Below are positions 1-64,000 of a stretch of 64,000 nucleotides of DNA, piece by piece. The first letter of the stretch is position 1; each line of letters begins with the position of its first letter. Source of the stretch: Octopus vulgaris (lineage: Eukaryota); contig OX597828.1 of NCBI GenBank assembly GCA_951406725.2, forward strand, positions 31,372,001 to 31,436,000, written 5' to 3'. Made by a program: the position numbers and the translations under genes. The notes under the pieces were generated by a model. That model did not search any database and was not told the DNA's origin. It saw only the letters and a list, made by a program, of their open reading frames with translations.

Positions 1-355
1 GCATGCATTTCCTTAAAATTGCTGTGGTTGAAATCTGACATCCAGAGCTTAACAGGATTATAACAAAGAACAATTGTAACTTATTAAAGGAATAACAGAG
101 TTTTATATTTCACTATGCATACACCGACTTTTTTTTTATTAAATTATAATCATATAGCATTCTAGATGCATATCTTTCGGATGAAAATGAGGGTGTTTAC
201 AATACTTCTAAATGATAGTGAAAATAAATCGACTCCATTCATGTGGCATCCAGTTTAGAAATTTATCACAGCTGCACGCTAACGTCATTTATTATCGTAT
301 CTCACTACATCAGTATTCACCAATGATATTTCCCACATTACTTTATTTCATCCAG

Positions 356-643
356 GATGCGAAACGTGAAGATGAGAAATTCACTGAGAGTGAAATAGAG
401 AGTTACTATTTGAAAATAATGATCAAAGAGGATTGCAAAATATCGCGGGCTTTCGCACTGAAATGGAAGACATATCTCTTGATATTGATGACAAATAATT
501 CCGATGCTTCCAGAGCAACCATGAATCGAGCAATCTATAATCATCTTAATGCATTTCTCCGCAAAAAATTATCCCTTGCATCATCTTTTCCAACTTTTAA
601 GCATAAAAGCACAGCCGGACATATACACAAGACAACCATGCAG
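356..643 (+). CDS. Candidate internal exon (288 nt, phase 0-0), unknown protein
   Basis: Pyrimidine-rich acceptor tttcccacattactttatttcatccAG at 354-355; donor CAG|GTAAAC at 643/644; 96 open codons (DAKREDEKFTESEIESYYLK...HKTTMQ). No domain recognised. Confidence 0.3.
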
Positions 644-757
644 GTAAACACACGCACACACACAAGCACACATACAAACACACACATACACACACAAATG
701 CATGCACACGCACACACCTATACAAACACCCATACACGCATGCATACATACACAGGT

Positions 758-789
<32 letters not shown>

Positions 790-1345
790 CCCGCTTAACA
801 ATCTAACATAAACTACGCAAAGTAGTATATACCAAATCACTAACAAAATGTGATTAACTTCATTGTACGCCATTTAATTCCGAGCGACACAGAATTTCGA
901 TATGGGTAGACGTACATAATCCACCACACATACGCGCAAGCGTCATGTTGTTGCCAATAGGCTGTGATACGGAGTATTATGGATTATTCTCTGGAAGCGC
1001 CTGTTGTTAAAACACCTGAAAGACATGAGCAGGGGAGACAACTCAGCCCAAATTCCATTCAGTGGTGAGGGACATTTCATCCAATATACTCAGAATAAAC
1101 TGACGAGCTACTAATAGATTTCGGGGCTGGAGACACGCGTTTAGGCCTTTGTCTTTAAGACGTGTTGTGTCTCCATCCAACTTCAGTTTCTCAACAACTT
1201 TTTACAAAGATTCAAGAGCCAAAAAACCTAAATAAACTCGTGCCTTTGATGCAAGGAATTATTTGTAGCTCATATATTTATACTTTTTTACATTAAAACA
1301 TGTATCTCTCACTGACTGGAGTGCTTGTTGACCGTGTCCTAACAG

Positions 1346-1348
<3 letters not shown>

Positions 1349-1417
<69 letters not shown>
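1349..1417. repeat. Compound (TA)n(GA)n microsatellite
   Basis: Directly visible dinucleotide runs. Confidence 0.95.
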
Positions 1418-1421
<4 letters not shown>

Positions 1422-2086
1422 ATCTCCCTATTTCTCTCTCTCCCTGTCTTTTTATGGCACCAATAATGGATCTTAATTTCCAATGTGAAAATTTTCTTGT
1501 CATCCGCATGTTAGCATTTCTAGTTTCTACTTTGAACATCAACGATTCTGGTACCAAATACTTCATGTCTTACATTTTCACTGCTTCTTGTCGATTCATT
1601 CCACGTGCACAAGGCCTCTATAAGTTCTTCACTCTCCAGAGAAGACTTAATATCTTACGTTAAGAATGGAAGATTGGATAAAAGAGACACTTGGGGAGCA
1701 AAGGTCAAACAGAGGGAGATAGAGGGGGTAAGAGGAGGACAGGAAGGAGAGTGATGGGAGAGCGAAATGGTAGTTTGTTGTGAGTCAGGAGAGAAGAGGC
1801 GAGGAGGGAGAAAGGAGAAATACGGAAGACAAAGCTGCGAAATTAAATGTACTGTGAAGGAGGAGTTTGAGGTAAAGAGGTGTGTGGAGAGAGAGCGAGA
1901 GAGAGAGAGAGAGAGAAAGGGAGAGAGAGAGAGAAGCACGCTTTGGGAAATCTACAAATATTTAGAATTATAATTGATCGCAATAAGCCCCTGAGCGAAA
2001 TGAATTATTGTTGAACAATATCCTTCATAGTCAGTACTATAATTTATATGACTACCAAGATATATTATACAGTTCTTTCATTTTTG

Positions 2087-2133
<47 letters not shown>

Positions 2134-3329
2134 TTGACGCGTATGTTTAGCATATTAGGTGTTCATTCCACTTAATTTTGTATGTAACAGATTTTTTATC
2201 TTCGGAATTTTTAAATATGCTAAGCCATTGGTTTTAATTGATTGATATCAATTTCTACCCTTATAATCTAATTTCATAAAAATGTATATATAGACATTCG
2301 CTCTTTGTAACGCAATATACCATTCCTGTTTTAGATTTGCAATGGTAACAAAACGTATAAAGATATAGTAGAAAAAATATGCAACTTGGTATTGCATTTC
2401 CTGCATTCTAGGTAAATACATACGAAAAATACATATATGCGAGTGTGAGAGAAAAGTACTGTTTGTACGTATATATTGAATTGTCGTATTTGTCTGCATA
2501 TATTTCTTCCATGCAAAAGTATGTTCATAGTACATATACGCTTGGACGAGTTGTACAGTTGTTAGAATCTTTGACATATGGACATTTAAATCAGCTTAAG
2601 TTTACTGATGTAAAGAATTTATTGACCTTGTTATTCTTTCAGTGTAATATAATGCAAATAAATCAGAGTGTGACACTAAAGATATGTTTGAAATTTAAGA
2701 ATCATTACGTAGAAGTGAGATTAATATACTTTATAGAATTTCGTCGTTTTGTAAGAGGCGATAAGTAGATAGAAAATCTTTTGTATGTCTTGATGGCTAC
2801 GAAAGTAGGAAGTTATGTTATACTTACACATCAACGGAATGTTATTCCGAGGCATTTTAAGAATGGGATCGTATATCAGGAAAGATATTGTATACAAAGA
2901 ATCTATATTTTAGAGTATTTTTTGCAAGACTGGAATAGATGTATACTGTTGTAACAGCATACGCTTCTAATCTACCCATTAATGATGGGTTTCAGTGTTC
3001 CATTGAAAATTTGCCAAGATTAAATTGGATAATAGTCTTGGGCATATAAATATCTATAATGGAACTAAAATGCTTATGAATGACTGTCAACTAAGGAAGA
3101 AATTATGAATCCATTCTTGAGGACATCTAAGAAAACAATACATTGGAAACGTTACATACTTCCAATAATATTCAACATTAACGTATTTTTAAATTAATTC
3201 ACTTTCCATCACCAACGTCTTCTATTTTCTTTTATACAATTTAGCACTGTCTTCGGTGCTAAGAACGTATATAAACACACGCCCGAGCACACAAACACAA
3301 ACACACACAGACACACACACACACACACA

Positions 3330-3440
3330 GGTGCGGGGGTGGCTGAGTGGTAACAAGCTTGCTTGCAAACAAAATGGTTCCGGGTTCCGTTCCACTGCGT
3401 GTCACCTTGGGCGAATGCCTTCTATTATAAACTCGGGTCA
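3330..3440 (+). mobile_element. tRNA-derived SINE family A, 5' fragment
   Basis: Matches the head of the full copy at 44450 (gtggctgagtggtaa...ggttcc...ccactgcgtgtcaccttgggc). Confidence 0.8.
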
Positions 3441-4141
3441 CACAAAGCTGTCTTGTCTCTACTCATCTAAAGTATTTGAGAATGAAAGGAAAAATACTTG
3501 AAATATTTCCTATCAACATTTGATAATTCCCAATGATTGGAGGGTCCTGCAACTGTATGTATATCAATATGAATTTGACCGTCACCGATTCCATTCAGAC
3601 ACTTTCCAACGCAGGAGAAAAATGTGTGGCACATATTTTTCCAGGTTAAATTCATTTCTGGAGTGAAATATTATAAGACATCAACGCATAAAATGTTTTA
3701 CCCATCATATTTAATATCACATTTATATGAGGAAGGATGCATTTAATTACATATTAAATTCTAAAATAACGAAAACTTCACAGTTTATTTCAATCGACTA
3801 AAACATTTGCTAGTGTAATTATCCATGAAAAGTCAGGCATATATAATCAACTACTCCATTTGCTCACTGCAAGTAGCAGCGTTTCTCGAGTGTAAAATAT
3901 TTTAAGAACAGTGTATTATTAATTCAGACGTAATTGTTCACTTTCGAAAATAGAAAAAAATTCTATTTTAAGGACTCCGTAGCTAGTATCTCACTATATA
4001 AATTCTTAATAACTATAACCAAGTCAATGGTGTTTAATTTCGATGATTAAGTGAGCATTAACTGATTCGACTTCGAATTCATATAACATAAAATGAAATT
4101 CATCACAAAATGTATAAAAACATGTATGTGTGAGTGAGTGG

Positions 4142-4220
<79 letters not shown>

Positions 4221-4446
4221 GCAAAAATGCATATGTATGTAAATGTGAGTAAATATACATATGTAAATATGTATGTGAGATTGTAGGTATCTCTATATCT
4301 GTGCATATGCATATATAAATGTACGTGCATTATTATTGCAGCTTTTCTTCAACAAATTTTGTTCAACAAAAACAATAGCAACATGTAACAGAACATCTTT
4401 AAATGATTATTCCGGAGCATATTCACCATCTACTTCAATTACATAC

Positions 4447-4510
<64 letters not shown>

Positions 4511-4529
4511 TGTATGTATATGTGTATAT

Positions 4530-5830
4530 ATGTACATATAATCAGGAAAACTAAGAGGATTCTTGTTCAGCGTTGCGTCGACAAGACTTGCAATAATATA
4601 GAAAGAAGCGAAATGGGAACAGAGAACTTGCCGTAAGGAGTAGAACATGAAACGCTTCGGATGTGTTCCTTTGTCAGCGGGTAGAGAAAAGGGGAAATCG
4701 AAGAAAAAGAAACATAGTTTTACATATTCTCAGCTTGGAAAACTGGCTACAACTGATAATGGACGCAGAATAAAACGGGTTGCCAACGTAAAACAGAAGT
4801 TGTAGAGGATGACTTGCAGAAAGGAGGAGGAAAAGGGTGATGGAACGAGTAGAAGTAAGTAAATAGGGGGGGTTGCAGAAAGAAGGTGGAGTGAGGATTA
4901 AAAAGGGTAAAAAAGAATTAAGAGGAGGTGAAAGGATGAAAGGAAAAACATTCATTCATACCTGTCGGGGACATAGTTTCAAGAACAAATATAAGACGTT
5001 GCTCATTTCGTTTCCTAACGAATTGGGGTCCGTGATGCAAAATCCTACCACACACTGATAAATCTGCAATAGAATGATTCCCAGTGTCGAAGTGGGTGGC
5101 GACAGTTTGGTCTGGCATACGAAGCATTATGCTTCTGATAATGGGCGCAGAATAATGCGGGCAGCAAACGTGAAACGGAGGTTATAGAAGAGGGCATGCA
5201 GAAATGAGGAGGAAAAGGGTGATGGAGGAAGTAGAGGCATTGGCGCTAGAGGCTTTAAGAGACAACTCAACAACTTTATTTCTTTCGTTAACACCTTTCA
5301 CCCAGCCTTGGAATTCACCAACACAATATCTGATTCTTCTGTTTGCTTTCAGGGCATCTCCGTCAAAATACACAATACCCATCTCTCCGCCTCTATCTAC
5401 AATAAACCTATAGATACCCACTCCTTCCTCCACACCTCTTTCTATCACCCCAATAACCTTTTCTCTACTTCTTCGCCTTGGACGACTTTACTGCATCGAT
5501 TCGGATTTCGATTTCCCATTGCAAAACGATGCGAAAGCGATCCCCAAATCGTCGCCCTGTTTCTCCAATGTAAAGAGCACCAGAGGGTTGGCATATAATG
5601 CAATATTTGAGATTCGCCGAAGTACAACAGAAGTGGTGTGTTATGTGATATTGCTTCTTGTGCGCCGTGTTATTCTGCGTCCATTATCAATTGCAACCAG
5701 TATTTCAAGCTGAGAGGGTATAAATCTCTGTCTTTAATCAATTTCTCTTTTTTCTCTACCCCCTGGGTAGAGAAACGTTGGATATTCTACTCATCAAGGC
5801 ATGTTCAATGTACCTTATTTACTTCTTTGT
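4530..5830. mobile_element. Penelope-like element remnant with tandem and inverted pLTR segments
   Basis: Minus 4918-5127 encodes a GIY-YIG C-terminus (VATHF..NHSIADLSVCG...RKRNEQRLIFVLETMSPTGMNECFSF). Plus ~5285-5455 encodes a PLE RT C-terminus (TFHPALEFTNTIS..SV.F..ISV...IYNKPIDTHSFLH...YHP). 4755-4855 is repeated directly at 5136-5235; ~4680-4775 is inverted at ~5668-5765. Confidence 0.85.
4648..4681 (-). ncRNA. Decayed minimal hammerhead ribozyme in the Penelope pLTR
   Basis: Minus strand CTGACAA-A-GGA ACACA TCC-GAAG-CGTT; the inverted copy near 5770 retains GAAACGTT. Implied consensus CTGACGA...GAAACGT is typical of PLE hammerheads. Confidence 0.55.
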
Positions 5831-6039
5831 AAATGGGTGTATGTATATATATATATATATGGAAGTTGGAGCATGAAATCGATGTACGAGTACTAGGATG
5901 AATACATTACAGTAATGGGAAATCTAGAGTTTTGCGCATGCAGCATTTGTGAGTAATACAAGGCTAATAGCCGTTAGGCCGGACAATTTATATTCGTGTA
6001 CATTCATATGTATGTGTGTGTGCGTGTGTATATATACAT

Positions 6040-6127
<88 letters not shown>

Positions 6128-7331
6128 GGTGCGGGGCAGCTTTAGGTTATTTCTGGTTTTGTTCACTACTACATAGGTACATGAAACCATTAAAGAATAT
6201 TTCGTCCGTGTTACTATTTCTCTGTCACATATGAAAGACGGCTACAATTCGTTTACTGTAATTTCATGTATACATATACCTGGTTATATTTCAGAACTTA
6301 AACAAATATATAAACTTAAGTGTTTATATAGATATATATGCGAATATATTAATATGTGCATCGTATGTATAATGACATGCTTATATATCCAAGCATTTAA
6401 GAATATTATACTCTATATACAGATGATCAAATTTGTTTCACAATATACAAGATGAATGTCACTGAAAATTTTAACGTGTTTTTCGGTTCGTCAATCTGTG
6501 AAGCCTGATGATTTCGGGATATATCCAGAGTCTAGTTCTCTACATTGCTATATATATTATAGAAATTTCTGTCGACATTCCAGATGACGATGAGGTGAAT
6601 CTAATCTGAGATTTAAGGAATTATGATTTTTGTGGTATTGTAAAGTGAATTCATTCGCATAACCACAGTAAATGAATGCGTGTATTTATACATAAATACG
6701 TAGATTCTCGTACATAAGTTTACAAATTTGATACAACCATTGTTGATCTTCATTAGAAAAAGTATTTGATTAAACGCCATTTGCGTACTGAACGGAAATT
6801 CTTGAAAAGAAATGAAAGGAATAAAATAGAAATTGATCCTGAAATAAAGAATGTCATAAATTAATGAATATACATTGCAAAACAAAATCTATCTATATTA
6901 TATTTAGCTTATAATTCTGTACAAACCTGTAATTTAGTACTAAACAATTATTGTTATAGATTGTGTAATTACTTTTGTGTTTTGTAGTAATGCGGTGAAA
7001 TGCACTCAGAGTTAAAAAATCGTTAAGATAGTAGAGGAAATACTAAATAACATTCTGAAATTTGTAATTTTAAATTTAAATTATAATAAGGTTTCACCAA
7101 CCATAATAGAATCATAATGGAATCATCATAATCATAATAGTCAATGGAATATGGAATCAATGGAATCATAAAAATGTCAATGGAATCATCATATGTCTTA
7201 TATAACATACTTAAATCTTTAAGAGATGGTAAATTAAGTATCAAAAGAATAACGATGTTTTCTGCGTACGTTATTTATCAATCTAGTGCTGACATGATAT
7301 AACTATGATGGTGATAATATTATATATACTG

Positions 7332-7838
7332 AAGACGGTGAGCTGGCCGGGCGAAATGCTTAACAGTATTTCTTCTGCCGTTACATTCTGAATTCAAATT
7401 CCACCGAGGTTGCTTTTGCCTTTCATCCTTTCAGGGTCGATAACTTAAGTACCACTTACGCACTGGGGTCGATATAATCGACTTAATCCGTTTGTCTGTC
7501 CTTGTTTGTCCTCTCTGTGTTTAGCCACTTCTGGATAGTAAAGAAATAGGTATTTCGTCTGCTGTTACGTTCTGATTTCAAATTAGGTCGACATTGCCGG
7601 GCGACATGGCCGGGCGAAATGCTTAACGGTATTTCTTCTGCCGTTACATTCTGAGTTCAAATTCCACCGAGGTCGACATTGCCTTTCATCCTTTCGGGGT
7701 CGATAAATTAAGTACCAGTTATGCACTGGGGACGATAAAATCGACTTAATCCGTATGTCTGTCCTTGTGTGTTTCCTCTGTGTTTAACCCCTTGTGGGTA
7801 ATAAAAAGTAGGTATTTCGCCTGCCATTACGTTCTGAA
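7332..7838 (+). mobile_element. SINE family B, head-to-tail multimer (two long and two partial units)
   Basis: Repeated gccgggcgaaatgcttaa..gtatttc..ctgccgttacattctga.ttcaaattccaccgagg...gcctttcatcctttc.gggtcgataa.ttaagtacca. Confidence 0.9.
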
Positions 7839-10800
7839 TATCAACCCTCCCTCTAAAATTTCCTCTCTGACCTCTAAAGCATTATTGAGGCCGAACTTGT
7901 ATACAAGGAATCTTACAAAGTCAACCTGAAACACCAGTGTAGAAAGTTAATGCTACGTTTGAAAGAATTTAAACATAACGATTTACAAACCAAAACAATA
8001 AAATCTTACAATAATAACTTCCGGTCAACCTGCAACTGAAGCCATATATTCCACTTTTCCTACTTATACGTATTCTTAGACATCTGCATTCCAGACCAAT
8101 TACTCAAAGCCTAATTATCATTTCGGAAACCTCAAAATATCCCATAATATCGAGGTACTAAAATAATCCAAGTAGGAGACAGGTTGAAAAGGATTAGCAA
8201 ATCGAACATTCATAGTCACTGTAACCATTCTTTTCGTAAAGTTTTAATAACGATATATTCTACTAAAATGTTTTGATTAATCCTTCAGACTTATACTGTT
8301 TCTATGATATGAAATAAAGCAAATAGTAATATATGTATGTGTGCGCGCACGCATGCGTGTGTTTGCATGTGTGCTTATATGTGTGTATGTATAAATATTA
8401 ATTACTAGATTGATTGAACATGCTTCTATCTAAACCACAACAATTGTTTCTGTACATTGATATTTTTGTCTTGAGGAATACTATTAGATCTGCTACATGT
8501 AATGAATTGGCATGTATTGTATCATCACCACTAGAACCTGCATGGTTTCATGTAAAAGTGACTTGCATTAACATTGCATTAGAGAAACTCGCAGAAGTTT
8601 TATAGTTATTATATCCATTTCCACGGAAACTATATAATCAAAGATACTGATAAATGGTAACTGTTCTAATGTGAAGAATACTTACAATTACATTACAATT
8701 TACTGTTGCAGCATTAGTGATAAAGAATAATGGATATTTATTCCTGCATTATAGAAATTGGAATGTATGTAGTTCCCTTAGTGCAAATCAATGCATTAAA
8801 ACTTTTAAATTCGTACTCTCTCATTAACATTGAGTAGGATATTAACTATTTCGTCCGTCACGCAAAATATTGGAATTCGTGAGTGGTGTTAATACGCATG
8901 CATTAAAAAGAAATTGCATGTGACTCACTCTACAGAGCAAATATATTTCAAATAACCCTATATTACTTATTATTCGGAATAATAGAAGTAGCATCTTTAA
9001 AAACTATATATGTTTTTCCTTTCACTAGCGATTACTGCAATAAACTATATAAACGCTGTCGTCATAAACGGTTACAACTGCCTTTCATTGTTTGATACAA
9101 GCATTTTACTCATCGCACAGTATATTCGATAACGAAAAATTAAGCCTGAAATCAATATGCTATTTTCTTTACTTCAAAATATTTATTATAATTCATATAT
9201 CTATCTATGTATATATATATATAACACAAAGGCGCAAACACGACAATTGTTAAATATTTTTTTCCAAAATTAAACGTTTATTCTTTAAATCCTCAGCGCA
9301 CCTTAGTAACAAATGCATGTATTCGATTCTCCCAGATACTCATGCGAAATGTGATAAAGAGAAACTACATAGACCAGCCAATGGGAGAGACAAATGTTAT
9401 TTTGAAATGCTGTATCTAGTCCGTCAGTTTCTTTAGTGTAATCTGGTCCGGTACTAAGGTTTATTGTGTGGCAAATATTCAGGTGGTATTTCAGAATTGG
9501 ATATAATCTGCTCAACAGATTATGAAAAGCAAATGCAGCTTTATAATGATACAAATCTAGCATTTAACAGTAAATTTCGCAAAGCTAAACATTACTATTT
9601 TCGAAATGGAAGGCGTGTGAATCTTCAAGGTATCCGAATTCACACAGAAAAAGACTATATTTGTAAGGTCAAAAAAAGTTACACATAAATTCATTCATGC
9701 AAGGAAATGCGAAGTTATGCTTGTATGGAAAGTAAGAGTAGTTGTCTTTATGGATCAGTATTTCAAAATTGCTTAGATACATTGCAATACTCACAAATAT
9801 TGCCATTTTAGGAGTTGAACAAATAAAAGCGAATTAAAAATAATTCTATTGGAAACTAAAGAGAATATTTATCAATGCATAGTATTAGTTTACTTATTCT
9901 AACAAATGCAAGTGACAATATTAAACTACTTCGTCGTAGTAGCCTGTGTAGGTGATCAAAATTATCACTGTATTTGCTGAAGTAGTGACTGGATGACCTA
10001 TGAGGAATATGTGTGCATCAATGGACGTTTATAAAACTTAGAAAATAATTTTTTTCTAGGAAACAATAGCCATAACGCTTTGTGGTTTCACTTCACCATA
10101 CTCTCAGTTTTGGTAACAATTGTATAAGGATTTCAGAGAAACTGTCTCTGATAACACTCTCATAGTCAATGTTACAATTATAGAAAGCAAATTCTATGCC
10201 ATTTGGTGATGAGGCAGTAACGCTTTGAACAAATAATGCGCATATATTAGCCATAGATATAGTATATCGTATATCACTGTCTGCATTCAAATATCTGGTG
10301 GGGCAAGGCTGATTTGTAAAGATAAAATATAATCATAAATTATTATGAACGTCATTCATCGAATTTTCTATATTTGCTTTTGTGTATGTACTTCTAAAAC
10401 GATCAGTTTAATATCTAGCTCTGATAATTACCATATCCTGCACTTTTCGTCATAAACCTGATAAGGTCAGATATATTTCTCAACTTCGAATCCATAGCAC
10501 AGGCAAGGCGATTCCATATTCCATTGACTATTACTGTACGTTTATATATTGATGCAAAAATATTGATAATTATTTAGTTACCTGCAAGCTAAAGAAATAA
10601 CTTGATAATATCATATCTGTATCCTCCTACATGGACAGTCACAAATTTATAAAGTAATTAACAGATGATGTAATATTATATGATGTAAAATTCGGTTGCC
10701 GATTTCATACGTTTCTTTATAAGTAATGCGTAATCCTAAGGAATGGAAAATATATCCCATCAATATATGTAATTTGTGTGGAGGAAAACAGTAATTTTAG

Positions 10801-11016
10801 GATATATCTGAAACCGTTTGGTTGTTTGCGAAAAATTAGTTTGTTTTATAGATTCAATAAAATATTATGTAAACTTGTTAACCCAGAATTGAGAAACAGT
10901 TAAATAAAAATAGATTGATAATAATCACGTTTTATGGAAATCGACCTGATGAATTGCAATGTCAAAATCGGTGGAACTTGAACACATATGTGCACACCCT
11001 CTCTCCCTCAAACACA

Positions 11017-11050
<34 letters not shown>

Positions 11051-12814
11051 TTCTTATTAGCGCGCAAACAAGTATGCAGATACACACGCACGCAGACTTA
11101 CACGTGCACGCAGATACGCGCACACACACACACACACACATTCAGAATGTATTATTTTGTTAAGAGAAACTATTTTTTATTAGTGTAGATGCGGACGCAA
11201 AAACACAATCATTATTTATTTGCAAACATCTTCTTAACAAATACCTTTCTCTGCAAGAATAGTTACTTGAGAAAATTCGAAAATTTATTCTAGACATTGA
11301 AGAGAAATAATCGCTAACAGTTATTTTTCCTCACCTCGATTTTCTCTTTGTTCAAACTCTCTTGACAGTACTTTTTTTTTTACATTATAATTACTGGAAT
11401 AATTTTTTAAAAATTTCGTTTGAAATGCAAATTCATTTATACAAATATTCACTCTTTGTACGAGTGACTATTTCTTCCTTATCTTACTCTCTGTAAGGTA
11501 TCATTAGAAGTAGGAAAATTACGTTTCATGTTGCATAAATTGATACATGAAATTCCTCCTTTGAGTCTTTAAACCGTTATTTCTTTCGTGGAATTTAACA
11601 ATTCCTGTCGCTACTAATAGATGCAGGAAAGTGATATTACAGTAGACATTTTATGAGAAATATAGTAACGGGAATAATCCAATAACATAACTTGAAACAC
11701 ACAAAATCAAATACACATACACACACAGATACATACATAGACACAGACATACATACACGAACGCCCACATAGACATACATGTAAATAAATAGATATACGG
11801 TCACTTATGTATATGCATATACATAAACAAACACGCGCATATATATATATATGTATCTATATAAATATATATGTCTTTATATCTATATTACTATCTCTGT
11901 GAATTTATATATTTATATGTGTATATATATATATACACACATGTGATAACATTTTTGTTACGTTTTTGGTCCCCTCAAGAAAACAGATAGAAATTGCTTT
12001 CTATGTTTATGTCAAAAAAAGTTTTTTATCTCATTATACCTTTTATTATTTCATATATTTTTATATTTTCACACGTAATAATTTTTTCTGTACTCTTCCA
12101 TCCTGCATTTTTTCCTGTGCCTATATAGACGTGTATATAGATTCATTTGTGCACGTGTGTGAATATTTATGAGTGGACAGTTTTAGATGTGTGCATAGGT
12201 GCGGGCATAAGAATGCATATATACATAGACGTTTTTACTTAGTATTTTTACAAGTTTTTTATGTTTTTTGGGGGCATATATATATTCCTTTTTTGTGTAT
12301 GTGTGTGAGTGTATGCGTATATAAACATGTGCGGGTATGTACATATATGGGCGTGTGTGTGTATGAGTGCATAAGGGCATGTCCGTATATGAATGTGGTT
12401 TTTACGCTTTGTATACTTCCTTATGTATTTTCTGTATTGTTGTCTTTTTCTGTATTGTTACCTTTAACCATGTTTTTTATTGTGCTTGTGCGTATATAGA
12501 CGTATGTATGAACTTTTACGGTACGTGTGTGTGTGTGTATGAGTTTGTATATATATGCGTATACATTTGGAGAAAATTGCGAATGAAGAATTGTACGTTT
12601 TCATAGTGACGTATAAGTACGCACATGGGTCCGCGAGCGCACATGTGAGCGTATGAGTAGCCATGTTTATGTGTTTACTATGAACTTTTAATCTTAATTC
12701 ATATAAGTAGCGGAATTTCGCTTTATATAACGGTATTTTATCATAGCGTTTTTCAGATGGCCAGATAACTGAAATTCAGAGTTTTATCTTGACTATTGAA
12801 TAACTGTAACATAT

Positions 12815-12861
<47 letters not shown>

Positions 12862-12864
<3 letters not shown>

Positions 12865-13220
12865 GAGGTCTGATCAGCACTGTAGCCATAATAACGAAGA
12901 GTAAAGTCGCTTGGTACATGTTGCCCTGAATCTCTGCTCTGCATGCGCACTAATGTTTAGCGTCCTAGCTCACTTCCGCTGCAAAACTCGATGTAGATAA
13001 TCTGCTCAGTATTCCCTGTCAAGGTCAATGCGACGGTCACACGCTACGCACCTCCATTTCAAGCACAGGTGTAAGCAGCGGAAATGAGTTAGAACGTTAA
13101 AATGTGTACGCCTAGAGAGCATTGTTCAAGGTCAATCTATCCTAAGCAGCGTAACTCTGCATGCTCCAGATTCGTTACTATGGCAACAGCCTGGACACTT
13201 AATGATAGGAACACGTCTAT
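12862..13220. mobile_element. Mariner-derived MITE made of two inverted 5' ends
   Basis: Starts TACGAGG after (TA)n; 12862-12985 is reverse-complementary to ~13075-13220 (e.g. ctagctcacttccgctg vs cagcggaaatgagttag; ccata.taacgaa vs ttcgttactatgg). Confidence 0.7.
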
Positions 13221-13474
13221 GTATATTAGCATCATTTCTGAGCCTAGGGATTCATAAGCGTTGACTTATAAGTTGAACTGGCGGAATTGTTTGAATGTTG
13301 AGCAAACCGTTGTTGCATTTTTTCGTCTTTATACCGTGAATTAATATTTCGCCAGGATGACCTTTCCCTTCATACTTTCGGGATCGATGAAGTAAGTACC
13401 AATGATGTGATTGCCAAGTCGCCAAAAATGATAGTAGAAAGGATGTGTGTGTATATATATAAATATAAATGTAA

Positions 13475-13505
<31 letters not shown>

Positions 13506-15799
13506 TATACATACATACACACACACACATACATATGATATACATATATATGATATAATACAATATAATATAATATGATATAATATAATAAACACATACT
13601 GTAATGAGCTACTTATATTTTTATGCGAGAGAAACAACTCAGACAGCAGTTATAACACGCCTGGTGCCTTCACAAAAATCCACAGACACGGCCCACTTGG
13701 TATAGCAAGTTAAAACAGGGCTGTAGATTCAGAGAAAACAGTAGAAAACGTGAGAATAATGTAGTTGTTAAAGGCGAATGTTTGAAAACACCTGTAAACG
13801 TAAATGAATAAAAGAGAAAAGAAAAAGGAAAGCAATTAGAATTATGTTCACTTTGGCTATAAAGTCATAAGGCTGAATTGCATCGGGTCAAGAATCATCT
13901 GTATAACTGTTCAATTTGGAGAAGGTTTTATTTTACAATTTTCCAAATGGATAAATCCTGGTTGGTTAATTTGAAAATACCAACCTGTCTAAATTGAGCA
14001 GTGGTACATTAGACTGTAGGCGTCTATCCGTTTAGCTGTATTAACGTTACTGTCAAAAAGGACATGACTCCAATCTATTCCCTTCTCCCTTCTTTATATT
14101 TTTCGTTTCCCGGTGTTTTCCACCTTCCAACTTTTACATCTACTTTCTTTTCACTTCTTCCCGTAATTTTCCCTACTCTATAGTCCTGTTTTAGCTTCCC
14201 AGTCCACGTGGACAGAGCCTGAGTATTGCATGAAGGCACCAGACATGTTATAAAATGACAACTCAGTTTTTTTCATCACATGAAAGTTATAGCAGCTAAT
14301 AGTAATGATAATACAATGGGGTTAGCAAATAATATTTATCTGCCACTAGATGGAAGACTTTTTGTTGTTCCTACCTTCACGGAGCAATACACTACACAAA
14401 TATATAACAGACAACGGAAGTCGCCAGTTTGCCTGTTTCCTTTATTGTATGGATATGCATTTGATTTGATTTGATTTGTGACGTATTTGGCAAAAGTTAT
14501 AAAACCCTTTAGAGATATTCATGGTTCAAGATTTAACGAAAAATTGGTACATGAGCAAAAAAATATCGATCGAGATAAGGTGGGTGCCTGACTTCATAAA
14601 TACAGTAGCCTTATATCCATATTTGTAACCCACTGTCGCATGAACATGACAGCCTGCGAAATTTGGCCAAAAATAATAATTGCGTTTTAAAATTTTTGTT
14701 GTATCTTTTCAAATACAATTTTAGAGAATAGGCGTTCAGGACATGAGGATTAACTGAAACTAAACAAGGAAGTCCATTGTGCTAAATATTTTAAAAATGT
14801 AAAATAATATATTACTATTTAACAGCTGTATTTGTATATAATATTTTCTTTTAAGATAAGGACGCTAATATTTGAATTAGTGTATTTATCTTAAAAAATT
14901 TGAAATTATGTATTAGAAAATTAATAGGTGAAATTTTTTTAAATGTAACATGGCAAAACGTAATAATACAAAATTCTAAAACCGGATGTGTGTGCGTATA
15001 TTTCTGTCTGTTTTTATGTAAGTGTAAATATGGAGAACTGTACGTTGAGATCTTATTTTAATTGAAAATTGCTGGCATGTTCGCCCCAGACATACTTTTA
15101 TTTAATCACAACTTAAATGCATTGTTTCTGAAACAACGAGAAATCTGATTGTGTTGATAAACAATGACAAAATAATTTGGCTTTTAATTAAATTAAACCT
15201 CTTAGAATTTTATATAAATCCCAGAGCTTAGGCTAAATTAATCTCTCGTTGGTATGTCTCCAAAATTTCACCGATCACTTAAGTTGCAAGATTCCGTTCA
15301 AATATTGAAATAATCAATGGATTGCAAGAAATATTTTTCTATTGTGTGTTTAGTGATTACCAATGTAAGCATTTCACTTTTCATCTGAATTACATGCTTG
15401 GGAAGGATTTAATTTCTATCTCTACATTTTCCTATTGTGTACCATTCTCTATTTGTATCCATATCTCTTTTTTGCTGTCTACGTTTACATTCTCTTTTAT
15501 TTAGTGAACAATGCACAAGAAATTCACTTGTGAATATTAAGGCATTCTCTTTGTGTGTTGTTTAAAAAAATTCAAGTCCGTTTTTCTTCGTTTTTTTTTC
15601 TTTTTGTTTAAACGGTGGCTCGTTTTAATTTATTACAAGACAAACTTTTTTTCATTAAATGTTTACTTCGTAAATGGAGTCCATTCTATGCAGTCATTAT
15701 TATACCAACGCTTATTTTATCAGCCGCAGTGGAAAGATAAATAATTAAAGTGAATTCACTTGGAATTTTGCCGACTAAACAACTTCTGACCTTCTTCTT

Positions 15800-16004
15800 T
15801 TTCTTCAGTCAGAAGGCTTGAAATTTTATGTGGAGAAGTCGATTACGTCAGCATCAGTGCTGAGCTGGTACTTATTTTATCGACCCAAAAAGAATGAAAA
15901 GCAAAGTCTACCGCGGCAGAAATGGAACTCAAAATGTAGTGTTGAACGAGAAGTCACTCAATATTTTCTCCGGCGTGTTAAAGATTCTGCCAGTTTGACG
16001 CCTT
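15800..16004 (-). mobile_element. SINE family B (diverged)
   Basis: tggtacttattttatcgaccc.aaagaatgaaa.gcaaagtc is the reverse complement of the family B core. Confidence 0.8.
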
Positions 16005-16039
16005 CAGAATAACAAAACAACTACAACGACAATAATAGT

Positions 16040-16241
16040 AACCCTTGTACTTTAGGCACAAGGCATGAAATAGTTGGGGAGGGGACAAGTCGAATACATC
16101 GACTCAGTGTTTTACTCGTACTTGATTAATCGATCCCAAAAGGATTAAAGGCAAATTCGGCGGAATTTGAACTCAGAACGAGGCGACGGGAGAAATACCG
16201 CTAAGTATTTCGTCCATAAATACTACCAGCTCGCCGTCTTA
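16040..16241 (-). mobile_element. SINE family B
   Basis: ggcggaatttgaactcagaacg...gaaataccgctaagtatttcgtcc...ccagctcgcc. Confidence 0.85.
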
Positions 16242-16246
16242 ATGGC

Positions 16247-16303
<57 letters not shown>

Positions 16304-16304
<1 letters not shown>

Positions 16305-17295
16305 GAGCCAGTCTAACAACATCAACATCAAACGAGGCATCTTTCAAGGTGACTCCTTCTCCCCATTAGTCTTCTGCAAGACACTGATCCCACTTTCAAA
16401 CGAACTGAGTAACACCAGGCATAGGTTCCAAATGTATAATATTATAGTAAATCATCTGTTTTATATGGACGATCTGAAACTGTTTTCTAGAAATGCCGAA
16501 GAGCTAGTAGGGCTGTTAACAACTGTTAAAGAGTTCAGCAATGACATCGGGATAGATTTGGGCCTTGATAATTCTGCTAAAGCAGCTTTTATAAGACGAA
16601 GGCTCAAGCATACAGCTTCCTATAAATTAGATGCCGACACTACCATCAATGAGCCAACTGGAAGCTATAAATACCTGGTGATAAACGATGGAAATGGTAT
16701 ATCGCATGCTACTATGAGGGAAATAATTTGAAAGGACTGTCATAGAAAAAACGACACATACTAAAGACGGAACTCAACTCCAATTATCGCATCGAACTCA
16801 TTAACACCCACAGTTTTAACATCACTAACTGACAATTATTAACATCTAAGAACATGCACCAACGAAAAGGAGACGCTGATCGAGTGTACTTAACTAGAAA
16901 TAATGGGGAAGGGGAATAATCCAGGTAGAATTGTGCTACAGGACTTCTACTATAAGAATGGACAAATACTTATTAAGTATAGAGGACTGGATGCTGAGTC
17001 TTTTGTGCAAGCCCGACAGCTGCAAAAAGTCCCATCCTATTATCATGGAAGCTTGGAAATTTTCAAGGGAACTTGGCATTAGCCCTGAATCTGATGAAGA
17101 TCCTGCAACCAAGTGCACGAAAAGAACCAAAACGCATCAAGGAGACTGCAAAAAAGAACGGGTGGAAACAAACTGAATAGCGGTGGAGCCAGAGGCCTGT
17201 GCTTGGACAGTATATATGTCGAAGTTTAAATGTTGATGTAAGCGAAGAAACAACCCATCAGTGGCTGAGAAGTTCAGCACTGCAGGGCTGCACAG
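16304..17295 (+). mobile_element. R4/Dong-clade non-LTR retrotransposon RT fragment next to (TAA)n
   Basis: INIKRGIFQGDSFSPLVFC...NHLFYMDDLKLFS...YKYL motifs, with frameshifts and stops downstream; directly preceded by (TAA)n at 16248-16303. Confidence 0.85.
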
Positions 17296-17599
17296 GATAC
17301 TTTTTATTTTGCTGTTTCGAGGATCACTCAATTTTCCAATTTCTTTATCAATGGATTTATAATGTACATTTATCATATATATTTTGAATGCATTGTCATA
17401 TATTCAATTTTACGTTTCGTTCAGACAAGCTAAGTTTCTTTTTAATTTCCTGAAATCTCGAAACAATACTTGTATATAGGGTACTCAGCGCAGGCGAACT
17501 TACGGCGATGGATTCACTAGTCATTTTGTTTGAACATTTTGTTTGGCATTAGTGGTGGTGGTAGTCTCGAAGCGTAAGTTCTACAGGGTTGAATCATAC

Positions 17600-18700
17600 T
17601 GGATTTAAACTTTTTTGTGTTTCTCTCTCAGGTAGATATCTTGATGGTAATCAGTTGATAGCCCCATCTCTCTCTCTAGACAAACTTTCAGGAGAGAATG
17701 AAAGAGCACGAAACGATAACAAGATCTATTAAACGAACTGTTATCAAAGTGTGCCTATACTACGTATAATCCTGGATATGCCCGCGTTAGAAGAATGTGT
17801 TCTTAAAGGAATTATCTCATTTATACAGACGTATACGAAGACCTCTCCATTAACTTCAAGGACTTATTCCTTTCCACGAACGATGATTAAGGACAACATG
17901 TGCATGCACATTTTTTCGTTGGATAAATGGCTCAATCTTAATTAAATCTAAAGCTGCAGTGATTTCGCTACTTGAAATTTATATTTTGAACAGTCAATGC
18001 GGTGTTTCCTTCAGCCTAAGTTTCATGAGATAAACCCTTCCACCTAGTGAGATCTGACAATCGGGGGTTTATGGTTATCTCCAATACCGCCTGTGCAGAT
18101 ATAACTAGCATGGCACATACACATTCGCTGATTTCTCCCTATTTTCGTACTTTCTATGACCTGGATCGACTTGGGCAACCATTTTGAAACATGATCTCCA
18201 GCATGACGTGAGTGCTGCAAGTTAGGAATGAAAGTTAATGCTGAGTGGAAATTCACCTAAATAAGTGAAGATTCAGGAAATCTGAACAATATTTAATACT
18301 AGTTGGAAGCAAGTGGTTGAATTGGATGCTAGAAGAATGCATCGTCTTCCTTATTCATTTCTCAGAAGAGGAGAGAAATCTCAAATTCACTCTTTTCAAT
18401 TAGGTTTCCGTGTAGAACCTCATCTTTGGTCATAGATCTTGCGTAATGACAGAAAAATTACTGTCCTCAATTCAAGCGGCAAAAAAATTTTAAATCTAGA
18501 AAAACGCCAGTAACTTGGAGATCATGTAATTACTCAAGTTCAAGTCGCTACTTCTTCACATTGAAATGCCACTTTTCCGATAGACAGGATAATTGTTTGA
18601 AATGTGGTTGTAAGAAATAGCAAGACGAATTCTTCAAGCCGAGCCACCCTGCAGCAGATATTGGGTTGAATAAAGACGAGGTTGTTGTATAATACCTATG
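17600..18700 (+). mobile_element. Possible DIRS-type retroelement remnant (methyltransferase-like and tyrosine recombinase-like parts)
   Basis: LDMPA...IISF...TYSFP..MI resembles the DIRS DLFA...F.S...YAFPP..LI motif; downstream QY...KWLNW...IVFLIH, PVTW and ARRI resemble YR motifs in the expected order. Heavily decayed and read by eye. Confidence 0.35.
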
Positions 18701-19982
18701 ATCTCAACTGGTAATACTTGAGAATCTAACATGTTGCTTCTCTTAGATTGTTATGGAGGAGCGACTTGAGGACTATATGTCTCACGGCCTCACAGGGATA
18801 TCGAGTGAAAGAGATAGGTGGATTATAACGGGAAACCTCCTTGATGGTATTATTTCAGGCGGCGTAAATATTATAGAACCCATTTTATTGCTACTTGACA
18901 AAGCAAATCTTAATCGTATAACCAAATGTCTTGCATAGAAGATTACGTAACTGGAATTATAATTTATTAATCCTGAAAATACACAACATATTGTCTTGAT
19001 CGGCATCTTCACTCAGAAAGTAGCGTGACACTATAAAATGCCACAAAGCATTTATTCGGACGCTTTTACGATGCTAAGTTGGTAGTTAAGATTCTACCAG
19101 ATGTATATATAACAATAAAACGTCTTTTCTTGCTATTATTAAGGACGACGTTTTGCATGGGTAAATATCAAGTTAATAAATGCTTGCATTTACCATGACA
19201 TGGAACTATCATGTGCCTTAATTGATGGAATATAAATATGTATGCCACGGCAGAAGAAGGCAACCACTCGAATATGAACTGAGCTGTCGATTTGACGAAA
19301 ATCCCTAATTGCAATGAGTTTAATTGAGGAAACAAAATGGCTTACTTGTTAATGTATAAACGTACCGACAACCATAAGGGTGTGGGTAATTTAGAGGGTA
19401 GTTCAATGTGTTTTATTGATGTTTATCAAAATGCACTCGCTGCTCCTAATTCTTCAGTAGCACCTAAATAAGGATAGTAATAATTACAACTTTTTGGTTG
19501 CTACGGAGCGGAATATTTGCTAAATTTAATTATGTTATACGTTATTATAAACATTCTGTATTGAATAGAAAAAATAATCTGGCATCTAATATGATTTTAT
19601 GTACGTAATTTTATAGTTTGGAGTGTAAAAGCATTACTAATTGTGAAGAAGCTGCTTGACACTAATCCCTCCATATCAGATATTATAATGTTACCTGCTC
19701 CAAAAGACTAAGTCTTGCTTATGGCTATCAAATCAAGTTATTCCAATAATTACCTTACGCGAGTGATACCCTACCTCAGGTAATATGTATCTTTTTCATA
19801 TTGAGAAGTATACCAGTGAATCAAATTACGATTAACATCTCATATTTTAATCACTTGTCAAGCATAAAGCTATCAATAGAAAAAGTGTCAACGAGAAAAT
19901 TATGTTTCCGGCGTGAGGAGATGGCTAGAAATTAAAAAAAAAACAACAGTTTTTGCCATACCTTATTTTCAAATTCCATGCA

Positions 19983-20066
<84 letters not shown>

Positions 20067-20176
20067 ATATAACAGTTAAATAATGAGGGGAGAAATTAAT
20101 ATTAGTAATTAATATTAATTTAAACCAGTGGCTAGGTGGCTAGAATACTTAAGAAATGTCCAAAGACTATGAATTA

Positions 20177-20470
20177 TACTATAGCCTCGCGCTAACCAAA
20201 GCCTTGTGAGTGGATTTGGTAGACGGAAACTGAAAGAAGCCCGTCGAATATATGTATATATATATATATATATATGGGTGTCTTTGTGTGTCTGTGATTG
20301 TCACCCCAATATCGTCTGGCAACCGATGCTGGTGTGTTTACGTCACCCCGTAACTTAGCCGTTCGGCAAAAATGGCCGATAGAATAAGTACTAGGCTTAC
20401 AAACAATAAGTCCTGGAGTCGATTTGCTCGACTAAAGGTGGTGCTCCAGCATGGCCACAGTCAAATGACT
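20177..20470 (+). mobile_element. SINE family A, 5'-truncated, with internal (TA)n
   Basis: ccaaagccttgtgagtggatttggtagacggaaactgaaagaagcccgtcg ... ggtgctccagcatggcc.cagtcaaatgact. Confidence 0.9.
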
Positions 20471-20489
20471 ATATATATATATATATATA

Positions 20490-20950
20490 TATTGTTATCT
20501 TTCGGAATGGTCATTTTGCCAGTTTAGCCAATAAAATCACACGCACTATATATTTGGTGTTACTTTGATTCAGTGTTATTTATTTTTTACATTAATCTTA
20601 ATCTTATTTCGGCCAGAGTTCTTTCGTCACATAGACGCACATAGAGGTATAAGCATGCGCAAATGAAGACATACAATTGAAATACAAAATGGCTTACGGT
20701 TAGTAAGGAGAGACACAAATAAGAAAGAAGAAAACAAAGGACCACTGATGCGGTCACAGGATGTGACGAAAGAACTCTGGCCGAAATAAGATTAAGATTA
20801 CTGTAAAAATAAATAACACTGAAGCAAAGTAACACCAAATATATAGTGCGTGGGATTCTATTGGCTAAACTGGCAGAATGACCATTCCGAAATATAACAA
20901 TATCTGTTTCAACACACGACTTCACATAAAAAATCTTGCACAACAAATAT
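20490..20950. mobile_element. Short element with ~140-bp inverted arms between (TA)n tracts (pLTR/MITE-like)
   Basis: 20490-20632 is the reverse complement of ~20761-20903 with few mismatches; flanked by (TA)n on both sides. Confidence 0.85.
20739..20782 (+). ncRNA. Minimal type I hammerhead-like motif (A9C variant)
   Basis: GG-A-CCA CTGATGC G GTCACA gga TGTGAC GAAA G aa C TC TGGCC: stem I, core, 6-bp stem II, GAAA, minimal stem III, CUC site. Confidence 0.6.
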
Positions 20951-20956
20951 ATAAAA

Positions 20957-21035
<79 letters not shown>

Positions 21036-21038
<3 letters not shown>

Positions 21039-21212
21039 TTTACGAAAAGAACAAAAGACAAAGACAGGTGGTGTACAAAACAAACAGATGTATTAGTATA
21101 ACGCTCAGGAATAGAAAAAGTCTTTTGCCTTTCGAGCCTACGCTCTTCTACATAAAAGGACACATAAAACAACGAGAGAAACAAGGCGAGAAAAAAGGAG
21201 AGAAAAAAGGAG
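21036..21212 (-). mobile_element. Short (TA)n/(GA)n-associated element, same family as 48738-48950, with decayed hammerhead at 21121-21158
   Basis: Shared aacaaaagac.aag.caggtgg.gtacaa..aaaca.atgtattagtata.cgctcaggaataga...tttcgagcctacgctc. Confidence 0.8.
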
Positions 21213-21286
21213 AGCTATTCACTCTATTTAATTGATCTCTACCAAATTTTGCAAATATGTTCTCTTAAAGTAATTTGTGTATGTGG

Positions 21287-21345
<59 letters not shown>

Positions 21346-21422
21346 CTCCCACATACACTAATGGCTTTAAGAGAACATATTTGCAAAATTTGGTAGAGAT
21401 CAATTCAATAGAGTGAATAGCT
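21213..21422. repeat. Inverted repeat (~78-bp arms) centred on (TA)n
   Basis: agctattcactctatt.aattgatctctaccaaattttgcaaatatgttctcttaaag... at 21213-21290, reverse complement at 21343-21422. Confidence 0.9.
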
Positions 21423-22219
21423 TTACAATGTGTCATATGAAGAGGAAATGACGCTTAATGTATTGCTGGTTTAGTTAATGGTGTTTGTAACTTTTGCTAA
21501 ATTATTTAAACATGGCAACGATGCTATTTGTACGTATTGTACAATTTGCGTTCACTGTGAATATTCAATGATCCGATTCTTTTTAATAATTAGTGATTTT
21601 CAATATTCCATAACTCCGAGCTACCATATTTATTGCAATTGTTTTGAAGAATCGAATAAATATATTTATAAAGTAAACTGGAGTGAATTATCGAAATTTT
21701 CGTTTTTAAAAACGTAATTTTTATACCAAGGGAATTGAGAGCGCAACGCGTACGCTTTTATTATTTGATTCAATATGTGATGATATTGCCCATTTACTGT
21801 TCGCAAAAATATAATAGGGAAGTAGATTAAAATTTCACGAAGAGGAATAATACCTAATTTATAAATCACTAATCAACAATAAAAAAAAAATGGTAACAAT
21901 TTATTTCTAGCATAATGTATTTAAATGTTGGAATCCATTTATTCATTCGGAATATTTCATGAAGTGTTTTATAAATCCTACAAATCAATGAATAAATAAA
22001 ATGCGATTCCTTTCTGCAATAATTAAATGGAAACTATACGTTGATGCTACCATGATATTGAATTTCAAAGGAGATGGAATCTGAAAATTACATATCTCTC
22101 CAATTTTATTCAGTTACTTATTTACTTATTTTCCTTCCTCACATGTATGAATTAGTTTCATTTATTCCAATACATCTGGTTATCTGCATTCTTTGGTACA
22201 AAATGCTTGCGTTATGCCA

Positions 22220-22377
22220 CAACGACTATTGCTATTCATACTGATGTCGCTTCGACAACTGCTACACCACCACCACCACCACCACCAACAACAACGACAA
22301 CAACAACAACTGAAACAACAACAAAAACACGACTACTACCAATATTACAGTTAATACTACTACTACTACAACTACTA

Positions 22378-22409
<32 letters not shown>

Positions 22410-22526
22410 ACTACTACTACTACCACCACTACTACTTCTAGTACCACCACCACCACCATTACTATTACAACTACTACCACTACTACTACTAATACCACCA
22501 CCACTGCCACCACCACCACCACCACC

Positions 22527-22566
<40 letters not shown>

Positions 22567-22578
22567 ATAATAATAATA

Positions 22579-22619
<41 letters not shown>

Positions 22620-22625
22620 TACTAT
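22220..22625. repeat. Compound triplet microsatellite (CAC/ACA/CTA/CTG/ATT)
   Basis: Directly visible. Confidence 0.95.
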
Positions 22626-22851
22626 AGTGACAATATTCACAATCACGGCAACCATGATTGTAACGATGCTGATGCTGATGACAGAAGGTGATGGTGGAGG
22701 GGGATGCTCATGATAATATTAATACTACTGATCACGTTGTGTGTAACGATAAAAGTAATATATTGTACACTGTGTCTGCTTAAATGTAAGAGTACATTTA
22801 ACCCGCCTGGTGTTCTTTATATTTCGATTTTATCACAATAGGATGCTTAGA

Positions 22852-23057
<206 letters not shown>

Positions 23058-23741
23058 TATTGTTGTACTTTCAGTAACGTTTGATTCTTGAGGTAGTATT
23101 CATGTATGTAAATATTTCAATGGAAATAATTATAGTAACCTTTGTTTAGCAAAACTCTTCTATGTTTACTCAGTGAACAAGCAAGAGCATTTCATAACAT
23201 ATTTATGTTATTTACATGCTAAATACTCTCTCCATCTGGAAAAAATTACTTCCGTTTGAATCTCTTATGAAATGCCCTTTCACAAAGCTACCTTCACAGA
23301 TTTACAAATATTATCATCATCATCATCATCATCATCATCAACAGCAGCAGCAGCAGCGTCGGTTTCTCCTGCGTGAATATCATATGAAACTGACATCCCG
23401 TCATAATAATCGTACGTTATAACTATATGTATTTGTATATGTTCTCCAAGCACATTCAAACTCTAGTTTTGGCAGACGGACTAAAGTTAGAAAGCATATC
23501 ATCCATGATCATCTCTTTTTCTAGAGATATGTATAACGCCAAATGGTTGTATGGAATGTTGCTGAACACGTGAACGCTATTTTCAATAAGCCAAATTCTT
23601 CATGCTCAAAAACTTGCATCACCACATAACTAAATTTCTCTAAAACACTAAAATATTTCGTAAAAATTGCGATAAAATCTGAAAATTACATATGCTCTTG
23701 TAGACTTAAATTCTAATTTATTTTATCTCGTGAATTTCATG

Positions 23742-24100
23742 AAGAAGCTTAACTACAGAAGACGTGATTCATGCCGAATGTTCTTCTAACATAAACATTA
23801 CAGGCATTATAATGACATCCTACTGCGTTTTACGTTGTTAGTGCTGACCTCTATATCAACTTGATACAATCATCCACATGCTAAAATGTCTATCAGACGT
23901 AAAAATCTAGTTTTTTTAAAATATTGATTCACGGTATCTAGGATCCCAAATCCTAATGAGTCTATATTTAAAGAATATGGTGTCATTTGGCTGTATTCAA
24001 GATGCTATATCTACCAGCTTAAGAGAACATGAACCAACTTACAGACTATTTCAAATTACAACAGCAAAACCAACAAAACACAAAAAACACTACTCCTACC
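23742..24100 (+). repeat. ~350-bp direct repeat, copy 1 (copy 2 at 28721-29065)
   Basis: aagaagcttaactac.gaag.cgtgattcatgc...ggatcccaaatcctaatgagtcta...agactatttcaaattac...ctactcctacc in both copies. Confidence 0.95.
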
Positions 24101-24103
24101 AAG

Positions 24104-24104
24104 T

Positions 24105-24185
<81 letters not shown>

Positions 24186-24237
24186 TACTACTACAACTAC
24201 TACTACTACGACTACTGCTACTAATGATAATAATGAT

Positions 24238-24276
<39 letters not shown>

Positions 24277-24337
24277 GATAATGATAATAACAACTACAAC
24301 AATATTATTATAATCATCATCATCATCATCATCATCA

Positions 24338-24430
<93 letters not shown>

Positions 24431-24435
24431 TTATT
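24104..24435. repeat. Compound triplet microsatellite (CTA/TAA/CAT/ATT/AGT)
   Basis: Directly visible. Confidence 0.95.
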
Positions 24436-27400
24436 GGACTCTGCTCATGGATTTCAAAGAGGAAGGGCATGTGCTCGTGAGTTAATGTTCAATTTTTACA
24501 GACAATATTGTTGTATCTAAAAACTTTTACAACGGTTCTGACTCTAGGCCGACTGGGCTCTTGCTTAGCCGAGCGGTTAGTCGGAACTTTTACCCTTTTG
24601 GGGGGTATTTTCAATTTAAACTCTCAATGTTTTCATCCAAGCCCTCTCACCACTACCACTAACACTGACACCTTTAACACACACAAGAACAAAAACAACC
24701 CAATGCATTAAACAGTCGAGGTTTTGCTTCAATTGGAAAACTTAGCGTTGAATTCATTAATGTTTCAGTAGAATCTCCCAAACACCACGGAAACATATTA
24801 AAATGAGGGAAAGATGTGTTTCGATAAACACACCTCCAGATATTATAGGCAAGACAAACAAACGTACCGTAGTGTACAAAACTATATCTTTAAAAAGTAG
24901 ACGTTTAGAAACCGCCATAAAAAAAACTTGTCCGAATTCCAACATACCTGGGACAGAGGGACACCAGGATAAAAATACTGGCGCTACCGCCAGAAATGAA
25001 CGTTGCTGGATTGTCCCATTCGCCCTCCTCGACTTGGAAGATAAAATCAGAATCATCCAAGTCGAGAAACAAGGAAAAGGCAACTGGACTGGTCAGGAAT
25101 TACACATAATAATCAAAATAAACCAAGACATTTGGGAGCAAATTCCTGACCAACTCAGCCTTCCAGATGGCTGTATGCTGAACGTCACAGTTGAGGGAAG
25201 GAGACTAAGAAGATATCAATGCGGACAGAATAACCACTTGAAAGCCTTCTGCCCACAACTAAAACAGAAGGTGGGCACCACCTACACCACAACAACTGAA
25301 GCAACCTCAACAATAAAAGCAATCCCAATAAGAGAAGAAAACCCAAGAAAAGAATGCAGAGTGGGCTGCAGCAAAAACACCACCACCACTAACAACAACA
25401 ACTACACGAAAAACAACAACAGAGGTACTGACCACAACCCTCACCACAGCGCATACAAAAACCCAAACAACATAGCTTTTGCCAGAGGAACAAAAAACAT
25501 CAGCAAATTGCGACCCACTGGAACTACCCCTTTCTGAATCTGACCACCCCACATATCGCGCGGAGACTAAGAAAAGGACACAACAGTGCAGCAACAAATA
25601 AATAAGCTGTAACTCTAAAAAAGCAATGAAAATCACCCGAAAACAAGAACAAGAACACACCAAAACCCACGCTTCCAATACCTTCACCAACACCACAGAA
25701 ACAACCAACAGTACAAGGTACAACAGAGTCAACGAAAAAAGTAGACTAAAACAACAAAAACACCACAAAACTCACTGCTATAAACACAGACATCACAAAC
25801 TTACTATTATACATGACGAAAAATACAGACATGAATATGACAGACTTTGCTATCTCCACGGGTACAGATACTTTGAACATCACATCATACAACAACACAA
25901 AATCCAAATTTCCATAGGCGGTTGGAGGCCTCAACACAAAGTGTACTGGAGCCTCTATAAATCCTTGGTAATGGAGACGACCACACTCCACTTAAGGAAC
26001 GGGACATCTGCCCTGCTCCCATCCTAGAGTAAGTAGTCCTCTGGTTTTTCTCCTTACCAGCTCAAAATTGGTTGCATTAATATACGTGGACTGGGGTCCC
26101 CTTTGAAACAAGGTCACCTACTCAACAACCTCAGGTGACGAGGAATAGATGTAATAGCCATTACTGAATGCACACTAACCGAACCGCGAGCTTTCTTCCC
26201 CATTTTAGATAACTACGAGATCTACAAATTTCCATGTCGGGGGCATATCGGTGGTGGAGGTACTGCAGTATTGTTTTGGAAAGGACTGGTTCTCAAAATA
26301 AGGTCAGCCCTCTTGGACCTAGAAGATAAGACATAGAAAGTCATGGATACGAATAGTATGAAGGTGGGGCCTTCAGACCGATGTCTGTTTACGCATCGAC
26401 AGGTGCAGGACAGCCGGAATACTTCAGCTGTATGGGAGTGGGAGATTTCAACGCTATTTTAGATGCACAATTGGATTATATCGGGGCTAACCGATAGGAA
26501 TGATGGTTGCAAAAGCCTCGCAAACCTGCTCAGACACGTTCAACTCTCTGACAGATACCAACTGGATTTCCCGAATGTGCCAATGTGGACATGGGCAAAC
26601 CGCATCGGAACATCCAGGACGTATCTAGATAGAATATTTTGCAGGTCTTTAGATTGGGTTAGTATTACTAGTCCACAATTTCAAATCGTCGGCGACATAA
26701 ATAAAAAATTGGTGACATGTGAGGTCGACTTAGATAGCAGACGAAGACAGGACCCCGACAACTGGCAGCTAAACATGTCACACCTGGCGTGACAAGATTA
26801 CAGAGACCAGAATAAAGAGTTAGTTCAGAAAGCTTTGACGAGGGTAATTGTCAACGATAAATGATGATATTATCTAAAAAGGGTCATCAAAGTAGAATTT
26901 GTAGATTTAGCAAAGTTATAACGGTAGAAAGATACATATTAGAGGGAGATTTACTGAGTAAATTAGAAGAGGCACTTAGGAAAGCAACTGACGTGCTGAC
27001 AGCGAGGTCAGCCCTCGATGAACACTTCACACTAAGAACGAAATTTGCATGACAGAGCTAAGGCACGTTCTCTGAGATATGAGGGAACAAATGCTGCCCG
27101 AGAGGCCCGAGCGGCTGAGGCACAGAATGGCTACAAAAACACCATTCGGTCTTTGGTGGACTAAAATAAGCGCAGGGTGAGCGACCTGGAGCAGATGTGT
27201 GCGGCTTTTTAGCAGCATTTTGCCGAATTATTCCCTGGGCCACATCGGAGGATGCATTTTACTGCCCACCTCGATGGCCTTCCACGACTCTCAGCAAGAT
27301 ATGTGGAGTGTTACAAAAGGCCGATAACAATTCAGGAAATACGGGACGAGATAATGGGCTGCAAAGGCTTTATTCTATTATGCCAAAGTAATTTGCAGGC

Positions 27401-28574
27401 TTCTTGTCAGATATTTACTGCAACTGGCAACAGAATGACTGAATTCCCAAATCTGCGAGCCTAGGAGCAGTGCTACTGCTGCGAAAGGATCCAAACAAGG
27501 GGGAAGTATTAAATAATACTATGACTATCAATATGCTTAATGATGACATGAAAATGTTGGTCAAAGTGTTAGCGAAGAGGTTGGCGCTAGGGGTCTAGAA
27601 ACTGGTTGGAGATGCACAAACATGCACCATCCCAAACAGGCCCCTCCACGTCAACCTCCACCTCATGCGCTACATAGTGCATAGGGTAGTTAAAAAACGT
27701 TGCATGCTTGGTCCTCTGATTCATTTAGATCAGTCAAAAATCTTTGATAGTGTTGACCATCAATATCTGGCGGCTGTTATCACGGCGGCCGTTTGGGGTC
27801 CGTTTTTTCGCGGTTGGAATATTGCCATGGAAAGTGACACTTGCTCAGGAGTCTGGGTGAATTTTCAACTATCGCACCCATTAAACATCGTGCGTTCGGT
27901 CCGTCAAGGGTGCCCACACTCGTCTCTTCTGTATGCTCTGATCCCCGAGCCATTACTTCGGAAACTGGAGTCGTTGAGAGGCATTCCACGTGCACTAGGA
28001 TGTGGGAGAGTTCTGTCGGCCCGAGATGTGCGCAGAGCGACGAGACCGTTCTGCTCGCAGTCATCCAGATATGCCCGAGCATATCTAATATATTGGTTTA
28101 TGTCGTACACCCGCATTTACGAGTAGGACGTATCCGCTTGTTGGCTGATTCGATTATGAAGATTGCGCAGCCGCCTTCCTTTGGCCGGCAAGGGAAGGCA
28201 ATTTTCATTTGTTTCGTGGCTGTAGGGAAAGAGTATATGTGGTGGTCCAGAATGAAAAGGTGCAGGACAAATACATTTTTCACATACTATCTGAAGAAGG
28301 AAGTGAGGGTTGAGACAGAAGTGCTGACTTTCAGCAATTTTGTTAAAAGGTGGGTGGATGTGGAGAAGATGGTCCGAGTCAACCATCTGTGAGTAACGCA
28401 TTTGAATTTCCAAGGCTGAGTGAGAGGGAAAGATGGGGAGAGGGCTGTTGCCCTAGTGGTCGTGGCGCTTGTGGATTTTTCGTGAGGTCTCTTTTAGGCA
28501 TTTTCTTTGTTATATCTTTCATTGTTATTGACTTTTTACACGACACTTTATGTAACTCCACTTTGTCCTTCAGG
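24436..28574 (+). mobile_element. Tx1/L1-clade LINE, decayed, with internal deletion
   Basis: ORF1-like 24803-25537 with a degenerate zinc knuckle (VTVEGR..RRYQCGQNNHLKAFCP). APE motifs from ~26055 (LKIGCINIRGL, GDFNAILD, WTWAN..GTSRTYLDRIF). RT motifs (TINMLNDDMKMLVKVLAKRL, LDQSKIFDSVDHQYL, SVRQGCPHSSLLYAL.PEPLL). Both ends abut ATT repeats. Confidence 0.9.
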
Positions 28575-28677
28575 ATTATTATTATTTTTATTATCATTAT
28601 TATTATTTTTGTTGTTGTTGTTGCTGTTGTTACTGTTGTTGTTGTAGTTGTTGTTGTGGTTGTTGTTTTTATTATTA

Positions 28678-28712
<35 letters not shown>

Positions 28713-28720
28713 GTGACAAT

Positions 28721-29065
28721 AAGAAGCTTAACTACGGAAGCCGTGATTCATGCTGAGTGTTCTTCTAACATAAACATTGCAGGCATTATAATGACATCCT
28801 ACTGCTTTTTTACGTTGCTAGTGCTGACCTCTATATATATTTGATACAATCATCCACATGCTAAAATGTCTATCAGACGTAAAAATCTATTTTTTTTTAA
28901 TATTGATTCACGGTATCTAGGATCCCAAATCCTAATGAGTCTATCTTTAAAGAATATGGTGTCATTTGGCTGTATTCAAGATGCTATATCTACCAGATTA
29001 AGAGAACAAACGTAGACTATTTCAAATTACCACAGCAACAGCAACAACAAAACTCTACTCCTACC
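28721..29065 (+). repeat. ~350-bp direct repeat, copy 2
   Basis: See 23742-24100. Confidence 0.95.
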
Positions 29066-30944
29066 TTTACTACAACAACTACTGCTGCTACTACTACTAC
29101 TATTACCAGAGAACTTTCACAAACTTACAGACTATTTCAAATTAGCTTTCTCAATGTGAACATCTTGAGCAAGAGTCATTTACCGTGGTACTGGGTTCAG
29201 CATTACTTTTACATGCAGTTTGCTACTTTGTTTATGTGCCACAATTTGCATCCTTGTATTTCCAGGGTAATCTTAGGCATTCGGCTAACTGAAAAATATA
29301 AGTAGCAAATTCAAAATTGTGTGGCAAAATAATCCCGGAACTTCTACATAACATTAGTAAATAGTATAACCTGAAAATGTCCGATGTATTTTCACTGACT
29401 CAAAGAACCTCACATATTTATCATTATACATTTTTTAAGCCATCCGTTTGTAAAATGGTTCACGAGTATTTAGAATGGCAAAATGTTTTTATAACGCGTC
29501 CAAACCACTATGGAAATTCTCTCAATTGCTTATTTTCAGGAATTTCGCTTCTAAATGATTGACTCCATACCTTACAACTGAAATAATGTTGAGACGTCTG
29601 TTAGGACCGGAGATATGTAAAGAGAGAAATGACACCATTTAAAGGAAATAACATCCAGCCGAAAGTGTCACCCTCATTAAGAAAGCATTTTGGTTGCTAA
29701 ATATTTTCTTCAGAAACGAACAAAAATTCCAGTGACACTGGTGTAATAATACAAATTTAACTGCTAAAACGTCCCAACTAAAATTATGTAAACATTATTG
29801 ACTGAATAAAGTCACAATTTTCTATAACTCACTTATTTGTGGCTTTATTTACGAGACTGTGTTAATGGTGTGATTATAATGTAACTTTAATTTAATTTTC
29901 AATGTGTATCATTAGAAAAAATAAACGACATTATTTCCAATATAACTAATATTTTTTAAATGCTATATATTGGTCACTAAATTTACCGATTCCATGAACA
30001 ATTTCCAACAATGTTACAATTTTGTGTATAATCAGAAAAAATAATTCTAACGTGTTCATTCAAAAGTCTAAGTTTCTCCCCTAATATGTGCATATCACTG
30101 ATCGAAAACAGCCATTTATATTCCATGAAATCACATCCATTAGCAGATGCTAAAGTAATTCCTTGCCTTGGTTGTTTGTCATCAGCATAAATGTCGAGAT
30201 CGTCTAACGATTATAAAACATTTTTGCTGTTATTTTGTTGCAGAGTTCAATCAATGGACAGCGACTAGGCTACGGAACTATATTTGCCAGGTTTATTGGA
30301 TTTGACCGACCAAAGATAATATTTTAAACTGCTAATTACTATAGCGATCAATAGTTGGTGAGAAGCTAATTCTGATAACAAATGAGAAACAGCAATCGGT
30401 TTATGAGTCACAGGACAGATATTGTATTTATTTTAGTCGTCCTGAGCGAAATTTAAATATTTACTCTGGAAAAGGTTAGGTACATATACAATTTAAATAC
30501 ACCTATCATTAAAACATGACACCCAAAATCCTTAAATAAAATATTAAAAATTATTACAAGCAAAATTGATTCCTTCATGAAAGATATCTGATACTTTCGT
30601 CTGAGCGAAAATATATATCGAAACAAATATGCAAATGTGGATCGAGACAAAGATTAAATACGTGCAATATTTTATAAACAGCATACACATGCATATATGA
30701 ATATTGACATACATATCAATTCATATCTGTGTGTATGTGCATATATATAAATATATATATATGTTCGTACGTGTGCCTACATATATATATATACACACGT
30801 ATATGTATATGTATATATATATATTTGAATGTATATATGTATATATAAATAAATATACGTATATGTGTGTATATATATTTATATATATATACTTATACAT
30901 ATATATGTGTTATGTATGCATGTATCTATCTATATATCTATCTA

Positions 30945-31008
<64 letters not shown>

Positions 31009-31555
31009 TGTAAAGAGGGACTAAAAATTCCATTGATATATTAATAAAGCACTCAGTTATAAACGAATCTTTTTAACTATGTTCAACAATTTGATAATAA
31101 CAATAAATGGAAGTAGAGTGTAGGCTGTAACTAATCTTGTAACTAATCTTGGATCGCGTTGAAAGCGTTGGATAACATGTATTTTCGGAATTTCACCAAT
31201 ATATTCTATATCTAAATATGTTAAAAAAATACAAACATTTGTCGGCTCTGTAAGGGCAGTTTTACATTTAATGATGTGATTTTCGTAAGGTGATTTCAAT
31301 TACTAAAGGCAAGTTCACTGCAAGTATCGTAGAAGTTGTAAAATTGCCCATATGTGCACAGTGCCTCCCTATAGCGGATTACCAGACGCGTTTCTTTGTC
31401 TTTAGCGCTATTGAATAAGACGTTTTGAAGAGAGGTAACTCTGTCAGATTTAAAAGCTGTAGCTTTAAATAAAACGCAAGACATGACATTGGCCCTCATC
31501 GATCCATGAGACCACGAGGTCGAAAAACCTCCTGCTAAATATGCACATATATATA

Positions 31556-31591
<36 letters not shown>

Positions 31592-31931
31592 TGTATGTAT
31601 GTATGTATGTGTGTATGTATGTATGTATGCATATATATATATATATTTATATGTGTGTGTGTCTGTCTGTGTGTATCTTGGGATAAACAGCGATAAAGAT
31701 TTTGGGCTCAACCGTGTTAATTTCGCTGAAATGCTAAGATGCTTTCGTAAGACCGAGATTAATATCAACAGTAATGTGAGAGTTTCTCATTCTGTCTTTA
31801 AGTTTCCTTTACGCAGAAAAGTATGCATATTGGATGCTTGGAAGGAATCAGGGCAGCATACCCTTGCAGGTACAGCATACAAGAGTGGTTTGTTTCTTCT
31901 TAATTACATGATTCCGGGTTCAGTGCTACTA

Positions 31932-31971
<40 letters not shown>

Positions 31972-32141
31972 GTATAATTGTATATATTGTATAATTATAA
32001 CAATAAGGGTTATTTGCAACACTTTGCTTAACCCTATACCGAAAATGTTAGAATATGTGGTCCTTTTTCATACCGAAACACTACTAGGGGAAATTTGTTG
32101 ATTTTATTCAATTAATTATATTTCACCCTATATCCATAATG

Positions 32142-32260
<119 letters not shown>

Positions 32261-32999
32261 ATAGTATATATTGACCAGAGGAGAAGGAAGGAGTGAGTGG
32301 ATTGAGAAAGTTAAACAGAGAGTGAATACTGTTTTCTGGTACTTCCTGTGGTGGGCGTGGATAACTGCAGACTTCTAGTTTACGTATAACGAAGAATGTA
32401 TTGGAACATATCCTAAATGTTACACAAGGCAAGCTGTTACGAAATGGAGAATATCTGTCACCTTTACGTACAAGACAGTAAAACCTTTCAATTAAGAATG
32501 ATACTCTCTAAGCAGATGTTGTTGCTATGTGCATAAACATAAATCGTCTTTCTACGATGGCATTTCTTTAGTAATACTTTGATTTATAAAATTTATAGAA
32601 AATTATTAAAAGGTTCCAACATATTAAACAAAAAGAACACATCGTACACATGTCTTCTGAATATATTCCCCTGCATATTTCAACGAGATGTTCTATTGTA
32701 ACTTTAAATAACTCATAAAAGGATACATGCCTACTAACACCATACACATAGATACATTAGGACAAGCTTATTTGATTTTGCTATTCTTCTAATTCTTTAA
32801 TCTATTTCAGATTAAATTCGCCTATCTATATTATTGCATATGCATATGTAACCGAATATATTAACACGAAATTTTTGTGCTAGAGAATACATGACACATA
32901 GGTAGATATCCTCCTACAGATGCACATACACAAACACACAAACACTCACACACACACATATATATATATACACATATAAAAGAGGGGCTTTACAGTTAC

Positions 33000-34135
33000 C
33001 ACTGGTGTTAATAGTAGAAATGTATTACCTAAGAAGGGTAAGAAGGGTAATGATGCTGAGAGAATCGAAGGACAAAGAAAACAGGCGTAATTCACCAGTT
33101 GTAAAAATAGCCAGAAATTGAAAAGCTGAAGCAGAGACTGACTACATCGTGTCTTCAGTTGCATATTGAGATGTGGTGGGTGCAGCGCAAATTCACCGAA
33201 AGTAACTTGGATTTGACGCAGATCGGTTCAGACCAATTGTAAGCATGATGCAGAGCGTGTTTACATCATGCATTATTAGCAACAGCATCAAAGCAACGGA
33301 AACATAGAGGAGAAATCATCATTTGATCCAAGCGCTGAACAAAGAAAGATGTCGATGTGGGAAGGAGAAAAATATATTTGAATAAGACATAAAAGTGGAC
33401 TACATCACGGCTAAGTTTTCGGTTTCGTTTATCCTACGATGTCTTGCCATTGGCTATAAATCTATTAAGATGGAACATCTTAGAAAATGATATATGCGGA
33501 TGCGGAAAAGTCGGAAAACGGAAGCAAATTCTATCCAAATGTTCAGTGGCATTGAATAGATATACACGGAGACACAATCTGGTCCTTAACGTTATCTTCA
33601 ATGCTATAAAGAACCAAATTTCTCTCATTAACCATGGCAAAAACAATTGGAAGAACCAACCAGAGATTTCATTACCTTCGTCTGCTCAGGACAGAATATC
33701 CGTTTTAAGAAATGTAAACATCCTGTGAACGACGAAAAGTGGAACGGCTCCTGGGAAGTGGCTGCAGATTTACAAGGATGCCGAGGATTTTTTCTTGCCC
33801 TAGTTATGAAGAAACTAGATATATGGTGTGAAGAAAGTGGTAAATCTAGTTGAGTTAACAGTTCCTCAGGAAGATAACATGGACGCCGCTCCGGCTCGAA
33901 AGATTAACCGTTATGTAAACCTCCTCCAGGAATGTGAAGTCGCAGGCTGGAAAGCGGAGCATTTTCCAATCGAATTCGAACGTAGAGGATTCGTTGGACA
34001 CAGTGTGAGGCGACTGTAATTATGTTTAGCAAATACCACCAACTGTGATATCTAAAACAAAAGTGGAAAAGTAAGCCACGGGATTTGGTTAAACACAGTC
34101 GATAAGCTATAGCTAGAAGTATAGTGAGCTATATC
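33000..34135 (+). mobile_element. Hero-clade (restriction-like endonuclease) non-LTR retrotransposon 3' part, decayed
   Basis: MLRESKD..R..SPVV..A, DVVGAAQ, NLLRWN...CGCG...ILSKCSVALNRYTRRHNLVL, WEVAADL, LVELTVPQEDN...RK..RY..L..ECE.AGW.A.HFPIE..RRGFVG. Confidence 0.85.
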
Positions 34136-34869
34136 TGATAAACAATTATTCTAGCAAGCGGGGCTTCATTTCAGTGGTGGTGATAGGGGGAGAGCATGCG
34201 CAATGATGACGTTGACAGTTCGTCCCCGAAACGGCTTACATTTTCTTCTGAACACCCCATACACTTGTTTTTTTCTGCTTTGCGAATCTTTCGACCGGTA
34301 TCACTTGCATGTGTAAGAAGTTGTTTCCAAAACACAAGCACACAAACACTCATACACAAAACACTCACAAAACAAACACACACACACACACACACATACA
34401 TCTATATATGCATGTGTAGGTGGAAATGCAATTATTTATGCATTCTCTAGCATTCGGATTTTGTTTATTGATATTCGGTTAATATAGAGTAAATATACAG
34501 TTGCATTTGCAACGATATGGATATGCGAATTTAATCTAAAATGGAATGGCACCTTGTAAGAATAATGTGTCATTAATTGAGGGATAAAATATATATTGTA
34601 GGCGATCTTTTCACATTCAGATACAGGAAAAACTATAAAATACATGGCAAATTAATATATCCAAAAATATTAGGAAGGCAAGAATGTAATTTTGGTTTTT
34701 AATGTGAAATAAAAGATATTTTCTTTCATAAATAGAGAGAATTTTAATCAATTATACCCTGAACCGCAAAAGAAACGCAATTTTACTAAATGTCATTTTA
34801 ATATGGTAATATCTGAAAATTTATTTTGGGGACGTAAGTGTAACTATTCCAAGACATGCTGGTTTATGG

Positions 34870-35750
34870 CTGGTACAAAAATTCCAGGTAACATTTCACC
34901 CATTCCTGAGACGGGACGTCAAAAGGCAGCTGCGTTGAATGCTGTGGGTGGCAGTCACAGACAATAGTCAGGAAAACCGAAATGCACGTGCATCTCGTGG
35001 AGGTTATAGATATAAAAATCAACCGCATTCCTGGCATTCGTAATTTGGATGCATCAGGTATGACTTGACTGTCAGCAGCGCAGAGAGAGCAAGCTATCGA
35101 CCAAATGCCAGCAGGGCAGCGTGCCCTGGTTGTTGAGAAAGCTTACGATATCCATATCAGCACCATCTATCGCCCGCAACAGCGATACACACCAATAGCA
35201 CTGCAGAGCGTGACCGCCGAGGCGTCCCCGGTAGACCACGCCCAGACAGGACCGTTTCGTCCACCTGCAACACCTCCGTGATCGCTTCGTATCAGCCGGC
35301 GTGATTACTCGAGAGACCTTTCGTACTGGACAATGACGCATCAGCGACGACACGGTACGAGGTTGACTGGCTGCCAACAACATCCGTTACGCACATCCTG
35401 CTTGAAGGCCTATCCTCACCGCACGCACTGTAAGGCACAATTACATTGCGGTACACAGCACCGACATTCTTGGCACCAATAATGGAGGTCGATAGCCTTC
35501 TCTGACGAGAGCCGGTACTGCGTTTCCACCTCGGATGGCAGAGTAAAGGCGTAGTGTAAGAGGATTGAACTCTACAGAGACGCATGTGTTGTGGGGAGAT
35601 GCGTGGGGCTGGGTAGAGCATCATGGTTTTGGGTGCTATAGGCCTGAATCAGAGAATTGGTGCCCCATGTGTTCTAAAATATTGGTGTAGGCAGAGTAAA
35701 TGGCATCACAGCGAGGCATTCCATTGACCAGATCCTCACATCGTAATTGG
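34870..35750 (+). mobile_element. Tc1-family transposase pseudogene fragment
   Basis: From ATG 35060: M.*LSAAQREQAI..M.AG...V...Y..HISTIYR (HTH), then QDRF, FSDE, DGRV.. and SIMVLGAI-like motifs with frameshifts. Confidence 0.8.
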
Positions 35751-35829
35751 AATTATGTACAAAAGTCAGGAAAGTGAATAGTGTATGAGTCATGATATAC
35801 ATGTGTGCATGGGTTCGGAGGTGGAGATA

Positions 35830-36135
35830 TCAGCTGTAGTGTCTCAACCATTAGATGGATTCAGACGAAACTTTAAGGGATGTTTGACTTCACCACTGGC
35901 CAAACCGATTGGATTTCGAAATCAATCTGATACCACACAATGATTCTGGATAATTTTTCCTGCTTTTTTAAATTTAATTTTCGAGAGCAATTGGGTTTAT
36001 TTTTAGTAGTCTTGTTTGTGAGAGAGTCGAGTTTATATCAGATATTCTCATTTTAAAAAACCATCTCTGGCTGATTATTGAGAGGACATTGATGTCGCCT
36101 TGGTGGAGGTTTGCAGTCTCTGAGTGATATTGTTA
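35830..36135 (+). mobile_element. Helentron-associated non-autonomous element (HINE-like), 3' part
   Basis: Ends gccttggtggaggtttgcagtctctgagtg, resembling the cttggcggagg.tg..ctct.tgagtgc end I recall for HINE-like elements; body contains gatggatt...gaaacttt. Confidence 0.45.
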
Positions 36136-36161
36136 CTCTTTTTAAGGTGGGAAGCCAACAA

Positions 36162-36240
<79 letters not shown>

Positions 36241-36346
36241 CTGTAAATGCACACATGAATGTATAGATACCAAACATTGCACTCATTTACCAGACAAGTA
36301 CATAAACACAGAGGCATACATGCACACATACACGCACATATGTGTT

Positions 36347-36384
<38 letters not shown>

Positions 36385-36995
36385 TATAGATATATGCATG
36401 TATCGAAACAATGTACCGAAAAACTGCACATGCGTTAATATCTATCAGGAATAGAAGTTTTATGGACAAGTATTAGGAAACAGACATCGCATCTCACCAT
36501 ATTGTAGATTCATATGCATATCCACTGTTATTTGTCTGCTAAACAATGTAAATCAATATCAAATAATAATCTCACAAAGGCAGTAATTAGTACGCTCTGT
36601 GCCTCTATTTTTTTTTCTTTCATTATCAGCGATCGATATTACTTTTTTGCAGGAATCAATCGATTTTATCTAAGGAGATTTACAAATGAAAAAGTAAGAT
36701 GACATATATGTATATATATTGAGGTATACATGCACACACGCACACGCCACGCGCTCATGCACACAGATAAGAAGACCAATATTTATATATATATGGATAT
36801 ATCATCAACAATGTATCACCCGTCTGTCCAGTCGTCTTGAGTTCTCTTCACTTCATTATTGTAATACATGTATTCATATTTAAGCTTTTATTTCAAGTCC
36901 ATTTGTTTCTATCGTCGGTTCAAAAACGTATTCCAAGGATTATAAATATTTTTTTATGTCTTATATAATGTAATATAATATAATATAATATAATA

Positions 36996-37074
<79 letters not shown>

Positions 37075-37075
<1 letters not shown>

Positions 37076-37510
37076 CTAGTGTACATTTAAACACAAGAGA
37101 AAACTACGTTTAACAAGACATTTTTACACGCTAGAAGAAGCTGTCAAAACGATGAAACCCACATTTAAGGGAAGGAGGAATAAAAATCTTTTACCTTGTT
37201 ATATTTTTACGGTTATACCTAGGTTTTAGATTTTTGTTTAGCAAATAAAATAATTTGCTAGGGGAATCCTCATCAGTAACCGTACCTTAACAATTAACTG
37301 ATAACTGTCTGTCTTAACAATTAACTGATAACACCTGCCTGTCTCATCAATTATATGCTATAATTTTTCAAAATTCACCACGAAAGCGCTGTTTCAGTCG
37401 GTAACAGATAAGAAATGTCGAACCGATCTTCGTTTTAATTTTTCAAAATTCCCCGCGCAAACAGTTTCAGTCGGCAGTAAATGAGGAATGCCGAACCGAT
37501 CTTCGAAATG
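37075..37510 (-). mobile_element. Short element between (TA)n tracts carrying a hammerhead (pLTR/retrozyme-like)
   Basis: Bounded by (TA)n on both sides; internal tandem duplications (cttaacaattaactgataac x2; ttttcaaaattc...gtttcagtcgg...cgaaccgatcttcg x2). Confidence 0.65.
37209..37283 (-). ncRNA. Type I hammerhead ribozyme-like motif with extended stem II
   Basis: Minus: ACGGTTA CTGATGA GGATT cccc TAGCAAAT tatttt ATTTGCTA aacaaa AATCT AAAA CCTAGG TA TAACCGT. Perfect 7-bp stem I, canonical CUGAUGA, palindromic stem III, GUA site; CCGAAA appears decayed to CTAAAA. Confidence 0.75.
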
Positions 37511-37665
37511 ATATATATATATATATATATATATGCAGAGATAGAGAGAGAGAGAAACCTTGAGATTACGGCATTTGCAGCAGATTAAACATAAACCAAA
37601 AACTTTTTAAATTTCAATAATTCATGTTGTTGAAGCATTATAACAAATCCTTCTATATATATATG

Positions 37666-37744
<79 letters not shown>

Positions 37745-37745
37745 A

Positions 37746-37789
<44 letters not shown>

Positions 37790-37896
37790 CAGAGAGAGAG
37801 AGAGAGACCTTGAGATTACGAGGTTTGCAGCAGATTAAACATTATTCAATAACAAGTTTCCATAATTCATGTTGTTGAATCATTATGCCAAATGGT

Positions 37897-37976
<80 letters not shown>

Positions 37977-38016
37977 GTATATATATATTTATGTATGTGT
38001 GTGTGTAAGTGTATAG

Positions 38017-38061
<45 letters not shown>

Positions 38062-39009
38062 TATACATATACCTATATAGATTTACATCTACATATATAT
38101 TTTTGTATATATATATGTATGTATTATGCATGTATATAAGTATATACACACACACGCACACACACATATATATGTATATATATATATATAAAAAAATTTT
38201 ATGTATGTCTATGTTTAAATATGCATAGACTGACATGCCAAAGCATAGATAGATAGATAGATAGATAAGACTATTGAAACAGCGAGGAACAGTCCGTTTC
38301 TGTATGTGCGAAATATATGTGTAATATAGATTTTTAAGATCGTCATTAACGTTTCACGCGTTGTTGGTTAGTAGTTGATATCCAGGTGCTATTCTTAACG
38401 GAAAGGACAATTTATAAGATAAGTTAAATGGAAACCTTTTACGAAATGCGGTAACCTTTTATGAAGACAGCTCTAATGTACTACAGAGAGAAAGTGAGTT
38501 ATGTTTTCTTCATTCACAAAGACGTTAATCTTATTTCGCTTACATATTCGAAAATGATATTTGTCGAATATTATCCCAGATATTGATGCGTACCCAGCAT
38601 ATCAGATAATGTTTATGTTCTCGTAAACTTTGCTTTGGAATATGGAAATCGTTACCTGATTCTGTTTGAAGATTACAAATGTGTGTAGGAGATTGTAAAT
38701 CAGGTATCAGGTTATAATGATGCATCTTGCAGTTTTGCATGTTCTATAAACAAATAAAGACAGTGAAACTAGGAGCTATTTGATCATGTATGTTCCGCTG
38801 GTTTCTCTCCAAAGATCTCCATAATTCTTTATGTTTTCTTGAAACATGTTTTTTGTTACAAATTCGGACTAAAAATACTGCCATCATATCCGGTGTGATG
38901 ATTTTCACTGCGACCATATTAATCATGGCAACGTCACCCTCATATGGAATTGAATAGCTTATTGGCTTTATTCATTTTTAATTTACCCACGCTGATTTTA
39001 TGGGCAGGT

Positions 39010-39310
39010 TTGTGGACATCCAGATATTAAGATATTCTACTCAAGTTTGTGAGTTCGATTCCTGGCAGCGTGTGCTGTTCTTGAGCAAGGCATTTTATTT
39101 CACGTTTATTCAAGCCATTTAGCTGACAAAAATGCGTAGTACCTAGATTTTAAAACCAGGCTCTTTTCATTCTAGTTCAATCTGAATCTCCTTTAGACCT
39201 ATGCTAAGAGTAACTATCGATTACTCAGCAACTTGCATGTTGCTTTCACGTGCAGGCTGTTCCGTTGATCGGAACAAATAGAACCCTTATCGTCGTAACC
39301 GACAATGTGT
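39010..39310 (+). mobile_element. SINE with family D head and the tail shared with the 60217 copy
   Basis: gagttcgattcc...ttcttgagcaagg.attttatttcacgtt ... ggctgttccgttgatcggaacaaa.agaaccct..tcgtcgtaaccgac. Confidence 0.75.
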
Positions 39311-41051
39311 CTATGTGGGTAATTGTAATTTGCATTTCTGCACACTAAATTGCGCAGTTTTGAAGTGCTATTTCATTGAGTGATAGTGCTAATAACCGCT
39401 GCACTTCGAATCTACATCATTCCGACTTCTGCTCATTTAATTCACCGTTTTCTCCAACCCTTTCATACTTGCTTTATTCTCTATTAAGTCATTTGTGAAG
39501 TTTGGACGATTAGTTTAGATCGTGCTGAATTTACTGAAACATATATTTAGAGGGATACATTTTAACATCAAATTAGACTGAAAGGGAAAAGTAAAAATAT
39601 CGTATGTATTATTAAATCGACTCCTATTTTACAGTAATACAGAATTCAGGAATAGTTGTTGAAATTTCGTGCAACTAAATATCATTGCCAAATTCATGTT
39701 GTGTTTCTTTTGCAAACATAGTAACCGTAATTACTGCAGTGCCAAGAATATTTTAGTCTGTTATATTAGTAATTGCAGAGAAAATCTCTTTAACATGTCT
39801 GCAATAAAGTAATTTCAAATCACAATTTTACACGCAAGTTTGCATCTTAAAACCAACCTGAAAGTCGGAAACCAATAGTGTATAAGCTTGTATGCACACA
39901 CGCACAAACATAGCTCTGCAATTATGTACACCCATGTATGTGTACTCGCACACACACATAATCGTAGGCACATAACTGTTTGTAATTAACGAAAAATGGC
40001 TCAAATAATTTCCTTTCAATTTTCTTATTGGCATATTATCAATCCTATTACATTTCTAGATTTGAAATAGTAGCATCTACCGAAAATACCATTTACCATA
40101 TGAGATCATCTCATAGTTAATTAGTAAGAATTAAAACATGTTACATGCAATTTTGGCGATTAATTAATACTTTAATGAGGGGCTATATTCATACGTTCCC
40201 ATTAGTCTTGTGTTTAATTAGCATTTTCCCTCATATTTACGGTATAAATATATTATAAATAATCTTAATTCCTATATTACGTTCTTTACGCAAAAAAGTA
40301 AAACAAATTAAAAGTAGTCCCAGTAGAAGTGCTGTGGTATTTCAACAGAAATTAATACTACAATTTCTTAACTTCTCATTTTAGCAACATCTCTAAAAAG
40401 AACAAGGCAGAGATAGAAAAGAGGACATTCAGAGGAGTTGAATCAACATGGGAGGCAAAGAATATGAAGGGGGAGGGGTCAGAAGAGACGAAAGGAAGTA
40501 AAGAAAAAACGGTACGGTATCCCAGGCAAGGTTTCGATTTTCCATTGTAGCAATCTTTAGTTACTCTCTTATTTTCTCATTCAGTGTCCATGTTGGGTTG
40601 TATGTACGTGATATGGGCGTACATCGTTCGAAGGGCTTATGTATATTATGATTGTATTCCAGAGAGTGCTAGAATAAAGTGTATATAATTGTGTAATCAC
40701 TAACACATACGATATCGATTACGCCATTAGAATTTACATACGATTTTCAACTCAATTTAGGCATTGCACATATAGCTCCTTTTCGTATACTAGTCTAAAA
40801 TCTGTACACTTTGGTGACGTTTTTCACCCACGTCTTCAGTACCCAAAATATATCCTATGCTGTCTCATTAACAGGCATTAAACCTGAAATAATCCACCAT
40901 GGAATTCGACTAACATGTAACTGAATTCTTTTTTAAAATGATGTGTTTTGAAGTTTTGCATTCGGTAAAATTTTGTTTATTTTTAGTAGTTTTGACCGCA
41001 TTGGTCCCTCTTAGCGTGTTGGTATCTACGAATAGTAGTACCCTCAATATA

Positions 41052-41096
<45 letters not shown>

Positions 41097-41443
41097 TGTA
41101 CAATTCTTCGTATATTTCATTGACGGAGGCGAATTATTTTTATACAGAGCCAGGAACACAAGGTTTGAAGTTATCCAATTTTCACTATTTTATGTATCTT
41201 TTTTGTCTTTTCCCCGTGTGCTATATTGAATACATTATGTGGTTTTAAAGTCAGGTTTTGACTGCCATTTCAATCATTATAATATCTCATATATGCCTTT
41301 ATTTATAATTTCAATAACAATTATAAACTATACTGTTTTTTCTTCCCATGTTGCCACTTTACTTGACTGCAATTTGAATAATGATCTTATCCATATATAT
41401 ATATATTATTAATTGATTAATTTTACCCTTTATTATTATTATC

Positions 41444-41518
<75 letters not shown>

Positions 41519-41523
41519 CCTTG

Positions 41524-41862
41524 TGAAGGAACATGGCTCAGTGGTTAGATCGTCGAGCTTACGATCATGAGGTTGTGAGCTCGAATCCCGGACCTGGCTG
41601 TATGTTGTATTCTTGAGCAAGACACTTTATTTCACGTTGCTACAGTTCACTCAGCTGTAGAAATGAGTTATGACGTCACAGGTGCCAAGCGGTATCGGCT
41701 GTTGCCTTTCCCTTGGATAAAACTGGTGTCGTGGATAGGGCAGGCCGGTATGCGTGGGCGACTGCTGGTCTTCCATAAACAAACAATCTTGCCCGAATTT
41801 GTGCGTAGGAGAGTAATTTTCTAGGTGCAATCTCATGGTCAGTCATGACCGAAGGGTGTCTC
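41524..41862 (+). mobile_element. tRNA-derived SINE family D (Meta-domain-like core)
   Basis: A box tggctcagtggttaga, B box gctcgaatccc, core ttcttgagcaagacactttatttcacgttgctacagttcactcagctgtagaaatgagt. Confidence 0.85.
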
Positions 41863-41914
<52 letters not shown>

Positions 41915-42159
41915 TCACATATATACCCGTTAGATTTTTGTCCTGTTTCCCGTTTGCGCTGCTTTGGTCTAACTCTTTCTACTTGTTTCTGTTCAACCCT
42001 TGATATATCCATGTAAATCAACGCACACCCTTTTTGTTTACTTTATTGTAAAAAAAAATTCCTGATTATTTAGTGTGACATTTAACTCTCTCTGCACTGA
42101 CTCTCTCTCTCTCTTTCTCCACTCTTACTCTCTCTGTCTCCCCGCCCTTGCTTGCCTTC

Positions 42160-42625
<466 letters not shown>

Positions 42626-43084
42626 TAAACCCAAGTATTTATAATTGCACTCTTGGCATGTAAATGAAAAAGCTGATTAGAAATATATGTGAACTTTAAA
42701 CCGCATGCAAAAGTAACGTAGCTTCTGCTATTTTCATTCATATGCTAAGTAAGGCAAATGTAGACCATTAGAAATACTTATTCTTATGTGTGTCATGATT
42801 TATGCTGTATGTGTATGAGTAATACATTCTGAAATCATAACGAGAAACAAACACATGACGAAATTCGTTCGTTAAATTTTGCAGTATTTTATGATGAAAA
42901 GCGGATTTGAGTAATTTTTTTTCTGAGTACTTATTTAAAACTAATTCCCTGAGTACTTTTCTGTTAAATATAGAAATTAATGTGTTCAAAGAAACCCATA
43001 GCATATGTCGTACATAAAAAATATCGTACATAAAGGAATATGAATTTACTTTTACTGTAACAACTAAATTTGTAACGTATTATT

Positions 43085-43292
43085 TACTTCTAATTTCGGC
43101 ACAATGCCAGCAGTTTTCGAGAAAGGTGGCTGAGTCGATGAAACTAAGTCCAGTGTTCAATATTCCCATCTTTCATCGATCTTGATTGGTTCAACGCTAA
43201 GTGGACTCCGGCGTAATTTAAACTGAGAACGAAAAAACGGACGAATTACCCCTAAGCATTTCACTCGGTGTGCTAACGATTCTGCCATTTCT
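43085..43292 (-). mobile_element. SINE family B (diverged)
   Basis: ggcgtaatttaaactgagaacg...taagcatttc...gtgtgctaacgattctgcca. Confidence 0.75.
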
Positions 43293-44274
43293 GTGCCTCA
43301 ATTTTTGACGTTATATTTATTATATTTTTGCAATGTATGTATATATTGATGTCTACACATATACATATATACATATGTGTACATTTGTGTATGCGTCTAT
43401 TTTTCTCCCAATCTACGTAACTATTCGTTTGACTTAATACACACTTACACTCAAATATACATAAGCACATACATACACATAAGCATGTGCATGTGTATGA
43501 GTCTGTGTCTCTGTGTAATTGCGTCTGTATGTGCGTGTGCTTATGTGTTTATACCCATAACGCTTTGCAATGAAAATTATACGAATATAAAAATAAATAA
43601 CAAGTCTCGTTACTGCAAAATACTTTCATGCTGGCATTAAATCAAACTCATTACATTTGTTTCTTTCAAATACTAGTATTTAGCTAGCATAACATTTTCC
43701 GTATAAGATCATCACCCATTTAATTAGTGCCAATTAAGTGACGTCACCTACCCTTTCGGCTCTTCAGTATTTCTTTAATCGGTATCTATTTCTGAATAGC
43801 TTCCGATTGTTTTATCAATATATTTGCCTCAAAATATCCAAGATAAATATAGTAGTTAAAATTCTATGCGAAATATAAAGAATTATAAGGATTAAACTAA
43901 TAAAAATATGAACTTGTACATTAGATTGAAACATTGGAGCATATATCTGCCGTTTATTCCGTATTACATCCTTTCTGTTGCATACTTTAATATAATTTCC
44001 AATGTTAAATTAAAAATGTATCGTAGTTTCACGTTGTAAAGCTTCATAGGGAGACAGTCGCATACCGCTGCCAAAATAGCATATTTATACGGGCTTAATT
44101 AGTTACTAACAAATCAATATTTAACAATGTCAAACTTTGAAACAACTCATTAACTAGTATGCCATTCTCCAGGAAATGTAGTTTATTTTGTATGTGTACC
44201 TATTACGTTTGCGTGTCTGTATACACATATGTGTTTGCGTTTGTGTGTGTGTGTGTGTGTTTTGTGAGTACGAT

Positions 44275-44430
44275 TAATGTGTGGATGTGCTGTAAGAAGT
44301 TAACTTCCTAATGAGATGTTTCCAATTTCAGGCGCACTACGTCGAACCTTGGGCACATGTTCTAAGCTTTCAGGTACGCCTAAGCCTTCTGAATGGATTT
44401 CGTAGATGAGAGCTAGATGAAGCCCGTTGC
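44275..44430 (+). mobile_element. SINE family A, old 5' fragment
   Basis: Diverged version of the adjacent copy (gtaagaag...accttgggca...aagcctt.tga.tggattt.gtaga...gaagcccgt). Confidence 0.7.
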
Positions 44431-44449
44431 ATATATACATACATACATA

Positions 44450-44979
<530 letters not shown>

Positions 44980-45069
44980 TGGCAGGGCTGGCCTGCTAGG
45001 TAGCCGGCCAGCTAGCCGGTTTTAAATTGATATTAATATTAATATTAATTTATCTCCCTCAATTTTTAA

Positions 45070-45127
<58 letters not shown>

Positions 45128-45374
45128 CAAAATGATGGATGCTGACATGGATGACTTTGATTATCACCTTGATCAAGGTGACCAAGGTGATAATAAAAAT
45201 GTATGTATATATATAATCAAAATAAGCAACAGGATATCCAGAGTATATCCTGTTGCTTATTTTGATTTTAATCAGCTTACTTTGAAACCGTATAGATAAT
45301 ACCGTATTAAATTCTGGTGCCTCAACTTAAATACCTAATTCATTTGAATCTAAATGTCTGCTATACATACATAC

Positions 45375-45424
<50 letters not shown>

Positions 45425-45427
<3 letters not shown>

Positions 45428-45534
45428 CTGCTCGCTTAGCCAGCGGGGTGGCATCGTTTGAAGGCTAAAACAATGCGAACGCATTGTGACCAGCGATGTG
45501 TAACAACATCTGATGGTCTGGTCGGTCACGTGAT

Positions 45535-45540
<6 letters not shown>
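45425..45540 (+). mobile_element. Isolated SINE 3' tail (same as the tail of the 51860 copy) within (TA)n
   Basis: ggcctgctcgcttagccagc.gggtggcatc...ggtctggtcggtcacgtgatcacgtga. Confidence 0.85.
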
Positions 45541-45577
<37 letters not shown>

Positions 45578-45677
45578 GGAGTAAGCGCATAAAAGTGAAA
45601 CAAGGTGGGGAAAAGTACTCAAATACCAGAGGTAGAGTAATATGATTTATTTAAAAGCAGCAGAAATATAGCAAAAG

Positions 45678-45715
45678 CTGTCACTTGGAGTTTCAAGTTC
45701 CTATTCGACGGACAG
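45678..45715 (-). ncRNA. Decayed second copy of the U4C hammerhead-like motif (see 45911-45948)
   Basis: Minus: CTGT CCGTCGA ATA GGAA CTT GAAA CTC C AAG TG ACAG. Confidence 0.5.
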
Positions 45716-45910
45716 TTTTATTAAAATGGATCGTAGTTCCATACTGCTCGTTGTAAAGATTCACAGGGACACAGTCGCATACCGATGCCAAAATATCTTT
45801 TTTATACGAGCTTAATTAGTAAAAAATCAAGATTTAACAATGGCAAACTTTGAAACAACTCACCAACTAGTATGCCATTCTCCATAAAATGCAATTTATT
45901 TTGTATGTTT

Positions 45911-45948
45911 CTGTCCGATGAAAGGAAACGTGAAAGTCTGAGTAACAG
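45911..45948 (+). ncRNA. Minimal type I hammerhead-like motif (U4C variant)
   Basis: CTGT CCGATGA AAG GAAA CGT GAAA GTC T GAG TA ACAG: stem I CTGT/ACAG, core, tetraloop stem II, GAAA, stem III, GUA site. Confidence 0.6.
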
Positions 45949-45984
45949 CTTGTTTTATTTTATTTATGCTTCTTTTAAATAAAG

Positions 45985-46015
<31 letters not shown>

Positions 46016-46188
46016 TTGTGTGTGTGTGTTTGTGTGTAATTCGAATGCACTTATTGATTTGTTTATTTTGTCGACTACATTATTGTGGGGTCAGTTTATT
46101 TGTTTAAAGGTTGTACTGGATAAACCAGGAGTCCTATGATCGATTGTTTCAACAATCTGAGTATGCCATGAGGTTTCTGACATTACAT

Positions 46189-46244
<56 letters not shown>

Positions 46245-46294
46245 CCTCTCTCTCTCTCTCTCTGTCTCTCTCTCTGTATATATATACATATAAA

Positions 46295-46690
46295 AAAATC
46301 TAATCCTCTTTGCTAGTTCCTCAACAGTCACGATAGGATTTTGTTACACCAGGATTTGCAGAACATCCTCGTCGAACTCTACGGAACTTCCGGGTAAGCC
46401 ACCTTTTCTAGGCTGTATATTCAGGGTCGAAATTTCTAGAAACACTGTTGACACGGGCTTACGCTTATTGTCCAAATCTCCTTATACTTCATAAATATAC
46501 CTCAACATTTCCGTTGCCTTGTTGCCCTTATTGAACTTATAAAACACAAGATGCGAATATGCTCACTTGTCCTTTTCATTATAACTTAGAAAAAATAACT
46601 GCTAATATCGAAATTCAGTCTTCAAACATTTTCACTGAGAATAACGACAATGTAAAATTACTACCTGATTGTGTAGCATGTTGATGCAGG
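46295..46690 (-). mobile_element. Mariner transposase N-terminal fragment
   Basis: MKRTSEHIR..YKFNKGNKATE ... NPIVTVEELAKR on the minus strand, with frameshifts. Confidence 0.75.
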
Positions 46691-46697
46691 TAGTTCA

Positions 46698-46930
46698 TAC
46701 CTATTTCTTTATTACCCACAGGGGGCTAAACACAGAGGGAACAAACAAGGACAGACATAGGTATTAAGTCGGTTACATCGACCCCAGTGCGTAACTGGTA
46801 CTTAATTTATCGACCCCGAAAGGATGAAAGGCAAAGTCGACCTCGGGGGAATTTGAACTCAGAACGTAGCGGCAGACGAAATACCGCTCAGCATTTCGTC
46901 CGGCGTGCTAACGTTTCTGCCAGCTACCGA
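46698..46930 (-). mobile_element. SINE family B, near full length
   Basis: cctatttctttattacccaca...ggtacttaatttatcgaccccgaaaggatgaaaggcaaagtcgacctcgg...cggcgtgctaacgtttctgccagct. Confidence 0.92.
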
Positions 46931-47044
46931 CTCCCTCCGACTTTATGTTCGTGCAATTGAAAATACCGCATTATTTATAGGATGACCAAATATATACAAT
47001 ATATATGTGTGTGTGCGTGTGTATCAGTGTTTGCGTGTTTATCT

Positions 47045-47238
47045 TTCTGTTTGTGTTTGTCTCCCTCCACCACCTGATAACCCTTTTGGTGTATGCGTAC
47101 GTCCTCGTAACTTAGTTGTTTCGCAATAGGTACTGATAGAATAATTATTAGGTTTAAAAATTCAAGTCCACAGATTGATTTATTCGACAAAAAATTCTTG
47201 AGGCTGGTTTCTACAACATGGCTGCAATCCAATGCCTG
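47045..47238 (+). mobile_element. SINE family A 3' part (host of the nested SINE)
   Basis: tgtttgtctccc...ggtgt...cgtcctcgtaacttag...gatagaataa...catggctgca.tc.aatg.ctg. Confidence 0.7.
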
Positions 47239-47551
47239 TGGAGGCACATAGCCTAGTGGTTAGAGCAGCGGACTCGCGGTCGAGAGATCGAGGGTTCGAA
47301 TCTCAGACCGGGCGATGTGTATGTTTATGAGCGAAATACCGAAGCTCCACGCGGCTCCGACAGAAGTTAATGACGAACTTCTGGTGACTCTTTCGCCACA
47401 ACTTTCTCTCACTCTTTCCTCCTGCATCTTGCAGCTTACCTGCGACGGATCGGCGTCCCGTCCAGGTGGGTAACCTATACGAAAAGAAACCGGGAAACCG
47501 GCTCTTATGAGCGAGGTATGGCTCGAGAAGGAAAAAACAAAAAAGAAAAAA
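47239..47551 (+). mobile_element. tRNA-derived SINE family C with 13-bp TSD
   Basis: tagcctagtggttagagcagcggactcgcggtcg...gggttcgaatctc; A-rich tail; TSD aatccaatgcctg at 47226-47238 and 47552-47564. Confidence 0.92.
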
Positions 47552-48662
47552 AATCCAATGCCTGAATCATCTAAAAGATAATATATGTGTGTGTGTGCAT
47601 GTCAGTGTATGTGTGTGCGTGTGTGTGTGTGTGTGTTTTCTGTACGATAGTCCGGACATATTTCTGTATATGCATATTAACGAGCAAAATATAGAAGTGC
47701 TTTAAGAATATTAATACGGATTAAACTAATGAAATATTTGCTACATTTTCAAAATATGCCACCTTAAAAATATCCTCTAAAACACATGCATATATCACTT
47801 ACGTATGTATACATGTGTATGTGTGTTTGTATGTTTGTGTGTCTGTATTATATATGAAAATGTATGTGTGCGTATGCGTGTGTGTGTGTGTCGGAATACT
47901 AGCTAAATAAATTTATGATCATCTGATATGCTACACATGTCATTTAATTTTAATACCATATAATACGTTGCCTTTGGAAAAATATAACTGTGTATACCGA
48001 TAATTAACAACGAAATTTCGAACGTATTATTTACATCTGAACCTCTATTTTCTTGATTAAGTCTAACATCAAAATGATACAAAATATCATGTTTTTTCAA
48101 ATCAGATATTTCTATAGCAACATTTACCTTATATACATCTTCAACAATGACATGAAAACCACGCTATTGTTATTAAGTAAATATTTAATACGAATACCAT
48201 GTTTCTCCCCGGGCACACTTCCTAACATGAAAAACATGAAACTTTGGATTTAAAATTTCTACACAGTATTTTATATAAACATATCTAAATATTTTTAGCG
48301 TAATCCTGGTTTTGATTTTAGATATTTTATTTGCAGTTCAATTACTACGTTGAAGAATATATATTTTCACAATATTCATGCTAATAATAAAACTAAGAAA
48401 ACCTCGTGATATATGTAGCGAAGAGTTTACATTCAAAATACTGTGTTGTAATCTACGACGCACATTTCCACAAATACAGTCACATTATGAAATCGGTGTG
48501 AATGTGTAGGGCGTATTTTCATTAGTGGAAAAGTAGATTGTTCCCAGTTTAAAATTGTGACAGAAACGACTGACTGTGATATTCTAGACTGGAAAAGTTT
48601 TGGTTGATTCTACATATTTTATTGCCACATGGCATTATTCGGTATTATATCCCTCCTCTTTC

Positions 48663-48737
<75 letters not shown>

Positions 48738-48739
<2 letters not shown>

Positions 48740-48949
48740 CGGGAAAGTTTATGAAAATAAACAAAAGACGAAGGCAGGTGGAGTACAAGCAAACAAATGT
48801 ATTAGTATAGCGCTCAGGAATAGAAATAGAAAAGTCTTTTACATTTCGAGCCTACGCTCATCGACAGAAAGATACACAGAAAAAAAAACAAGGAGAGAAA
48901 CAAGGAGAGAAAAAATACGTGTAGGAGCTAACGATCTATCATAGCGTCC

Positions 48950-48950
<1 letters not shown>
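48738..48950 (-). mobile_element. Short element in (TA)n/(GATA)n, same family as 21036-21212
   Basis: Sequence similarity to 21036-21212; bounded by GATA repeats on both sides. Confidence 0.8.
48835..48872 (-). ncRNA. Minimal type I hammerhead-like motif (A6U variant)
   Basis: Minus: TCTTT CTGTCGA T GAGC gtag GCTC GAAA TG TA AAAGA. Perfect 5-bp stem I, 4-bp stem II, GAAA, stem III ATGT (ACGT with CpG decay), GUA site. Confidence 0.65.
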
Positions 48951-49048
<98 letters not shown>

Positions 49049-49064
49049 GTAGACAGATAGATAT

Positions 49065-49205
49065 ACGATGGGCTCTTAACGGTTTCTGTCTACTAAATTT
49101 CAACTCAGGAGGGTTTGCTCGGCTCAGGACTATAGTGGAGGCCTTGGAAGGTGCTGCGCTGTAAGAATGAACGCAAGATCCCTATGTTTGGGAAGCAAGC
49201 TTCTT
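49065..49205 (-). mobile_element. SINE family A 5' part (diverged)
   Basis: cgatgggct...gtttctgtctac.aaat...ctatagt..a...aaggtgc.gcgc.gt...ggaagcaagcttcttacc. Confidence 0.7.
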
Positions 49206-49365
49206 ACCTTATATATTGCAATGAAAATAATTAATCAAAAGAAGTGTGGCATTTTTTATGTTGTCATTAAACAATGTTGTACACATTTCTTGCCAGTGAT
49301 GCTATTTCGTTTCCAGTACACATAAACATCGCTCTTTGAATAATATCCGTTTTGCTACGCATCCG

Positions 49366-51606
49366 TTCGAAAATTTTCAAAAAAAATTTTAACCAAAAAT
49401 TTTAACCAAAAATTTTTCGAAAATTTTCCATACATTGTGATTTTGGCACCGTTGAACTTGTGATCTTTCGAAAATTTTCACCGAAATTTTCTCCAAAAAT
49501 TTTTCAAAAAATTTTCACCGGAAATTTTCCTCGAAATTTCTACGAAAATTTTCACCGAAAATATTTTCCAAAAATTTTTCGAAAATTTTACCCAAAAATT
49601 TTTCGAAAATTTTCCCCAAAATTTTTTCGAAAATTTTCAGCGACAATAATCCCCCAAAATTTTTGAATAATTGACACCGAAAATTTTCCCCAAAAATTTT
49701 AATTAAAAATTTTTCGAAAATTATACCCAAAAATTTTTCGCAGAACTCTTTCGAAAATTTTACACAAAAATTGTTCGAAAATTTTACTCAAAAATATTTC
49801 GAAAATTTTACCCAAAAATTTTTCGAAAATTTTCAAAAAAAATTTTAACCAAAACTTTTTCGAAAATTTTCCATTCTTTGCGATTTTGGCGCCGCTGGCT
49901 TTCCATACTTTGTGATCTTGGCACCGCTGGCCTTCCATACATTGTGATTTTGGCACCGCTGGCCTTCCATACTTTGTGATTTTTCGAAAATTTTACGCAA
50001 AAGTTTTCCTAAAATTTTCAACAAAAATTTTACTCAAATTTTTCTAAAATTTTCACCGAAAATTTTCCCCAAGAATTTTCCGAAAATCTTCACCTAAAAT
50101 TTTCCCCAAACATTTTTCGAAAATTTTCACGGAAAATTTTCCCCAAAAGTTTATCACATATTTTCACCGAAAATTTTTCTAAAATTTTACCCAAAAAATT
50201 CTTCGAAAATTTTCACCGAAGATTTTACCCAAAATTCTTCGAAAATTTTCACTAAAAATTTTCACTGAAAATTTTCACGGAAAATTTTACCCAAAAATTT
50301 TTCGAAAATTTTCAACGAAAATTTCCCCCAAAAATTTTTAGACAATTTTCACCGAAAATTTTAACCAAGAATTTTCCAAAAATTTTTGGATAAAATTTTC
50401 TCGAAAAATTTTTCGAAAATTTTCAACAAATATTTTACCCAAAAATTCTTTTAAAATTTTACCCAAAAATTTTTCGAAAATTTTGAACGAAAATTTCCCC
50501 AAAAATTTTTAGACAATTTTCACCGAAAATTTTAACCAAAAATTTTCCAAAAATTTTTGGATAAAATTTTCCCGAAAAATTTTTCAAAAATTTTCAACAA
50601 AAATTTTACCCAAAAATTTTTGGAAAATTTTCAACAAAAATTTTAACCAAAAATTTTTCGAAAATTTTACCCAAAAATTTTCCCAAAATTTTTTTTTAAA
50701 TTTTACCCAAAAATTGTTCGAAAATTTTCACCAAAAATTTTTCGAAAATTTTCAACAAAAATTTAGCCAAAAATTTTCCGAAAATTTTACCCAAAAATTG
50801 TTCGAAAATTTTACCGAAAGATTTTCGAAGAATTTTTGGGTAAAATTTTCCAAAATTTTTGGATAAAATTTTCGGGGAAAATTTTCGAAAAATTTTACAG
50901 GAAAATTTTCACTGAAAATTTTACACAAAAATCTTTCGAAAATTTTACCTAAAAATTTTCACCAAAAAATTTTTAGAAAAGTTCCACCAAAAATTTTACC
51001 CAAAAATTTTCAGAAAATTTTCAACAAAAATTTTCCCGTAAAAGTTTTTGAAAATTTTTGAAAATTTTCCCCGACTATTTTTCCAAAATTTTCACCGAAA
51101 ATTTTACCCAAAAATTTTCCAAAAATTTTTCGAAAATTTAACCCAAAAATTTTTCGAAAATTTTCAACAAAAACTTGAACCAAAACTTTTTCGAAAATTT
51201 TCACCGAAAATTGTGCCAAAATCACAAAGTATGGAAGGCCAGCGGTGCCAAATTCACAAAGTATGGAAGGTCAGCGGTGCCAAAACCACAAAGTATGGAA
51301 AGCCAGCGGTGCCAAAATCACAAAGTGATTTTTCGAAATTTTCTACAAAACTTTTCCGAAAATTTTCCCTAAAAATTTATCGAAATTTTCACCAAAAATT
51401 TTCCCCAAAAATTTTCCCCAAAAATTTTTCGAAAATTTTCACAAAGTATTGAAGGCCAGCGGTGCCAAAATCACAAAGTATGGAAGACCAGCCGTGCCAA
51501 AATCACAAAATATGGAAAGCCAGCGGTGCCAAAATCACAAAGTATGGAAAGCCAGCGGTGCCAAAATCACAAAGTGATTATTCGAAAATTTTCCCCAAAA
51601 TTATTT
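49366..51606. repeat. Satellite of ~10-12-bp AAAATTTT units with embedded 32-bp subrepeats
   Basis: Continuous (c/cc/cg)aaaatttt units; 32-bp unit ttccatactttgtgattttggcaccgctggcc at 49869/49901/49933/49965, reverse complement at 51213/51245/51277/51309 and 51440-51577. Confidence 0.95.
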
Positions 51607-51758
51607 GGCAGGTGACTACAGTAAATGAATGCTAAAATTTTCTACTCCACTAGATAGATTCACCATTATTAAATACAGGAGCGAAACATGTTATGTTACA
51701 AAGGAGCTTGCGGATGTAAATACTTAACTAAATTAATGAAATAATTTTCCGGAAGATA

Positions 51759-51801
<43 letters not shown>

Positions 51802-51822
51802 CACCTCCACACACACACATAC

Positions 51823-51859
<37 letters not shown>

Positions 51860-51861
<2 letters not shown>

Positions 51862-52165
51862 AGGCGCAATGGCGCAGTGGTTAGGGCAGCGGACTCACGG
51901 TCGTAGCATCGCGGTTTTGATTCCCAGACCGGGCGTTGTGAGTGTTTATTGAGCAAAAACACCTAAAAGCTCCACGAGGCTCTGGCAGGGGGTGGTGATC
52001 TTTGCTGTACTCTTTCACCACAACTTTCTCTCACTCTTCCTTCTGTTGGCCTGCTCGCTTAGCCAGCAGGGTGGCATCATTCGAAGGCTAAAACAATGCG
52101 AAGCGCATAGTGACCAGCGATGTGTAGCAACATCTGATGGTCTGGTCGGTCACGTGATCACGTGA
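51860..52165 (+). mobile_element. tRNA-derived SINE family C (tail type 2)
   Basis: tggcgcagtggttagggcagcggactc...gattcccagaccgggcg...agctccacgaggct...actctttcaccacaactttctc + ggcctgctcgcttagcc tail. Confidence 0.92.
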
Positions 52166-52404
52166 CATATATAAGTGAGATGTTGGTAACAACCTTGAAG
52201 AATGCTGAGCGAAACCCATTGTCGTCCATAATTACAGGCTACACTACTTCGTCAACGGTATACATGCAAATAATACTGGATATTCACCAGGAATTCCTTA
52301 GTAACTACGGAGTGTGTATATAGAATTGACAGAAATAGGAATCAACGGCATTCTTCATTTTAAACACTCCAGTTGCTTCACGCATTCTCCCACTTACGAG
52401 ATGG

Positions 52405-52522
52405 TATCAAAACGTTCCGGACTAGTCTATACACACACACACGCGCATACACATATGTATATATATATACATATGTGTATGCGCGTGTGTGTGTGTATAG
52501 ACTAGTCCGGAACGTTTTGATA
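52405..52522. repeat. Perfect 118-bp palindrome centred on (TA)n
   Basis: tatcaaaacgttccggactagtctat(ac)6gcgcatacacatatgtatata|tatatacatatgtgtatgcgc(gt)6atagactagtccggaacgttttgata. Confidence 0.95.
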
Positions 52523-52639
52523 TCTATATGTATATATATATGTATATATGTATATATATACATATGTGTATGCATATAAACAATGTATACATATGTATAC
52601 ACATATGCATACACATATGTATATATATACATATATACA

Positions 52640-52723
<84 letters not shown>

Positions 52724-52966
52724 AAAAAGAAGTTTGAAATTTTACATATTTCGGTTCTTCTTGAAAAAAAAAAACCTTATCAATACTATTTTTAAATGAT
52801 AAGTGTAATACAAACTTCATAATTGTTTCTTGCTAGTCTCAACAGAGCCCACGTGTTTTTTGTGAGGGGGGCATAATAGCTGTCTTGTTTGTTGACTACA
52901 GTTGGGGAAATGACCAGTGACCGAATAGCAGTAGTATCAGTGACTGTGGGTCGTAGTAGTAGTAGT

Positions 52967-53001
<35 letters not shown>

Positions 53002-53065
53002 CATTTGTTTATAATTCTTTGTATCTCTCTCTGTTGCCAATGCAATCAAAGACTCTGGAATATAT

Positions 53066-53136
<71 letters not shown>

Positions 53137-53472
53137 CTTCAGGCCTACCAAAAACTTGTGAGTTGGTTTCGTATACAGAAACTAGAAGAAGGCTGTCGTA
53201 TATATATGTATATTTGTATATGTGTGTGTGTACGTATGTACCCCTTTCATCGCTTGACAACCGATGCAGCTGTGTTTACGTACCCGTTGCTTAACAGTTC
53301 GGCACAGATGCCAGTAGAATAAATACTGGTCTTACATAGAATGAATTCTGGGGTCGATTTGTTTCACTGAAAGCGATGCTCAATCATGGCCGCAGTCACA
53401 TGATTGAAATAAGTAAAACGCCAAAGAAACTGTGCCATTTTAGACTCAAGCAACGCCGGGTCGCTCTACTAG
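52426..53472 (+). mobile_element. Helitron-like non-autonomous insertion in the mariner
   Basis: Starts TCTATA (52426, or alternatively 52523); ends with hairpin gactc-aagcaacgcc-gggtc followed by CTAG at 53469-53472; mariner sequence resumes with ttatgtttaataaaaaataac. Confidence 0.55.
53130..53425 (+). mobile_element. SINE family A, 5'-truncated
   Basis: cttgtgagttggtttcgta.acagaaact.gaagaag...cgcttgacaaccgatgc...catggccgcagtca.atga.tgaaa. Confidence 0.85.

Positions 53473-64000: not shown

Follow-up and report, generated by a model that had tools for sequence, protein, structure and literature searches.

In the Hydra clade of Penelope-like elements (PLEs), as described in the accessible part of PMC8557442, the hammerhead has a 4-bp CTGT/ACAG stem I and an ACTCnGAGT stem III near the 3′ end, the target of the families is (TA)n, one end may carry an optional tail (30–40 nt), and inverted 5′-truncated copies occur. 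File S2 of that source contains the hammerheads of Hydra-2_aMil and Hydra-2_aJap, which combine a CTGT-type stem I with GAA ACTCnGAGT A and ACAG. In vitro, both strands of an AT-rich target are cut by a PLE protein and then extended, and reverse transcription has two start sites, which define the tail (PMC11167929).

Comparable arrangements are known from several other systems. In the Penelope elements of Adineta vaga, head-to-head pLTRs occur of which one is tailed, and non-coding host sequence is found between solo pLTRs; capture there is described as in trans or is, in the accessible text of PMC3846280, of unstated origin. The dual minimal hammerheads of Schistosoma lie on opposite strands 100–700 bp apart, and were read as truncated PLEs (PMC4209133, available portion). 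In LINE-1 templated insertions, the cDNA end copies and duplicates a short piece of nearby DNA: the accessible part of 10.1101/2024.08.27.596794 gives 22 cases in a tumour set, as a rule <250 bp long and with a template no more than 15 bp from the insertion site; that of PMC11702581 adds three more. Non-LTR retrozymes, as outlined in the available text of 10.64898/2026.07.22.740005, are non-coding and PLE-derived with a type I hammerhead, and form head-to-tail tandems with hammerheads on one strand.

The locus described here is a cassette of two inverted arms around a spacer. It shares with the Hydra clade the hammerhead stems, the target, the one-sided tail and the inverted truncated copies; it differs from the elements in the accessible part of PMC8557442 in having C at core position 4, a shorter stem II and a longer tail (~64 nt), and in that the pair encloses a local copy and no coding DNA. 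Like the Adineta vaga pairs it is head-to-head with one tailed arm and has non-coding host sequence in the middle, whereas its source lies in cis, 1.7 kb upstream and in direct orientation. It resembles the Schistosoma pairs in its gross arrangement, with hammerheads on opposite strands, and in its size range, and the LINE-1 templated insertions in its copy of short nearby DNA; the latter involve another element class and, as far as the accessible texts describe them, a template within 15 bp and no two-ended head-to-head pair. Like the retrozymes it is non-coding and PLE-derived, with hammerheads of type I; unlike those tandems, it is a single head-to-head pair, and a retrozyme identity was rejected on finding one inverted pair and no tandem unit in the window. 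A PLE head-to-head pair joined by a templated bridge of local, cis origin was not found in the literature accessible without subscription. The cassette can be explained by combining two known processes.

Structure of the cassette

The window (the whole stretch of 64,000 nucleotides that was analysed) has the composition of AT-rich animal DNA, in which microsatellites and SINE-like repeats are abundant; the sequences of the latter look octopus-like. Decayed ORF pieces at 16306–16731, 24761–28450 and 56770–57460 have a by-eye likeness to remnants of non-LTR RT and mariner transposase. A big array with units of 12–13 nt (TTCGAAAATTTT-like) occupies 49366–51450; it contains an inversion near 50770, and its outer arms (49876–50018 and 51183–51325) are inverted.

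The cassette is framed on both sides by (TA)n, with unstranded tracts identified using TRF at 45541–45575 on the left and 45985–46013 on the right. Because both flanks are (TA)n, a target-site duplication is unreadable here. The two arms (45640–45715 and 45911–45989) are inverted and align over 79 columns with 74.7% identity (blastn E 2e-9 to 7e-9). They are arranged head-to-head, with their ends facing outward, and each begins with a degenerate minimal type I hammerhead.

The right hammerhead (45911–45948, plus strand) was located by a motif scan and a covariance model, and is truncated precisely at stem I. It reads CTGT CCGATGA AAGGAAACGT GAAA GTCTGAG TA ACAG, and is followed by a T-rich segment (45949–45985, plus strand, from the alignment), a short tail-less 3′ end that goes into (TA)n. 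The left hammerhead (45678–45715, minus strand), which is predicted to be inactive from the covariance model and inspection of its core, reads CTGT CCGTCGA ATAGGAACTT GAAA CTCCAAG TG ACAG. The T-rich segment 3′ of it (45640–45677, minus strand) is common to the right arm by blastn and alignment. Beyond this segment the left arm has an optional 3′ tail of ~64 nt (45576–45639, minus strand) that the right arm is without, as indicated by the alignment, the family depth and the tails of relatives. The tail has a CTCTAC...GAGTACT stretch resembling the tails of Hydra-type relatives; in public contigs, family depth reaches into it and the reads continue into TA/CA. On the other side of the left hammerhead, the stretch 5′ of it (45716–45726, minus strand) is also family sequence, as judged from the loose-end consensus before 45911 and from family contigs that extend to 45719–45727. 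The extent originally given for the left arm was too short: the arm really spans 45576–45726, with the ~64-nt tail and ~10 nt of family sequence added.

Searches of the window with blastn, nhmmer and a motif scan found no additional copy of the family, an arm or the spacer.

Degenerate hammerheads of Hydra type

A covariance model trained on 27 related hammerheads, whose E-values are rough, gave 12 matches in the window, with the right arm ranked first (E 0.0007) and the left arm third (E 0.038). Together with the alignment of the arms, these ranks bear out the original prediction of inverted arms with a hammerhead at each inner end. The match ranked second, 48836–48871 on the minus strand (E 0.018), is a different hammerhead-like relic, which probably belongs to another PLE family.

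When compared with the canonical core CUGAnGA / GAAA / UH, the right hammerhead has U4 changed to C, and mismatches in stems II and III. The left hammerhead has three core changes: U4 to C, A6 to U, and H17 to G, the last in the cleavage triplet. The majority letters of the family in public contigs restore the cleavage triplet and stem III letters of the left arm at 45682, 45686 and 45687. Judged from these defects in core and stems, both ribozymes look dead. MFE folding did not recover the hammerhead fold in either arm, and neither arm beats its shuffles (z −0.41 and −0.95); when the whole cassette is folded, the two arms pair with each other, as any inverted repeat would. Rfam gave no hammerhead at the gathering score, and none on the cassette at E up to 10. 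One transcript has only one sense hammerhead, because the two sit on opposite strands. The earlier description of a ribozyme-flanked cassette is thus too strong, given hammerheads on opposite strands, damage to both, and a cassette that is single-copy.

The 3′ half of the hammerhead matches two Hydra-clade consensus ends in the supplement of PMC8557442, and in its shape (CTGT / GAAACTCnGAGTA / ACAG) the arm hammerhead agrees with those of Hydra-2_aMil and Hydra-2_aJap from the same material. Identity with Hydra-1_Obim was rejected, since the hammerhead published for it in that source has a different sequence. The cassette has the features of a Hydra-type 3′ end: a minimal type I hammerhead (degenerate here), a (TA)n end, a one-sided tail, and an inverted 5′-truncated partner. 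At core position 4 the two arms each have a C (45916 and 45710), compared with 0 of 135 among the relatives' matches listed, which were found with a pattern permitting C. This C may be a natural variant of a high-copy family, or a private change common to the pair.

The spacer and its likely upstream source

The spacer (45720–45910, plus strand) is a direct, ~10%-diverged copy of 44009–44197, as identified by blastn and contig coverage. The blastn alignment pairs 45723–45908 with 44013–44195 in direct orientation, over 190 columns at 84.2% identity (E 1.7e-56), and upholds the claim that the spacer is a diverged direct copy of upstream DNA. The differences comprise 19 substitutions (8 transitions and 11 transversions) together with three indels, which are 7, 4 and 1 nt long. 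The source segment (44009–44195, plus strand) is likely to have been the template of the spacer; it is seen in the blastn comparison, in an X2 contig, and as an orthologue in organism D. It now lies 1.4 kb from the left arm and ~1.7 kb upstream of the spacer.

The homology between spacer and source begins and ends close to the two arm junctions, in each case only a few bases away. At the left junction, TTAAAA is common to 45721–45726 and the start of the source (44010–44015), a 6-nt microhomology that is likely to be that of the switch; inspection of the junction letters on the right, between spacer and arm, revealed no microhomology. The match of the spacer ends to the arm junctions, together with the left microhomology, indicates that neighbouring DNA was copied into the insertion. 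Copying in the reverse direction, from the cassette to the upstream site, was rejected, since both ends would have to hit the junctions by chance. The right flank and the DNA past the source have only a low-complexity TG tract in common, and we left this continuity out of the evidence.

The DNA between the source and the cassette (44196–45575, unstranded; self-blast and TRF) consists mainly of repeats and microsatellites: a TG tract, two SINE-like copies, TA tracts, and short elements embedded in TA. From this content, the source and the insertion site may formerly have been nearer each other. One short element, at 45424–45549 and set in TA tracts, is 94.5% identical to another copy at 52047–52173, and its family looks younger than the cassette. 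A near-perfect hairpin with arms of ~22–26 nt and a loop of 5–7 nt lies at 45211–45270, within the TA-embedded segment 45126–45378.

Copy number in public contigs

Four of 24 public runs were compared with 45566–45996 at 80% likeness. These were contig sets of organisms A (the same species, run X2), D (a close sister species) and E, and the raw reads of X21. The contig records matching the cassette numbered 1,853 in A, 1,915 in D and 2,140 in E, nearly all of them on the arms. Depth summed over the X2 contigs is 9–60 on the spacer, ~1e3 where the hammerheads end on the inner side, and up to 7e5 on the arms; such sums are not equivalent to copy number, and depth and holes in contigs prove little. 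The bulk of the spacer is covered in X2 by only two contigs: one of 324 nt (depth 9.27) with exactly the sequence of the cassette, and another of 999 nt (depth 17.1) that carries the upstream alleles of the source. The spacer is hence neither high-copy nor part of the family consensus, either of which had been named in the original prediction as grounds for abandoning it. A MITE-like mobile unit was rejected because the interior, under two contigs only, is not multi-copy.

The contigs of the family also show where it ends. Twenty-three of them part from the spacer at 45911; the sequence that they have in its place is heterogeneous (agreement 0.53) and ends in TTAACAAAA, and when reverse-complemented it matches 45716–45726 at 10 of 11 letters. 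At other arm–arm joints in the contigs, the middles are short or different. From these sequence comparisons, the identification of the arms as 3′ ends of a very abundant family with a hammerhead of Hydra-PLE type is supported. Compared with the majority letters of the family in the public contigs, the left arm has ≥11 differences over ~125 positions. In the X21 raw reads (~3% of the run) there were 6 matches on the arms and 0 on the spacer, far below the expectation from contig depth.

Besides the two contigs, the spacer bears two short pieces, one of ~37 nt at depth 33 (X2) and one of 29 nt in an arm-bearing contig (X14, organism E). The 29-nt piece carries the alleles of the copy. Ungapped chance matches of 24/29 were absent from 1.2 Mb of simulated DNA; the contig alignment behind the piece permits gaps, and joints with sides of <30 nt are unreliable.

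Related loci in metagenome contigs

Scans with the exact motif gave 0 matches in viral contigs and 0 in a first metagenome scan. With a relaxed pattern, metagenome contigs yielded at least 120 loci of related families, and flanks were retrieved for 80. Among the matches listed (120 loci), 89 are solo arms, 29 are head-to-head pairs, none is tail-to-tail, and 2 are same-direction pairs; 26 of the 29 head-to-head pairs look distinct. Of the head-to-head pairs in this list, 18 of the 19 that could be scored consist of one tailed and one short arm (10 were unscorable), or 15 of 16 after removal of 3 probable duplicates. Solo arms in the list are tailed in 27 of 81 scorable cases, and under random pairing a hand calculation puts the chance of the 15/16 result at ~5e-5.

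Several other properties of the matches listed bear comparison with the cassette. Their tails are ~70 nt long, near its ~64 nt, and a cut-off just 5′ of stem I is frequent. The spacers of the pairs are mainly <40 nt and made of element pieces. Target duplications of 13–15 bp were seen in 5 solo relatives. In young pairs the arms are 94–100% alike, with a median of 100%, in a search that favours young copies. Among the same matches, no distant local copy adjoining the hammerhead junction was found in 130 relative arms by blastn, and none of ≥16 nt in 75 by exact match; three distant matches of 13–15 nt among the 75 were taken as chance. The cassette is a common PLE product with a rare bridge.

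Some of these loci have junctions of other kinds. L117:71-175 is a head-to-head pair with a 104-nt spacer, and is the best candidate for a second captured bridge. In L012, L013, L029, L030 and L099, the head-to-head junctions consist of short, scrambled copies of the 5′ end of the hammerhead itself, a fill that resembles repair-type templated patches. L025:3914-4169 is a perfect palindrome, including the flanking DNA, in which both arms are short; it is a foldback or an assembly artefact.

An open ORF of 722 amino acids lies between two same-direction arms in L068:74-2643, apparently a full-length Hydra-type PLE, as is L048. The ORF has the motifs RWR, DKT, YRDD, CxCx5C and VYIG, which fit the Hydra description in the accessible part of PMC8557442. 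Searches of Pfam and PDB with it gave no matches, and its Atlas neighbours are animal clusters in which a minority of the members have GIY-YIG or RVT_1. An autonomous ORF for the cassette's own family was not found; L068 and L048 belong to a related motif class.

Proposed mechanism

On balance we favour a single event, in which each end of one break would have primed synthesis on element RNA, and a templated insertion that began at a microhomology would have connected the two cDNAs. The TA tract would first have been cut by the element endonuclease. The left end would then have been primed at the long start that gives the "tail", and the right end at the short start, in keeping with the observed geometry of the arms; both cDNAs would have halted just 5′ of the hammerhead, like many relatives. 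The end of the left cDNA would have annealed through the observed TTAAAA to the start of the source and been extended by ~190 nt, and the resulting bridge would have been joined near-bluntly to the right cDNA at CTGT. The bridge could have been synthesised by the RT or by a host repair polymerase, and on a template of DNA or RNA. Subsequently the arms and spacer would have decayed, with younger TA-seeking repeats probably accumulating between source and cassette. Priming at two ends is suggested by the extension of both strands and the two RT start sites observed in vitro (PMC11167929).

The original prediction was of an RT template switch between copying two pLTRs. Its idea that the insert was copied from neighbouring DNA stands; the idea of a single RT run disagrees with the head-to-head geometry. 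A run from pLTR RNA to DNA and back to pLTR RNA is disfavoured, since copying the second arm would require a template in antisense, and priming from both ends of a break would be simpler.

The single event primed at both ends is favoured by the contrast in copy number between arms and spacer, the Hydra hammerhead, the head-to-head pairs with one tail among relatives, and the source orthologue in organism D. As in an L1-type templated insertion, there is a short copy of nearby DNA at a junction, here 190 bp long, direct, and with a 6-nt microhomology; compared with the L1 template distance of ~15 bp, the present gap is 1.4 kb, chiefly of repeats and microsatellites. We count this distance and the lack of right microhomology against our reading, along with an arm–arm divergence greater than that of spacer from source (young pairs of relatives being 94–100% alike), the lack of any distant local copy of ≥16 nt at 75 arms of relatives, the two short spacer pieces, the scarce X21 reads, the tension between old age and half depth in X2, the absence of a cassette piece in organism D, and the absence of an autonomous ORF tied to the family.

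Alternative explanations

Two independent events would be another origin, which we consider unlikely: a solo tailed arm would have inserted together with an unusually long target-side duplication of 190 bp, and a short arm of the same family would afterwards have entered where the duplicate ends. In line with this, divergence between the arms (18/79) exceeds that of the spacer from its source (19/~183; Fisher p 0.012), the TA-seeking family is very abundant, and the right junction shows no microhomology. However, target duplications in relatives are only 13–15 bp (5 loci among the matches listed), and head-to-head pairs with one tail are the normal product of a single event. The C at core position 4, common to the two arms and found in 0 of 135 of the relatives' matches listed, likewise counts against this reading.

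It is about equally improbable that the spacer was templated by RNA, the RT having left the element RNA for a minus-strand transcript of this locus, either host or read-through, of which it copied 190 nt. There is a precedent in the host DNA between pLTRs and the template jumps on read-through RNA proposed in the accessible text of PMC3846280. If the 8 transitions arose in the copy, then read on the minus strand every one of them is A>G or C>T (post hoc, exact p 0.005 for symmetry), though the substitutions are unpolarisable and 11 of the 19 are transversions. Moreover, only with nascent RNA would capture in trans lead one to expect a source as near as 1.7 kb.

The age of the insertion raises a further possibility. 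The cassette is ~10% diverged and looks old, as the differences of its left arm from the family majority and of its arms from each other (18/79) also indicate; its half depth in X2 and the lack of a cassette piece among the contigs of organism D fit badly with this. Long single-locus contigs in X2 have depths of 17.1, 18.8 and 20.8, compared with 9.27 for the cassette contig, for which there is no second allele. Organism D has the orthologue of the source with source alleles, and no cassette piece was seen among its 1,915 contig records. Over 88 nt, the D source piece has 13 differences from the cassette compared with 11 for the source of A, and therefore A and D differ by at most ~2% here; at a rate of 2/88, the probability of 19 or more differences in 183 is 5e-8. 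We see a slim chance that these observations reflect a recent, polymorphic insertion, with the ~10% divergence of arms and spacer made during low-fidelity copying. The extreme variability of PLE hammerheads, which the available part of PMC4209133 leaves unexplained, would accord with this, as would the asymmetry of the substitutions (exact p 0.005, post hoc). Against it, young pairs among the relatives' matches listed have arms 94–100% alike (median 100%, in a search favouring young copies), and the 29-nt piece with the copy's alleles in organism E would, if real, imply an old copy. Contig depth and holes are poor proof, X2 may represent the source sample, and inverted arms that lie between TA tracts would plausibly be prone to deletion.

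Finally, we regard it as very improbable that the spacer derives from a low-copy repeat or from sequence further upstream in the element itself, with the match at 44009–44195 a separate relic: the two short extra pieces (X2 and X14) and the lack of 24/29 chance matches in simulated DNA would allow it, but the alignment behind them permits gaps and is unreliable for short joint sides, most of the spacer lies under two contigs only, the family contigs diverge at the junction, and the sole long second copy is 1.7 kb away and ends at both junctions.

Implications

We conclude that the cassette is likely to be a single, old, dead scar of a Hydra-type PLE insertion, to which we attach no function. 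Pairs of inverted pLTRs, pLTR-framed host DNA and templated insertions of L1 have all been published already, and a lone relic alters little. Its importance would be much greater if the insertion were young but mutated: two-ended Penelope integration would then be a hypermutagenic process of local duplication, which could account for the diversity of PLE hammerheads, and the dating of repeats from their divergence would be wrong. The value of the cassette is mechanistic, in that a tailed and a short arm, head-to-head and connected by a bridge copied in cis, are a prediction of two-ended priming with repair-type joining. The copy number of the family is sufficient for a genome-wide test of two-ended priming.
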